This document shows positions 1 through 64,000 of a DNA stretch of 64,000 nt, one piece after another (the first letter of the stretch is position 1; each line of letters begins with the position of its first letter). The notes beneath the pieces are model-generated. The model saw only the letters and a program-made list of their open reading frames with translations. It had not been told where the DNA came from and did not search any database. Source of the stretch: an uncultured virus (IMG/VR IMGVR_UViG_2721755777_000003) (lineage: Duplodnaviria; Heunggongvirae; Uroviricota; Caudoviricetes); the IMG/VR virus record IMGVR_UViG_2721755777_000003, positions 1 to 64,000 of that record; one strand, 5' to 3'. Made by a program: the position numbers and the translations under genes.

Positions 1-921
1 CTAACCCTCTTGAACCCTTGTCACATCAAGGGTTTTTTTCGTTTTAGGAATCATATTATAAATAATATTCAAAAGGACGGCGGTAAAGCTTCCGGCGACG
101 ATTCCGTTTGTGGTCAGCAGATTTAAGTAAGACGGCAGGTGCTTAAACATATCGGGAACGACGGTTACACCGAGTCCCAATCCGACCGAACACGCGACGA
201 TCAGAAGGTTTTCCTGCTTTTTAAAGTCAATTTGACTGAGCATTTTAATGCCGTAGGAAATGACCATGCCGAACATGGCCACCATCGCGCCTCCCAGTAC
301 CGAAGACGGGATGATGGTCGTGAAGGCTGCGATTTTCGGAAAAAGGCCGAAGAGCATTAAAAGTGCGCCCGTGACACCGATAACCGCGTTTTTCTTAATT
401 CCTGTCAGCTGCACGAGGCCAACGTTTTGGGAATAGGCCGTATACGGAAAAGCATTGAAAATGCCGCTGATGAATACCGCCAGGCCTTCCGCGCGGTAGC
501 CTTTTGCTAAATCACGTTCAGACAGGCGCCGGTTTGTCAGGTCACCGAGAGCGAAATAGACGCCTGTTGACTCAACAAGGCTGACAATGGCAACGATGGA
601 CATCGTGATAATCGGTGCCGCATGAAATGTCGGCGTCCCGAAGTAAAACGGTTTAATCATTTGAATGGCATCAGCATTCGCCACATTGTCAAATTGCACT
701 TTTCCCATAAAATATGCGATGGCCGTCCCGATGACAATGCCGATTAAAATCGAAATGGATTTCAAAAATCCTTTTGTAAACCGATAAAGCAGCACGATGA
801 TGACGAGCACCGTAAATCCGAGGGCAAGGTTAGCCGGATCACCGAAATCCTCGCTGCCTTCCCCGCCGGCAATATGATTCATCGCGACCGGCATTAAGGT
901 CATCCCGATAATCGTTACAAG
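1..921 (-). pseudogene. pbuX: 3' fragment of host xanthine permease (NCS2 family), interrupted by the prophage
   Basis: Matches B. subtilis PbuX from VTIIG onward, with NAT motif SQNVGLVQLTG. About 130 N-terminal residues are missing. GC-rich host codon usage ends abruptly near 921. Confidence 0.92.
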
Positions 922-940
922 CATTACAGTTTAGGTACAA
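905..940. other. Prophage attachment junction within pbuX
   Basis: PbuX homology stops at minus-strand TTGTAACG (about 913-920); phage-like AT-rich sequence lies beyond. Exact crossover not resolvable. Confidence 0.75.
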
Positions 941-944
941 CAAA

Positions 945-975
945 AAAAGAGCCGGTTTAATGGCTCTTTTCTTTT
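945..975. terminator. Hairpin, probable bidirectional terminator at the prophage end
   Basis: AAAAGAGCC-N8-GGCTCTTTT with A/T tracts on both sides. Confidence 0.7.
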
Positions 976-1121
976 GCTAATAAATTAGACATTACTTCAT
1001 TCACTTTTAGGTTGACTTTCTTAATTGCTTCAGCTGATGGTTGATTTATGCTTTCAATCGTTATATGATATTTTTCTATTTCAAACGATTGCTTTGAAGA
1101 TGATTTAACGAATTCACTCAT
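957..1121 (-). CDS. 54-aa protein, putative recombination directionality factor (SprB/YotN position); not in ORF track
   Basis: MSEFVKSSSKQSFEIEKYHITIESINQPSAEAIKKVNLKVNEVMSNLLAKEKSH; ATGA overlap with yotM stop; last gene before att. Confidence 0.65.
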   Translation of the reverse strand: MSEFVKSSSKQSFEIEKYHITIESINQPSAEAIKKVNLKVNEVMSNLLAKEKSH

Positions 1122-1672
1122 ACAGCGCTCACACTCTGCTGTTCTTTTTTAATCAAATCATCGCAAAGCTTATTCAAGTAATATGTATAGTTAACTTTTT
1201 TCTTCATCGAACGGACTTCTGTGCCGATCTCTTCACAAATTGCAATTGGAATGCTGGCTTTGTTTACTTTATTCTTATATGTATGTTTCAATTGTTTTTC
1301 AGCTATGTTCTTATATGTAAGGAAATCATTAATATGTACGAAATAAACTTTATTTTCCGGCTCTCTAAATTGAAACAGAAACCCAGGGATTACGTTTGGA
1401 TATTGCGTAGCCTCTTTTAAGTGTTTTATCTGCTGCGGCTTTATAATCTTCTCTTGAAAGGCAATAGACTTATCCTTTGTGGATTTAAGCTCTAATGGGA
1501 ATAAGTACCCCTTAAAGTGCAAGAAGCAATCATATTTATTTTTTGATACAGCTGCTCCCCTTTTCAAAAACATTGGATTAACATCTTTAATTCTATAGAA
1601 GAACAGCTTTTGATCTGCAGCTGATTTTTCTATATTTGCTTCAAAAACCTTACCTTGGTTTGTACCTCTCAA
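1118..1672 (-). CDS. yotM: RecU-like Holliday junction resolvase
   Basis: GKVFE, YDC and ELKST nuclease motifs; synteny. Confidence 0.8.
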   Translation of the reverse strand: MRGTNQGKVFEANIEKSAADQKLFFYRIKDVNPMFLKRGAAVSKNKYDCFLHFKGYLFPLELKSTKDKSIAFQEKIIKPQQIKHLKEATQYPNVIPGFLFQFREPENKVYFVHINDFLTYKNIAEKQLKHTYKNKVNKASIPIAICEEIGTEVRSMKKKVNYTYYLNKLCDDLIKKEQQSVSAV

Positions 1673-1769
1673 TCAATCACTCTCCTAAAATATTGAAACT
1701 AAAATTGAAATTAGAATAAACCTTTGCTACACTGTTTTATGTTAATTAATATTGAAAGAAGTGTACGAA

Positions 1770-2009
1770 ATGAAGCAATGGACACCCCTCCGCCCTCGTT
1801 TAAATGAATTAATGTTTGAATATGACCTCACAGTTGATGACCTTTTCAAACGCACAGGATATCCGAGACAACGTATCCACGATTATATAAGTGGAGCTAA
1901 AGCAAATATGAACTTAGCTACTGGCATGACTTTTGCTGATGCCATTGGTTGCTCAATTGAAGAGCTGTACGAATGGAACCACGAAGAAAGAAGAAAAGTT
2001 AAATCTTAA
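1770..2009 (+). CDS. yotL: XRE-family HTH regulator
   Basis: HTH_3-like pattern ending AIGCSIEELYE; synteny. Confidence 0.75.
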   Translation: MKQWTPLRPRLNELMFEYDLTVDDLFKRTGYPRQRIHDYISGAKANMNLATGMTFADAIGCSIEELYEWNHEERRKVKS

Positions 2010-2190
2010 TCCCTTTCCGAGCCCATCTGATTTCCTGCATCAATTCTTCATTGTTATCTGAAAGGTTGATTAGGTTACGGTGGGCTCTTTCGTATTCTTT
2101 GTTCTCGAGAGCTTCTTTCACCGTACCCATTTGTCTTTCCATTTTGTTGAACAGTATTTGAATAGTTTTATATTCTTCAGCTATTACCAT
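1999..2190 (-). CDS. Small phage protein (YotK position)
   Basis: ORF with GAGGTG RBS; synteny. Confidence 0.6.
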   Translation of the reverse strand: MVIAEEYKTIQILFNKMERQMGTVKEALENKEYERAHRNLINLSDNNEELMQEIRWARKGIKI

Positions 2191-2227
2191 CCACCTCTAA
2201 TCCCCTTATTTTATCCTAAAATTAGTT

Positions 2228-2679
2228 TTAATCTAACTTGTAAATTGTCACATCGTAGTCCTCGAAAATGGATTCGATCATTTTGTTTACCTCATTCCAA
2301 TTTCCACCTGCCAAACCGCACCCGATTCCATAAGGCAAGGCAATGGATCTTCTATTTGTCATGGCTGAGGTTTTAATTAGCTCTAAGCCACACTTTAAAG
2401 CTTCATAGTCGGTGAATACCCTTCCTCTTCCATAAGAGAGTTGTCCAAAGATATGAGCGATAATCTTTCCATCATGCTCTTTTACTTCTCGAACCTTACC
2501 CAACAGGTCAGGCTTATACACTACGTTGTCGCACATGTATTTATAAACTCTGTATGCAGATGGATACTTTTCTTTGATTTGCTTCGCCAATCCAGCCCCC
2601 ATAACTCCTTGACAATTTACTTGATGACAAATAATATCTTCAGAGGCATTTAAAATATTACCATTTATAACTTAATCAA
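2228..2679 (-). pseudogene. Macro domain (ADP-ribose processing) protein with apparent 1-nt deletion near the start
   Basis: GNILNASEDIICHQVNCQGVMGAGLA and IALPYGIGCGLAGGNW motifs. RBS plus TTG at 2679 is out of frame by one base (452 nt to stop). Confidence 0.75.
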
Positions 2680-3349
2680 AAAACCATTCCTTTCTTTTTA
2701 AAAATAGATGGGGATTTATTTTTTTGAGTTCTGTTAAGAAAACTAATTTTCTAAGTATTTTATACATATTTGAGTTATTGACTCGGATAAACATCATATC
2801 CTTGTCGTTTATATGATCTAAAATGCCATCTTGTCTATGCTTATCATTTTTCGAAACCAAATTACGCTTATGATATTCCTCATCGTACTCAATGAATATT
2901 TTTAATTCAGGTATAAATAAATCAACAAAATAGTTTAACACCCTATATTGTCTTTCAACCTTTATGCTTGGTATTAAATTTTTCATTAAAGTGATAAACT
3001 GATTTTCAGAAAAAGTCTTTGGCATATATCTTTCCTTATCATTATCACTCATGTAATCTAGCATTTGAGTTGCCTTTATGTAGTTTTTTCTTGTGCACGT
3101 CTTAAGGAGTTCTAATACAACCTCTCTAGACACGACATACATCTTTTGTTGTTTATTTTGTGAATTAATATAGGACGAGGTTTTTATAAATTTATTTGAA
3201 CTATTTAGTGATATCAGCATTCTTTCAGCTATAAGTCTTACTTTTTTCAATATATCTTTATGATCGTTACCCAATCTTCTTGAAATTTCAAGTGTGCTTA
3301 TGTAAAAGGGTTCCGCCTCAGAATTAGACTCTTTCTCTTTACTATCCAT
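2672..3349 (-). CDS. Rha-like N-terminal domain fused to DUF559/Vsr-like endonuclease
   Basis: ISTLEISRRLGNDHKDILKKVR (Rha-like); ERQYRVLNYFVDL...IEYDEEYH (DUF559-like). Confidence 0.7.
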   Translation of the reverse strand: MDSKEKESNSEAEPFYISTLEISRRLGNDHKDILKKVRLIAERMLISLNSSNKFIKTSSYINSQNKQQKMYVVSREVVLELLKTCTRKNYIKATQMLDYMSDNDKERYMPKTFSENQFITLMKNLIPSIKVERQYRVLNYFVDLFIPELKIFIEYDEEYHKRNLVSKNDKHRQDGILDHINDKDMMFIRVNNSNMYKILRKLVFLTELKKINPHLFLKRKEWFFD

Positions 3350-3437
3350 TGATTAGGAAAAATCCTCTCCTCTCCTCAGAAGCTGTTTTAACTGCTCAAA
3401 TTCAATTTCTTTATCCCTTCTAAATGAAATCAACATT

Positions 3438-3797
3438 TTATCTGGACACGTATTCACAACACCCGTCCGATACCTTTTTCAATAAGTATCTCTGTCCCCA
3501 AATGCCCCATACGTCCCTATTCCCTGTTTGCCAGCCACCGTACTCTGTAGGATAATGATCAAAGAACAACATGTTTTCTTCTTCTTTTGCCAACTCAACC
3601 AAAGGAAAGTAAAATCCTTTAGGGAATGAATTTAAGACCTCTCCTAGGGTTTTATATTCAGGATACAAAGGACGTGCATGTGAAGGTACTTCTCCAAACT
3701 TGTTTACACCCAGTGAATTATATGACCCGTTAGGATTCTTAAAAATAATCCATGATTCAACCTTGTTTCGAATCTTCTTCTTTATTCTCTTATTCAA
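3438..3797 (-). CDS. Hypothetical phage protein
   Basis: 119-aa ORF with GGGAG RBS. Confidence 0.6.
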   Translation of the reverse strand: MNKRIKKKIRNKVESWIIFKNPNGSYNSLGVNKFGEVPSHARPLYPEYKTLGEVLNSFPKGFYFPLVELAKEEENMLFFDHYPTEYGGWQTGNRDVWGIWGQRYLLKKVSDGCCEYVSR

Positions 3798-3799
3798 AA

Positions 3800-4021
3800 T
3801 TAAAACTCCCCGTTTTCAATCATTTTAGGAATTAAAACAAAATCACTTTGCACATCCAAATATTTTAGATCCTCATTCTTCAACCTTTTATCTATTAGAT
3901 TTTTTAGAGTTAATAGTGCTCTCTTTTCTTTTTCCTCTTTACATGTGGTAGGCAGGCAAAATACAAACGCTTTCACCTTAATGTTTCCATCTAGTGTAAC
4001 TTCAACATCTTCTCCATACAT
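3800..4021 (-). CDS. Hypothetical phage protein
   Basis: 73-aa ORF with RBS. Confidence 0.55.
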   Translation of the reverse strand: MYGEDVEVTLDGNIKVKAFVFCLPTTCKEEKEKRALLTLKNLIDKRLKNEDLKYLDVQSDFVLIPKMIENGEF

Positions 4022-4070
4022 AAAGGAGCCATTCCCTTCTCAATAAAATTAGAATTTCACCCGAATCGTA

Positions 4071-4293
4071 TTAATTAACTAATTCCCACTCTCCAGGATT
4101 AAGTTGATCTAATGTGAAGAACATTGGCGTACCGTCGTTCATAAACTCAATAATCATCAATCGATCTTGTTCATTTCTTGGGCAGCTATCTGGGTTACTG
4201 TATGTAGATTCGGCTGTAACAGTTGTATAGGTTCCACCGTAAGCCCAAGAATCATTTAATTACGTCTCCTTCTTTAACACTTGAAAAATCCAT
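4071..4293 (-). pseudogene. Frameshifted small hypothetical gene
   Basis: RBS plus [12 protein letters not shown] stops early; another frame continues NDSWAYGG...GEWELVN; 223 nt total. Confidence 0.45.
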
Positions 4294-4319
4294 GTAATCC
4301 CCTCACTTCAAATTAATTT

Positions 4320-4348
4320 GTATATTTTCAAAACATCTCCACACAATA
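4320..4348 (+). promoter_or_regulatory. Putative sigma-G promoter of sspC
   Basis: GTATA-N17-CACAATA resembles the sigma-G/F consensus. Confidence 0.6.
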
Positions 4349-4392
4349 CAATTGAACAAACTTGTTTACATACTACTTTAGGAGATGATCAA

Positions 4393-4605
4393 ATGGCTCA
4401 ACAAAACAGATCAAACAACAGCAATGAATTACTTGTACCTCAAGCTGCTGGTGCCCTTGAACAAATGAAGTATGAAATTGCTTCTGAGTTCGGTGTGAAC
4501 TTAGGGCCTGAGACAACTAGCCGAGCAAACGGTTCAGTAGGTGGAGAAATTACAAAACGTTTGGTTCGCTTAGCTCAACAAAGCATGAGTGGCCAATTTC
4601 ATTAA
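4393..4605 (+). CDS. sspC: Alpha/beta-type small acid-soluble spore protein
   Basis: [10 protein letters not shown] and [16 protein letters not shown] signatures; followed by a hairpin at about 4611-4635. Confidence 0.95.
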
Positions 4606-4686
4606 TGTATGAGGGGATTACTCCCCTCTCTTTTTATGCTCCTCTTCCAAATCCATAAAGTACTACTGGCATTGTATTCACCTCCT

Positions 4687-4893
4687 TTAGTGAACAAATG
4701 TACTTCGTCTAATCAGCTCGTCTAAAACGATTTGAAGTTTTCTTCTCTGGTCTTTTATGTATGCATTGTTATCGGTACTCAATCCATCATTAATTCTATT
4801 TTGTATGTCTGTTTTCAGTCTCTCTAAGCTTTCAATTGGTAATTTTTCTAGACTAACTTTATATGATTGATTCATTTTAATAGCCCCCAGCAA
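4687..4893 (-). CDS. Hypothetical phage protein
   Basis: ORF in minus-strand operon. Confidence 0.5.
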   Translation of the reverse strand: MLGAIKMNQSYKVSLEKLPIESLERLKTDIQNRINDGLSTDNNAYIKDQRRKLQIVLDELIRRSTFVH

Positions 4894-5028
4894 AAACGAG
4901 TGAAATTATCAATAACCAAAAGACTGCTCCAGAAACAGCAAGAAAGCTTTTTGCAATACTCATAAACTCTTGAAAATCATTCTTCAACGACTCTTTCACT
5001 GCATCACCTTCTCTTTAAAATACAGATT

Positions 5029-5370
5029 TCATAAAGAATTAAGTCCAGCACAGTAATTGCAAAACGCTACTCCGTTGTTAGTTGCCCAATCTTCCCCCAA
5101 TTCATCGCCACACTCAGCGCATCGGCAGCTCGATATTACTTCGTTTAGAAAAGTAATGTGATGGAGTAGCGACGGAATATCTTGACGGGCGTTTGCGATG
5201 AAATTTGCGTCCTCTTCATCCGTTGTTTGTGCAGCCAGTAATCCGCCAATTGTTCCGATATTATTTAATCCGTTTGGTGATTGCTTCCCGATTCGCCACG
5301 GGCCTTCCGTAGCCTTCTCCGAACGCTTTCGGATTACTTCGAGTTGATCTTTCGTCAATTTATCGATCAT
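5029..5370 (-). CDS. Phage protein with ATxGPW...DAxFIA motif and C-terminal Zn finger
   Basis: KATEGPW, DANFIANARQDIP, CAEC...CNYC; RBS GAGGAGG. Confidence 0.65.
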   Translation of the reverse strand: MIDKLTKDQLEVIRKRSEKATEGPWRIGKQSPNGLNNIGTIGGLLAAQTTDEEDANFIANARQDIPSLLHHITFLNEVISSCRCAECGDELGEDWATNNGVAFCNYCAGLNSL

Positions 5371-5455
5371 CTTGTGGCCTCCTCTTGTAATGCTTCGATT
5401 TCGTAAATAAGGCACCAAACGTGATGATAAAGGTGTTCAGGTACGCTGAGCTTCA

Positions 5456-5815
5456 TCAAGCATTAACTCCTTCGATTTTGATTCCGAGAATGTCGAGTGT
5501 ATTTCGTATTCCGGTTAATACTCCTACATTATGGCGTTTATCTTCAATATCCCCTGCTACATACCTCTCATCCCGCGATCTTTTTATATGCTCATAATAG
5601 TCCCGTAGTTTTTCCTCAGGCGTCGGTTCAGATTCATAACCGTTAATTAATGCAGCAGCTAATGTTAATAAATCAAGATTATATAAACAACCGCTTTTAT
5701 TATCGCCAACTGTTAAGCTATCATTTGTGTATGATAGTAATATTCCTTCATCGCTCAATCTTAATCGGAGTTCTTCTATAGCCTCCGCCTGTTCTTTTGT
5801 GACTGTCGGTTTCAT
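5456..5815 (-). CDS. Hypothetical phage protein (possibly DUF1642-like)
   Basis: VTKEQAEAIE and ALINGYE motifs. Confidence 0.55.
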   Translation of the reverse strand: MKPTVTKEQAEAIEELRLRLSDEGILLSYTNDSLTVGDNKSGCLYNLDLLTLAAALINGYESEPTPEEKLRDYYEHIKRSRDERYVAGDIEDKRHNVGVLTGIRNTLDILGIKIEGVNA

Positions 5816-6204
5816 TTTAACGCCTCCTTTGCGATTGTTTGAATAAGATATACCGTATTTGAATACTGCATGATATCTGGTTTTATAATATAAGTACCGT
5901 TAGCAACCGAATTGTCCTCTACGTAAAAGTTATCAGCGAGCTCCGCAATTTCCTGAAAAGACGCCTTCAACCTCTCATTCTCGCCAATCAAATCCGCAAC
6001 AGCACAGCGCAATCGATTAACTTCCTCAGTCATTGGTTCCATGAATAAATCCTCCACAGAGGCTTCTCGTTCAGTCCCATCCTCGTTTATAATGCAAAGA
6101 CTGTCCTTTTCATCAGGATTATTATTTCGCATTTTAATCCCAAGTTTTTTGGCACTCTCCTTAATGCGCTCATTATTAAACTCAAACCCTCTCATATATT
6201 TCAC
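5812..6204 (-). CDS. Hypothetical phage protein
   Basis: ORF coupled to downstream gene. Confidence 0.55.
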   Translation of the reverse strand: MKYMRGFEFNNERIKESAKKLGIKMRNNNPDEKDSLCIINEDGTEREASVEDLFMEPMTEEVNRLRCAVADLIGENERLKASFQEIAELADNFYVEDNSVANGTYIIKPDIMQYSNTVYLIQTIAKEALK

Positions 6205-6206
6205 CT

Positions 6207-6533
6207 CTAAGTTAAATTAATTTGATCCTCAATTTCCTCAATAAACCCCTCTAAAGCTGCTTCATCAACCATAACTCGTTCATCATGGACTTTGATAATT
6301 TCTTTCATTCGGTCATCCATATTTCTAATTTCTTCTGCTTGCTGCACAGTAAACATTGCTCTGTATTTCTTTATGTATAAAAGAAAATCTTTGAGTACAC
6401 CGATCTCCCCAATTTTGTGGAGATTGGAATCTTCTTGTTCCACTTCTAGCCGGAGTAAAGCTACTTCCTTTTCTAAAACATCAACTTCAAGCTGTTCTTT
6501 CTTTGACAGCAATTCTCGCTCTTTTTGTTGCAA
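6207..6533 (-). CDS. Coiled-coil hypothetical protein
   Basis: Strong RBS AGGAGGTG. Confidence 0.6.
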   Translation of the reverse strand: MQQKERELLSKKEQLEVDVLEKEVALLRLEVEQEDSNLHKIGEIGVLKDFLLYIKKYRAMFTVQQAEEIRNMDDRMKEIIKVHDERVMVDEAALEGFIEEIEDQINLT

Positions 6534-6679
6534 TATATCACCTCCTTAAAGTTCTCACCGAAGAAATTCACACTCCATTCAGAAAATTCACCATATATTC
6601 ACAACATTCTCCATTTATTTCAAAATTAATTGTTATAATATAGTTGTATTACATACCTAAACCAAGGGAGATGCTTTTA

Positions 6680-7210
6680 ATGAAGAAAACAGCAATTGCT
6701 TTATTAGTTTCAACTATTGGTCTTACTGGTGTAGCTGCGTCAGCGAATGCTACTGCTAAAAGTGAGCCGGTTGCCGCCCCTCAAAATAATCTTGAGGTCT
6801 TAACAAACACCGGTAGTTTTCATGCTCTTGGGACTGATACTCACGTTAAAAATGGTGTTGGTGAAGTCAACATAGGTAGATCTACTTCAGGCCCTGCATC
6901 TTACGCAACAGTAGTCACTAGCTTTACACCAAACAACGTAACCAAGATTTCCATCATGGGGAAACAATGGTCAACAGGGACAGGAAGTAGAAGTGCAAAT
7001 GTGACTTATGAATTAATGAAGTCAGATGGCACTGTGCTGGCTTCTGTCACACCGAGTGGCGGAAATTATATTAGTGAACAATTTTACAAAGTATTTAGCG
7101 TAAACACATCACTTATTTCAGGAAAACAATTGTATGTCCGAGCACATAACAATGACAGTGTAGCTCAAGTAAAAGTTAATGTTGATGTTTATTGGGATTA
7201 TAATTACTAA
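6680..7210 (+). CDS. Secreted protein, stand-alone cassette
   Basis: Sec signal MKKTAIALL...ANA; TGTTATAAT upstream (6631-6639); terminator GAGAGGG...CCCTCTC-T6 (about 7217-7239). Confidence 0.75.
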   Translation: MKKTAIALLVSTIGLTGVAASANATAKSEPVAAPQNNLEVLTNTGSFHALGTDTHVKNGVGEVNIGRSTSGPASYATVVTSFTPNNVTKISIMGKQWSTGTGSRSANVTYELMKSDGTVLASVTPSGGNYISEQFYKVFSVNTSLISGKQLYVRAHNNDSVAQVKVNVDVYWDYNY

Positions 7211-7261
7211 TACATTGAGAGGGCTTCCCTCTCTTTTTTATTTAATTATGTAGGCTTGTTT

Positions 7262-7627
7262 TTAAACCGATTCATACTGTAAATGCTTGTTTTTCTTTTT
7301 GCTAATTTTATACTCTGCAATTTTTAGTGATTCAAGAGTCCATCCGTTATTGTTCAAACTCCCGAAAAGTGTGTTCATTAATTGGAGCTCTTGTTTTAAG
7401 TTTCTTCTCTTTCTCAATATCTTTTGACCTTTTAACGAAAGATGATATCCCTCTGATGCATTAAATTTGTCCTCTTCTAGCTTGTGATAAAATTCATTGA
7501 GCTCTTTATCAACTTTCCCCAGCTCTTTATAAAGGTTATCAATTTCATTTTGAAGTCGTAGTTTAGTCTCCTCAATTGCAACAAGAGGTTTGGAAATGGA
7601 AACAAGATAATCTTTTGCAGTTTTCAT
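7262..7627 (-). CDS. Coiled-coil phage protein
   Basis: ORF with RBS, downstream of a sigma-A promoter. Confidence 0.65.
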   Translation of the reverse strand: MKTAKDYLVSISKPLVAIEETKLRLQNEIDNLYKELGKVDKELNEFYHKLEEDKFNASEGYHLSLKGQKILRKRRNLKQELQLMNTLFGSLNNNGWTLESLKIAEYKISKKKNKHLQYESV

Positions 7628-7702
7628 AACGTCACTCCTATTTATTATTTTATTTTTATTCTAAAAGTATGTAAAAAAAAGACAAGCTTTTAACTTGTCT
7701 TT

Positions 7703-7751
7703 ATCTTATCATTCAACTTCCCAAAAGTCTATAACTATTTTATTTTTATTC
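7703..7751 (-). promoter_or_regulatory. Sigma-A promoter with upstream SPbeta-type repeated element
   Basis: GAATAAAAATAAAATAGTTA-TAGACT-N17-TAAGAT. Confidence 0.7.
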
Positions 7752-7755
7752 TTAA

Positions 7756-8262
7756 TTATTTTGAGTAAGTCACAAATGAATAATTATATGTGGTATTGTT
7801 TTCTGCTTTTCTATGATCCTTTTCAATTACTCTCCAATCGTCATTTAACCTTGAAAAATATGAATCTGCCTTCTCAGCAACTGAATCAACAATCGTCAAA
7901 TAAACCTTATCAGCATGTGGTAAGAATGCCTCGTAAATAGCGCCTCCTCCAATGACCATTACTTCTTCATCTTTATCCAATTGTCCTCGTATAAGCTTCA
8001 ACACATCGTCAATTGAATGATAAACGAACGAAGAGTGATCAGGCTTGAAATCCTTGTTTTTGGTTAATATGATATTCCTTCGGTTCTGAAGTGGTTTACC
8101 TGTAATGTGTACGATCGATTCGTATGTAAGCCTTCCCTGAATACACAGCTTTCCTGTAGTGAGTTCTTTAAAACGTTTCATGTCTTCAGGAATATGGTAC
8201 AGCAAATTATTCTCATATCCAATGGCCATTGATTTGTCGCAGCAAGCAATAAGAGATAGCAT
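7756..8262 (-). CDS. dfrA: Dihydrofolate reductase
   Basis: AIGYENNLLYHIPEDMKRFKELT, GRLTYESI, VIGGGAIY. Confidence 0.95.
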   Translation of the reverse strand: MLSLIACCDKSMAIGYENNLLYHIPEDMKRFKELTTGKLCIQGRLTYESIVHITGKPLQNRRNIILTKNKDFKPDHSSFVYHSIDDVLKLIRGQLDKDEEVMVIGGGAIYEAFLPHADKVYLTIVDSVAEKADSYFSRLNDDWRVIEKDHRKAENNTTYNYSFVTYSK

Positions 8263-9101
8263 TATACTGCTACCTCAAAGTAAAGCTTGTCTCCATGCTT
8301 ATAATTAACCAATCTGAAATCATCAATTGTGAAATCATAAAAGTCTTTTACATCTGGATTAATCCATAACTCAGGTGCTTCATGCTGCTCTCTGTCCATT
8401 TGAATTTTCAAATTGTCTATATGACGAGTGTATACATGACAGTCTCCGATATTGAAGATATACTCACCTAGCTCATAGCCAGTAACTTGAGCAATCATAC
8501 GTTGCAATACATTGTACTGAAACACATTAAACGGATTCCCTAAAGCCATGTCATTACTACGTGCTCTTACCTCTAAGGCAAGCTTTCCTTGTTTTATATA
8601 CCACTGTGTCTCATACACACAAGGCGGTAAAGCCATAGAGTCTAAATCATCCGGATTCCAAAGCGTTGTAATATGTCTACGTGAAGATGGGTTGTTTTTC
8701 AACTGATGGAGAAGATAATCAACCTGGTCAACTTTCTCACCATTTAGCTCCCTGTTCTTTTTACTTAGCTGATATCCATATGCTTTTCCGATTGTGCCGT
8801 CTTCTTGCTTCCATTGATCCCAAATATGTACACCCATCTTGTTTAATTCGTTAACATCATTTGATTTAAGTTGCCATATCCAAAGTGATTCTTTGATTGC
8901 CGTTTTCCAGGCGACTTTTTTAGTCGTTAAAATTGGTACTTCAGTATTGTCAAACCGCATTTGCTTACTGATTACACTTAATGTATGTGCTGGTGTTCCA
9001 TCTGTATCCCAGTTGGCTCTGACATCAAATTCTTCGTCGGATACTCCATTATTAATTATGTCATTTATGATTGTGTTGTACTGCTTATCAAACTGACTCA
9101 T
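8262..9101 (-). CDS. thyA: Thymidylate synthase (ThyA/ThyP3 type, 279 aa)
   Basis: MALPPC catalytic Cys; RSNDMALGNPFNV; GDCHVY. Confidence 0.95.
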   Translation of the reverse strand: MSQFDKQYNTIINDIINNGVSDEEFDVRANWDTDGTPAHTLSVISKQMRFDNTEVPILTTKKVAWKTAIKESLWIWQLKSNDVNELNKMGVHIWDQWKQEDGTIGKAYGYQLSKKNRELNGEKVDQVDYLLHQLKNNPSSRRHITTLWNPDDLDSMALPPCVYETQWYIKQGKLALEVRARSNDMALGNPFNVFQYNVLQRMIAQVTGYELGEYIFNIGDCHVYTRHIDNLKIQMDREQHEAPELWINPDVKDFYDFTIDDFRLVNYKHGDKLYFEVAV

Positions 9102-9162
9102 AATTTCCTTCCTTTCAATTCCACCGTTTGGTAAAATATTCTTGCCCACATAATGGAAAGAG

Positions 9163-9780
9163 GTGATCTTTTTGTCTGTTTACAAATACAAGCCAGCGGT
9201 GGTTAAAGAAGTACTGGAATGTAAAACTGAAAGATTAACAGACTCAATTGAAGCAAGATATTGTTTATCAATAAAGCTTAACAATAATTTAGACTCTTCG
9301 TATGTGTTTATTATGTTAAATCCAAGTATTGCTGACAAAGAAGTATCCGACCTCACTATAACTAAGTTGTGTAATTTTAGCCACTCATTAAATGAAGTTG
9401 GATCCATTCATATTGTCAATCTCTATCCTTTTTACGAAACAAATTCAGCGGAATTATCCTCAATAATTCATAAGCTTCAAAAAGAGAACGGGAGCCTGTA
9501 TGAAGCTACCGTTAAGACTAATCATCAAATTATAGCCAATTTAGCCAAAGAATCTAAAAAGGTAATCTTTGCTTGGGGTGATTGTCCAAAACGTTTCGAT
9601 AAACGAAGTTTTAATAAGCAATGCCAAGATGTTAAACAACTCCTAAAAGGAATAAATAAAGACGAGGTATTTGCTATCAAAACCCACCACAACAGGCTTC
9701 TCACAGTTAAGAATTCACCAAGACATCCTTCTAGGCCAGGGCTTAAATGGCTTGAACCGTATCATGAATTAGACGCTTAA
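9163..9780 (+). CDS. DUF1643-family protein
   Basis: FIMLNPSIAD...DLT, VNLYP, FAWG and PRHP motifs. Confidence 0.75.
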   Translation: MIFLSVYKYKPAVVKEVLECKTERLTDSIEARYCLSIKLNNNLDSSYVFIMLNPSIADKEVSDLTITKLCNFSHSLNEVGSIHIVNLYPFYETNSAELSSIIHKLQKENGSLYEATVKTNHQIIANLAKESKKVIFAWGDCPKRFDKRSFNKQCQDVKQLLKGINKDEVFAIKTHHNRLLTVKNSPRHPSRPGLKWLEPYHELDA

Positions 9781-10079
9781 ACGAACCAGCCAATAATAAA
9801 GTTAACCACGAAGACAATATTACCGCAAACAAACAACATGTACACGAACTTGTTTTGTTTATTGTTTGAGTCACCGTCCAAAACATCAAGAATTTTAAAC
9901 ATTGTTAAACCGGTATAAATTAAAGAAAAAGCTGTCCAAGCTAACATTAGCACATTACCATGCGTAATCAGTCCAATAGTAGCCAAGGGGATAATGAACG
10001 AAATCCCCTTGAACAATGTCATAACATACACTAGGTTTTTATTTTTCTTCAGATCTTTATACGGTGATTTAGAAAGCAT
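9777..10079 (-). CDS. Membrane protein (start uncertain)
   Basis: Three hydrophobic segments; frame open further upstream. Confidence 0.55.
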   Translation of the reverse strand: MLSKSPYKDLKKNKNLVYVMTLFKGISFIIPLATIGLITHGNVLMLAWTAFSLIYTGLTMFKILDVLDGDSNNKQNKFVYMLFVCGNIVFVVNFIIGWFV

Positions 10080-10233
10080 ATCCGTAACTTTAGCATATAC
10101 GTTCTGCTCTCCTCGTGTAATTAGTCTAATTTCATTAATGTTTAGTGCAAATAAGTATGCTGCAAGTAATAATGTAAAGTATGTAATCCTAATGCATCTC
10201 CTTATTTTATTTTTATCCTATAAATAACTACAA

Positions 10234-10554
10234 CTAATCAAAAAGCTCGCCAGCTCTCTTCATGTCTTTAATTTCTTCACTTACACTTTCTTTGATTGTG
10301 TGAGGCAGCTGGTCAATTCCTTGTTGTATTCTTTTCTGACCTGTATTTCTTATTTGTATAGTTAATTCTTTAAAGACCTCCATTGCTTCGTCGGATATTA
10401 AATAAAACTGCTGTTGAATCTTAGCTAATAAGCTTATGTATTCTTCTTCATCTTCACTGAATAATTTTAGGCCTTGTTTAAGATTTTCTATTTCTTCTAG
10501 ATGGGCTTTTATTTTTTCTATGTGTTTATTCATGATGGCTAATCCTTTCAACAA
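10234..10554 (-). CDS. Hypothetical coiled-coil protein
   Basis: ORF; likely start at MNKHIEK. Confidence 0.55.
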   Translation of the reverse strand: MLKGLAIMNKHIEKIKAHLEEIENLKQGLKLFSEDEEEYISLLAKIQQQFYLISDEAMEVFKELTIQIRNTGQKRIQQGIDQLPHTIKESVSEEIKDMKRAGELFD

Positions 10555-10692
10555 TTTCTAAAACTTCAGGGAGCTTATCTGTTAGCTGTCTTCCCAGGTC
10601 TGTTGTTTGTTTCTGATCGAGTTTGTTCATTTTTCCTTTGCCCCTTTTTTGCTTTAATTTGATTCTGTCTCATATAATCAATGGAATTTTAT

Positions 10693-11148
10693 CTAAAACA
10701 CATAGTTGCACACAACTGGGATTGAGACTGCAGTTTTCTGCTTAGCTCTATAAAAATCATTCACCAGCTCAATGTCACCAACTACATAGCTAATGTCTTT
10801 AAGTTCTTCGATTTTTTTATCAACCGGAAAAGTGTTTGGACAGTATGTTTTTCGATTTATCAATTTAATTAGAGCTTCTTCAATGGTTTGAATTTCAAAT
10901 AACAGAGTCCCATCATGTGTGCTATTTGCAGTCAGTTTATAATCAAATTCTTCGTTAACACTTTCATCATAAGACACATGCCCAAGCTTAAGATTTTTTA
11001 AGTCTCCATGATAATCATCTAAATAACCGCTTCTTTTAAAAAAGAAGGCAATCTGTTCATTTGGATTTAAGTATTCTGTCCGTTTATTCATGTTTTTCCT
11101 CCTTATTGTTTTAGATAAAAGTCTTCTTTTATAGAGATGTTCGTTCAA
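10693..11148 (-). CDS. Hypothetical phage protein
   Basis: ORF; likely start MNKRTE after AAGGAGG. Confidence 0.55.
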   Translation of the reverse strand: MNEHLYKRRLLSKTIRRKNMNKRTEYLNPNEQIAFFFKRSGYLDDYHGDLKNLKLGHVSYDESVNEEFDYKLTANSTHDGTLLFEIQTIEEALIKLINRKTYCPNTFPVDKKIEELKDISYVVGDIELVNDFYRAKQKTAVSIPVVCNYVF

Positions 11149-11519
11149 TCGACATCCCTACATTAATGTGATAAATGTGAAAAAATAAACCCTTTGGTAT
11201 CCCTAAGTTCTTTATAAACTTCAGTCATCATAATTTCGCTTTTTTCTAAATTTTAAACTTGTACATGTTCCCTTTTCTGTCTACATGATAGCGTCCTTTT
11301 GGATAATACACATATCCATCTGCATTTACCTTATCAATTACATTAAACATGAATTCGCCATGTTTTGTATTCCCTGTCATCCACGCCTTTTTACGTAATC
11401 TTTTTTTCATCCAGCATCTCCTTTGTAGGTATAATTGTTGAATTTTTTGAGTATTTTAAGTTGTACCCTGGCTAAGACCCTCCACTGGACAAACATCATG
11501 ATCTAAGCCAGGGCTTGTA

Positions 11520-11948
11520 TTACTTAGTTCCAGTCGATCCGTGTCCACCTCGATCATCGTTGCCTAGATGATCTACCTCGATCAATTCAACTGCAGGCAT
11601 CTTCTTCATGATTCTGAACTGACAGATACGATCCCCTTTTTTAATTTCTGTATCCCGTAAGGCATAAGCCGGAAAGAACCAGAAATCATTGTCTCCCTTG
11701 TAGGACTCATCAATAACACCCATTGAGTTTGTCTCAATGATGCCAAAGTTTTTAAATGTGCTTGAACGCGGAACAACATGAGCCTCATATCCTTCTGGTA
11801 GCTCCATCGCTACTCCTAATGGAATGAGTTTAAATTCGTCCTTTTTGATTGCTACATCTTCAGCTGCTCGAAGATCAATCCAATCCCCTTGCTCAATTTT
11901 GCTAATTCTCGTTTGAGTTTCGTCTAGATATTTGATTTTAATTTTCAT
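11520..11948 (-). CDS. yosS: Trimeric dUTPase
   Basis: [30 protein letters not shown]. Confidence 0.95.
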
Positions 11949-12191
11949 TATTTATTAGCTCCTTTTGTTTTATTATGTGAAAAAACTATCCAAAAATTAA
12001 ATAGGCCGCCCAACATGAATATCGTTGAATAATCCTGTCAATATGCTTAATCTTACAGAAAGTTATCCAATCCATTATCAACAAAGGTATTAGAGTAATT
12101 AAAAAAATTAACAGCAGTATGTACTTCCACCATGAAATCTCGTTAATATTCCAACCGAATATGGTTAGCCCTCCCCTAAGGAAATTTTTTA

Positions 12192-12428
12192 TTATAATCC
12201 CTTTAGTAGTTCATCAAGTTCTTCAGGCTTAAATCCAACACTACGCTTTACTTCTTCTTGCTCATTAAGCAGTATAGTTACCGGTACACCCATTACCTCA
12301 AATTGCGCTGCCACTTCTGGCTTCTGTGTAACATCAACTGTCTCATATTCAACTCCTGCATTATTTAAATAATTGGATACCATTTTGCAGGGATTACAAT
12401 TCGGTTGCTCTAATTTAATTAATCTCAT
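12192..12428 (-). CDS. yosR: Thioredoxin/NrdH-like protein
   Basis: CNPC active site; GVPVT. Confidence 0.9.
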   Translation of the reverse strand: MRLIKLEQPNCNPCKMVSNYLNNAGVEYETVDVTQKPEVAAQFEVMGVPVTILLNEQEEVKRSVGFKPEELDELLKGL

Positions 12429-13148
12429 TTAAATCGCCTCTCTTTTATATTTGAATTTCCATCCTTTATGTGTTTTAGCCCTTCCAGATAAACACCGCAT
12501 AATACCTTGTTTAATTAATCCATGGTCTCTTGCAAACTCCCTAATTCCTTTAGCTTCAATCAAAACTCCTTCAGGAGATAATGCGAATATTTCTTTTTTT
12601 ATATTTTCTAAGTCTCTATAATTGTTGTTTTCTTTCTTAGTTAAGAAGCAACATGTTACAAGTGAGTATTTCCTTTTATTTATTGGCACATTTATTTGAA
12701 TTTTATCTTTATCCAAATGAATCTTTCCTTGAGAAAACAGGATCTCATCATACCCTTTGATTAAAGGGAGATCCTCTAAAAAATTCTCGAAGCAATGCCA
12801 CCTTCTTTCCACAGTCACTCCTTTGGCACCGTATCTTTCATAACCACATCCCCTTGGATGATAGCAACGCTCAAGCATTCCACTCCAAACACTGTACTCC
12901 TTTTTATGATCAGTCATTTTCACATTGCCCATGTACCCTACTCCGAATACAGACTTCTCAAACTTATCTTTTATCTTCCCGCGTTTCATTTCAACTTTTT
13001 CAACAACTCTTCCATACCCAGTTTTAAGAAAACGAATTCTATATTTATATCTGTTCATTTCTCTAAAAACTTGAACCACTTTGTACTTTTGGTTTGCGTT
13101 ATTCACATAAACTTTACCGACAAGACTGTCTTTTTTAAGGTTAATCAA
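12429..13148 (-). CDS. Free-standing HNH-type homing endonuclease with NUMOD1-like tail
   Basis: [21 protein letters not shown]...ENN; C-terminal [16 protein letters not shown]. Confidence 0.75.
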
Positions 13149-14935
13149 ATATAAAATCCGTGTCCCTTAATGATTCTACTGTTGCTTTTTTATAGCCAAC
13201 GCCCTTCATTGAAAAGAAGTCATGCGACTTAGTTTTAGTACTCAATCCATTAATAACGATTGGATTAACATCCTCTTCTTCAAACCAATGATCAAAGCCC
13301 AGATTGTTTAATGCTTTATTTGCGTTGTATCTGATGAATTTCTTTACATCTGGAGCTAAACCAACCTGATCATAAACATCTTCTGTATACTCTAATTCAT
13401 TTTCATAAAGCTCTTGGAGCAAACTTAAAGCCCATTCATACATTTCTTTTTGCTTCTGAGGCGTTTGTTTCTTATATATCTCTTGAGCTAATAAACCGAT
13501 GTATACGCCGTGTAGCGCCTCGTCTCTAATACCTTTAGTTCAACCGAGTTCGCTACTCTCGGCTCGTTGCCCTGTCGCAACCGCCTTACGTTACCGTAAG
13601 GAGCAGACTATATCATCATCCCTGTAGGATGCCTCCCGTTTCGATTTAAGGGGTTCTCACCCACGCCAATAGCTTGCGCCCTACTCGTTTTGCGGAATTT
13701 CGCCGCCTATGCGATAGTCGTTGAACGTTCTATGCGATCCCATAAAGTCTTCCATCTTCTTTTATGTCGAATCAGACTAACGTAACGGGGATGAAGGCTG
13801 TATTTTTCACCAGCTTCAACATTGTTCATTCCAGCAAGCAAATCATAGATTAAATTTGTTGCCTCTGAGTCTGTGAGTTTTGACATTGAATTACTTTCTC
13901 CAGGTTGTCCTGACATTAATCCAATTTTCATTGCATGTAGAGTATTTTCTTTAGGTGTAACTATCTCTAAGTTCCGAACGTGATTGTTTAGTTTATTTCC
14001 ATCTATGTGGTTTACAAACATTCCTTTTGGTATTTCATGAATAAAATATTTTGCGACTAACCTATGTACTAAAAAGTTCTGTGTTCCTTTATTCGGATGC
14101 GTGTATCCTATCATTTCATAGCCATGTGGAGTAATAAATGTCTTTCTTGGTTTCTTTAATTTTTTTGATATGATAACTCCCGTTTCCGTTATCCACCAAG
14201 GTGCTTCTTCGACTTCTTTCCTTATCATTTTCACCTCCTTTGGGTTCGCATAGCTTCGCTGCTGATTGTCCTAAAAAGGATTTTCCAGCAATTAGAGAGG
14301 TTCACATTTGCCGTTGCCGACAAAAGGGACTATTAAATAATCAGGTTAATAATCTCTCCACTCTGCATGAGCTTCCCTTGTCCATAAAAGTAAAGTGGAT
14401 AATAAAACCCTGAATAGAAAAGGAAACTCTCTAGAAACACAGATGCAACCATTGCTTTAAATAAGGAGATATCATCGTTTTTCTGAACTGCTTTATAAAT
14501 TAAAACAATTGTTCTAGCCTTCTTTTGAAGAAACCTATTGTTTTTCACCCATTCGAAGACTTCATTGATCTTCTCGGTTGGAGCCAAAGTTAGAAATATG
14601 TTGCTGTAGGATTTTGCGTGCACCGCGTTTTCCATCATCGCCATGAAATTAAGAACCGCTTTTCGCTGATGGCCTTCAACGTGCTCGGCCACAATCGGCA
14701 TGCCTGTGTTCCCCTGCTCTGTATCAAGCAGTGTCAGGCCGGCGAGCACCTTCATGTACGTATCCTGCTCATTTTTACCCAAATACTTCCAAGTAAGAAG
14801 ATCGCCGTTTAATGCGATCTCTTCCGGAAGCCAAAACTGCTTTACGTTTTGGTTGTAAAACATTTGGGTGAAATCATCTTCATGCTTTGACCAGTTTGCT
14901 GCAGTATACTGCTTGTTTTTCTTTAGTTGTGACAA
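13141..14935 (-). CDS. nrdF: Class Ib ribonucleotide reductase beta subunit, spliced (exons 14935-14340 and 13531-13141; 328 aa)
   Basis: Joining the exons restores [15 protein letters not shown]; total 987 nt in frame. Confidence 0.93.
13532..14339 (-). mobile_element. Group I intron in nrdF (808 nt) carrying a homing endonuclease
   Basis: Exon ends in U with P1 GAU/GUC pairing; terminal G; P7 elements GACTA and GATATAGTC. Confidence 0.9.
13707..14234 (-). CDS. yosQ: Intron-encoded HNH homing endonuclease
   Basis: VHRLVA...[17 protein letters not shown]. Confidence 0.9.
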
Positions 14936-15051
14936 AAATGTGACCTCCTAGATATATTTCCTCCCTTAACACTTGTAAAATGAAGGAAATATTTTATAAA
15001 TGTTGTAAGTCTTATAATGCAACATATTCACTATTAAGGGAGGAATAAAAA

Positions 15052-15486
15052 ATGAAAAAGAAACTGATTATTGGTGCTTTAGTTTTAGGGCTAATACCTA
15101 CTATTGGTAGTACTGCTGCTTCAGCTAAGCCGCTTCAAAATCCTGTGAAAGTCATAAATCCTTTAGCAGATGATAGGTGTAAAGGCGGTGGCACTCTAAT
15201 TTGTGAAACTGGTATATTTTCAGCTAAAGGAACCTTTTATTTCGATTATTATGGAAGTGAAGACGACCAAATCAGAATTTACATTGCGAATGATGGAGCC
15301 TACCCTTTTGAGTACAGAATTACGAACCCTGACGGCAAGAGAATAGCAGACGGTATTACAGTGAAACCAGGAAAGTTCAAAGAAACAACCTTTTACGTAA
15401 AAGATATAGAAGGTTCTTATAAAGTCCGTGTAACAAATGATGACGGTGAAGATATTAAGGCTTTTGTTAAAGCAAGGGGACTTTAA
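15052..15486 (+). CDS. Secreted protein inserted antisense between nrdE and nrdF
   Basis: Signal peptide ending ASA; RBS AAGGGAGG; terminator at about 15498-15526. Confidence 0.75.
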   Translation: MKKKLIIGALVLGLIPTIGSTAASAKPLQNPVKVINPLADDRCKGGGTLICETGIFSAKGTFYFDYYGSEDDQIRIYIANDGAYPFEYRITNPDGKRIADGITVKPGKFKETTFYVKDIEGSYKVRVTNDDGEDIKAFVKARGL

Positions 15487-15528
15487 TTAAAAACCCAGGG
15501 GTCAGACAGAGACTGACTCCTTTTTTGT

Positions 15529-17908
15529 TTAAACAACACATGACAAGCAACCTTCCTGCCCAGTATCCTTCGTTCGAGCATAATACAGCGTTTTAATTCC
15601 TTTGTGATGCGCGTATAAGTCAATCCGGTTTAGATCGCGCGTCGTCATCGTATCCTTTAAGAAAAGTGTAAATGAAATCCCTTGATCGACGTGCTGCTGT
15701 ATAGTTGCAATAAGATCAACTACCTTAAACATATCCATGTCGTATGCTTCCTTATAAAAGAACCAGTTCTGAGCCGATAAACCTGGCATCGGATAATATG
15801 TCTTACTGTTTCCGTATGTACGTTCCTCGATTCTCTCCATAATAGGCATTACACCGGCCGTAGATGATTGAACGTATGAGATGCTTCCTGTAGGTGCAAT
15901 AGCCTGCCTATACGAATGATACAAGCCATATTTCATAACATCCTCTTTAAGCTTCATCCAATCTTCAATGTTAGGAATATGTTGATCTCCAAACAGGTTT
16001 TTAACCTTTTCATATTTAGGGCTATAATCATTTGTCACGTACTTATCAAAATACTTACCTGATTTGTAGGTCGACCCATCAAACTTGTAGTACGTCTCCC
16101 CTGTTTCTCGTGCAATTTCCATTGAACGCTGCAGGGAGTAGAAGTTAACCATCATAAAATATGTATTTGCAAAATCCTTAGCTTCTTCACTTTCATAAGC
16201 GATTTTATTTTGAGCTAGAAAACCATGCAGGTTCATCTGCCCTAGACCAATTGATCGCATTAGTATATTTGCTCTCGCAACAGCTGGGGCATTAACAATG
16301 TTTGTTTTTCTTGTAACAGTTGTCAATGAGTCAATTGCTATTCTAACCGTTGAAGCAATTGATCGATTATTCATTACATTTACAATGTTCATGGATCCAA
16401 GATTACATGAAATATCTAATCCAATTTCATCTTCCTGATCGTAATCTGTATAGACTGACACTTGTGATGCTTGGAGCACCTCTGACTTTAATATTCAACG
16501 AAAGGCGCAACACTCTCGTCCGTTCTCTTATGAACTGCTTACGATCACTCGTAAGAATAGACTATATCATCGACCTATAAGGCCGCCCGCCGTTTCCATC
16601 GCCATATGCTTGCGATGTACTCTACTTCCTTACGCTAGTGCGTGGTTTCGATAGTCGTTCGGCATTTCCGCAAGATGCGGTTTAGCACGGTATTGTCTAT
16701 TGAATAGAGTTTCACCGTTTAGACGGGTTTGCTACGATCATTACTGACCGAAGGTGCTACAGTTAACACAAATTAGAAAACTTCACTTTTGAAATATGTT
16801 CATTTGGATGCACTGTATTTACATTGTCAGCAAACATGATATAAGGATAGCCAGATTCACTTCTTAGAATGGCCAATTGCTCCAACAGCTTTCGAGCATT
16901 CCCCTTTGTTTTCCTAACTTTAGGGTTTTCAACAAGCTCATCATACATTTTATTAATGTCCATCTCATCAAGATACTGCCCATATTCTTTGTAAACTGAA
17001 TGAGGATAGAACATGTAAAAATCCTTATCTTCCCTTGCCAATTCAATGAATTTATCAGGAAGAACTACACCAATAGACAGTGTTTTAACTCGGACATCTT
17101 CATCAGCACTTATTTTTTTGGTATCCAGGAAGTCTGTGATGTCTGGATGGAATACACTTAGATAAACTGCTCCTGACCCTTGTCTTTGTCCCATCTGATC
17201 TGCATACCTAAAAGCATTATCAAGAAGTTTCATCACGCCTACGACACCTTTTGTTACATTTTCCACATCTTTAATGGCTTCGCCTTTGGCTCTTAATTTA
17301 TTTAAGTTTAATGCTACGCCACCGCCTAACTTAGACAGTTGCATTGAAATATCAATAGCACGTGAAATATCATTCAAACTGTCACCTACTTCAAGTAGGA
17401 AGCAACTGACCATTTCACCCCTTCGCTTACGACCTGCATTAATGAAAGACGGCGTAGCTGGTTGATACTCTTGTTTCATCATAGTACGCACATTCTTAAC
17501 CGCTTTCTCATAGTCTCCACCTGCGAAAAATAAAGCTACAATTGAGACACGATCCTCGTATCTCTCCAGGATCTTTGTTTTGTCGTTTGTCTTCAATGCA
17601 TAGTCATTGTAGAACTTAAAGGCACTCATGAAAGATGGGAATCTGAATTTGTAACTGTAAGCAAGTTTAAAAATCGTTTTAATCTGCTCAAATGTATATT
17701 CGCTTAAGAATTCTTCTTCGTAATAATCATTTTTAATCAGATAATCCAGTTTCTCTTTTAAGTCATGGAAAAAGGCTGTGTTTTGATTAATGTAATCAAC
17801 AAAGTAACTGTGTACGGCCTCCTTATCCTTCTCAAATTTAAACTTACCGTCTTTCTGAATCATGATCTCATTATTGAGCTTGATCCACTTTGGTATTGTG
17901 TTTGTCAA
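15529..17908 (-). CDS. nrdE: Class Ib ribonucleotide reductase alpha subunit, spliced (exons 17908-16766 and 16485-15529; 699 aa; no intein)
   Basis: TTG start after AGGAGG; splice restores catalytic SNLCSE; C-terminal CLSCVV. Confidence 0.93.
16486..16765 (-). mobile_element. Group I intron in nrdE (280 nt, no ORF)
   Basis: Exon GUGU pairs with IGS GCAC; AGCACCU is complementary to exon 2 AGGUGCU; P7 GACTA/GATATAGTC; terminal G. Confidence 0.9.
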
Positions 17909-18266
17909 TAAGTTGTACCTCCTGAGTAATCTTCTGCAAATCTTGTTTTGTTCCACTTAGTTCAAACTTTAATAACAATGGTACGTGGAACATTGCTGAG
18001 AGCTTGTCCCCAGCTAAACCATAGTTATCACCCCAAACTCTGTTACCACTTACAGCAACCCCTTTTATTTTATTTTTATTCTTAATAATAAAATTCAAAG
18101 TCCTTTCAGGTATTTCCCCAAAGCCTATCGTATATGTAATATGTATGAATTCTTCTTCCACAATTAAACCATCTGTAATTTCAATGACATCGAAGCTTAA
18201 CTCCCTTTGTAAAGCTTGAGCAAACCTTTTCACATTACCTGTCTTGCTTTCATATGTAATAATCAA
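17871..18266 (-). CDS. nrdI: NrdI flavodoxin
   Basis: YESKTGNVKRF, TYTIGFG, SGNRVWG, KFELSG. Confidence 0.95.
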   Translation of the reverse strand: MIITYESKTGNVKRFAQALQRELSFDVIEITDGLIVEEEFIHITYTIGFGEIPERTLNFIIKNKNKIKGVAVSGNRVWGDNYGLAGDKLSAMFHVPLLLKFELSGTKQDLQKITQEVQLIDKHNTKVDQAQ

Positions 18267-18613
18267 TACTCTTTATATTCCCCGTTAACTAAGCTGTTCG
18301 TGGTTGTTTCTGCTTCATTTTCAGCATGATGGAATGCTTCAGACATTTCTAAAATGATCTCGGCCATTTCAGCATAGCCTTTGGCCATTTGAGCTTCATA
18401 ATCTGATAGCTCTGTCATTGGTACTGGAATGTAGTTATCCTTCTGCTCTTGTGTGATAACCATTTGATCCCCTTCAAGATTGGTCGCAATCAGCTCTCCT
18501 TTTAAAGCAGTGTATGAGCCACCATTTTTCATATGTACTTGCGTATTTTCTTTTGCTTCATCCAAGGTTACAAAGTGACTGCGCTTAACGTATAACTGTT
18601 TAGCAGCTCCCAT
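18263..18613 (-). CDS. yosL: YosL-like protein with MazE-mimic C-terminus
   Basis: MAKGYAEMAEIILEMSEAFHHAENEAE resembles the B. subtilis MazE C-terminus; lies upstream of nrdI. Confidence 0.8.
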   Translation of the reverse strand: MGAAKQLYVKRSHFVTLDEAKENTQVHMKNGGSYTALKGELIATNLEGDQMVITQEQKDNYIPVPMTELSDYEAQMAKGYAEMAEIILEMSEAFHHAENEAETTTNSLVNGEYKEY

Positions 18614-18815
18614 TCCACAACTCCCTTTTCTCTATTTTTTGTTTTTATCTTTTTCGTGTCTTACGTCCAACTCATCCATATCATTGAGAATATGGTTAAT
18701 AACAACATCACTGAACTTACCAAATGCCTTATACCCAATTAACTTGCTTCTCAAATCTCTCCACTTTCTTGCTGCACTCATTTTGCTTCCCCTTCCTTTG
18801 AAACTGTGATTTTAT

Positions 18816-19157
18816 TTAAACTAAAACCAAAACATTGTTTTTAATGTACTTGTCTATTTCTGATTTTGTATAAGTAAGAGTACTGTCGGTTGTAGTGTCA
18901 GTTATTTCGAATTGTTCAGTATTATGATTCATTCTTGCTGTGTATACAGTATTGCTGACTACAGCAATAGCTTCTTCTGATAGCTTAAATTTAAATTCGT
19001 TTAAATCAGCTACTTCATCAATCTCTCTTACCTCATGCGGTACTCCGCTTTCTTCTTGAGCGTACATAGCATCTTTATGAGCCTCAATAGCATCATCATA
19101 AGTGCCAACAAGTGTTCCCATGCAATAAAGTCCGTGTTTTTTATTCATTGTCATCAT
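18816..19157 (-). CDS. Hypothetical phage protein
   Basis: ORF in operon. Confidence 0.55.
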   Translation of the reverse strand: MMTMNKKHGLYCMGTLVGTYDDAIEAHKDAMYAQEESGVPHEVREIDEVADLNEFKFKLSEEAIAVVSNTVYTARMNHNTEQFEITDTTTDSTLTYTKSEIDKYIKNNVLVLV

Positions 19158-19161
19158 CCTT

Positions 19162-19536
19162 TTAATTTATTTTTGTGAACCTCTTAATCTCTTTACCTTC
19201 AACAGCCACATTTCCAAAGAACATTTCTTTAGGTCTTGCCCAAAGTAATCCGTCTTGGTCTTCATATGTAACCAGCTTTTCTTCTGTTTCAGTGTGAATG
19301 ACCTCTCCAATAACCTTATACAGACCGCCTTTATAATGTCTAAACCAGCAACCAGCTACTTCGTATGTATCCTTCAAAGCATTCAACAACTTCTGTGCAT
19401 CTTGAGCACTTTTTGAACTGCTGTCATATTTGCTGAGATGTAAAACCGCTTCCTGCATTTTCAAATTCACTTTGTTCATCCTTCCCGGTTCCTCGAAGTA
19501 CATTAATTCTATTCTCCATTTCTCTAAGCTCTTCAA
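19162..19536 (-). CDS. DUF1653-domain protein
   Basis: RHYKGGLYKV...HTETEEKLVTY...WARPKEMF. Confidence 0.8.
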   Translation of the reverse strand: MKSLEKWRIELMYFEEPGRMNKVNLKMQEAVLHLSKYDSSSKSAQDAQKLLNALKDTYEVAGCWFRHYKGGLYKVIGEVIHTETEEKLVTYEDQDGLLWARPKEMFFGNVAVEGKEIKRFTKIN

Positions 19537-19751
19537 GCTTCACTTTTGCATTTTCATATTCCCACTCTGGATAATACAAAGATTCCAGCTCCAAAATTCT
19601 TCTCTTGAGTAGATTGAGAACTTCTGATAATGCCTTATCCATTCCAATTTCCTCAGCAGTTGTGTTTGAATTTATCAGAGCTTCTCGAATACGTTGAGAC
19701 TGCCTTTGACTTATACTAATGTCTAATCAACTCCTTAAAATCATCCTATTA

Positions 19752-20069
19752 TTAAAAACTTATAAACTTGACCTTTGGGACATAAACTTCAAACTCTAAT
19801 TTCGAAAATGCATTTGTGCTTAGGTCTTTAACAAATCCAACATCGATGGATTTTTCTTCTTTGTTAGTTGCTATTCTTAATACATATTTATGATCCTTTT
19901 TTAAAAGTGGGCAATTCCCTAACCCTAATATTTGCTTAGTTTCAAGAAAGATGCTTTCTCCTTCTTCAGTCAACTTTGCATCTTTAATGTCAAAAATAAC
20001 TTTTTCTTCATCTGGCAAATAGTCATTTTCCTGTAAGTAAGATAATCTAATATTTTTAATCTTCATCAT
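19752..20069 (-). CDS. Hypothetical phage protein
   Basis: ORF with RBS. Confidence 0.55.
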   Translation of the reverse strand: MMKIKNIRLSYLQENDYLPDEEKVIFDIKDAKLTEEGESIFLETKQILGLGNCPLLKKDHKYVLRIATNKEEKSIDVGFVKDLSTNAFSKLEFEVYVPKVKFISF

Positions 20070-20114
20070 TTAAGTTTCTCTCCTTTTTGTCTATAAAATA
20101 AAACTTTTAATCAG

Positions 20115-20453
20115 TTACGCGTTCAGAACCCCGCTCCATTCATTGAATTCCCTAACGTCATCGTTCTTTCTCTTTTTTGTTGTTTGTTCTGATTCGACAT
20201 GACTAATAATTCGCTTAACTTTATCAACTAGCGTCAATCGTTTTAAGGGATAAGGAACATGTGATAAAGGCATTCCATTTCCTGCAGCCAGTGTACTTTT
20301 TGTAACAATATCCTTAACCTCCCATTCTAAAATGTCCCACCCTATCCCTGTTCCTTCTTCAGCAATTAATTTAATTTCATATGTACTTCTAGCCGTTGCA
20401 ATCCTCTTTGTTAATTCCATAACATCACCCTCCATGTATTTAAGTTCATGCAA
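20115..20453 (-). CDS. Hypothetical phage protein
   Basis: ORF with RBS. Confidence 0.55.
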   Translation of the reverse strand: MHELKYMEGDVMELTKRIATARSTYEIKLIAEEGTGIGWDILEWEVKDIVTKSTLAAGNGMPLSHVPYPLKRLTLVDKVKRIISHVESEQTTKKRKNDDVREFNEWSGVLNA

Positions 20454-20465
20454 ATTCCTCCTTCG

Positions 20466-20813
20466 TTAAATAAACAATGTGCTGACATACAGAACAATCA
20501 ATGCAAAAGCTGAATGAAGTAAAGACTTACCGGCTTTCTTGAAAATGTTCTCATCTTTTTCCTGATCTGATCGTTTTATACCTTTGACAAATACGTTGAG
20601 TAAAACACCAATAACAAATGCATGAGGTAAAGTGACATGGACATTTTGAATGTTGTATGTATCAATTAGCAAAGGATTTAACACGTGATTCAATCCATAA
20701 TAGACAACTAGTGACATAGTCAATGCTTCAACAAAAATGAGTAACCCAACTACAATCAGAGAACCTGATCCGGTAAAGAAACCGTTCCAAATATCTTTTG
20801 TATCCTTATTCAA
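20466..20813 (-). CDS. Membrane protein
   Basis: Three hydrophobic segments; RBS AAGGAG. Confidence 0.65.
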   Translation of the reverse strand: MNKDTKDIWNGFFTGSGSLIVVGLLIFVEALTMSLVVYYGLNHVLNPLLIDTYNIQNVHVTLPHAFVIGVLLNVFVKGIKRSDQEKDENIFKKAGKSLLHSAFALIVLYVSTLFI

Positions 20814-20827
20814 TAAATATCTCTCCT

Positions 20828-21235
20828 TTAGTCTTTTTTAGTCAGCCTCTTCCACCATGAAGTTTTACGTTTTTCTTCTTCCTCTTTAAAGCGTTTATAT
20901 TCTTGTTTAAGTTGCTGATTAAATTCCTCTATTTTTTCTTGTTTTTGAATTGCTTTTTCAAGGCTCTCTTTATCTTCAATTGTTTTAATTACCTTGTCAG
21001 TCTGATATGTCCATTCATTTTTTGTGTTGCGCTGCCTGTCTGTTACGACTACATATTCGTTAAACCCTGGGATATACACTTTTCCTCCGACTTCAATTGG
21101 GTCTAAGTCGATGACTCCTTCAAAAAATGTCTGATATTCACATTGCTGTTCAATTGGGATAAGGGCATCACATAGACCTAATGTCCAACTTTTCTTGATT
21201 ATCTTCCCTTCAAATGTTGCTTTATGACGTACCAC
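20828..21235 (-). CDS. Hypothetical phage protein
   Basis: RBS AGGAGGTG. Confidence 0.6.
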   Translation of the reverse strand: MVRHKATFEGKIIKKSWTLGLCDALIPIEQQCEYQTFFEGVIDLDPIEVGGKVYIPGFNEYVVVTDRQRNTKNEWTYQTDKVIKTIEDKESLEKAIQKQEKIEEFNQQLKQEYKRFKEEEEKRKTSWWKRLTKKD

Positions 21236-21247
21236 TTATTCACCTCC

Positions 21248-21568
21248 TTAAATATAACTGCCTAATGTGTAATCTGAGATAATTCCCTCTTCAATTAAGT
21301 AGGACATAATTTCTTGGACTTTATCATGTATGATATGTGGAAATTCAAGTTTTTCTCTTGTATTAACATTCATGTAGTACTGATAATCATACGGTTGCAA
21401 ACATCTTTCATTTAGAACATCAATTTCACCTTTTAGACTGTTTTTATCTATTGTTAAATTAAATGTGATGTTAGGCTGGATTGTTTTTATGTAGTACCAC
21501 TTTGATTTCACGTGATCTGTAAAACCGATGTCCCTCATTTGTTTCTCTTCAAGTATGTGAAACCTCAT
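21248..21568 (-). CDS. Hypothetical phage protein
   Basis: ORF with RBS. Confidence 0.6.
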   Translation of the reverse strand: MRFHILEEKQMRDIGFTDHVKSKWYYIKTIQPNITFNLTIDKNSLKGEIDVLNERCLQPYDYQYYMNVNTREKLEFPHIIHDKVQEIMSYLIEEGIISDYTLGSYI

Positions 21569-21723
21569 TTTTCTCCCTCATTGATGATTTTCTTTAAAGC
21601 TTTTAAAAGCATGTTTAGTGATTTCTTGTCTCCCATTTCATCCCGATTGACCTCAATAAAGTGAATTGCTGATGTTAATTTATCCTGCATTTCAGTTGCT
21701 CCTTTCACGATAAAAATTGGATT

Positions 21724-22203
21724 TTAATCTAAATGCTCCATTACAATTTTTAGATAATCCTTATAGTCAATAGCAACCACATTGTCTCCTTTGACAAGTT
21801 GTTCACTTTTAACTCCAAAGAACCACCTGTCATCTATCCATTGACGACCAGTCATGTTATTGAAACCAAGTTCATCATGAGACCTGAAAGGACTTACCTT
21901 TTCAATTTGCTCAATCATAGATTTTATCTCGTTAAAATGCTTAGATCGTTTTTTGAATGCGTAAAATCCGTCTTTTGGATTTTTAACAATGTCATTTTTA
22001 AATAATTCATACGCTTCAGTTCCTTCATAGACTCCGAAATATTCAGAGTGATAAAACGCGAAACCTTCCTCGACGCCATACTTTTCTTCAAACTTGTCGA
22101 AGAAGGTGTTAATGCCCTCTTTTCGTTTCTTCTCTGCTTTATACCAGTTGCTCTCCTGTTTAACTTCATAAATCGGTGCATTTAAGGTTTGCATATTCCT
22201 CAC
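21724..22203 (-). CDS. Hypothetical phage protein
   Basis: 159-aa ORF with RBS. Confidence 0.6.
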   Translation of the reverse strand: MRNMQTLNAPIYEVKQESNWYKAEKKRKEGINTFFDKFEEKYGVEEGFAFYHSEYFGVYEGTEAYELFKNDIVKNPKDGFYAFKKRSKHFNEIKSMIEQIEKVSPFRSHDELGFNNMTGRQWIDDRWFFGVKSEQLVKGDNVVAIDYKDYLKIVMEHLD

Positions 22204-22271
22204 CCCTCATTATTTGTTTTGATTTGTCGTATAATGCGCTTGCCCGGGAAATTATGAATATTTTCTTCTGA

Positions 22272-22823
22272 CTATTTCCTCCAATAAGAATTCCTGCACG
22301 CATCCCATCGCTTACTACTTATCCAGTCAATCGTTATGGGTTTGAAATCTGTATTCTCAACGCTTATGCACACATGACTTAAATTTTCTAAGCCAGTTTC
22401 CTTGCTGTGCGTATGCCCATGTACATTGCAACAAAGTTGAAATTCCTCAATTAATCTGTTCATATTCTCCTGAGAAATTGGTTCATGAGTAAGGATATAA
22501 TCCTCATAGAGATACATCCTATGTGGATCAAAACCAAGTCTTCTAAACTTTGTATCTGAAATTCCTTTATCATGATTTCCTCTGATAAGAATGTTTCTTG
22601 TTTTCTTTAATCGACTTACTATGTACTCAATCCTTTTTGAATTGCAGAAGAACATGTCCCCCAGCCAAAATACTGTATCCCCTTCATTTACAGTGTTATT
22701 AAAGTTCTCAATGATAACATTGTCCATATGTTCTGTATCTGTGAACGGTCGTTTGTCGCCTTCATATTTAATGATGTTTTTATGTCCAAAGTGCGGATCA
22801 CTGATAAACCAATTAGTTGCCAT
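22272..22823 (-). CDS. Calcineurin-like metallophosphoesterase
   Basis: SDPHFGH, LGD, GNHD, THEP, HGHTH. Confidence 0.9.
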   Translation of the reverse strand: MATNWFISDPHFGHKNIIKYEGDKRPFTDTEHMDNVIIENFNNTVNEGDTVFWLGDMFFCNSKRIEYIVSRLKKTRNILIRGNHDKGISDTKFRRLGFDPHRMYLYEDYILTHEPISQENMNRLIEEFQLCCNVHGHTHSKETGLENLSHVCISVENTDFKPITIDWISSKRWDACRNSYWRK

Positions 22824-22901
22824 TAAATTATCTCCTCTCCAAACACTTTATTTTGAGGCATATCTCGATAACTCGATAAAAGGAATATTTTATTTTCACT
22901 C

Positions 22902-23087
22902 TTAAAATAACTGCAAGTAATCCAATGTCTTTTCTAATTTCATGTCTTTGCAATTCTCAATGCATTCTTTCTTGATTGCTTCTCCGCATTCTTTATGTAC
23001 CGGGAATTCCTTGTATTCTTTGTTGTCAGTTATTCTTATGTAATAAATGATGTCGCAAATGTGATCCCTGCATTTAACACACTCCAA
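22902..23087 (-). CDS. Small Cys/His-rich protein
   Basis: CVKC...HKEC; RBS GAGGTG; first gene after a promoter. Confidence 0.55.
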   Translation of the reverse strand: MECVKCRDHICDIIYYIRITDNKEYKEFPVHKECGEAIKKECIENCKDMKLEKTLDYLQLF

Positions 23088-23113
23088 TGCATCACCTCGC
23101 TTCCTATATTTCT

Positions 23114-23162
23114 AATATACTCGCTTTCACCCGAACAATCAATAACTATTTTATTTTTACTC
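23114..23162 (-). promoter_or_regulatory. Sigma-A promoter with upstream repeated element
   Basis: GAGTAAAAATAAAATAGTTA-TTGATT-N17-TATATT. Confidence 0.7.
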
Positions 23163-23219
23163 TAAATATTTTTTTAAAAGTAGGAGAGTTTCCTCCCCTA
23201 CAGTACAATAAGGCTGCCG

Positions 23220-23384
23220 CTAATGGTCTTCAGTTCGTGTATGAAATACACGAACAATTATTGCCGCTATGAAGAATAAGGCAAACAATCCAAAAGCCAT
23301 TGATCCATTCTTTAAAATTATCCCAAAGATCAACAAAGCGCAACCAGACAAAATAAATAGTATTTTACTTAAGATATTGATCAT
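23220..23384 (-). CDS. 54-aa two-TM protein, putative immunity protein; not in ORF track
   Basis: MINILSKILFILSGCALLIFGIILKNGSMAFGLFALFFIAAIIVRVFHTRTEDH; ATGA overlap with upstream gene; hairpin downstream. Confidence 0.7.
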   Translation of the reverse strand: MINILSKILFILSGCALLIFGIILKNGSMAFGLFALFFIAAIIVRVFHTRTEDH

Positions 23385-24139
23385 TTACACTTCTCCATAC
23401 AATCAAAGAATGCATTTACACCAATAATACCAGCAGAATTTACACAAGCATAGCAAGCAGTCCCTGCTGTTGCTGGAACACCAGCTGTGCATGAAACTCC
23501 ACATAAAATAGCTAAACCGGTAATTGCCCATTGGCTAATATTTTTATCACCTAAGCAATCTGATACGCATCCAGTCCAACTCTTCTGAGCACTCATCATG
23601 TTAGATGAGCTTCCTTTGTCCTCTGAAGTTTGTTTTGTTTCAAAGACCCCAGACTTGTCCTCATCCTTAACACCATTAACCCAATAATTCATTTCATTTT
23701 GAGTACTGCTGATTTTCTTCATGTCAACTTCATAGTATTCTTCAATATTCATATCGCTATCAAACGAAACATTAAATGAGCTAACTCTGTCTACTTTTTC
23801 AGTGTCCACGTATAAATAAGAAACCGAATAAGTTACTGTGCCATCATCATACTTAATAGCTCTAACTGATGCATTATCAAATACCTTTTCGTTTGATTTA
23901 TGATACTTAATGTCTCCATCTTCAATTGCTTTTTCTGCCTTGGAAAGAAGTTTTTCCTTAGTCTTTTTACTCACATCAATAGTGTGATCTGCAATAAATT
24001 CTGCCTCTGATTTTACTTTATCCTTGTCGACATTATCTGTTGAGATTGTGCTCTTTGCATCACTGTTCGGAGGAAATGTTGAAAAGGCCAGCACAAATAC
24101 GGCAACTAGTGCTAAGATCGTTCGATAAAAATTGTTCAT
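23381..24139 (-). CDS. Secreted precursor with C-terminal Cys-rich halocin C8-like bacteriocin domain
   Basis: Signal peptide ending SDA; charged pro-region; hydrophobic tail with four Cys pairs (CVSDC, CGVSC, CYAC, CMEKC). Confidence 0.7.
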   Translation of the reverse strand: MNNFYRTILALVAVFVLAFSTFPPNSDAKSTISTDNVDKDKVKSEAEFIADHTIDVSKKTKEKLLSKAEKAIEDGDIKYHKSNEKVFDNASVRAIKYDDGTVTYSVSYLYVDTEKVDRVSSFNVSFDSDMNIEEYYEVDMKKISSTQNEMNYWVNGVKDEDKSGVFETKQTSEDKGSSSNMMSAQKSWTGCVSDCLGDKNISQWAITGLAILCGVSCTAGVPATAGTACYACVNSAGIIGVNAFFDCMEKCK

Positions 24140-24325
24140 AAAATATCCCCTTTGTAAAAATATAATTCGCATCTGGCACCAATACTTATCAAACAAACAA
24201 TCTCATAAATCACCTTCTTTCTTTAATAAATGCTACCAATCATATAAATAATTGTTAAGAAATACTGACGATTTTGAATATTAAGTAACACAGATGTCCT
24301 TATATCAAAGGGATATTGCTCACCT

Positions 24326-24523
24326 TTATAAACAACTTATGTAATTTTGTAATTCATTAGATTTAGTAAAAATCTCACCGAATTTTTTGTCTATAGTTTT
24401 CCATTGTCTTTCAGATGTTGAAGGCAACTCATTTTCAAGGTAAATGAACAACTCATCAACTCTGCTACTAAGTTGATCCATATTTTGCACGAGTGTTTCT
24501 TTTATTGGATCAGATATATACAT
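24326..24523 (-). CDS. Hypothetical phage protein
   Basis: RBS GGAGG. Confidence 0.55.
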   Translation of the reverse strand: MYISDPIKETLVQNMDQLSSRVDELFIYLENELPSTSERQWKTIDKKFGEIFTKSNELQNYISCL

Positions 24524-24537
24524 GGATCTGTCCTCCC

Positions 24538-24765
24538 TTATGAAAAGATAATTACCGCCTTGCTGTTGTTATTTTTTATGTATGGAGCATATTTTCGTTC
24601 AAGATAATTCCTTGACTTTCCTTCTCCCAGACTCACATTATAAATATCTCTTACTTTATGTACTTCATATGCTTGTTCTTTTGCCTGTTCAGGTGATAAC
24701 GCCTCAATTATTATAGACGTATTTTCGTCTTTGTGATCTTTACATCTAACATAGTACCTTTTCAA
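24538..24765 (-). CDS. Hypothetical phage protein
   Basis: ORF with RBS. Confidence 0.55.
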   Translation of the reverse strand: MKRYYVRCKDHKDENTSIIIEALSPEQAKEQAYEVHKVRDIYNVSLGEGKSRNYLERKYAPYIKNNNSKAVIIFS

Positions 24766-24802
24766 TAAACATCCCTTTATCCTTTCTTTTAATCCTGTTA
24801 TA

Positions 24803-25030
24803 TTAATCCTCTTTTAGATAAGACTTAAAGAAATCTTCTAGGTTTGCAGCAATTGCACCGACAACTTCTGCATAATGTGTATGGCTCTTCTCTTCGGATG
24901 TTAAAAGTTCAACTGCAGACTTAGCAATCGCTTTTATTTTCTCCTCGTCTAATTTTCCGCTTCTTACTTCGTCTTTAATCTTTTCGGCTTTCTCTTTTAA
25001 GCTTTCTGGATAGTTCACCGCAGACTCCAC
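24803..25030 (-). CDS. Hypothetical phage protein
   Basis: ORF in operon. Confidence 0.55.
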   Translation of the reverse strand: MESAVNYPESLKEKAEKIKDEVRSGKLDEEKIKAIAKSAVELLTSEEKSHTHYAEVVGAIAANLEDFFKSYLKED

Positions 25031-25161
25031 CTCTTATATTTTATTTTTACTCTAAATAAAATTGATCTTTTAATCGGTTTCACAAACACTTCACACATTT
25101 CAAATATTTTACATGTTAGACTAGGGTTGTACTTACAATCAAAACCTAGGAGGTAATCCTT

Positions 25162-25509
25162 ATGAAAAAGTTTTACAAAGGATTGATTGTTTCTGCTCTA
25201 TCGCTTACAACACTAGCTCTCCCTGCATTCACATCACAAGCTTCAGCCCTAACACCTGTCAAATCAGTTGACCAAGTTAAGCAGCTAGGCGATCCGCTCG
25301 GTACAGTTGATTACCACATGCTTAGGAATTCTAACGTATCTCTATTAAAAGGTTACACCCGGTGGGAAATTGTATCTGGAAGCAACCTTATAAGCATTAG
25401 TTCCAGTGGTGTCGTATCCTCTCATTCAACTTTAGGCACAGCATTGGTTTACGCGTATGACATTAACGACAATTATGTGATTTATAAAATTACAGTAGAA
25501 GCACGTTAG
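25162..25509 (+). CDS. Secreted small beta-rich (possibly Ig-like) protein, stand-alone cassette
   Basis: RBS AGGAGG; signal ending ASA; terminator AAGGAGTG...CACTCCTT-T. Confidence 0.75.
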   Translation: MKKFYKGLIVSALSLTTLALPAFTSQASALTPVKSVDQVKQLGDPLGTVDYHMLRNSNVSLLKGYTRWEIVSGSNLISISSSGVVSSHSTLGTALVYAYDINDNYVIYKITVEAR

Positions 25510-25571
25510 TTTACTAAGGAGTGTTAATTCACTCCTTTTAACTTTATTTTCACTCTAAATATAATGATATT

Positions 25572-26090
25572 TTAAAGTAATTTCCGTTCAATCTCTTCCC
25601 AATTCATAACACGAATAAATCTATTGTCATTCCTGTTATGCGGTGCATCAAATAGTATCTTCATTCCATCAAATGTTTCTAAGTTATGTACTCCGTCATC
25701 AACCATGATATCTGCTTTAATTATGTTTTTATTGCCACAAAGCACCACATTGCTATGTGGAATAAATGGAAAATGCTCTGTAAGCCATTCTAACTTTGCT
25801 TTAAGGGATTCCGGATGGTTTGTTGCTGTAGTAACAACATATACTTCATATTTCTTCGTCAGCTCCTCAACTATCCTCTGACTTCCTTCTATAACATCCA
25901 GATTTCTGAACAATTCGTAATCCAAATGTCTATAAACATTGTTTTGGGTATTTGTATATTTGCTAATATTCCAGCACAGTATATCTTCCTCTTTTAGAAA
26001 AGGATCGTCATAGGCGTTAATGTAGGCTACCCAATCACTTAGTAAATCAGCTAAAACTTGATCCATATCAATTGCAATTACTTTCTTCAT
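25572..26090 (-). CDS. yorS: 5'(3')-deoxyribonucleotidase (HAD)
   Basis: IAIDMDQVLAD; MVDD; PHN. Confidence 0.9.
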   Translation of the reverse strand: MKKVIAIDMDQVLADLLSDWVAYINAYDDPFLKEEDILCWNISKYTNTQNNVYRHLDYELFRNLDVIEGSQRIVEELTKKYEVYVVTTATNHPESLKAKLEWLTEHFPFIPHSNVVLCGNKNIIKADIMVDDGVHNLETFDGMKILFDAPHNRNDNRFIRVMNWEEIERKLL

Positions 26091-26098
26091 AAATCCCC

Positions 26099-26596
26099 CT
26101 ATCCCATTAAAAAGATTATGTCTTCAGCAATTTCTTTGCTAGGCCACTGCTCTGTATCCCATGAATATGTATGTAATCCTGTATCGCTCATTACTTCTCT
26201 GTATAACTCTAAGACCGGTTCAATATCTCGATCATTTATGTATTCATCACCACGTTCACTTAAACGCTGCTTAATAACTTTCGGATCAGCATGTAAGTAG
26301 ATCACCTTGGCTTTGTCTCTAATCTTCTCCTCAATCAGCCTTTGCTGTTCTTCCGTTAAGATTGAGTAATCCTTGAACTTCCTCGCATAAACCAAATTTG
26401 AATATATGTATCGGTCAATAATTACATTGTCCTCATCGGCTAGCTTATTAAAGTGTTCAAACAGCTTCTCATTACCGCTCTTGGCCAATTCAAAGCTGGA
26501 TCCCTTTATTACCGGATATCCGAGTTCTTTGCTTAGCTTATCTGCTACTGTTGATTTATAGCAGCAGTCAGTGCCTTCTAAAATTATCATCGTCAT
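26099..26596 (-). CDS. yorR: Deoxynucleotide monophosphate kinase-like P-loop protein
   Basis: LEGTDCCYKST; IIDRY. Confidence 0.85.
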   Translation of the reverse strand: MTMIILEGTDCCYKSTVADKLSKELGYPVIKGSSFELAKSGNEKLFEHFNKLADEDNVIIDRYIYSNLVYARKFKDYSILTEEQQRLIEEKIRDKAKVIYLHADPKVIKQRLSERGDEYINDRDIEPVLELYREVMSDTGLHTYSWDTEQWPSKEIAEDIIFLMG

Positions 26597-26755
26597 TTAT
26601 CTTCCACCCTTCTTACATTGCTGAAGCCAAGCACTCTATATGAGCCGTCTGGATACTCAACTTCTAATTGCTCATGTCCTTTATCAACTTGTGCAACAAC
26701 ACCAATCTCTCCTGTGAAACCAGCAATCACCTTCTCTCCCTTTTTGAACATACAA

Positions 26756-26959
26756 TTAACCTCCTTTAGCTGGATTTAATTCATGCTCCTTGAAGAATGT
26801 AATATCACCTGTTTCATCACTGACCGCGTAATCATATGTCGCAGAGTGAAGCAACTCAATAATTTTCCCCTCCCGTCCAACATGATGAGGACAAGCGTTC
26901 TTTGCATTCTCATTTATGATGACTTTTAACCCTTCTGGATAAGACCAAAACTTCGGCAA
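26756..26959 (-). CDS. yorP: YorP-family SH3-like protein
   Basis: Recalled similarity; synteny. Confidence 0.7.
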   Translation of the reverse strand: MPKFWSYPEGLKVIINENAKNACPHHVGREGKIIELLHSATYDYAVSDETGDITFFKEHELNPAKGG

Positions 26960-26970
26960 TTAACCGCCTC

Positions 26971-27678
26971 CTAACTAATAATCGAGATTGTCCCATTTTG
27001 CTTGCCAAAATTAATTGCGTCACGCTCGGTTGCTACAAGCAAGTCCACTTTATTTCCAACGATTGCGCCTCCAGTATCAATTGCAATTGCTTTGAACGTT
27101 TCCCCACCAATGCTTATTTCAACAATTGAATTCAAGGGAATGACACTTGGATCGGTTGCAATAACACGATACCCTTTGTAATAGATTGATTGAGTAACAT
27201 CAACACCTGTTCTAGTTGTTCCTGTGCATCCTTCTTGGCAGTGGGCAATATAAGCACTCAGCTTAACCTGGATGGTTTTCTTTGCGGCCGGCGGCTTGTT
27301 TTCTTTTTCTTTAATTTCAGTTTTATTTTTACTCTTAAAAACTCTATGCTTTGCCTTTTCACCTCCTCTCATGTGCCTTTTCTTACTTTGCTTAGGTTTA
27401 ATGAGTTTTGCTGAGATAATCTTCTCTGTATGCCTTTTTAATTGTTGTTCTTTGTTCGTTTGAGCTTTTTTAAATAACCGCAAGACAATATTCTCACTTG
27501 ATGGTATCCTAATCTGTCTAGGCTTCTTATAAAATGATTCTTTTATTGAGTCTTCATTTCCCTCTGTTTTATGCAAATGCTGCTCATAACTTATGTAAGA
27601 AAAAGTGGTTAAGGGAATTAAAATCATCATACCATAAACAGATCTGGAAATGTGTGATTTTATTTTATTTTTATTCAT
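26971..27678 (-). CDS. yorM: Membrane-anchored 3D-domain protein
   Basis: IATDPSVIPL, DTGGAI, VDLL; N-terminal TM segment. Confidence 0.85.
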   Translation of the reverse strand: MNKNKIKSHISRSVYGMMILIPLTTFSYISYEQHLHKTEGNEDSIKESFYKKPRQIRIPSSENIVLRLFKKAQTNKEQQLKRHTEKIISAKLIKPKQSKKRHMRGGEKAKHRVFKSKNKTEIKEKENKPPAAKKTIQVKLSAYIAHCQEGCTGTTRTGVDVTQSIYYKGYRVIATDPSVIPLNSIVEISIGGETFKAIAIDTGGAIVGNKVDLLVATERDAINFGKQNGTISIIS

Positions 27679-27704
27679 AAAATTTTTATTGATAATCCTG
27701 CCTC

Positions 27705-30700
27705 CTATACCTCAGCTCTTTTGGTTGTTAGACTGATATTCCCTTTCCTATCAACATGATCAATTCTACAGACCGTGTGGCTATAGATACTGTTCTTATA
27801 TACTTTAGGGATAAAGTTATTGCCTCTTCTGAATCCAGTGAACATGAGCAAAGTTCCTCTGGTATACCAAGACTTCTCAACAACCTCTTTTTTGCCGCCA
27901 GTGACAGGTCGAGAAATCTGTTTATTATAATGTCCAAAGCTGCCAGCCCACTGTTTAACTGTAACCACCCCTGTAGGTGTAAGGAGTGTGATTGTGTGCT
28001 TGTTTTTATCCCTGTCTAATACGGTTCCTATAATTCGAGTCGTTTCATATTCATACAGAGTTTTTCCTCGCCATTGATATGGTTTCCCTTTGATTGGCTC
28101 TTCTGGCAGCTCATAAAAATCAGCAATATCATACTTAGCAAAGTTAACACCAGAAAGTTCATGATCGTTATAGTAATAACTCAATGAATCCATCTCCCAT
28201 TTACCAAGAGATCCATCGGCATACTTAGACCACTCTTTCTTAAGTAAGCAATTGTTAAGCCCACTTAAGGCTTCTTCAGTCGATATCCAGTCTTTGATTT
28301 TGGACATTTTACTGTCATATTCTTTTTTAAACAACCTTTCTGATATAACAAGTTGTCCATTAATCATATCAACGATTCCGCTTTCACTGAAATGCTGATT
28401 GTAAAAGTCGGAAGACATATCATCTAATAAGAAAAGCCTGTCTTTTGGAGATTTCATTGTCTTGTAAACCTTTTTGCTGATGTATTCTTTGAAACGGAAG
28501 AATCTAATTTCTAAAGCATATTCCTGGGGAACAATATTGTTTTCAATTAGCATTTTTAAATTCGATAAAGTTAGTTTAGTTTTAGGCTCAGATATCAAAC
28601 TAATAAAGGATTCCATTATTTTTTGTCTATCACCAAAAGAATCAAAACAACCACCTTTTATTAGTTGGATTACCTGTCCTTTTTTTAGGATGCTACTTCT
28701 GAACATTCTTTCGATGAAGTCGTCAAAGTCACTGTATGGCCTATTTGCAATTATTTGATGAACAACATCGTCACCGATTCCATTCATTCCTTTTAATCCA
28801 AATATAATAGAGTTACTTTCCGTATCTGCTTTAAAACCAAAATTTGCGCTATTGATTTCAGGTAAATCAACTTTAATTCCTCTTTTTCTGATATTCCCTA
28901 TAGCTGCAGCCACTTTACCATAGTTTGTGGCGGCTGATTTTTTGGTGGCCTGATCTTCTTCGCTCTCAATTCCACCACTGTTGACCGTTAAACAAGCTGT
29001 ACTCCAATACAATGGGTTGTACTTATAGTTAAGGTTCAATTCTTGAAGAGCAATAATAGAATATGCAAGAGTATGCAGGCTGCTGAACGAGTATCCGAAT
29101 TGTCTTTTAAATTGTACTTCCCAGACATATTTTAAAAGGTTTTCAGATGTTCCCAAGCTTCGCCCTTTCTCAAAAAACATTGTCTTTATTGCATCAATCA
29201 TTTTTTTGATTTTTTTGGCTATCCCTTTTCTTAGCTTATTAGATTCTTCAATGCTAAACCCAGCAATTTCTTTGTCCATGGATAGCATCATAACTGATTC
29301 CTGTGTATCTGCGATCCCGTATAGACCTTCTTCTGGTTTATATAGATGTTTTTTAAGTACATCCATTTCTTCTGAACTTAAATTGTAATTTCTCATTTCT
29401 TGATACCAGTTGTCGATGTCTTTTTTAAATCTTACATATGTATCTACAGGCTGTTCTTCCCCTTCTGACATCAGTCTCATTAAAGAATTTGTTACGGCTG
29501 TTTCCAATAAGTTTTTCGGCTTAACTTTAACAACGGATTGGTTGCCCACTTCTGTATCAAACTGAAACAAATCCATTATTTCTCCTTCGCCAGCCATTTC
29601 CCATATTCTCTTAGAGTTATACTCCAAAGTATCTGGATGCAAATACTTAGTATAAGTTCTTTTTAAAGTTCCTTGGGACTCTATTTGATTGTCTTCGATA
29701 AGCTGGTCTAAGGCTACTCGAATTTTATCTAATCCCTCAATAGTCAACAGATCATACTTAACAGAACCCATTGCTTCACTGTCGCCCATATTGAACTGTG
29801 TGATATATGCTCCTTTTGGTGTCCTCATCATTGCGTTTGATTTGGTGTATTCATCATTGAATATTAAGACGCCGGCTGCATGAGAAGATCGTTTGTTAGT
29901 TAAACCTTCAATTTTCAGACAGGTTTCTTTCAGATTGGGATATCCCTCGACCTCTCTAATAAATTCCTTAATGGGCTTTCTACCTAATTCTTCATTGCCA
30001 AAGAAGCAATCGGAGAGAGTCCAGTTTGCTCCCCTTTCAAATGGAATCATTCCACTTAAATATTGAGAGATATCATTATCAATTCCTAAGCCTCTGCAAG
30101 CAGTTTGAAGTGCGGATTTAGATTTCTCAGTTCCAAAAGTGCAAATCTGCAGTACTCTTTTTTCTCCAAACTTGTCCCTTAATGCTTTTAAGATCCTTGG
30201 ACGCTTAGATCCTTCAGTATCAATATCGATATCCGGCAAATCCGGTCTCGATTTATGTATGTGACGCCAATGAGGAAGGTTGTACTGCATTGGGTTAATT
30301 TGCGTAATGTCTAACAAGTAATTTACTAAAAAACCTGCTGCGCTCCCCCTTGCTGCTCCAACTAAGCTGTCTCCTCCACATTCATCATCCCAAATTGTAT
30401 TGATGATTTCCCGGACAGTAACATAATAAGATGACATGGCCTGTTTTAGCTTCTCACTAATTTCCCATAGCTCACCCAATTCTAGATCAATCCGTTTTAA
30501 AATTGAGTGCAACTCTTTTTTAGACATATCCTTTTTCATTAGCTTTGCCTTAAAACCATCTTCAATTAGCTTTAACAAATACCTGTCCTGTTCTTCATCA
30601 GATTCAGCCATTAATTTTATATATTTATATTTCTTATATGCCGGCTTGAACAAATGGGATAATTCAAACTCAGGTAAAGCCATTTTTGGAATAATTGGTT

Positions 30701-31634
30701 CGTGCTCAATCGTATAGTCTTCAATCATCTCTCCAATTAGCAATGTGTTTTCAATGGCCTCATTGATGATCTCTTTGTCCATGTAGTCCATTCTCTCATG
30801 AATTTCATCAACATTCTGAATAAAACACGCCTCATAAAAAGAATCGACTTCTCTCTCTCCATCCTTGGCGTTTAAAAAGGCTTGATGAATTGCCCTATCT
30901 TCCGGTCTAAGAAAGTGTGCATCGGTTGTGACAATCATTTTCAATCCATAACCGTTAGCTATATTAACAAGTTTCTTATTACAATAAATTTGCTCTTCAC
31001 TTAAAGCTGGTTGAAGCTCAATAAAGAACTTATCTTTCCCAAAGACTTTAATACACCATGTTATAAACTCATGAATTTTTAATTTGTGCTGTTTGATTGA
31101 CTGAATGTCTCCGTTTTCTTCGCATTCTTTAATTCTGAGTAAATTGATATTCACCTCAGAGCCAAGACAAGCTGTTGTAGCGATAATATGACCTGGATCT
31201 TTGCTAAGCAGTTCATCTACATCCTTTTTAACTGTTGGCACTCTTTCCATTGTTCCTGTGTAAAATGAATTTTCCCAGGCTTGTGAAGACAGTATTCTTA
31301 GCTGCTCATGTCCTATAGGGTCAATTGCCAACATTAAAAAGTGCGGAAACTTTGTCTGTCCTGACTTATAGTTATCACGAACTTCTTCCAGTGAATCGAC
31401 TAAATATGCTTCATTCCCAAGTATGAGTTTAAAATCTGCAGGCATATCCCCTTCTTTCTTCATTTCTCTGACAGTCTTAATTGCTTCCAAATGCGCTGAA
31501 AGAACCTCATGGTCAGTTATGGCCAATCCTTTATAATTCATCTGAACTGCTGTTTTAAGCAATTCTCCAACTGAGTTTGTTGAATCGAGTAGTCTTATGT
31601 TACTTTTATCAGTGTGGCAGTGACATCCAATCAA
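27705..31634 (-). CDS. yorL: DNA polymerase III alpha (DnaE-type)
   Basis: PHP domain, ARGSAAG, PDIDID; no intein evident. Confidence 0.95.
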   Translation of the reverse strand: MIGCHCHTDKSNIRLLDSTNSVGELLKTAVQMNYKGLAITDHEVLSAHLEAIKTVREMKKEGDMPADFKLILGNEAYLVDSLEEVRDNYKSGQTKFPHFLMLAIDPIGHEQLRILSSQAWENSFYTGTMERVPTVKKDVDELLSKDPGHIIATTACLGSEVNINLLRIKECEENGDIQSIKQHKLKIHEFITWCIKVFGKDKFFIELQPALSEEQIYCNKKLVNIANGYGLKMIVTTDAHFLRPEDRAIHQAFLNAKDGEREVDSFYEACFIQNVDEIHERMDYMDKEIINEAIENTLLIGEMIEDYTIEHEPIIPKMALPEFELSHLFKPAYKKYKYIKLMAESDEEQDRYLLKLIEDGFKAKLMKKDMSKKELHSILKRIDLELGELWEISEKLKQAMSSYYVTVREIINTIWDDECGGDSLVGAARGSAAGFLVNYLLDITQINPMQYNLPHWRHIHKSRPDLPDIDIDTEGSKRPRILKALRDKFGEKRVLQICTFGTEKSKSALQTACRGLGIDNDISQYLSGMIPFERGANWTLSDCFFGNEELGRKPIKEFIREVEGYPNLKETCLKIEGLTNKRSSHAAGVLIFNDEYTKSNAMMRTPKGAYITQFNMGDSEAMGSVKYDLLTIEGLDKIRVALDQLIEDNQIESQGTLKRTYTKYLHPDTLEYNSKRIWEMAGEGEIMDLFQFDTEVGNQSVVKVKPKNLLETAVTNSLMRLMSEGEEQPVDTYVRFKKDIDNWYQEMRNYNLSSEEMDVLKKHLYKPEEGLYGIADTQESVMMLSMDKEIAGFSIEESNKLRKGIAKKIKKMIDAIKTMFFEKGRSLGTSENLLKYVWEVQFKRQFGYSFSSLHTLAYSIIALQELNLNYKYNPLYWSTACLTVNSGGIESEEDQATKKSAATNYGKVAAAIGNIRKRGIKVDLPEINSANFGFKADTESNSIIFGLKGMNGIGDDVVHQIIANRPYSDFDDFIERMFRSSILKKGQVIQLIKGGCFDSFGDRQKIMESFISLISEPKTKLTLSNLKMLIENNIVPQEYALEIRFFRFKEYISKKVYKTMKSPKDRLFLLDDMSSDFYNQHFSESGIVDMINGQLVISERLFKKEYDSKMSKIKDWISTEEALSGLNNCLLKKEWSKYADGSLGKWEMDSLSYYYNDHELSGVNFAKYDIADFYELPEEPIKGKPYQWRGKTLYEYETTRIIGTVLDRDKNKHTITLLTPTGVVTVKQWAGSFGHYNKQISRPVTGGKKEVVEKSWYTRGTLLMFTGFRRGNNFIPKVYKNSIYSHTVCRIDHVDRKGNISLTTKRAEV

Positions 31635-31646
31635 TTTTCATCCCCC

Positions 31647-33374
31647 TTAAAACACAAGTTCTTTTTTCTTTGTACGAACCACCTCCAAGTCATAAATTTC
31701 AATTTGAGGTGTTTGTCTGCCCTTATATTCATTTACCCTTGCCTTACCAACAACATTAAGTATTAAAGTTCCATTTGATTGAGTAAGTTTCTCAAAGTAT
31801 TCTGTATCGCTTTTAAAGCGTATGTATTCAATATCTCCATGTTTAAACTTGACTGTTGTCTTGTTCTTTTTCCCGATGTGTTCAATTTGATCAACATCAA
31901 CTTCTAGTTCTGTTATTGCTACTAATGGTTCTTCGACCTTATAGCCCCAATAATCTTTATAGCTATACAGCTTAATTAAAAATTCCTTTCTAAGTTGATT
32001 AGCCGGTAGCTCAAAGTCAACATTTTGAACTTCTTCACCTGTCTCTACATCTTTAAATTTTTCATTTAGAACTTCATTAACCAAAATCAAGTTTTCACGC
32101 TTGATTGCAAATCCGGCTGCATTTGGATGGCCTTTAACAAATTCAAACAGCCCAGTATCTGTTAGCTCTTTTTTAAAATCTTTGATGTAGCCAGTCTCAT
32201 ACCCTCGAATAGACCCGCTCAACATCCCTTCTTCTTCATCGCTTTTTCTAGCCAGCAAAACTGGCTTTTTATATTCACCTGCAAGTACGTTTGCTACTAG
32301 CCCAGTCAAGCTTTTATCCAAAATTCCCTCAGTGTAGACTATAAGCACTTTATTAGCTACCAAATTCTTTTCTTCAATTCTGTTTTTAATTTCCACTGTA
32401 GCTGCATCAACAATGCGTTTCTGTTTAGCTTTAAGGTTCCCCAGAATCCTGACTGTGTCATCGTGAATTGACACGAGATTGATTTCATCTTGTCCACGTT
32501 TCTTATATGGAACTTTTTCTTTAGACAACAGAAACGATCTCAACAATTGATCTTTTTCTTCACTGCTACCGACCCTTATAGCTGCGTTAATTAATGGATT
32601 AATAAAGAACTGTGTGTTCTGTATGTTTGTGCAACCCTTGGTTGAAAACTCTTGTTTTTTAAAGAGCTTTTTGATTAGTGGATGCTTAATGTTCCTTAAG
32701 CCTTCATTCATAAAGTACCTGGTCTCTAGATTTCTTGAATCAGCTGAATCGGCTATATTACCAATAGAAACAAGATCTAAAAATTGTTCTGCTTTGGTTT
32801 TGCCTAGCTTATAATCAATGGCCTGGCAAAGCTTATATGCCATTCCAGCACCCGTTAATGTTTTGTTTGAATACTCAGTCGAGAGCTGATTGTTGACGAC
32901 TATAGCGTGTTTAGATTCTCTTTCACATTCATGATGGTCAATAACAATTACATCAACGCCATTCTTTTTTAGCTCCTCATGTTCATCAAATTGACCTGAT
33001 CCAGCATCCGGAATTAAAACTAAGTCGACATCATCAGGAATTGTATCAATGAAAATGCCGTGCTCTTTATCTTCATGAATCCGGTATCGTATGTCAGCTT
33101 TCGGATAAATTGCTTTTATGTAATTGATAATGATTGAACTGGATGTGTACCCATCTACATCGCTATCCACTTGAACAAATATTTTATTTTTACCCTCTAA
33201 ATGCTTTATTAAACAATCAGATGCTTTATCAATGTTATCGAGTTTTGAAAAATGAATGACTGAGCTCTGGTTCACATCAATAAAACTCTTCGGATTTTCA
33301 ATCCCTCTGTTTTTTAAAATTGTCGATAATGGATTGAAATTATAATCATTGTTGCCAATGAGCTTATAAGCCAC
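31647..33374 (-). CDS. yorK: RecJ-like DHH exonuclease
   Basis: DSDVDG, IDHH, GHPNAAG. Confidence 0.92.
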   Translation of the reverse strand: MAYKLIGNNDYNFNPLSTILKNRGIENPKSFIDVNQSSVIHFSKLDNIDKASDCLIKHLEGKNKIFVQVDSDVDGYTSSSIIINYIKAIYPKADIRYRIHEDKEHGIFIDTIPDDVDLVLIPDAGSGQFDEHEELKKNGVDVIVIDHHECERESKHAIVVNNQLSTEYSNKTLTGAGMAYKLCQAIDYKLGKTKAEQFLDLVSIGNIADSADSRNLETRYFMNEGLRNIKHPLIKKLFKKQEFSTKGCTNIQNTQFFINPLINAAIRVGSSEEKDQLLRSFLLSKEKVPYKKRGQDEINLVSIHDDTVRILGNLKAKQKRIVDAATVEIKNRIEEKNLVANKVLIVYTEGILDKSLTGLVANVLAGEYKKPVLLARKSDEEEGMLSGSIRGYETGYIKDFKKELTDTGLFEFVKGHPNAAGFAIKRENLILVNEVLNEKFKDVETGEEVQNVDFELPANQLRKEFLIKLYSYKDYWGYKVEEPLVAITELEVDVDQIEHIGKKNKTTVKFKHGDIEYIRFKSDTEYFEKLTQSNGTLILNVVGKARVNEYKGRQTPQIEIYDLEVVRTKKKELVF

Positions 33375-34510
33375 TAAATCCCTCCTTCATTCGTATTGAT
33401 TTCAATTTTTCTTCTCATCAACTCCTCTAAAACGTCTTTTCCCTTATCAGCTGGACTGTCTTTATAATCCAACATGTTTTCAAAATCCCATAAAACATAC
33501 ACACGAACATACGGTGTAAATTTTGCTGCAAGCTTCAAGATTTTTTTCTGATACTCTAGCAGTTTACGTTGATACATCTCCTCTGTCTCATGCTCTTTCG
33601 GTGGTCTATATTTATCTAAAGCAATAAACACTTCTTCCACTCCAAGAGAAAGTAAGATATCACGGTGAAAATTTGAAATGTTGTTTGAACAGACTGCACA
33701 TGTGAAATTTGCTTCACCATAAAAGTCCTGGCATTTTAACACAGACTTTTCTGATTCAAAAATTAAAGCTTTTTTAAACCTTTCAATAGAATCTTTTGTT
33801 CTATGTAATCCATATAAATTCATCATGGTCTGATGATTATATAAGGTGTTCCCAACTTTTAAAGGCATATATTTATAACCTGCATCAACTTCCTCTTTAA
33901 TAAGAGATCGTCTACGAATACCAATCAATCTGTTATTTAAGTCCCGGTGTGGAATAGTTATCCCTTCTGTGTGAGTTCTAAAATAGTAGCCAATTTCAAA
34001 ATCATATAATGTTTGTTGGCTTATCCCCTCTTCCAACCACATTTGATGAGGATAAGGCATAAACACATCTAAAACAGTTTCATTGAAGCTGGGAAGTTCA
34101 ATGGCTATCTTTTTCTTCTTATTGAACTTCCCCATCCATTCCCAGTCATCAATTAAATCATTGTTCGTGAATGTCTCTCTATTACCGAAACCAAATGTTC
34201 TCCCAACTAGCCTTGCAACATACTCAATGGCTTGATTGAAAGGTATATTGATCCCTTTTTGTCTTTTTGCTCGTATTACAAGCTCAAAGACATCGAATGT
34301 GTCTCCACATTCTGTATAGCAATGAAATTGCTTTGCTTCGTGGTAATAATACAGCTTGTAGCTTCCCCCAGAAGCGTTATGGCAAACGGTTCTGTATATT
34401 GGGTTCCCTTGTTGATCCCATTGATTATTTTCGCTACCCAATTCTTTTAATATCTTATGTATATCCTCAAGCGTAAGGCTTTCTTTTATTCTGTCCTTGT
34501 CATATTTCAA
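33374..34510 (-). CDS. yorJ: DNA primase
   Basis: CH...CYTEC Zn domain; TOPRIM-like FESEKS...ALD. Confidence 0.88.
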   Translation of the reverse strand: MKYDKDRIKESLTLEDIHKILKELGSENNQWDQQGNPIYRTVCHNASGGSYKLYYYHEAKQFHCYTECGDTFDVFELVIRAKRQKGINIPFNQAIEYVARLVGRTFGFGNRETFTNNDLIDDWEWMGKFNKKKKIAIELPSFNETVLDVFMPYPHQMWLEEGISQQTLYDFEIGYYFRTHTEGITIPHRDLNNRLIGIRRRSLIKEEVDAGYKYMPLKVGNTLYNHQTMMNLYGLHRTKDSIERFKKALIFESEKSVLKCQDFYGEANFTCAVCSNNISNFHRDILLSLGVEEVFIALDKYRPPKEHETEEMYQRKLLEYQKKILKLAAKFTPYVRVYVLWDFENMLDYKDSPADKGKDVLEELMRRKIEINTNEGGI

Positions 34511-34525
34511 AGGGTGCTACACCCC

Positions 34526-36043
34526 TTATCCTGCTTTAATATTCAATTTTTCAACTGTGATTAATTCGTTATCAATATTTGTTGTGAAACAATCTTCCGT
34601 TCTCATGATATCCATGTTTATGTATGTAAAAATCTTCAGCTTATCATGTTTATTCCCACGATTCTTAAATACATGGACAACAAAGTTAGGCATCTTGTAT
34701 CCAAAGCCATTCTTCATTATGTCTGAAGCAGCTTCCTTCTCTTTTTTGCTTAATGGAAGAATAATCATCGCTACGTCAGTTTTATCTGCAATAGCCTTAC
34801 TTCCTCTTAAATAATTAGCATCAATTTGTAGACCTTTTAGCCAAGCGTCCTTCCATTCACCGTTCAGCTGCGTTGCACTCATCATAAAAACATCATATTT
34901 ATTACATAAAGCCTTTAACTTATCGGCCATAAGCAATAAAATTTGGTCTTCTCTTAAGCTTATTCCACTGTTTCTGCTCATTTCTGAAAAAATGGTTACA
35001 GAGGAATGGATATAATCAAAATAAATATACCCGACATTGTATTTTCTAACGTTTTTCTCGATAGTCTCTTCTATTTCTTTAATATTGAAATCCGGCAAAT
35101 GTTCAAACCAAATAGGTGATTCCTCTAATATATCTGCCGCCTTTCTAATTCTTTCTTCTTCAGACTTTGTAGCGGAATTTCGGAGTATTTTCTCTTCTGG
35201 TACACCTGAGATATATGCTATTGCTATACTTTGCAGTTCCTCAGGTACCATTTCCGTTGAAATTACAGATGCGTTCTCTCTAAAAAGGTTATCTTCCCAT
35301 TGGTTTTCTTTGATATTGTAAATTTGGGTTGCGCCTAAGAAGCAGGCATCTGCAACCATGTTTCTTGTCTTACCTCCTCCAGTGGTACCCGATCTCAAAT
35401 AGAACTTTTTCCTTCGAGATCCCCTAAAAATTGAAGTTTGAATTTCACTGTTCAAAGGTACTCCAATATCTGGTGAGAGCTTTAACCTATCTAAAAACTG
35501 ATGGACACCCTCTCCAGCTTGAATACCCTTGCTTTGACTGTTTGTTTTGAATTTATCTTTTACTTCAATAATCTTCATTTCGTAATGTGAAAGTATTTCT
35601 TCTATTGACTTCTTGTCAAAACGTTCCTGCATAGCCTCTTGCTCTCTAGGATCAATTATTGTATGATCGTATATCTCTCTAACGTCAAACCCTAGTCCAT
35701 GCATTTCCCTAATTAAACTAAACTTTTTTAAACGGTTATAATAATACTCAAAGTTTTCGACTTCGGCCAAATTCTGTATTGTATGAATATAATTTATACC
35801 GTCATTGTCATTGAAAACTTTATACTGAATTCCATAATTTTTTAGATATCCATCAATCTCTACTTCATTAATAACCTCTGTGCCTTGATTAAATAAGTTA
35901 CACATTGCAGCAAAGAGAATTGAATGAAATCTTTCGGGAAAGTCGGCCTTTGATAGGTTGTATCCGTTACTTTCAGATAAGAGCGAGGGTTCCTTTAATA
36001 TGCTCCCCAACACTTGTATAATTGCTTTTTTGTCTTGTAGCAA
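34526..36043 (-). CDS. yorI: DnaB-like replicative helicase
   Basis: GTTGGGKT, STEM, FDYI, ATQLN, KNRG. Confidence 0.92.
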   Translation of the reverse strand: MLQDKKAIIQVLGSILKEPSLLSESNGYNLSKADFPERFHSILFAAMCNLFNQGTEVINEVEIDGYLKNYGIQYKVFNDNDGINYIHTIQNLAEVENFEYYYNRLKKFSLIREMHGLGFDVREIYDHTIIDPREQEAMQERFDKKSIEEILSHYEMKIIEVKDKFKTNSQSKGIQAGEGVHQFLDRLKLSPDIGVPLNSEIQTSIFRGSRRKKFYLRSGTTGGGKTRNMVADACFLGATQIYNIKENQWEDNLFRENASVISTEMVPEELQSIAIAYISGVPEEKILRNSATKSEEERIRKAADILEESPIWFEHLPDFNIKEIEETIEKNVRKYNVGYIYFDYIHSSVTIFSEMSRNSGISLREDQILLLMADKLKALCNKYDVFMMSATQLNGEWKDAWLKGLQIDANYLRGSKAIADKTDVAMIILPLSKKEKEAASDIMKNGFGYKMPNFVVHVFKNRGNKHDKLKIFTYINMDIMRTEDCFTTNIDNELITVEKLNIKAG

Positions 36044-36057
36044 ATGGACTCTCCTTC

Positions 36058-36528
36058 CTATAATGTTGAGATGTCAACAAGTCCCCTTTTCTTTCGCAAT
36101 CCCTTTTTTATAATTAAAGTGATTTCTTCTCTTTTGTGATTCTTTGGGTCTTCAGCTGATTTTTGTATTGCCTTTTGTTTTATGTAATGTCGCTTGGCCT
36201 CGTCATATACAAAAGGGACAATTCCAATGCCATCACCTTCTCTTGGATGATTCGCCAGTGTTTCATAAAAGTACTTAAGCGCAAGCTCGATTCCTTTTAG
36301 CTTATAACCATAATCCTCTTGAAACTCTTTGATCTGTTTTAGCATCATACCTGTCGGAGATGCAAGACCATATAAGTTGCATATGTATTGAAGTAACTCT
36401 TTTCGATGGTCTGCCTCTTGTCTCCATGTGTTGAAGCACTGTTCATGGTAGTATCTTTTTTTATAAGGAATCGCTAAATCTTTATCTAATTTTGTCTCAC
36501 AATATGGACATTTGACTTGTCTTCCCAA
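36058..36528 (-). CDS. yorH: Zn-finger replication-associated protein
   Basis: CPYC...HEQC; synteny. Confidence 0.75.
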   Translation of the reverse strand: MGRQVKCPYCETKLDKDLAIPYKKRYYHEQCFNTWRQEADHRKELLQYICNLYGLASPTGMMLKQIKEFQEDYGYKLKGIELALKYFYETLANHPREGDGIGIVPFVYDEAKRHYIKQKAIQKSAEDPKNHKREEITLIIKKGLRKKRGLVDISTL

Positions 36529-36569
36529 ATAATCACCCCTAATAAGGAGGAGGGAATAATCCCCCCAGT

Positions 36570-37541
36570 TTATTTAGATAGAAGATCTTTTAGGTCATCC
36601 AAAATTACAGACATAACGTTTACTTGTTTGCGGCTGCATTCAGTCACTTTTACTCCCTTGCCTAAATGCTTCTCTGTAATCTCATTAACCTCTTCTAGTC
36701 GTCCTTCTTCATTGAGCTTAATTCCAACTTCTTTAATTTGCTCCATCAAAGAGTCATAATCAAGCTCCTCTGAAGCATTGTTTTGTTTTTGCTCTTCATA
36801 TGTAACGGCAACAATACCTTCTGCTTCTTCCTGTCTTTCGACTGCCTCGATAATGGCCTTCTCCAGGTTCTCTGCAGTGAACTCAGGAAGGTATGTATCA
36901 ATGTAATCGAAACGGCTGCGTGCAAAGTGCTCATCTGTTTCAGCCAACCAAGCACTTGATTTGATAACCTTTCTGTCTTCATCAACACCATTAGAACTTA
37001 GATAAAGTACAATATCACTGTTATCAATAACAGGGGCCAATACACGTTTATCACCCTTAGGATAAACCTTTCCTTTTTTGTCCTCTGCAGCATGAGCAAT
37101 AAAGATAACGGTAAATCCTACCCCAATTAGTTTATTAATTTCTTCCCATACTTCTGTTTCATACTCTTTCCAAAGACCAAACCCATCATTTCCATCTTTA
37201 ATCCGTTCTACATCATATTGTTCGCAAACATATCTGGTTGCATATTTAGCAAATGCATCTACTTCATCAACAATAATTGTCTGATATGTTTCTTTTGCCT
37301 TTTCTGCATTTTTGGTTAACTGTTTATTAACCTTCTTAAAATCCGCCCAGCTATTAATAGCCATAAATTTAACGCCTGCGATGGCATTCAAACCTTTTTC
37401 AAATGGCAAGTATAATGGCTTCTTCATTCGTGTGCTTTGTTTTGTCTTACCCAAGTTGTTAGAACCATAGATTGTAATAACTTTTCCTTCTAAACCTTTT
37501 GCGACTACTGAAACTTGAGGATTGAAAATATCGATTGCCAT
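36570..37541 (-). CDS. yorG: AAA/Sak4-like ATPase
   Basis: YGSNNLGKT, IIVD, FIAH. Confidence 0.8.
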   Translation of the reverse strand: MAIDIFNPQVSVVAKGLEGKVITIYGSNNLGKTKQSTRMKKPLYLPFEKGLNAIAGVKFMAINSWADFKKVNKQLTKNAEKAKETYQTIIVDEVDAFAKYATRYVCEQYDVERIKDGNDGFGLWKEYETEVWEEINKLIGVGFTVIFIAHAAEDKKGKVYPKGDKRVLAPVIDNSDIVLYLSSNGVDEDRKVIKSSAWLAETDEHFARSRFDYIDTYLPEFTAENLEKAIIEAVERQEEAEGIVAVTYEEQKQNNASEELDYDSLMEQIKEVGIKLNEEGRLEEVNEITEKHLGKGVKVTECSRKQVNVMSVILDDLKDLLSK

Positions 37542-37629
37542 GTTAAACTCTCCTTTAATTATGATTTGGGGTGAGTCGAAGCACACCCCGAGTTATGTAT
37601 TTTCAGTTAAGTTATTTTATTTTTACCCA

Positions 37630-38544
37630 TTAAAAAGGTAGGTCATCATCTGAAATTTCAACCGGCTTTGAAGGCTTGTTATTAGGAGCGCTTCCGCCAA
37701 ACCCAGACTTTTTATTATTCTCATTGCCACCTTCATTCTTAAGCTCATCTAGGTAAATCTCTCTTTCAGTCAGCGCTTTTTTAATTGCATCTGCATTAAA
37801 AGCATTCTTGCTATCCTCGTCATATGGATCATTGCCACCTGTAATTAGGTACTCTCTTTTCGAATTAATAGTGATTTCTTTCTTGTCTTCGCCAAATGCT
37901 GCTGTTTTGGTCGTTACTTTTTGCTCTTTAAAGTTAATAATCTTTCCAAAAACATTAACCGTAGACCCTTTTTCATAATTATTTTCAACGTATTGAGACC
38001 CTTTTTTTGTGACTACAAATTCAAACGGAATTACTTTCCCACCATATAAAGGAATATAACCATTTAAATTAACTCTTCCCGTTTCTTCACCTTTTACTTT
38101 TTCTTCAGTTACATTCTTTACAAACAGCTCAACATCAAATTCTGCTCTTGGATTGAATTCTTCATTGGCGTCCAGTCTATTTACAAAGTTAGTCGTTAAC
38201 TGTGGATACGCCTTTAAAATCCCTTGTGAGTAATATTCATTTAACCCAATCTTTCCTTGGGTAATTCTCACTTTGTCAGCCTCATCTCTCCCATGTTCTG
38301 CAATGGACTTATATTCATTGATAATGGTTTGATAACCTTTTGCAATAGCATTATCTGTGCCATCAGCTTTCTTATATTTTGAAAAGCCTTTTACTGTATG
38401 CACTTCATTTGGTGCAACCTCAATATCTAGTTCAATATTTAGCCCTTTACCACTTTTCCACTCAGTGTGTTTTACCTCAGCAAGTGTCCCCTCAATAGTT
38501 ACAACATTTGATGCTTCACGTAATACTGTTTTATTTTCTGCCAT
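37630..38544 (-). CDS. yorF: Putative ssDNA-binding protein
   Basis: Acidic DDDLPF tail; synteny. Confidence 0.75.
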
Positions 38545-38566
38545 GTAAATAATCAACCTCTTTCTT

Positions 38567-38947
38567 TTAATTATTAATTTTATTTTTACTCTTAAAATGC
38601 CTATAATGAGGCTTGCTACTAAACTTACAATCCTTAATACCAAGTAGCTTGTTTAATTCTATGTATCTCTTTTTTGGAAAGTCCCAAGGTTCAGGATCAC
38701 CTTTTACATTTTCAATCCTTATTACTGTTCCATGTCGAATTGTGATCTTTAAGTTTCCATATGAGTATGTTTTAGAAAAAAGACCTCTTTTAATTCCTCT
38801 TGGTTTAAATTCCTTTACCAACATCACATTCCTGGTTAACTTTCTTCTTGCTTGGTCTTCGTCAATGTCGTAATTCCTTTTGACATCATTTTTGTAGGTA
38901 TGTAAGGCTTCCGCAGATACTTTCAGTATCTTTAATTCCTTCTTCAT
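38567..38947 (-). CDS. yorE: Phage protein
   Basis: Synteny; first gene after promoter. Confidence 0.6.
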
Positions 38948-38980
38948 CTCTTTCCTCCTTTCTCTCTTTGGGATAACTTA

Positions 38981-39030
38981 ATCTTACATCATCAAAACGA
39001 AACGGTCAACAACTATTTTATTTTTATTCT
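38981..39030 (-). promoter_or_regulatory. Sigma-A promoter of the replication operon with upstream repeated element
   Basis: AGAATAAAAATAAAATAGTTG-TTGACC-N17-TAAGAT. Confidence 0.75.
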
Positions 39031-39158
39031 AGAAAATAATAAACAGTTCTTGTGATGAGTGTCTTTATCAATTGCAGTACAGGCTGCTTCTGAAGATTGA
39101 TCTTCTTGTTTCCGCCCCCAATAGTGCGTGTAATTTTATAAAATGATATTGAGAGTTA

Positions 39159-39184
39159 AGAAGCGCCTAAGTAAAGGCGCTTCT
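39159..39184. terminator. Hairpin terminator
   Basis: AGAAGCGCCT-N6-AGGCGCTTCT. Confidence 0.65.
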
Positions 39185-39472
39185 GTATAACAAACTATTC
39201 TATACCTGAAATTCAGCTACGTATCTCTTATCTGATCCTTCATTACCGTAATCAGAAACTTTTGCTAAGTCCGTTGTGAAAATTTCATCTGGGTACTCAC
39301 GGATCATTTTTCTACATAGGTTAGACAGAGCTTCTTGCTTCGTTCTGCCATATTCAAATACCAACACATTAAATACCTCCTTAACATTATCATGAGATAT
39401 CCTTTTCCTGCTAATCCTTAATTTTACCCACTTAACGACATAACGAATCAAAACAAGTGAAAATTCATAAAA

Positions 39473-39850
39473 TTAAACAACTTCACTCCATGACCACATG
39501 TTCATCGTTTGTAGCGTAAAACCGTCAGGAAGCTTTTTCATTTTTATATTCACGTTATATCTCTTCCCAGTAGTCTTATGGATCACAGCAAGTTCTTCGC
39601 CATCATAGAACCGCACAATTGCTTCATTAAATTCAATTGGCTGATCAACCACATAACCTTCTTTAAGTGCTCTGATATACAGATAAGGATCTGTTTTATA
39701 AAGCTCATATAGTCTATTGCCAAAGCCTTCGTGTTTATCTCTAAGCAGGTTAAAATTAATTAGGGATATATACAGTTTTTCAGATATGTTTAGCTTGTTT
39801 TTGAAATACCGGATTGCTTCATCTTGTTCTTTGCTTAAAATGTTGATCAT
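39473..39850 (-). CDS. Hypothetical phage protein
   Basis: RBS AAGGAG. Confidence 0.6.
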   Translation of the reverse strand: MINILSKEQDEAIRYFKNKLNISEKLYISLINFNLLRDKHEGFGNRLYELYKTDPYLYIRALKEGYVVDQPIEFNEAIVRFYDGEELAVIHKTTGKRYNVNIKMKKLPDGFTLQTMNMWSWSEVV

Positions 39851-39907
39851 TTAATCAAGCTCCTTTAAGTATAATGTTTAAGTGTTTTTATATGGGGGAA
39901 TACGTGA

Positions 39908-40159
39908 ATGGAGGTGGTTCATTTGGAAAATAATCAGAAAATAACGCTAAACTCTTCTTTCGCGTTATCCACTCTTATTGTCTTACTTATTGCATTGTTC
40001 CCGGCCTATTCCTTTTGGTTTGTCACGATATTCTTTTTAGGATTTGCACTAATATACACATTTCAAAAAAATAAGAGTAAATCCTCAAAATTAATTGCCA
40101 TTATCTCTTATCCATTGTTTGCTGTAGCATTAGTTTACAGCATAATAAACAGCATATAA
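39908..40159 (+). CDS. Small three-TM membrane protein
   Basis: Hydrophobic; probable TTG start after GGAGGTG. Confidence 0.65.
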   Translation: MEVVHLENNQKITLNSSFALSTLIVLLIALFPAYSFWFVTIFFLGFALIYTFQKNKSKSSKLIAIISYPLFAVALVYSIINSI

Positions 40160-40191
40160 GAATCCTCCCTTAGGTGGGAGGATCATTTTTT

Positions 40192-40716
40192 TTACATCAC
40201 AGCAACTTTTGGGCCGCCTTTGTCCGTTATGATAAAGCTGTCACTTCCGATTTTTTTCTTTCGATCCTTATCTTCATAAATCGTTACATGGTGCTTGGTC
40301 ATTAGAGTTGCCCCTGCCATCTTAAATTCCTGCTTATCCTTAAAGTAAACAATTTTATATTCGCCTAGAATAATCATGTTAGCTAGTCCAGCTAAATAAG
40401 AAGACCATCCCCCTGTAGGCAAATTTAATGCAAATCCTAATGTTTGAACGACAGCAGCAGTTGAATACTTGTCAAACTTGGTATCGCCGTATGTAGTTCC
40501 GGCATCTTGCCAATCATCCGCAGTTGTCGAAAAACCTGGGTTCTTAATATTTGAGGCGGTCTTAAGTACATTGATTGGTTGGTGGTAATTATTGCTTTCA
40601 GTATCTTTCCTACTTTGATTTAGCTCTTTTGCATTTACTCCTGCCCCAAAATCACAAAGCAAACCACTTACGAGTAAAGTTCCAACAACTCCAATTTTAC
40701 CAATGTTGCTTTTCAC
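40192..40716 (-). CDS. Secreted protein with central Gly/Ala hydrophobic segment
   Basis: Signal ending VNA; RBS GAGGAGG; shares hairpin (about 40162-40183) with the convergent membrane gene. Confidence 0.7.
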   Translation of the reverse strand: MKSNIGKIGVVGTLLVSGLLCDFGAGVNAKELNQSRKDTESNNYHQPINVLKTASNIKNPGFSTTADDWQDAGTTYGDTKFDKYSTAAVVQTLGFALNLPTGGWSSYLAGLANMIILGEYKIVYFKDKQEFKMAGATLMTKHHVTIYEDKDRKKKIGSDSFIITDKGGPKVAVM

Positions 40717-40828
40717 ACCTAATTCCTCCTCTGAGTGTTTTAATTATATTACACTCAGACATTACCCCAAAAATATCCATATAAACCACTTTCTATTTAA
40801 TTTGTTTTCTTTTAAACTACAGTTTTAT

Positions 40829-42571
40829 TTAGACCACAATATCTCCTTCTGCAGTCTTCAGTGTTCCACTGTCATATGTGTTATAAATTAAGGTTGTATT
40901 CTTTGCTTTATCTGTGCAATATGGGTGGGATAAAAACTTGCCACCAATTCCGCGCACATCGTTTCTTACGAGACGTACCTTGTTTGTATTCTCCAAATAA
41001 ACACCATATCCTTGGTCTGCTGCACGATTGAACATGATCTCATTATCCTTTAATATATGTTCTGAACCGCCAGTCAGTTGGATGGCGATTAATGATTTAC
41101 AGAAATAAACCTGATTCTCACTAATCTGGCAACTGTATTTCTCAGGGGTGCCTTTAATTGCAACATTCCTAGGCTCATGAATTTCATTTCGATGCAGTGA
41201 GACAGAAGAGTCTTTATCCCAAAAGATGCCGTATCCACTCCCACTTAACAACAAGTCATTTCCCTTTAAACGAACTGACTGAGACCTTTCGCAATAAATT
41301 CCACCATATACATTAGCAAACTCATTATTAACGAGACTGATTCGGGTAGAGTCCATTATCTTTGCAGCATAAGACGAGCTCGTTCCTTTTCCTTTGGTAT
41401 TCACAACCTTAATATCATTTGAGTTTCTAACCTGGACTTGAACACAATCACTGTTTTCTATCCTGTTGTCCGTAATTAAAAAGTCCTCTGCTTGATGTGT
41501 TGCAATAGGGCATGCTTTTATTTTTTCAAAAGTATTATTTGATACTGTGCCACCCTTTCCTCTTACACAAATGCCCACTTCAAAGCCACTAATCGTATTG
41601 CCATCAATTTGAACTCTGTTTCCAGACTCAGTACTTGAAACACCTACCGAGTCAATTCCATAAGTCTTAATTTCATTTTCATTGATGATCTTGTTATTTT
41701 TGATACTGACATCCGTGCTATATCCATAGGAAATAACATGGTCGCTGTAGTTTCCTTCAATAATTACCTTGCCGCTTGTGTGAGCTGTAACAGATCCACG
41801 TCCATTGTTTTTAAATCTGCAGTTTCGCACAGTTAATTTATACGGGTGATCGTATTTAATTCCGTTTTCTCCAAAGCCCTCTAAATCAATTCCTAATTGT
41901 GGCCCAATTGTATCTCCTCCAGCTTCCTCTATATCACAGTCATCGACAAGAAGACCTTCACAACCATTGGTAGCCAGATTATTTCTTCTTCCTCTTAAAA
42001 GCGTACACTTTCGAACGGTTACATTCTTTGAAGGCGTATATGTTCCTGAAGTGTTCATCATTCCATCAGCCGCTATCCAAATGTTGTCTCCAATACAGTC
42101 AGAAACTTGTACATTTTCAATTAGCACATTGCTACTTCCATTAACATGGATACCAAAGCCCCATTCATGCGTCTTCTTAATTGAGGTAATTTTTGAATAA
42201 TCATGCTCATGTCGATCCCCAATAATTTGACCGCCACGAATCGTAACATTACTTGCTTGGCCGATATAAAAACAGGAGTAACCCTGATAATCATTTGGCT
42301 GCACTTTAAATATAGCCTCTGGATGAAGTATTAGCTCAATATTCGAAGGAACATTGATACCTCCACCGAATTCAGGTAACCGCTTTGACGTATTCACTGC
42401 ATCAATTAGGTAGATACCTTTTGGAACATATACTTTATAGAATGATTTTGAGCATGCATACTCTAAAGCTCGGTTTAATCCTTCTGTTGTTTCAATTGCA
42501 TTTGACCCTTTATCATCAATTCCCCAATCCAGAGCATCAACAAAATAGTATAAGGGCTGTTGCATGTTCAT
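40829..42571 (-). CDS. yorA: Right-handed beta-helix (pectate lyase-like) protein
   Basis: VYVPKGIY N-terminal motif; repeated PbH1-like units. Confidence 0.85.
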   Translation of the reverse strand: MNMQQPLYYFVDALDWGIDDKGSNAIETTEGLNRALEYACSKSFYKVYVPKGIYLIDAVNTSKRLPEFGGGINVPSNIELILHPEAIFKVQPNDYQGYSCFYIGQASNVTIRGGQIIGDRHEHDYSKITSIKKTHEWGFGIHVNGSSNVLIENVQVSDCIGDNIWIAADGMMNTSGTYTPSKNVTVRKCTLLRGRRNNLATNGCEGLLVDDCDIEEAGGDTIGPQLGIDLEGFGENGIKYDHPYKLTVRNCRFKNNGRGSVTAHTSGKVIIEGNYSDHVISYGYSTDVSIKNNKIINENEIKTYGIDSVGVSSTESGNRVQIDGNTISGFEVGICVRGKGGTVSNNTFEKIKACPIATHQAEDFLITDNRIENSDCVQVQVRNSNDIKVVNTKGKGTSSSYAAKIMDSTRISLVNNEFANVYGGIYCERSQSVRLKGNDLLLSGSGYGIFWDKDSSVSLHRNEIHEPRNVAIKGTPEKYSCQISENQVYFCKSLIAIQLTGGSEHILKDNEIMFNRAADQGYGVYLENTNKVRLVRNDVRGIGGKFLSHPYCTDKAKNTTLIYNTYDSGTLKTAEGDIVV

Positions 42572-43392
42572 GTTGTCAAACCCTTCCCTTCTACATTTTC
42601 ATTGAGAAACCCTGATAGAGTGTCAATGAAGTTATAAAAGGTCTCATTTCTTGTACCAGAGCGTCCTTTCAGAGAAAAGGTGTTGAACATTGATTTGCGT
42701 AGTCCAGTGCTCAATTCCAGTTGAATGCTCTTTCCTGTTTTATTTTTATTGGCCACGTTATTTGGACTGCTACCGGATAGCCTCGTTCCCTCATCTAGAA
42801 GCTCTGCAGAGTAGCCGGCATTATTTAATGTACTTGTTATCGCTTCAGCTTTGTCCCGGTCTGTGCCGCCAACTAGAACATGTTGATCATTACTTGCATA
42901 ACCGTGAAGTGACAATGTGAACTCATGCCCCTTCAACATTTCAAGTGCTTGTGGTTCATCAAAATTCGTACTGGTTAAATGCAAATCAAAGGCTCCTGGT
43001 GTCTTTAAAGCTTCAAAAAGATATGTAGAGTATGTTTCGCTTAATTCCTTTGCAAGCTCGCTTGTTCCCCCTTCTATGCCACCTCCATGGGGAGCAAGAA
43101 TTAATACATCAGTGTCTTGCTCTTTTGAGAACACGCTAAAATTGAACGGTGATTCATTCGCTTTAAGCTCTTCAAAGTTTCGATACTTGTCCGCTACTAA
43201 AATACTCACTGGATTCAGGAATGAAACCAGAGCAGTCACCAGGACTGGAAAAGTCTTCTTAACTGTGATACACTTTAATAGCTTCGTAGTGATACGATGC
43301 ATGCAGAGTTGGGGGTGCGTCCCAATGCTAACCCTCTCTGCCTCTTCAATCTTTTTTAAAAAATCCTCTATTCTGTTTTTAATCCTTAACAA
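42568..43392 (-). CDS. yoqZ: Poly-gamma-glutamate hydrolase
   Basis: APHGGGIEGGTSE, HLTSTNFDEP, SLHG, QLELS. Confidence 0.9.
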   Translation of the reverse strand: MLRIKNRIEDFLKKIEEAERVSIGTHPQLCMHRITTKLLKCITVKKTFPVLVTALVSFLNPVSILVADKYRNFEELKANESPFNFSVFSKEQDTDVLILAPHGGGIEGGTSELAKELSETYSTYLFEALKTPGAFDLHLTSTNFDEPQALEMLKGHEFTLSLHGYASNDQHVLVGGTDRDKAEAITSTLNNAGYSAELLDEGTRLSGSSPNNVANKNKTGKSIQLELSTGLRKSMFNTFSLKGRSGTRNETFYNFIDTLSGFLNENVEGKGLTT

Positions 43393-43504
43393 TTAATAAC
43401 CACTCCTTTTATTTTTGTTTTATTCTTAAAACTCCAATCACACAGGTAACTCACATTGTTATCACCCCCTTAAATAAAAAATTGATTTTATTTAGACATA
43501 CAAG

Positions 43505-43648
43505 TTAAATCCAAGACACAATATTACCGCATTCTAAATGCACGTGTTCCCAATCTCCTTCCCAAGGCCCTTCTACCAAGTCAACCTCATAATCAACTTC
43601 ATCTTTTTCGATTACTTTTTCACATTCGTTGCAGAAGCAGGTAAACAT
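43505..43648 (-). CDS. 47-aa acidic Zn-ribbon microprotein; not in ORF track
   Basis: MFTCFCNECEKVIEKDEVDYEVDLVEGPWEGDWEHVHLECGNIVSWI; RBS GAGGAG. Confidence 0.7.
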   Translation of the reverse strand: MFTCFCNECEKVIEKDEVDYEVDLVEGPWEGDWEHVHLECGNIVSWI

Positions 43649-43681
43649 TTTCACTCCTCCTCTTTCTGTAAAATATCGTTT

Positions 43682-43954
43682 TTATTCAGTTTCTTTTCTT
43701 ACCCATTTTCTAACCTTCACTTCTTTTAACTCCACTTCATAACAATCCACTTGATCTTCAAATTCCCAAGGGCTTTCATACTGGTTTTCAGTTGCACCTT
43801 TGCTATAGAAAGTTTCAAAAAAGCGACCCTGATATGAGAACACAATTCTATAGTGAATGCTCCACCTAGACGTGTCAGTGATTTCTTCCAGTAGTGAAGA
43901 TTCCGGCAGCCCCAATTCATTTACCATGTAGTCTTTGTCCAATTTAATTTTCAT
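43682..43954 (-). CDS. 90-aa phage protein overlapping gad1 stop
   Basis: SRW...VF...Y..GATENQ motif; RBS GAGGAG. Confidence 0.7.
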   Translation of the reverse strand: MKIKLDKDYMVNELGLPESSLLEEITDTSRWSIHYRIVFSYQGRFFETFYSKGATENQYESPWEFEDQVDCYEVELKEVKVRKWVRKETE

Positions 43955-44834
43955 TTAAAATAACTCCTCTTCCTTTGCAGCATTTACATTCAACTAAAGG
44001 CTCGTTGATTTTAGCCATCAGATCATCTAAAAATTTCTTAATATTACTCTTTAAATCTTCAACGCCCTTTCCACTAAACGGTTCTACAATTGGGTAGCTC
44101 TGATAGGCTTTAGGTGCAACATTGTAAATTTCAACTTCCCGCTTTGTTTGAAATCTTTTCTCAAGTTTAGGCTTTCTCCGTTTGTACATTGCATTAAGAT
44201 CAACTATATACTCGTGAGGTTTGTAAAGCTCCAGAACCTTGACCACAGTTAAACAGAAATCATAATCACTCGTGATTCTTGCAAATTTAGGGTTTATATT
44301 GGCTTTTATATGGTTTCTGATAATCTTATAGCTTTCTTCTCGGGACAAGTAGCACGGCTTTGTTTCAAGAAGCATTGGATGAGTTTGAATTCTATCCAGT
44401 AAGTTATAATTCAAGTTAAAATTATGACTTTGCAGCTTAAGTTCTCCGTCAATTTCTTCAATTACATTCATTTCAAACTCAATTTTTTGATTCTCTTGCG
44501 GGATTTCTTCAAATTTTAAATCATATAGACCCTTCACTTCATAGTATTCACTGTCTTCACCTATGTAAGAAGTTTTAATTACTTGTGGCGTCAAATCAGT
44601 TTCCTGGAATCCCTCTTTTAATTCATACCTATAATTGATTTTTTTAGCCGGCATTTGTTTTTCAATAACACTTGGCTCCTTATCAAGCTTAAACCAGTCT
44701 GATTTATACGTTTGGGTTGCTCGTTTCCCATCGAAAAACAATTCATCTAATTGACTATGAAAATATTTATTTCCTTCAATATTGTCAGACACCAAAAAAC
44801 AGTTACTTGTTTTAATACCAATTAGCTTCATCAA
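43944..44834 (-). CDS. gad1: Gabija anti-defence protein Gad1-like
   Basis: Closely resembles recalled phi3T Gad1 (MKLIGIKTSNCFLVSDN..., ITSDYDFC, CKCCKGRG); about 295 aa. Confidence 0.8.
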   Translation of the reverse strand: MMKLIGIKTSNCFLVSDNIEGNKYFHSQLDELFFDGKRATQTYKSDWFKLDKEPSVIEKQMPAKKINYRYELKEGFQETDLTPQVIKTSYIGEDSEYYEVKGLYDLKFEEIPQENQKIEFEMNVIEEIDGELKLQSHNFNLNYNLLDRIQTHPMLLETKPCYLSREESYKIIRNHIKANINPKFARITSDYDFCLTVVKVLELYKPHEYIVDLNAMYKRRKPKLEKRFQTKREVEIYNVAPKAYQSYPIVEPFSGKGVEDLKSNIKKFLDDLMAKINEPLVECKCCKGRGVILNEN

Positions 44835-44911
44835 ATTTTCCCTTTTTAATTTTATTTTTATTCTTATAAAATCTCTGTTTTATCTTCATTTAAGCTATAT
44901 GTTCCCGCTCG

Positions 44912-45172
44912 TCATCGTTCACTTATTTTATTTTTATCAAATAAATCAATTATGTAGGCTTCATACAGCTCATCCCAATAAGGGTCTGTTCTTGCTATGT
45001 ATTTCTTGGCTTTCCCATTTTCCTCAATCTTAAATGTTTGTCCCTTTTGGATATCCGTGAACTTCTTCTTTGTCCATATCCCTCTAATTAACACATCCAC
45101 TTCTTTAACCTCAACTGTTTGCTGCTTCATCACATTCCTCCTTTTTGATTTTCGTGTATCAAGCCTGTACAA
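44912..45172 (-). CDS. Small phage protein (YoqX position)
   Basis: Likely start after AGGAGG; synteny. Confidence 0.55.
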
Positions 45173-45200
45173 TATTCAAAAACCCTAAAGGATGATGAAC

Positions 45201-45875
45201 ATGTGTGGCAGGTTCACTTTATTCTCTGAGTTCGATGACATCATTGCGCAATTCAATATAGATCAATTTTTGTCTGAAGACGAATACCATCCAAGCTATA
45301 ACGTTGCCCCTTCACAAAACATCCTGACAATCATTAATGATGGATCAAACAATCGTCTGGGCAAGCTTAGATGGGGTCTTATCCCTCCTTGGGCTAAGGA
45401 TGAAAAGATCGGGTATAAAATGATTAATGCTCGTGCTGAAACATTGGCCGAGAAACCCAGCTTTCGAAAGCCACTCGTAAGCAAACGTTGTATCATCCCA
45501 GCTGACAGTTTTTATGAATGGAAGCGTCTTGATCCAAAGACTAAGATTCCTATGCGTATTAAGCTTAAATCATCCAATCTCTTTGCTTTTGCCGGCTTAT
45601 ATGAAAAGTGGAACACGTCAGAAGGTAATCCGTTGTATACTTGCACAATCATCACAACAAAGCCTAATGAGCTTATTGAAGACATTCATGATCGGATGCC
45701 GGTTATCCTGACTGATGAGAGCGAAAAGGAATGGCTAAATCCCAAAAACACCGATCCTGATTATCTTCAAAGTCTTCTGCTACCGTATGACTCTGATGAC
45801 ATGGAAGCTTATCAAGTTTCACCTTTAGTGAATTCACCTAAAAACAATTCACCTGAGCTCATTGAATCCCATTAA
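45201..45875 (+). CDS. yoqW: SRAP/HMCES abasic-site protein
   Basis: MCGRF, INARAE, FYEW, HDRMP. Confidence 0.93.
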   Translation: MCGRFTLFSEFDDIIAQFNIDQFLSEDEYHPSYNVAPSQNILTIINDGSNNRLGKLRWGLIPPWAKDEKIGYKMINARAETLAEKPSFRKPLVSKRCIIPADSFYEWKRLDPKTKIPMRIKLKSSNLFAFAGLYEKWNTSEGNPLYTCTIITTKPNELIEDIHDRMPVILTDESEKEWLNPKNTDPDYLQSLLLPYDSDDMEAYQVSPLVNSPKNNSPELIESH

Positions 45876-45944
45876 GTACCACTGCCATATCGCTTTATAT
45901 ATCACCTTCGCTTAGCTATTATGTTCTAAGTAGGAGGTGATATT

Positions 45945-46757
45945 TTGTTTGTATCGCCAATGTTATTACATTCAATCAAAGAACCATTTGATGACGATGG
46001 TTATATTACCGAGCTGAAATTTGATGGAATTAGACTGATCCTCTCTAAGTTTAATGATCAGATAAAGCTTTACACTCGTCACAACAATGAAGTAACAAGC
46101 AAGTTCCCAGAACTGTTGGATCTCGATATTCCCAATGGAACTGTTTTAGATGGCGAAATCATTGTAGCTGCCCCAGGCGGTGCCCCTGATTTTGAAGCTG
46201 TAATGGAACGCTTTATGTCTAAGAAATCAGCCCATAAGGTTGTTTACTGTGTCTTTGATGTAATTTATATTGATGGTCATTCAATCGCTACTAAGCCACT
46301 CACTGAACGTAAGAGTATGCTTTCAGACCTAAACCTTGACCATGATAATGTATTTGTTATTGAAGGCCTGCAAGGAAACGGATTAGCTTATTTTAATCTG
46401 GCCAAAGAAAAGCATCTTGAAGGTATCGTACTAAAGAAAGCTAACTCCCCTTATGAAATCAATAAACGTTCCCATAGCTGGCTGAAAGTGATTAATTATG
46501 ATTACACAGATGTACTTATCACTGGCTACACCAAAGAGGATATAAGGTTTCTTCTGTCTTATCCTGATGGCACTGCAGCTGGATTTATGGAATTCATGCC
46601 GAATGCGGAACGAAGTAAATTCCACTCTATGAAACAAGTAAAGTCTGAATCTGATGAATATGTATTTGTAGAACCAATCTTATGTAAGGTTAAGCACAGA
46701 TTTAAGACTAAGCATGGTAAACTCCGCATACCTTCCTTTGAATCTTGGAGAGTCTAA
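45945..46757 (+). CDS. ligB: ATP-dependent DNA ligase
   Basis: ELKFDGIR, LDGE, FD, EGIVLK, WLKV. Confidence 0.92.
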   Translation: MFVSPMLLHSIKEPFDDDGYITELKFDGIRLILSKFNDQIKLYTRHNNEVTSKFPELLDLDIPNGTVLDGEIIVAAPGGAPDFEAVMERFMSKKSAHKVVYCVFDVIYIDGHSIATKPLTERKSMLSDLNLDHDNVFVIEGLQGNGLAYFNLAKEKHLEGIVLKKANSPYEINKRSHSWLKVINYDYTDVLITGYTKEDIRFLLSYPDGTAAGFMEFMPNAERSKFHSMKQVKSESDEYVFVEPILCKVKHRFKTKHGKLRIPSFESWRV

Positions 46758-46920
46758 TCTCTCCGTTACATAACCCCTTAGTGACTCGCCATTACACACC
46801 AAATGAAAATTTAGTACATGGATCAATTAGATAATTTATCGTTTAAATAACTATTTTATTTTTATTCCTTAATAATCACCAAATATCATAGCCCACAAAA
46901 TCATTTAGAATATTCGTCAT

Positions 46921-47130
46921 TTATTCTCCTCCTCCATTTCCATATCCGCTATGGGAACTACTTCCGAATAACCCCAGGGAAACGACTAATGCTGTTATAA
47001 ACGACGACAGTATAAGGGGAATCAAAAATACTGCCAAGCCGGTATACTTACCCGACTCAAATGTAATAAGCTGTGTGATCGAATATGCGAAAAAGAAAAC
47101 ATATGCCCCGTACGTAATCCAAAACCGCAA
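46921..47130 (-). CDS. Small two-TM protein
   Basis: Hydrophobic; RBS GGAGG. Confidence 0.55.
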   Translation of the reverse strand: MRFWITYGAYVFFFAYSITQLITFESGKYTGLAVFLIPLILSSFITALVVSLGLFGSSSHSGYGNGGGE

Positions 47131-47352
47131 TTATTCGTCCTCCAATCGTTTTAATGCTTCGCCGTTTTCGCGAATAGTTTCGTTAATCACTAATCTGCGA
47201 GCTTTCTCTTTCGTAGTTATTCGGAATGTACAATCGTCTTCCCCGTACATCTCGCAATAAACAACGTAATCGCGGAATAGGTCGTTCATGTACTCGATGT
47301 CGCCGCATCCATATAGCTTACCGTTCAGAAAGCACGCATATATTTGCGTCAT
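47131..47352 (-). CDS. Hypothetical phage protein
   Basis: Abuts dut. Confidence 0.55.
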   Translation of the reverse strand: MTQIYACFLNGKLYGCGDIEYMNDLFRDYVVYCEMYGEDDCTFRITTKEKARRLVINETIRENGEALKRLEDE

Positions 47353-47967
47353 CTAAGCGTCTTCCTTCGGCAAATCAAATGTTAGACCGCTGGATTTTAA
47401 ATGCGTTTCTTCCTCCGTCGTAGCAACCCCGCTACTCCCGAAGCCGCCCGCCCCTCGATCGCTATCGCCGAGCGTATCAACTTCCGTAAACACCGCTTGT
47501 TCGACCGGCTTGATAACGGCTTGCGCGATGCGATCGCCTTTGCGAATTTTGCACGTATTTTCCGGAACAAACACGCTTCCATAACGATAATCGTCGAGCT
47601 CGAAATCGAAAAACTCGGCCTTTTCGGTTTCTTCCCAATATCCGTCAACTACCTTATAGAACGTAGTTTCTTCACCAATTTTCTGCGCAATATTATCGAT
47701 AATCACTCCGACCTCTCCTCGATAGCCCGCGTCAACTGTACCGAGCTGCACACGCAAAGGCGTCTTCAGCGTAATGCCGGATCGTGGTCGGATTTGCATT
47801 TCGTACCCTTCCGGAATTTCAAACGCCAAGCCCGTCGGCACACACGCAGTTTCGCCCGGTTCGATAATAACGTTCTCTGCCGCCACTAAATCGAAGCCGG
47901 CGTCTGCTGCGTGCGCATAAGCTGGGATCTGTGCGTCCGGTGATAGCCGTTTAATATTTACGTTCAT
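47353..47967 (-). CDS. dut: Second trimeric dUTPase with acidic insertion
   Basis: AGFDL, RPRSG, GTVDAGYRG, DRIAQ, RGAGGFGSSG. Confidence 0.92.
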   Translation of the reverse strand: MNVNIKRLSPDAQIPAYAHAADAGFDLVAAENVIIEPGETACVPTGLAFEIPEGYEMQIRPRSGITLKTPLRVQLGTVDAGYRGEVGVIIDNIAQKIGEETTFYKVVDGYWEETEKAEFFDFELDDYRYGSVFVPENTCKIRKGDRIAQAVIKPVEQAVFTEVDTLGDSDRGAGGFGSSGVATTEEETHLKSSGLTFDLPKEDA

Positions 47968-48007
47968 TTCGTTTCCTCCTAATAACTGATTAACAATTAT
48001 CTTTTAT

Positions 48008-48316
48008 CTAGACTTGTTCAGCTCTCTCTATCATCTCTACAAGCTCTTGTGCCTTGTTTAATTTTCTGCTGTAGTCTTCAACTTCTTTCTTCGCGATTGC
48101 CATTTTATCAAATAAAACGCGCCAGTTTCCATTAGGATTTCTGCTGGATGATTTAACAATTAGGCCATTAAACCAGACGTCTAAAATTAGTCTGCTCTCA
48201 CTTGTTTCAGGTTTATGACCAAAGGCAGCATCTTTATTATTACCGGCATAAACAATTTGTTTATTTATTTCATATAGATAATTTTCAGTTTCTTTTGTAA
48301 CTACATATGTATTCAT
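48008..48316 (-). CDS. Hypothetical phage protein
   Basis: ORF in operon. Confidence 0.55.
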   Translation of the reverse strand: MNTYVVTKETENYLYEINKQIVYAGNNKDAAFGHKPETSESRLILDVWFNGLIVKSSSRNPNGNWRVLFDKMAIAKKEVEDYSRKLNKAQELVEMIERAEQV

Positions 48317-48327
48317 TTTCCCACCCC

Positions 48328-48852
48328 TTATAGATTGTATTGACTGTCTTTAATTGAATTCCAATCAAACGTTTCAAGTATGTTAAGCAACTGCTCTACT
48401 TTTGGTGCCCTCCAAGCTGTCATTGCATAAGTATGAGCTTCTGAAGTGTAGTGATGCTTGTTCAAATTGATGTGGCTCTTCGCTTCTTCTTTGGTCAAAA
48501 ACATTGTATCCGGCCGTACAATATGAACCTTTCTTTCTGGAATTAATTCTGCTTCTTCATCAATGTATTTTTGAATCCACTCAATAGGATCATCAAAGTC
48601 GTCATTTTTCAACTCTGTTAATGCTTCCTTAGATAGCTCACTATCTTCTTTTAAATCTTCTAAATAATCATCTAAAACATAGGCTTCTGCAATATATGGC
48701 AGGTATACAGAATACCGTTCTGCATTTTCCTCTCGAGCTTCGACCCATTCATAATCACCAACTGTCCAGAAACGTGGTGCAGCTTGTCCGTCGTTGTCTT
48801 GATTTTTCAACTCTTGCTGAAGTTCTTTTAAAAACTGAATATCTTGATTCAT
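48328..48852 (-). CDS. Hypothetical phage protein
   Basis: RBS AGGAGG; 174 aa. Confidence 0.65.
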   Translation of the reverse strand: MNQDIQFLKELQQELKNQDNDGQAAPRFWTVGDYEWVEAREENAERYSVYLPYIAEAYVLDDYLEDLKEDSELSKEALTELKNDDFDDPIEWIQKYIDEEAELIPERKVHIVRPDTMFLTKEEAKSHINLNKHHYTSEAHTYAMTAWRAPKVEQLLNILETFDWNSIKDSQYNL

Positions 48853-50218
48853 TCGTTTCCTCCTATTCTGTTTAAAATCACGATTTCATTTAGACTAAAC
48901 CTTTTTCTTACTGTCACGCGTTCACTTTCGGAAAACATATTAATCTACTAACTTTAATAATTCATCGACTTCATAATTATATTCACCATGTTCACCAGAG
49001 CCCCATTCAACACCTACAGAACCTCGATTTGTCGTCCACAATATAATTCCCATCTCCCCATCTTCATGCCACCTTACTTGCTTCCCTTTCTGATAACCAA
49101 GCATGTTTTCAACCCCATTCGATTCTAATGAATGATATTTTGTTATCTTTCCACCAGGCTTCGAGCAATTTTTTCAATTCTTATTCTGCGTTTTTCATCC
49201 AGTATCTCTCTTTCGTTAACTTCTAACATCTTCTTTAAGCTTAGATTTTTTCTAATAAGCTCTTTCATTCTGTTCATGCGTTTTCTCCTTCTCGATTCTT
49301 TATATTACTTATATTCAAACATAGACCCTTCTTCTTCCTTAGGAATTTGTGAACACTCATTTGTGTCCGGCTTAGAATTTACATAAATGAACCCTTTATC
49401 CTCGCTCAATATTTCATACTCCTTACCCTTTTTAAAAATAGGACAACTGTGTTCATCCTCAAAGAAAACATCTTTTTTAAAGACAACTAAATCCATTCTT
49501 TTCAACCTTTCTCATCGTATTTTTTTATTCAAATGACGAGCTTAGACCTGTGAGGTCTTTTATGTATAAAATTAAATGGGATATCCAACTCTTTATTTAC
49601 TTTATCCTCATTTATGTGTTCCATCTCTAAAATCAATTGTCCATTTTCCTGGTGTTCAATGCTATGGACTGAATAGCCTTTGCCAGCGTAATATTCACCA
49701 ATAATCTCATCAACGTGGTTACTAAGCAGATTCCTCTTTATCACCCTTATAACCTCCATTTATTTTATTTTTATCCTTTAAATATTTATATGTATTCCAT
49801 CCACAGCCGTCAAATACGCTTATGTCCGCTCCAAGGTGCCATCTAAACCAAACTAAGTTAAACCAGGCTGTATCAACTATGTGCTTTAAATAACCTATGT
49901 GCCTTCCTCCTTACAATGAAATAATCCTTTTATTTTAATGTTTTGCAGCTAAAATCTGATCCGAATAATGATTTGCATTCTTCTTGGGTGAATGGTTCTC
50001 CAAGAAACAGCTCAATTTCTTTGGTAAATGTTATGCAAAATTGGTTCTCTCTTAGAGGAAGTGGACAATCGTCGCTTCTTTCAACATTAACAACATCGCC
50101 GACTGCGGTCGTTCCTCCTGTAATCAATTCTTTAAAATCTAAAGTTTCGTCATTATGCGATCCCCAATTAACCCCATCCAAATTCACGATTTTAAATTCA
50201 TTCATGTTATATTCCTCC

Positions 50219-50893
50219 TCATCCAGGCGTATAGCTTATATCCAATTCAAATTCGCATTTCGGATGCAACCTCCAAATTTGATGTCCTAAGTATGTTTTC
50301 CTAGCGTAATTCAGACAGTTCCTTGTCCCACTTATACTTCCGTCATAAACAGCTACTATTGCTTCACTGTGATCAATCATATATTCATTTCGTTTTTGCA
50401 TTTTAGCCGGCGAAAACTCTCCTAGTTTATCTCCACTAACTTTATATTTATCTAATTCTTCAACATTAATAATCTCATCTGCCACATCAAGCATACGTTT
50501 GTACCACATTTTTTGTTCTTCAGACCAAACCTTATCTTGCTCCTTGAAAGGTGTAGCAATTATGTTTTTGATATGAGGGTGTTTCTTCTTTAGAATATGT
50601 ACACACCAGCAAGCAGCCTGGTCAGTTCCTAATGCTCCACCAGTTATAAACCTGGACTTCTCTTCTTTTATGATTAACTCCTCAATCACTTCAAGCAGCT
50701 TATCTTTGAGTTTGAGCATTGTGGGATTTTTCATATCATAGCCACCCAATTTATTTGGTCTGTGACCGGTAAAACAAACTGTCTTCTTTCTCAGTTTTTC
50801 TTTTTCTTCTAAAAGCCGCTCACGTTTTTTTCTTTCATCAGCCCACTGCTTTTTCCATTCTGGATCATTGAACTTTGCAAAATCAATTGCCAT
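50219..50893 (-). CDS. yoqJ: SLOG/YspA-family protein
   Basis: CFTGHRP, TGGALGTD, RNEYMID, GT. Confidence 0.85.
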   Translation of the reverse strand: MAIDFAKFNDPEWKKQWADERKKRERLLEEKEKLRKKTVCFTGHRPNKLGGYDMKNPTMLKLKDKLLEVIEELIIKEEKSRFITGGALGTDQAACWCVHILKKKHPHIKNIIATPFKEQDKVWSEEQKMWYKRMLDVADEIINVEELDKYKVSGDKLGEFSPAKMQKRNEYMIDHSEAIVAVYDGSISGTRNCLNYARKTYLGHQIWRLHPKCEFELDISYTPG

Positions 50894-52087
50894 GATGCAT
50901 TTTCACCATCCTATAAACAAATCTTTTTTAGCTGATCATCTAGTTTTCTAAACAACTGCTTAATCTTATCAAGCTTTTCATCTTCAAAAATAATGGCATC
51001 TTCTTTAAGAACTGCAGCTTTTGATAAAGGAGTGTTTGAATCATGTTGCACACTGTGAGCTATCACGCCTTTATTTAATACATCGTAATACATACCTATC
51101 TCATCTCTGTACCAGTAGCTTGGGTCTGAACATTTCATTATCCTTAATTTCATTAACTGTTCACCTCTCATTTCCGTTAAAACAGTCTTTTTATTGAAAA
51201 TATTTATCTGATGTGCGGGCCATGTCTTCCCCGCCTAAATAGTTTTTTATTTCATTTAAGCTATAAATGACCTTATCGAATTTATCCCTAATGTGCAGTG
51301 CATATTCAACTGATGAATCAGACATCCCTAATTCCTTTAGATTTGTGTCTAATTCTTTAAAGTAGCCTTGTAACTTTACGTTCACTAAAAACTCTCCTTT
51401 TTTATTGAATTCTTTTCTTATTAAACTTCAATTTTATTTAAACTCACGTTCATGTATTGTATATAAAACATAAGGATGGTTGTTAAAAACAGAATCATCA
51501 GGATCTTGAACTTTAATTTTAGGATACAGACTTTTAAACTCATCAATCTCCTTATCATTCCACAGTTCAAGTTCATGTAAGGGAATCCCAGCAACACTTG
51601 TTCGAGTATTTCTCGACCATCCATCCTTTTCTAGCTGCTTGATGTTTCCCCACATCTCATCAAGGGAATTATGAAACACTTCTAATACCATCTTTTTTGT
51701 TTGACTTTTAATAAACACTTTAATCCCCCTCTTTTAAATTAATTTAAATTTTACTTTTATTGAAACTGCTTTCTCCAAGGGACGTTGCCCACAACACTGT
51801 GATCAAGCATTCCTTCACAACTTTTACACAGAGTTGATTTAGTTATCGTCATATGGAATGAATCCCACTTACCACAACAATGACACGTCTTTTCAAAGGC
51901 TACTGTCTCCTTTAGTTTTTTCCTTTTAGAGCCGTTGCCAGTTAATAATACTCCGTTACTATAAAGGTCGTTCTGTCTCACTTCTGCTTCTACACTCCAA
52001 GGGTATATTCGCTTTTTTAAGTACCTTTCCACTAACGACTTGCTTTGGTTGCTCCCGATCTTCATGAACTCTCTATTTTCAGTAAGG

Positions 52088-52837
52088 TCAACTGTTCTTT
52101 TCATACTTCGCCCTTTTAAACAGTTTTTTAAACCAATTTTTCTTTTCAGTAACCACTGCAAATCCGGGATTATTCATCCTAAACCCATTTGGTATTTTGT
52201 CCATGCTGTTTAGCTGCTTCTTCAATTGCTCAATATCTTGGGGTGTATTGATGGTCATTGCATTATTTGATTCTTTTGCTTCCTGCACTTCGGAAATCAT
52301 CTTATCTAAAGTGAGATCACAATACTCATCTTCCCAGTCGCCTATGAAATAAAAACGTTCAATCAAAGTACCGCTCGACTCATCTTGAAAAGTGCCGAAT
52401 AAAATTGGATCCTTATCTCTCCGTTCTTTTTCGATCTGCCTTTCAACCTTCCCCGTATAATCTGTAAACACCACATAAAACCGATCCAATTTGTCTTTCA
52501 CTTTGTTGTATTCAATGATTACATCATCAGGGATTTCACGTTCGTAATTTTCAAGCTCAATAATTTTGACAGTATCTTTTGCAATGTTATCTATGTATTC
52601 TTCAATGTCATCTCGATAAACAAACGTATCAATGCCAAGCTTTACAATCTCGCGTTCTTTTTCTATTGATTCTAAGTGGAATATCAGTTTCTTTGCGGCT
52701 TTAATTTGATTAGTTTGCTTATACTTATTGAGTAATACCAAGCAATTGTCGTAATATCTTTGAAGTTCTTTGTCTGTAACCTTATTTTTCTTTGATTTAA
52801 TCATTTCAAAATACTGATTTGGTTGTAACAATTCCAT
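52088..52837 (-). CDS. Hypothetical phage protein
   Basis: 249-aa ORF with RBS AAGGAG. Confidence 0.65.
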   Translation of the reverse strand: MELLQPNQYFEMIKSKKNKVTDKELQRYYDNCLVLLNKYKQTNQIKAAKKLIFHLESIEKEREIVKLGIDTFVYRDDIEEYIDNIAKDTVKIIELENYEREIPDDVIIEYNKVKDKLDRFYVVFTDYTGKVERQIEKERRDKDPILFGTFQDESSGTLIERFYFIGDWEDEYCDLTLDKMISEVQEAKESNNAMTINTPQDIEQLKKQLNSMDKIPNGFRMNNPGFAVVTEKKNWFKKLFKRAKYEKNS

Positions 52838-53100
52838 CTTTCCACTCCTTTACTTAACTGATTCCCTCATATCCTCATATTTTTTATACTTTTCCCATTG
52901 CTGAAGCATATGTATCGCAATATCGTGAATAGTGTTTATGATGTCCTTCTTTTCAATACTGTCAATGTGTACATTCCAATCATTAGTCAGCTGCAGTAGT
53001 TGTTGTCCTGCATTCTTCGTATTGTATTCAAGTGCTTTTTTCAACTCATTCGTATTCATTTCACCACTCCCCTTGAAACACTTTAAAATGCATCTTTTAA

Positions 53101-53508
53101 TCACTTTTTTGCAGCATAGTTTTCAAAGAATTCTTCGACTGATCTCAGGTATCGGTATTTATTTGCATCTTCCGGATCTCTAAATCTTTTTGATAGTACC
53201 AATGACCAATTAAACATCACTGGAGAAAATCTCGCCCATTTGCTAAAGCTTAACTGAAGACCTTTCCATTCTCTCCCCGCTAATTCCGCTAACTCTAGAA
53301 TTTGACCTTCTTTTAAATTTACTTCTTCTTCAAACATTACTTGAATTTCCTCGTATGGTTTATGTCCAAAACAACAGTGGCGCGTTTTCAATCCAATCTT
53401 GAAATTCAAAATATCAATTAAATTGATCATTTGTGTATCAAGTTCATCATAGGGAATGCCATTTGTAATGAATCTTTCTCTTTGAATTGATTTCACATTA
53501 ACCTCCAA
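53101..53508 (-). CDS. Phage protein (YoqC position)
   Basis: TRHCCFGH motif; synteny. Confidence 0.6.
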
Positions 53509-53514
53509 TAACAG

Positions 53515-53853
53515 TTACACCTCCTGGCCACTCCACGCTTCAAATTTCTCTATGGCAGCCTTTTGTTTATTTTCATGATTAATTTGTTCCTGAATAGAAT
53601 TTTCGTATGTAATGACTTCATTGATTGCCATCTCTATGTAATTGTAATCCCACTTTGCTTCGAAATAACTAGGTTCTGACCCCCCTTCTGCTGTGAGACA
53701 CTTAAACTTTTCTTTCCCGAATAAACCGCGTACCTTTTTATATAAAGAGACCCTGACAAAGCCTTTTGAGTATCTATCACTGTAAATACTTACGGCATAC
53801 TCATTACCTTCAACCGAAGTCACGGGATATTTGTGTAAGTGAAATTCGCTCAT
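53515..53853 (-). CDS. Phage protein (YoqB position)
   Basis: ATGA coupling; synteny. Confidence 0.6.
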   Translation of the reverse strand: MSEFHLHKYPVTSVEGNEYAVSIYSDRYSKGFVRVSLYKKVRGLFGKEKFKCLTAEGGSEPSYFEAKWDYNYIEMAINEVITYENSIQEQINHENKQKAAIEKFEAWSGQEV

Positions 53854-54155
53854 TCCGCACCCTCCTTCACTATATAACCTTTTAAAATCGCCTGATTCAG
53901 ATCATCAGCATACATACTATTCAGTGATTTAAACAATCCAGTCCACGGTTCGACGTCACCATTATTGATGACAAATTGTTTCCCTACAAATTGAAGACGC
54001 GCAAATTCTTTTTTATCCCCATTTGTTAAGTCGTTCACTCTCTGAGGATCATTATCAGCCATTCTTAAATAAAACTTCATGCCTTCTTTGATCGCCCGCG
54101 CCTGTTCCCGCGTGACCTCAACCTTATCGCTTGTTTTGATTTTTATCTTTCTCAT
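53850..54155 (-). CDS. Hypothetical phage protein
   Basis: Ends EGAE; coupled at both ends. Confidence 0.6.
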   Translation of the reverse strand: MRKIKIKTSDKVEVTREQARAIKEGMKFYLRMADNDPQRVNDLTNGDKKEFARLQFVGKQFVINNGDVEPWTGLFKSLNSMYADDLNQAILKGYIVKEGAE

Positions 54156-54322
54156 TCCGCGTCCTCCTTCTTTTCATTGACCCGATCAATGAAAATGTGT
54201 TCGGAATCTTTATGTGATTCATCATAATGACGGAGGATGAATCTTACACATTCTGCATTGTCTCCCGACTGAAAAATGGTTTCATTAGTTCTTTCATCAT
54301 AAACACGATATTTTTCACTCAT
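54152..54322 (-). CDS. 56-aa hypothetical protein; not in ORF track
   Basis: MSEKYRVYDE...KKEDAE; coupled at both ends. Confidence 0.65.
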   Translation of the reverse strand: MSEKYRVYDERTNETIFQSGDNAECVRFILRHYDESHKDSEHIFIDRVNEKKEDAE

Positions 54323-54884
54323 TCCGCGCCCTCCTCAGTCCAAAGCAATGTCTCATTCGTTATTTTTTCCACTTTATAATTTATGATATAGTTATTTTTT
54401 GCGTATTCCTCTGCATATTTCAATGCAGTTTTATCATCACTGGCGCCGTAACTGAAATGCTTCCAACCGAACTTAACTTCGTACCAAAGCTTATATTCAA
54501 TACGCTTTTCTTCAGCATTCATAAGCACCCTCCTTAGTGACCCGATTACTCCTTCTATCTTGAAACATGTTTGTTTGATATTCCTGCAACTGATTTTCAA
54601 TAATTTCCACAGAAGCTAAAGGAAAAGCAGTTTTTTCCCACAATATAAAATCACACTGCTTGTCATTCGCATCGGGAAAGTAATTCCTCACTAAATCTAT
54701 CCACGTCATTCTGCGCCCTCCTTCTTAACTATCCATTTATTAACGAAGTAACCACTGATGAAACCACCCGACGTTACGAACCCTGTTTTGATATAATCAT
54801 TTCCGTAATGATGGCTTAGTAAAGCGCCCGCCATAGTGAATATCATCGGCACCAGAAAAATAATGGCCATTCTATTGATCTGTT

Positions 54885-55298
54885 TCACTCCGCGCCCTCC
54901 AATAACTCGGGATTCTGATAAATGTTTCCGATGACTTTTAAGGAAACAGTTGTACTTATTGAGTTTCCCGTCCATCCGCCATTACCTGAATTCGCAAGGT
55001 AGAACTGAACCGGAACGATTTTAAACATAGCTTGATGCGTGTCGTAACAGATAACCCCAATTTGATAATTAAAAGTCCCATATTTGACTATAGATCCATC
55101 ATAAAGACTTTTATCCTTCAACCCTGTTCCCCACATGAGAACGGATTTTCTGTCCAGACTTGACGCGACTATATCAGGACATAAACCTGCGGAATCTTTA
55201 TACAACGTCCATCCCTTACCTCTTATAAACAGGGTCATATTTACGTCATCCCCATAATACATCTGCTCGCCGTTCCAGACTCTGTATATTGCGTTCAT
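54885..55298 (-). CDS. yopX: YopX-family protein
   Basis: YRVW, LMWGTGLKDK, VIGNIYQNPELLE. Confidence 0.85.
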   Translation of the reverse strand: MNAIYRVWNGEQMYYGDDVNMTLFIRGKGWTLYKDSAGLCPDIVASSLDRKSVLMWGTGLKDKSLYDGSIVKYGTFNYQIGVICYDTHQAMFKIVPVQFYLANSGNGGWTGNSISTTVSLKVIGNIYQNPELLEGAE

Positions 55299-55629
55299 AG
55301 GAGCGAACCGTCCATGATAAGGACTTTAATGTCCGGATCGTTGAAAGTCCCTGAAATATAGGTGTAAGACATCAGCTCTCCATCTTCACCCTTTACTTGT
55401 GAATACATAATGAGCGCATAGTCTCGTTCCACTTCTCGGATTTCATCGTCTTGAAAATTTTCGTAATCGTCCGTGTCAGAAATATACTCGTTGTAAATCC
55501 TTTCAGCATCCGCCTCGTCTTTCGCTTTGATAAGCGCGTAATATGGATCATTGATTTCATAGAATTTCATTGTTCTTCCCCCTTCAATTGTTTGGATGTC
55601 TGAAGTGATCGGGTTGTCAGCGTGGTTCA

Positions 55630-56202
55630 TCAATACCCCTCCTGCTGTCGCTGATGATTGACGGCGTTTTTGTCCATGTAAGCCGCTTCGATCTGTTCCG
55701 TGGTAAAATCGAGCATTACTCCCAAGCCTATGAATATTTGAAATAGAGATTCATACCTGTACCTCGCCAATGATTGCTCCGCTGGAGAATGACCTCTCGC
55801 TGCTTGTGCCATATATACGATTTCCTCAAATAATGAGGCGAATTGTTCTGTCAGATTAACTTCACAAAAGAACACTTGTAACTCTTTAGCAGAGACGATT
55901 TTATAATCAATGTGATTCCCAATGCTCAAGATAAAGTGCAGGCAGTCCACGTATTCCTCAAGAAGTGGGTTTCCGCCTCTTCTGAAAGCCCCATTAGGTG
56001 AAACTTCTAACGGATGTTTTGTTCTTGGCTCCCGTTCATTGCTCCAATGCTTAAAGCCGCGCCATTCGTTCGCACACTCGGCAAGCTCAACCTGTAGAGC
56101 AAGAATGAGGTTTGGGAGCAAGTCCTGCCCCTCAAGCCCCTTTTCTTTGATGATCCGATCATCAAGCACCTTTTGCATTTGGAACATTTTTTGTAGATTC
56201 AT
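55630..56202 (-). CDS. Dimeric all-alpha dUTPase (dUTPase_2)
   Basis: VELAECANEWRGFKHW, LEEYVDCLHFILS, YMDKNAVNHQRQ. Confidence 0.88.
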   Translation of the reverse strand: MNLQKMFQMQKVLDDRIIKEKGLEGQDLLPNLILALQVELAECANEWRGFKHWSNEREPRTKHPLEVSPNGAFRRGGNPLLEEYVDCLHFILSIGNHIDYKIVSAKELQVFFCEVNLTEQFASLFEEIVYMAQAARGHSPAEQSLARYRYESLFQIFIGLGVMLDFTTEQIEAAYMDKNAVNHQRQQEGY

Positions 56203-56496
56203 TGTTTCCGCTCCCCTATTTAAATTTGAATAAAACTTACATTTTATTTTTACTCTTAATACATTCATGCTGATTCACAACATCACGGAGTATGTATTGT
56301 ATTTCCTCTAAATTGTCTTTAACAAAATCTAGGTCTCCAATTGCCATTCTTATTTCGTTATTCTCTATGCTGCGCAATGACCTTTCACATGACGCTAAGA
56401 GCTTTGCATATTTCTTTAAAACCATGGTTCTTATTTGATTATTAGTTGGTTCATTAATCAATAATTAAAGCTATCTCCTTTCCTAATTCTAATTCG

Positions 56497-56545
56497 ATTA
56501 TATAACCTCAACCATATGTTGTAAATACTTATTTTATTTTTATTC
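56497..56545 (-). promoter_or_regulatory. Sigma-A early promoter with upstream repeated element
   Basis: GAATAAAAATAAAATAAGTA-TTTACA-N17-TATAAT. Confidence 0.75.
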
Positions 56546-56569
56546 TAAATAATTTTAAAAAAATCAGCT

Positions 56570-56815
56570 TTACTCATACTGTAAAGCTGCTGTCTTCATA
56601 AACGTCTTCATGCCGTCCAGTTTCCAAAGAGTTTCATTTATTTTGTCTCTAAATTCTAAAACTGAAGCATGATCCATTCTAATCCTCAAACAATCCCCAT
56701 TGTTTTTAAAAATAATGTCTATGTAGTACTCTCCACTTTGGATGTTCTTAGAACCAACACTCATGGAAACTGATCTCATAATGTCTTTCAAGTCAATTTC
56801 AAGATTAAAATCCAT
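56570..56815 (-). CDS. Hypothetical phage protein
   Basis: ORF with GGAG RBS. Confidence 0.55.
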   Translation of the reverse strand: MDFNLEIDLKDIMRSVSMSVGSKNIQSGEYYIDIIFKNNGDCLRIRMDHASVLEFRDKINETLWKLDGMKTFMKTAALQYE

Positions 56816-56889
56816 TGTATGCTCCAGTCTGACTAAAAAGTCACCAATTTTTTATGTCTCATGATGACTGACAAGATGTGTATGTATTT

Positions 56890-57189
56890 TTACTTCGATG
56901 ATAACAATTGTGAAGATTTATAATCCTCATTTTCAAACGAATCGTCTATTTCTTCGGCATAAGAGGTTGTTAATTCAGCATCCTCTGTACACATGATATC
57001 TACATCAAATAGTGCCTCATATTTTTCATGATCTTTTTGAAGAAATCCCATTTTTCCTGTTTTATTTCTCAATTTCTTTTTAATTGATTGATATGCGAAC
57101 AAAAGTGCTTCCTCTTCATTCTTGGCTTTTATTCTGCCGAAAAAAGGTATGCACAGCTCCCCTTGAATGAAATAATCCTTTTCTGACAT
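56890..57189 (-). CDS. Hypothetical protein downstream of a LexA-boxed promoter
   Basis: 99-aa ORF with GAGAGGG RBS. Confidence 0.65.
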   Translation of the reverse strand: MSEKDYFIQGELCIPFFGRIKAKNEEEALLFAYQSIKKKLRNKTGKMGFLQKDHEKYEALFDVDIMCTEDAELTTSYAEEIDDSFENEDYKSSQLLSSK

Positions 57190-57218
57190 ACGTTTCCCTC
57201 TCTCTGGTAGTAATTAAC

Positions 57219-57277
57219 CGAACTTACGTTCCCTTTTTTGTTGACTTAATTATAACCTTTTACCTAGTTAGTGGCAA
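57219..57277 (-). promoter_or_regulatory. Sigma-A promoter with LexA (SOS) box
   Basis: TTGCCA-N17-TATAAT (57277-57249); CGAACTTACGTTCC at 57219-57232. Confidence 0.75.
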
Positions 57278-57354
57278 ATCTTTTTTCTTTCATTTAAAAA
57301 CTTGGAAAGAATTGATATAGTATGATAAGCAATACTATAACAGGAGGTTGTCCG

Positions 57355-57576
57355 ATGCTTGAGGTTGAAATCGGACAATGTTTGATATCCATTCTCCTTG
57401 AACGTAGAGGAATGTCCCTAGGGCAACTTTCAAACCTAACAGGCATCAGTAAGCAAAGGTTAAGTGATTACGCTAATGGCGTTAGACCTTCTATGAATAT
57501 AAAAACAGCGAAAATCATTGCAATTGCCCTTAACTGTTCGATTGAAGACCTCTATGAATGGAAAATCAAACATTGA
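57355..57576 (+). CDS. yopS: XRE-family HTH regulator
   Basis: HTH_3 pattern; RBS AGGAGG; synteny. Confidence 0.8.
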   Translation: MLEVEIGQCLISILLERRGMSLGQLSNLTGISKQRLSDYANGVRPSMNIKTAKIIAIALNCSIEDLYEWKIKH

Positions 57577-57796
57577 CTTAATCGCTAGGGAGTTTGACCT
57601 AGCGAACCTCCTTGTACCCTTTTTAGTGTATAGAACTATTTTACTGCATATGTACAAATTTGTCTCTGTCTAACTTTGTCGAATTCTGAAAAATATGAAC
57701 AAAATCCTGATATTTTGTAAAAAATATCACGAGTTAATTCATATTGTTTTTATTTTTACTCTAAAAGTTATGTAAAGTTAATCCCTGTAACAGGGA

Positions 57797-58780
57797 TTAA
57801 GAATTAGCCTCAATTACTTCAGACTTGATACAATATTTTTCCAAGTTCTCCATATTCACTACTTTCCTCAGTGATTGTGAATTAAACTCCGCGTCTTCAT
57901 TCAGGAATCCATATTGTCGAGTTATTTTTTTATAATCAGGTACTTTTAATTCACCCTTCTCTTTATATATCTCATACGCCATGTTGAGCTTTCCTGAGTT
58001 GATAAGATTTTTAGGTGTAAAGAAAGGTTCTTCTAAAAATTTTTGAAACTGACTAAAAGAACGGTGAACTAAAAATTTGTCAGCTTTCATACTCTGATTA
58101 GAACTCTTATATTTTAGCCTAAAAATATTTTCGCTTTTAACTAATGTGGCAAATTTGTTTTTAAGACCACTGTCTGGAGAACCATTGCTAAGATGATATG
58201 TTCTTTGGTCATTAGCACGCTTAAGCAACTCATAACATTTATCACTTACAGTAATTATTCTTATACCATGTTTATCATCTACCAGCTTCACCTTGTTATC
58301 ATCGAGTAAATCGTCACCTGTTAAATTCAGTAACTCAGAATGCTGATAACCATCTATACCTTCATAAATAGCCTGTATCATGGCCTTATCCTGATAATTA
58401 ACCATAAAATCAACATACTCTTCTACTTCTTTATTGGTGAATAGTGTTTTTTTGTTTTTGTCTATAAACTGCTTTAGGTCGCCATCCTGTATCTGATACA
58501 CTTTGTTAATATTACTGTTTGCCAAGCCATTTTCCATTGCCCAGGTTGTGTATTGTCCAATTACAGCTCTTGCTCCTCTTAGTGAATCTATAGATTTGCT
58601 ATCTAAATCTAAAAATAACGTACGTAGCTCTTCCAAAGAAAAATTAAATATGTCTTTTTTAAGTATGTTTTCTGTAGCTGAAAAATCTTTTAGCCTCAGA
58701 CGATAAAGGTTTCTTGTTACTTCACTTTCGTATTTCTCTAAAAACTTTTCCTTTAATTCAGCATTATACATTTCACTCAT
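57797..58780 (-). CDS. yopR: Integrase-fold master repressor (YopR/MrpR/SroF)
   Basis: [19 protein letters not shown]...SEL, SGKL; synteny; hairpin at about 57778-57800. Confidence 0.85.
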
Positions 58781-58800
58781 ATTAAATTCTCCTTTAAGCT

Positions 58801-60150
58801 TTAAACAACAGCAATTTCATCATAAAATATTCTCTTTAGTTTCTTCTTCATAGCAGTCTTCAGTTGATTTTCATTATTTCGTCTTCCTAATTCTTCAAAC
58901 ACTCTTCCGCTCTTACTAAAGTCAATTGTATTAAGGATACTTTCAAGCTTGTTTAGTTCTACATTGTTTTCCTTCATCTTCTTGGCCAAATAAACATAAC
59001 CGTAAAACATTACGTTATGATTAATGTATGATTGCTTTCTAATGGACGATAAATCATCTTCAAGAAATTCATCTGGGAAGGCATAAAAAAGGTTATCAAA
59101 AAAGTCGACCAGGTATTTCGCAATTTTCAACGCATCTTTTCGAGATTTCAACTCAAATGCATCATCTATAGCTTCGGATAAAGTATAATATGTCACAAGG
59201 AAATTGCTATCGATACCAATTTCACTTTGTGGGCTTATTTTATTTTTAAGTTCACTTTTAAATTTCAGCTGCTCGACAACTGTTGAAGAATACCGTTTTT
59301 GCCCTAATTCTTCAATTCTGGATTTTTCAACTGGGTTTATTGTGTTCATTTGAGCAAAGTGAACCTTAGCCTTTTCTTCATCGTAATTGAGCACATTTAA
59401 AATGAATGGTTGATCTAATTCAGGGACTTCAGCAATGGCCTTAACAATACCTGAAATTCGATGGTACCCATCTAGAGCATCTAATAAGGTTCCTCGCGTT
59501 ACAGTGAGGGTTTGGTCGCTTGGATCATATTCAACTTCTTCATCCCCATCTGATGTTCCAAGACGAGCGTTAAAAGTTAACATAGATACAATTAAATCGC
59601 CTTTGATAAACAATTCTTTGATCTCATCAACTGATTTAGGGTTTGTTTTAGGTACAGGGATAAGGCTGCCCTTAATGTACTTTCCTTCACGCTGAGTGTT
59701 GTAATTGTACTGCAGAATGGAGCTATTATATAACTCACTAAGTTCTTTGGCAGTAATGGAAGTGACATAGTTATCCTCTTTAATTTTAATCACATTTTTA
59801 AACTTGTATGGGAGCTTAACCACTTCTTCACCGGCGAATACTCTCCCACCTTCAAGCTCTTTTGCCAATCTGGTTGGAAAATAATTTAACGGATTTAAAG
59901 CTGGCGCCCCAAGAATTGAATACATCTCTTTTGAAACAATGTAGACTTCTTTTTCGTTTAAACGCTGTACGTTGTTATCATTATTATTTAAAATTTCTTG
60001 GATATAACCAGGGAGTGCCTTGTATTTTTCCGCCATCGTAGCTTTTAATTCCTTCACCATATTGGAATCATCTTTAATATCAATAAGCCTTTCCTCTATT
60101 TCACTTTTTAACTTATAAAGTTTATCCGTTGTTAACAAAACATCAGACAC
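58801..60150 (-). CDS. yopQ: ParB/DndB-like lysogeny protein (YopQ/SroE)
   Basis: QYNYNTQR and LDGYHR motifs; synteny. Confidence 0.8.
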
Positions 60151-60226
60151 ATTATCACCTCACATAATCATATTAAATTTATCATTATTTTCATAAGCAA
60201 GTAAAGCTTTTATATGATAATTTGTA

Positions 60227-61285
60227 TCACTTATTCAAAAACATTTTAAGTTTACTCTGTATATACATGTCTGATTTTAAAAAGAATTCTTTATATTGCT
60301 CTAATGTAACATCATCTAAAAAGGTCATATCTTCTTTTTGATCAACCAAAACCCCTGGATCTTGAGAATAATCCCTTTCATTGACTAAATAATGATCATT
60401 CAAAACATTGATATTGCTGTGACCAGAGAACGCTGCCACTTTTTTAATATCACCATTAACGCTGTAAGAAAAGTTTGTTGCAGTATTGCGTAAACTATGC
60501 GGAGTTATCTTTCTTTCTTTGGGAATACCCATAACTCTACATACGCGATTCCACATATCCTGTATTGAATCAACTGTTAACTTATGAAATAACAGTTCAT
60601 GTTCCCCATACTCTTGCTTTAACAGCAACAACTCTTCATAAAAAGCTGTGGAAATTCCAACTGGCCTAGCCTTTTTTTGCTTAGTTTTTTTAAAGTTGAC
60701 GAGATAACATTGATGCTTTTCTGAATAAGTAATATCATCCCACCCAACTCTAAGCACCTCTGATTTACGCCCTCCAGTACGTGCACTAAACAAAATAAAC
60801 ATCTTTTTCATTAATCTGTTCTGACGCTCAGTAACATACGCTGCCTCAGCAAATTCATCAGCTTCCGATATTCCTTCAAAAGAGCCTGCTGGATTCTTTT
60901 CTGTTGGAAGAGGCCTAAAATTAAATACAGATGCATCACACTCATGTTCAGATTCAAGATACTTAATCATACTTTTCAGTGCGGCAATCTTGTTGTTAAT
61001 TGTTGAATTGGAGTTACTTTTATTTTTAGCCAAATGGGTTCGATAATCATACAGGTCACTCTTCTTGATCGCCAGGTCACTCTCAGTTAAATATTCAATA
61101 TCCTTGGCAGCATAGTGGTTGAAAAACTCTCTTATATGCCTTTCATACGTGGCTCTAGTATTAGACTTTTCAATTTCTCCAGTTTTTTGATCCCTGTTTC
61201 TTAAATCTAATTCATCAAACCACCTATTTATGTTGTTGAATATTGAATAATCCCTTAGTGTTGACGCTTTCTTTTGAGCTTCCAT
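60227..61285 (-). CDS. yopP: Tyrosine recombinase-fold protein (YopP/SroD)
   Basis: TGGRKSE, HSLR, SGHSN...HY. Confidence 0.85.
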   Translation of the reverse strand: MEAQKKASTLRDYSIFNNINRWFDELDLRNRDQKTGEIEKSNTRATYERHIREFFNHYAAKDIEYLTESDLAIKKSDLYDYRTHLAKNKSNSNSTINNKIAALKSMIKYLESEHECDASVFNFRPLPTEKNPAGSFEGISEADEFAEAAYVTERQNRLMKKMFILFSARTGGRKSEVLRVGWDDITYSEKHQCYLVNFKKTKQKKARPVGISTAFYEELLLLKQEYGEHELLFHKLTVDSIQDMWNRVCRVMGIPKERKITPHSLRNTATNFSYSVNGDIKKVAAFSGHSNINVLNDHYLVNERDYSQDPGVLVDQKEDMTFLDDVTLEQYKEFFLKSDMYIQSKLKMFLNK

Positions 61286-61294
61286 AATGACACC

Positions 61295-61459
61295 TCATAT
61301 CATTTTTTTCATTAAGTATTGATCAAATTCTTTCCACGCAACAATCCATTCATTTTCACCTTGAATATTGCTCAGCAGCATTATATTGGCGTTACAGATT
61401 TCCATTTGCTTTAACATGTCGTATTCTTTAAGAGCGTTAATTAAGATATCTGTATTCAT
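61295..61459 (-). CDS. 54-aa hypothetical protein; not in ORF track
   Basis: MNTDILINAL...KKMI with AGGTG RBS. Confidence 0.55.
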   Translation of the reverse strand: MNTDILINALKEYDMLKQMEICNANIMLLSNIQGENEWIVAWKEFDQYLMKKMI

Positions 61460-61561
61460 TTTATCACACCTAATTTATTTTTATCCTATAATAAAATTCA
61501 GTTTAGGACATTTACCCTCTCGTCCTTACAGACGTTTATAATTGGCATCCCCGTCAATTCC

Positions 61562-61747
61562 TCATAAAGCTCCTCTTCGAACCCATTCATCACTTGTCGC
61601 TTCTCTTCGTAAGAACTCATTATAAGCAACTGCTATCTCAGGCTGCTCTAGAAATTTTAAAACGATCATATGCTTTTTCCAAACTTTAGCCTTGTTTTCT
61701 TCTGTGTAATATTTATTATTCATTTTAATTTTACTCCTTAAATGCAT
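61562..61747 (-). CDS. Small lysogeny-operon protein
   Basis: Likely start MNNKYY after AGGAG. Confidence 0.55.
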   Translation of the reverse strand: MHLRSKIKMNNKYYTEENKAKVWKKHMIVLKFLEQPEIAVAYNEFLRREATSDEWVRRGAL

Positions 61748-61968
61748 TTTATAGAATTTTTTTGTTCTTTAATGAGGTTGTATTCTTTATGATTTTTTCT
61801 CATTGTAGTTACATTATTAGGTGTAAACACATCTGGATCCTCTAGGTGGAGATTGACTCGTGTGAAGTTCTTTAGTTGTTTTATGTATTGATATTGTCTT
61901 AATGATGTAATCTTCAACTCTTCCTTTTGAGTGGCACTGGTTGTTTCCATTGTTTCATCTCCCAACAA
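61738..61968 (-). CDS. Small protein, first gene of the lysogeny operon after aimX
   Basis: Downstream of sigma-A promoter; RBS GGGAG. Confidence 0.6.
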   Translation of the reverse strand: MLGDETMETTSATQKEELKITSLRQYQYIKQLKNFTRVNLHLEDPDVFTPNNVTTMRKNHKEYNLIKEQKNSIKCI

Positions 61969-61986
61969 CGTTCATCTTGTAACTTC

Positions 61987-62036
61987 ATTATATATGTTGC
62001 CAGAATAATATGCAATAATTTATTTTATTTTTATTC
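61987..62036 (-). promoter_or_regulatory. Sigma-A promoter with upstream repeated element
   Basis: GAATAAAAATAAAATAAATTA-TTGCAT-N17-TATAAT. Confidence 0.75.
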
Positions 62037-62099
62037 ACGACAAATAACACATCCCTTATGTATGTGTTAAAATGTCTGCTGATTTGTCTTTAATCCTCA

Positions 62100-62255
62100 T
62101 TAGGATACCTTTGCTTTATATTTTGATCTAATCATTTCTGCTTCATTTTCAAGGTGATTATCTTCCTGGGAAATTTCTAAATTTATATCTCCCATTTCCA
62201 TGTATCCCTTAGCCATTTCCTCATAAGAAAGTGCTTTCCCGAAATGCTTTTTCAT
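62100..62255 (-). CDS. aimX: AimX, 51-aa MazE mimic; not in ORF track
   Basis: MKKHFGKALSYEEMAKGYMEMGDINLEISQEDNHLENEAEMIRSKYKAKVS; directly after aimP. Confidence 0.85.
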   Translation of the reverse strand: MKKHFGKALSYEEMAKGYMEMGDINLEISQEDNHLENEAEMIRSKYKAKVS

Positions 62256-62316
62256 TTTAATTCCCCCATGGTCTTATATTTGGTTTTATAAAATATAGGA
62301 ACTTCCCCTTTAAATT

Positions 62317-62350
62317 AGAAAAGACGCCTGATCCTTTGGATCAAACGTCT
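62317..62350 (-). terminator. Terminator between aimP and aimX
   Basis: AGACGTTTGATCC-AAA-GGATCAGGCGTCT followed by a T tract. Confidence 0.75.
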
Positions 62351-62380
62351 AACCGTTGACTATGTAAATTCCTAGTTGTG

Positions 62381-62506
62381 TTATGCTCCTCTGCTAGCTG
62401 AAGCCACTGTGATATCTCCGTTAGCAGTTTGGACTGATTGTTGTCCACTTACAAACCCTACAGTTAAAGCTAGTAAAATGACAATCGCGCAATTAAATTT
62501 CTTCAT
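62381..62506 (-). CDS. aimP: Arbitrium pre-pro-peptide, predicted mature SASRGA; not in ORF track
   Basis: MKKFNCAIVILLALTVGFVSGQQSVQTANGDITVASASRGA; RBS AAGGAGGTG. Confidence 0.92.
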   Translation of the reverse strand: MKKFNCAIVILLALTVGFVSGQQSVQTANGDITVASASRGA

Positions 62507-62534
62507 TCTTTCACCTCCTTTCAAGTGAAGAAAG

Positions 62535-63689
62535 CTAGAGCGCAATTAAATTTAATACTTCATCTGAGTATCCACGCTTTTTCAATTCAATCAAAGGTAG
62601 ATTTAGACAGAGCCTATCGCCTGATTTTTTGAATTTCTTTATACTCTCGTGAAAATTGGACATATCATTATACAGCAAGCCCTTAACGTGATAAAGAAAC
62701 CCTAAATCATCATCCAGAACATCATGTTCTTCAATTTTTTTAATAACATCTTCTGCTTTCTTAGTTTCTTTGATATTAGTCAAATAAAAAGCAGCTTCAA
62801 TCATATCCGGTATTTCTTGAGACTCGAAATCTACCCATTTGTTTTCTCTCGCCCAGACATTATCTAAAAAGCAAAGTGCGAGTCGTAATTTATAATGATG
62901 ATGGCTATTGTCTTTTGCAAAGTTCAAGCCTTTTTCATAGCATAGTTTTGCTTTAGCATAATCTTCAAAAATGTATGTATTCCCAAGTGTTAAATAACTA
63001 AATACAATCAATCTGTTATTATTGCATTCTTCAATTACAGCGCTACAATGTTTTCGGGTTTCTTCTAGTTCATAATCATTTAAGCTTATATTGGCCTTTA
63101 ACAGTTCAATTCGACCACTGTACGAATCTTTTATAAATCCATCAGACAGTTCGTCAATCTCCAGAAACTGAGCTGTACTTTTCATTAAGCCAAATTCTCC
63201 AATTTTCAAGTATTCGTACATAATCATAATATTCGAAAATGAATACATTTCAGGAGATTTAATTCTATATTTCCCAGTTTCCCGGATCGCTTCATTTATA
63301 GAAATTTTATTATTATTCAGTTTTCTATGTAGGGAATAAACCTGTCCCCATTCACGACTTATTGAATTAGATGATTCGCAAAGATTGCTTACGATCTTAT
63401 CAGTCAATGCATTCCATTGGTTTAAATCTGCATACTCGACAGACTGTCTTGCGCTTTTTTTATTGGGATCCAATGATAAGAAGTAGTCACTTAGAAGCTG
63501 CTCTTCATTATCCGGAAACAAGCTCTTAACAATATTAATTAAACCGCCTAAGTTGTCCATTTCTTTCTCTGGGGTGTTGATGAATTTGTAAAAACCATTA
63601 ACCTTTTCGTACCCTGCTATTTTTGAGAGTTTCGCTGCGAGCTGGTTGTCTTTTTCACATTCATTCTTAATCATCTGCTTAAGATTCAT
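62535..63689 (-). CDS. aimR: Arbitrium receptor (HTH-TPR)
   Basis: N-terminus resembles phi3T AimR (MIKNECEKDNQLAA); TPR-like repeats; followed by aimP. Confidence 0.93.
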   Translation of the reverse strand: MNLKQMIKNECEKDNQLAAKLSKIAGYEKVNGFYKFINTPEKEMDNLGGLINIVKSLFPDNEEQLLSDYFLSLDPNKKSARQSVEYADLNQWNALTDKIVSNLCESSNSISREWGQVYSLHRKLNNNKISINEAIRETGKYRIKSPEMYSFSNIMIMYEYLKIGEFGLMKSTAQFLEIDELSDGFIKDSYSGRIELLKANISLNDYELEETRKHCSAVIEECNNNRLIVFSYLTLGNTYIFEDYAKAKLCYEKGLNFAKDNSHHHYKLRLALCFLDNVWARENKWVDFESQEIPDMIEAAFYLTNIKETKKAEDVIKKIEEHDVLDDDLGFLYHVKGLLYNDMSNFHESIKKFKKSGDRLCLNLPLIELKKRGYSDEVLNLIAL

Positions 63690-63730
63690 TGGTTACTCCA
63701 CCCCTTCCCAACTAATGTTCCCTTGTTTAT

Positions 63731-63780
63731 AATATACATTAGAGTTGTCAGAATTACAAGTATTTATTTTATTTTTATTC
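63731..63780 (-). promoter_or_regulatory. aimR promoter with upstream repeated element
   Basis: GAATAAAAATAAAATAAATAC-TTGTAA-N17-TATATT. Confidence 0.7.
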
Positions 63781-64000
63781 TAATTATTTTTTAAGGAACC
63801 CTTATCTGTTTAAAATTCGTATTTTATATAAACCGGCACAATAAGAATCCTTACTGTGCCTTAAAGATATTTAGTCCGAGTTTATCTTTATTGCTCCTTA
63901 TCACCAGGCCAAATACACATTTCAATTTCACTTTTTAACTTCTTTTTTGTTTCTTCGTCTAATTTGTTATAGAGAGTGCGAAGAAGATTACGCTGATCAA

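Follow-up and report, generated by a model that had tools for sequence, protein, structure and literature searches.

The window analysed here is a stretch of 64,000 nucleotides of uncultured viral DNA (IMG/VR record IMGVR_UViG_2721755777_000003, positions 1 to 64,000). On its minus strand lie three closely packed, co-oriented genes, at the coordinates assigned to them in an earlier note that a model had made from the sequence: gad1 (Gabija anti-defence 1), a gene for an acidic, beta-rich protein of 90 aa, and a gene for an acidic microprotein of 47 aa (Table 1). They are bordered on one side by a yoqX-like gene, which matches yoqX of SPBc2 and phi3T_127, and on the other by a poly-gamma-glutamate hydrolase gene, which in relatives likewise comes after the variable slot. 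In an SPbeta-like Bacillus provirus, this is the variable "anti-Gabija locus", an already-known kind of site; the preprint by Yirmiya et al. terms it a dedicated anti-Gabija locus. Neighbouring genes in the window include SRAP, DNA ligase, two dUTPases and YopX, with roles in replication, repair and nucleotide metabolism. Two of the starts can be placed differently: the list of open reading frames begins gad1 at a TTG at 44834, versus the ATG used here, and a GTG at 43654 would lengthen the 47-aa protein to 49 aa.

Table 1. Features of the variable locus and its borders (window coordinates).
Feature	Coordinates	Strand	Remarks
yoqX-like gene, conserved left border	44912..45130	-	phrog_19340, E 7.4e-45
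gad1 (Gabija anti-defence 1)	43944..44831	-	295 aa from ATG, intact
Shine-Dalgarno-like GGAAGAGGAG for the 90-aa gene	43964..43973	-	read from sequence; 9 nt before the ATG at 43954
Gene for 90-aa acidic beta-rich protein ("Gad1-linked partner")	43682..43954	-	phrog_6343
Ribosome-binding site GAGGAGGAG for the 47-aa gene	43654..43662	-	5 nt before ATG
Gene for 47-aa acidic CxxC...HxxC microprotein	43505..43648	-	from ATG; translation
Poly-gamma-glutamate hydrolase gene, conserved right border	42568..43392	-	Pfam PF05908, E 4.2e-69

That anti-defence genes cluster, a premise of the earlier note, holds for this site, which is a published anti-defence hot spot where some relatives stack gad2, gad1 and both small genes. 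In SPbetaL7, gad2 occupies the same locus, after the yoqX-like gene, and in one relative (L122) a gad2 that is 94% identical to that of SPbetaL7 stands ahead of gad1, the 90-aa gene and the 47-aa gene. Gad2 of SPbetaL7, a 400-aa nucleotidyltransferase-like protein, is absent from the window and unrelated to the products of all three genes. A homologue of the phi3T counter-defence gene nip was not found in the window, and the region from 45 to 57 kb contained no other anti-defence gene recognisable by Pfam. An Rfam search returned no RNA, a search for promoters and terminators gave nothing convincing, and no structured RNA was found 3' of the 47-aa gene (z-score 0.29). RNA libraries contained one metatranscriptome contig, about 93% alike, that covers both gad1 and the 90-aa gene, and, in a transcriptome run, short contigs over the same two genes at 95-99%; a further run gave none. 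All of these contigs come from relatives and may reflect DNA carry-over, and neither transcription nor a joint transcript of gad1 and the 90-aa gene is proven by them.

An intact Gad1

The first gene had been likened to gad1 of phi3T, and this identification proved correct. The protein matches Pfam PF25705 (E 5e-150; 499.4 bits against a cut-off of 27), its residues 1-293 covering the whole profile (positions 1-293 of 293), and aligns from residue 1 to 295 with residues 1-295 of the phi3T protein in PDB 8U7I, chain I (E 1.3e-189). Its identity to phi3T Gad1 (phi3T_128) is 94.9% over all 295 residues (tblastn), a difference of about 15 substitutions, and the phi3T gene also sits between yoqX-like and poly-gamma-glutamate hydrolase genes. 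The nearest alleles, at 98%, are found in three IMG/VR proviruses (L008-L010). According to Antine et al., the functional residues of Gad1 include the shoulder cysteines C282, C284 and C285 and the fist-interface residue Y103. All four are present in the window protein, whose C-terminus reads ...ECKCCKGRGVILNEN, and C282, C285 and Y103 are invariant in an alignment of 31 Gad1 sequences. Judged by its sequence, the window gene is intact and orthologous to gad1 of phi3T. In phi3T and Shewanella, Gad1 forms an octamer that wraps GajAB and blocks DNA binding; by homology, the window protein would disarm a host Gabija nuclease-helicase by the same octameric wrap of GajAB, leaving it unable to bind DNA.

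Linkage of gad1 and the 90-aa gene

The second gene is as it had been described: its start and the gad1 stop share 11 nt, and its product contains S29-R30-W31 and G53-A-T-E-N-Q58 and is rich in aromatic residues (F, W or Y at 14 of 90 positions). Its putative ribosome-binding site falls within gad1, in the KGRG codons of the G287-R288-G289-V290 region, and phi3T, SPR and SPbetaL1 are annotated with the identical 11-nt overlap. Such an arrangement would make the 90-aa gene a translationally coupled downstream neighbour of gad1.

How far this arrangement extends was examined on a Gad1 tree comprising 70 distinct sequences. A branch with an SH-aLRT support of 99 separates 35 partner-bearing sequences and two without a partner from 33 sequences none of which has one; that is, in one deep Gad1 clade, 35 of the 37 distinct sequences have the 90-aa gene immediately 3' of gad1. 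What is new here is that the 90-aa gene adjoins gad1 across one deep Gad1 clade and is absent from the rest. The same picture was obtained from other samples. INPHARED has 14 Bacillus records with gad1, each of which carries the 90-aa gene too (25 INPHARED records have the 90-aa protein overall), and the ten SPbeta-group records whose match is confined to the yoqX part lack both genes. The 90-aa gene begins at the end of gad1 in 34 of 76 Gad1 loci, and among 40 loci found by way of the 90-aa protein, Gad1 was directly upstream in 32, with two more cut at a contig end. In contigs of gut phages the pairing is kept down to 33-36% Gad1 identity. On this evidence, gad1 and the 90-aa gene appear as an old two-gene module throughout one deep Gad1 clade.

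The two genes are nevertheless separable, each being found alone, recombining with the other and, in the case of Gad1, acting alone in published work. Two loci (L103 and L099) carry the partner gene without Gad1, and their copies are nested among the Gad1-linked partners; two others (L026 and L027) carry Gad1 without the partner. Between the window and L008, dS is 0.117 for Gad1 and 1.69 for the partner, which indicates that recombination falls between gad1 and the 90-aa gene. The 90-aa gene is under constraint, with a dN/dS of 0.05-0.25 (15 pairs). Broken copies of the partner occur in L021/L104 and in L073, and the 47-aa gene is interrupted by a stop at W33 in L018/L126; thus, both small genes are dispensable in some prophages. 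Since the partner label needs just two changes on the Gad1 tree, a single ancestral event may lie behind all of the pairing, and passive operon inheritance could account for the retention of the pair.

The 90-aa protein and its family

The 90-aa protein belongs to phrog_6343 (E 1.5e-28; its residues 4-89 align with profile positions 18-108 of 109), and all of 50 diverse relatives match the same family. A word-indexed search gave 33 homologues and a profile search 1,646 representative clusters; the family is spread over phages of Firmicutes, Actinobacteria and Proteobacteria. Every one of 107 family representatives is acidic (median pI 4.61). Nine positions are conserved in at least 90% of the 50 diverse members (R30, W31, F39, Y50, G53, T55, E56, Q58 and V74), with a single conserved Arg across the family. 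An AF2 model of the protein (pLDDT 93.1) has the strand order beta-alpha-beta3-beta. The proteins that follow Gad1 in phi3T (phi3T_129), SPR (spr_140) and SPbetaL1 are orthologues, 95.8-98.6% identical over residues 1-72; they are annotated "hypothetical protein" and belong to phrog_6343 as well. No paper naming phi3T_129, phrog_6343 or APD21272 was found in the literature. The locus contexts of the family came from a search with an alignment of closer members, and distant members were sampled through four phage records; phrog_6343 members lie mostly among unannotated genes in unrelated phages.

Comparison with proteins of known structure or function gave little. The 90-aa protein had no match in Pfam (E<=0.1), NCBIfam or PADLOC. 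A PDB sequence search with the 50-member family profile returned no match at E<=1, and with the single protein only chance-level matches. Foldseek found nothing in the PDB for the model at E<=0.001, and the best hit of the VIA structural search (Z 5.0) was an unrelated 56-aa chain within noise; a similar fold may have been missed. Searches with longer or fused members of the family, 25 of them against Pfam and 20 against PHROGs, revealed no informative partner domain. In the ESM Atlas the protein fell into "hypothetical protein" clusters only, apart from a lead to PF26835 (Phage_T4_Y04K) that was set aside: it is weak, it concerns 11% of one cluster, and the literature on T4 nrdC.8/Y04K was of no help. 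S14_9 of Shewanella phage 1/4 was likewise rejected as a remote homologue, the similarity not being significant (hmmsearch E 0.061; hhalign probability 29%). Neither the neighbour in a Vibrio phage nor Gad1 itself showed any similarity to the 90-aa family.

The 47-aa microprotein

The translation of the third gene agrees with the earlier description of a 47-aa CxxC...HxxC protein: it contains C6-x2-C9 and H37-x2-C40, 13 D/E and 2 K residues, and has a pI of 4.05. The region upstream, including the strong ribosome-binding site, is conserved between the window, L011, L019 and L022. The protein is conserved in 5 protein clusters and 11 viral contigs. No change at C6, C9, H37 or C40 is seen among 6 sequences, and all four are kept also in a copy that is only 51% identical. 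The protein is probably a zinc knuckle or zinc ribbon, that is, a predicted metal binder. It matched no Pfam or PHROG family, its PDB profile matches were at chance level, no longer forms were found, and the ESM Atlas gave generic small zinc-protein families only.

Of 12 loci with the 47-aa gene, four have gad1 and its partner and eight have no gad1, which shows that the 47-aa gene assorts independently of gad1. In other relatives the slot behind the module holds alternative genes, including YopX-family and unrelated ones. In phi3T and SPR it holds phi3T_130 and phi3T_131, which resemble the 47-aa gene in lying behind the 90-aa gene and in the size and acidity of their products (48-49 aa, pI 4.4-4.9), but these products do not resemble the 47-aa protein in sequence and lack a Cys/His motif; in loci without gad1, the same two genes co-occur with the 47-aa gene. 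The three-gene operon proposed in the earlier note is not conserved as a cassette: only gad1 and the 90-aa gene travel together. The locus is a module of gad1 and its partner plus a shuffled microgene, with no fixed three-gene cassette.

Discussion

The reading that we favour, tentatively and at a little short of an even chance for the whole, combines an orthologous gad1, an old module of gad1 and the 90-aa gene in which the small protein acts on a second target of its own, and a shuffling 47-aa gene. The 90-aa protein would be dispensable for the action of Gad1 and would not itself inhibit Gabija. The Yirmiya et al. preprint contains a candidate that did not inhibit Gabija; the 90-aa gene fits its description, and we infer that the two are the same. 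Most likely, the protein would be an autonomous small acidic binder whose binding surface would be the conserved R30-W31 / Y50 / G53-x-T55-E56-x-Q58 patch. Linkage and locus suggest that it would act on a second factor of the host, probably a further part of immunity that the phage encounters in the same hosts. An aromatic and polar, pocket-like motif and a spread across phyla would suit a binder of small ligands as well as a binder of proteins. The 47-aa gene would encode an independently shuffling, acidic Cys2-His-Cys microprotein, probably zinc-binding and one of several slot fillers. For both small genes, an anti-defence role is a prediction from their neighbourhood. Since phrog_6343, with its 1,646 clusters, is far larger than the Gad1 family and occurs mostly in unrelated phages, its general role need not be immune evasion.

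Both small genes might instead be unrelated to immunity, early "moron" or host-takeover genes in a recombination-prone region beside gad1, an explanation that we consider unlikely. The mosaic character of the region, with its YopX-family and other unrelated slot fillers, is consistent with it, as are the SRAP, ligase, dUTPase and YopX neighbours in the window, the broken copies of the small genes, and the phrog_6343 genes of T4-like Aeromonas and Clostridium phages, whose neighbours are unannotated and show no link to defence. It does not sit well with a pair of genes that is retained to 33-36% Gad1 identity while the surroundings change, nor with the residence in the same interval of gad1 and gad2, which are stacked in some relatives. 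The partner, too, is found in exactly those SPbeta-group phages that resist Gabija according to the Yirmiya et al. preprint.

The 90-aa protein could also serve Gad1 itself, as an accessory that binds Gad1 or the Gad1-GajAB complex and, for example, keeps Gad1 soluble until it reaches GajAB, widens the range of Gabija variants covered or damps the toxicity of phi3T Gad1 co-expressed with Gabija. The start/stop overlap with a ribosome-binding site inside the gad1 coding sequence, found also in phi3T, SPR and SPbetaL1, and the retention of the partner in 35 of the 37 sequences of the deep clade argue for such a role. So does the toxicity of phi3T Gad1, a member of the partner-bearing clade, when co-expressed with Gabija, as against the lack of toxicity of Shewanella Gad1, from the other clade. 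The 108-aa gene that follows Gad1 in Shewanella phage 1/4 also encodes a faintly similar C-terminal strand, but that similarity is not significant. We nevertheless hold an accessory role to be quite improbable. In the Yirmiya et al. preprint, gad1 with its upstream intergenic region, and nothing else, made SPbeta resistant to Gabija, and Gad1 homologues without a partner inhibited Gabija on their own; in Antine et al., the cryo-EM complex assembles from Gad1 and GajAB only. Within the clade, gad1 and the partner each occur alone and their alleles recombine freely, and phrog_6343 members are mostly found in phages without Gad1 nearby.

The explanation put forward in the earlier note, in which the 90-aa protein is an oligomeric nucleotide sponge of the Thoeris/CBASS type, the 47-aa protein a DNA mimic and the whole, with Gad1, a three-system cassette, is highly improbable. 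Like Tad1, Tad2, Acb2, Acb4, Sequestin and Lockin, the 90-aa protein is small, belongs to a family that is widespread across host phyla and is encoded in an anti-defence locus, and a pocket for a nucleobase could be lined by the R, W, Y, T, E and Q residues that its family conserves. However, no similarity to these sponges was detected in sequence, profile or fold, Lockin being compared by its description and Tad3-Tad8 through the PDB sequence search only. The comparison with Sequestin (PF21825; 10.1101/2025.07.12.664507) that the earlier note had proposed gave no match, either with the 90-aa protein (E<=0.1) or with 50 family members (E<=0.01), and no Pfam family of any kind was found in these proteins. 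None of the 25 longer family members contains a known sponge domain. Lockin, a curved beta-rich protomer that assembles into a hexameric cog with positive inter-subunit pockets, is reported to be absent from INPHARED complete genomes, whereas the 90-aa protein occurs there in 25 records; and while the pockets of sponges are described as strongly positive, acidity is common to all 107 family representatives, which have but one conserved Arg. As for the 47-aa protein, DNA mimics of the Ocr/ArdA kind present an acidic surface array resembling the backbone of DNA, as a rule on a scaffold that is elongated or dimeric. With 13 acidic and 2 basic residues the protein shares the acidity, which is its sole mimic trait; it is probably a compact Cys/His knuckle, and is unlinked to gad1.

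Returning to the favoured reading, in which the 90-aa protein has a second target, a bolder form of it, which we regard as distinctly unlikely, would make phrog_6343 a new and widespread counter-defence family whose RW / Y / GxTExQ site binds an immune signal or an immune protein, and whose operon with gad1 covers a gap that Gad1 leaves. The gap could consist in a second defence found together with Gabija, in the host's response to a Gabija complex blocked by Gad1, or in the toxicity of such a complex.

As Gad1 is already explained, the window contributes just one further allele of it. The apparent three-gene cassette is a mosaic, and this matters to anyone mining such loci. For phrog_6343, which is among the larger phage families without a function, the tight operon that the 90-aa gene has long formed with the gene for a proven inhibitor of immunity, at a site where anti-Gabija genes are swapped and stacked, provides a first functional lead. 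Should the 90-aa protein have no anti-defence activity, the locus would be a caution for "guilt by association" near anti-defence genes; if the activity is true, well over a thousand gene clusters would be annotated at once.

A gad1 gene in an anti-defence interval

The three co-oriented genes lie at the positions first claimed for them, in an IMG/VR record that is a provirus of SPbeta type (126 kb, about 98% complete), of which the window covers the first 64 kb. DNA identity of the region to Bacillus phages SPR, phi3T and SPbetaL1-L5 is 91-95%. A BLAST check bore out the naming of the first gene as gad1. Its 295-aa product matches Pfam PF25705, 'Gabija anti-defense 1', from end to end (E 5e-150), is 94.9% identical to phi3T Gad1 (tblastn) and aligns over residues 1-295 with PDB 8U7I chain I (E 1.3e-189), which is phi3T Gad1 within the GajAB-Gad1 cryo-EM complex. 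The shoulder cysteines C282/C284/C285 and Y103, tied to Gad1 oligomerisation in the available part of Antine et al. (PMC10781630), are all kept. There, Gad1 is described as an octameric web round GajAB that stops DNA binding and cleavage; by homology, the window Gad1 would disarm Gabija in the same way. gad1 is known biology; its dN/dS is 0.06-0.12.

The same interval between the yoqX-like and hydrolase genes is occupied by gad2 in SPbetaL7. Provirus contig L122 also has a gad2, 94% identical to that of SPbetaL7 and placed immediately ahead of gad1 and its two small neighbours, the 90-aa and 47-aa genes (the L122 Gad2 had no match in a Pfam search). In some SPbeta-like proviruses, the two anti-Gabija genes are thus stacked at a single locus. 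The SPbetaL7 and L122 arrangements support the label of anti-defence hot spot given by Yirmiya et al. Contig L123 carries an ORF that looks near-identical to L122 gad2 at the matching position. The window has no recognised homologue of nip, a counter-defence gene of phi3T. The 12 kb beyond the locus encode SRAP, a DNA ligase, two dUTPases, a YpsA SLOG-family protein and YopX; many unassigned small ORFs surround the YpsA and dUTPase-type genes of this early region.

Positions of the features discussed
Feature	Sequence	Position	Strand	Remark
Three-gene locus	window	43505-44834	minus	
gad1 and 90-aa gene	window	43682-44831	minus	
ATG of 90-aa gene	window	43954	minus	
Slot behind 90-aa gene	window	43649-43681		fillers among relatives: 47-aa gene; phi3T_130 + phi3T_131; 69-80-aa proteins; YopX-family genes. 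Empty in SPbetaL1 (no gene behind partner)
yoqX-like gene	window	44912-45130	minus	phrog_19340; conserved border gene on one side
Poly-gamma-glutamate hydrolase gene	window	42568-43392	minus	PF05908; conserved border gene, other side
YpsA SLOG-family gene	window	50219-50893	minus	early region upstream
Two different dUTPase-type genes	window	47353-47967, 55630-56268	minus	PF00692, PF08761; early region upstream
gad1 and 90-aa gene	L008	3001-4147		
gad2	L122	554-1759		
gad2-like ORF	L123	490-1761		
S14_9	L007 (Shewanella phage 1/4)	4938-5261		
S14_9-like gene	L060	4071-4388		

The 90-aa gene is linked to one Gad1 clade

As the earlier note had observed, the 90-aa gene overlaps the gad1 stop: its ATG lies 11 nt inside gad1, 9 nt downstream of a GGAAGAGGAG run within the gad1 KGRG codons, and the overlap is annotated identically in phi3T, SPR and SPbetaL1. 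Searches of the locus turned up no RNA family, no terminator and no notable promoter. RNA-library contigs of relatives cover both genes, one spanning their junction, which is compatible with expression of gad1 and its partner.

Among the Bacillus records of INPHARED, gad1 and the 90-aa gene occur in exactly the same 14, and both are missing from ten SPbeta-group records whose match is limited to the yoqX part. Among gathered Gad1 loci, the 90-aa gene begins at the gad1 end in 34 of 76 and is absent within about 3 kb in the other 42. Conversely, Gad1 is directly upstream at 32 of the 40 viral loci found via the 90-aa protein (a contig end truncates two, and different genes precede the remaining six). 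When 70 distinct Gad1 sequences were placed on a maximum-likelihood tree, one branch (SH-aLRT 99) set 37, of which 35 have the partner, apart from 33 that all lack it, including Shewanella, Vibrio and Clostridioides phage proteins. Since all 35 fall on one side of this branch, the pairing is probably one old event, kept since. It persists while Gad1 falls to 33-36% identity and flanking genes change; in a 176 kb phage contig from a faecal sample, a 36%-identical Gad1 is followed within at most 4 nt by a 53%-identical 90-aa copy.

The two genes are also separable. The two remaining loci of the clade (L026, L027) keep Gad1 and miss the partner, and the reverse also occurs: L103 (within the gut-phage group, support 98) and L099 (next to L101) are partner genes that have no Gad1 yet branch among those linked to it. 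Between the window and relative L008, Gad1 is 98% identical with a dS of 0.117, versus 83% and 1.69 for the 90-aa gene; a recombination breakpoint therefore lies between them, and one gad1 allele is found with two different alleles of the partner.

The 47-aa gene occupies a hypervariable slot

The 47-aa gene, with its CxxC...HxxC pattern, is real, and a strong ribosome-binding site, GAGGAGGAG, stands 5 nt before its ATG. C6, C9, H37 and C40 are invariant across six sequences and retained in a copy just 51% identical, and would fit a Cys2-His-Cys metal knuckle pair. The protein has five homologous clusters and no family assignment. No complete INPHARED phage genome carries the gene (best tblastn E-value 0.8), and close copies have too few substitutions for dN/dS.

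The slot behind the partner is hypervariable among proviruses otherwise about 90-98% identical (L001-L025). Only four of 12 loci with the 47-aa gene have gad1 and partner upstream; the other eight have a YopX-family gene in their place, often with a phi3T-type 48-aa acidic protein, and one of these (L120) holds a 100% identical 47-aa copy. A metatranscriptome contig agrees, being identical over the 47-aa gene with nothing at least 90% alike at the gad1 position. Thus, the 47-aa gene is not tied to gad1. Of the proposed three-gene cassette, the linkage of gad1 with the 90-aa gene stood, and fixed membership of the 47-aa gene did not.

In L131, from an assembly titled Streptomyces sp., an SPbeta-like block comprises yoqX-like, phi3T_130-type, YopX and 47-aa (85% identity) genes. 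The identical layout occurs in Bacillus provirus L129, pointing to a contaminated or mislabelled assembly.

The 90-aa protein belongs to a very large uncharacterised phage family

The 90-aa protein matches phrog_6343, a family of unknown function (E 1.5e-28), and has no match in Pfam, NCBIfam or PADLOC. A word-indexed search gave 33 homologues; profile searching across 1.84 billion representatives yielded 1,646 clusters at E<=0.001, of which 600 reach E<=1e-10. All of 50 diverse members assign to phrog_6343 and none to a meaningful Pfam family; longer or fused members hold no informative domain. In these 50, conservation reaches 90% or more at R30, W31, F39, Y50, G53, T55, E56, Q58 and V74, so the SRW...GATENQ motif singled out earlier proves to be a family signature.

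A confident AlphaFold2 model (pLDDT 93.1, pTM 0.76) has the order beta-alpha-beta-beta-beta-beta. Foldseek against the PDB returned nothing at E<=0.001, and the best hit of a wide structural search, a 56-residue chain with Z 5.0, was inside the stated noise. BFVD matches were solely uncharacterised proteins (Streptomyces, Aeromonas, Lactobacillus, Gordonia, Mycobacterium and other phages). The 50-member profile matched no PDB sequence at E<=1. We found no paper on the protein under phi3T_129, phi3T_130, phrog_6343 or APD21272, and the available portions of the Gad1 literature and of a November 2026 review do not mention it.

A 106-108-aa protein follows Gad1 directly in Shewanella phage 1/4 (S14_9), where that Gad1 is the experimentally used Shewanella protein, and in L060. 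Its pattern, HRW...YSG...W...VEVEPKEVRSIKW, is faintly like the 90-aa family; we rejected it as a relative because the likeness is not significant (hmmsearch E 0.061, hhalign probability 29%).

Possible roles of the small genes

The observation of the earlier note is confirmed and its interpretation partly supported. We tentatively favour the 90-aa protein being an autonomous small binder that serves counter-defence and is carried with gad1. A less probable reading makes the small genes passengers with no immune role. Frameshifted 90-aa copies (L021/L104, L073) and a 47-aa copy with W33 changed to a stop (L018/L126) stand beside intact gad1; both small genes therefore decay in some prophages. 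The partner is under purifying selection (dN/dS 0.05-0.25 in 15 pairs).

That the 90-aa protein is a Gad1 accessory, as their linkage might suggest, we consider improbable. According to the available part of Yirmiya et al. (10.1101/2023.05.01.538930), phi3T gad1 with its upstream intergenic region alone made SPbeta Gabija-resistant, and four Gad1 homologues, each expressed alone, inhibited Gabija. The same part describes two genes specific to seven Gabija-resistant SPbeta-group phages; the 90-aa gene is probably the second, because its distribution is identical to that description.

Least probable, and very doubtful, is a cassette of a nucleotide-signal sponge (the 90-aa protein) and a DNA mimic (the 47-aa protein): the family's wide host range and its conserved aromatic and polar cluster leave room for a sponge, but the 90-aa protein resembles neither Sequestin (PF21825, so named in 10.1101/2025.07.12.664507) nor any solved protein and has no convincing fold match, and, set against the available part of that report, it occurs in 25 INPHARED records whereas Lockin is reported missing there, and its family is acidic (107 of 107 normal-length representatives, median pI 4.61) with one conserved arginine whereas sponge pockets are described as strongly positive. 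For the 47-aa protein, acidity (13 acidic and 2 basic residues, pI 4.05) is the single property that might hint at a DNA mimic.

The useful result is the 90-aa gene itself: it is, as a new observation, a conserved, translationally coupled, yet separable companion of one Gad1 clade, and a member of a large uncharacterised family.
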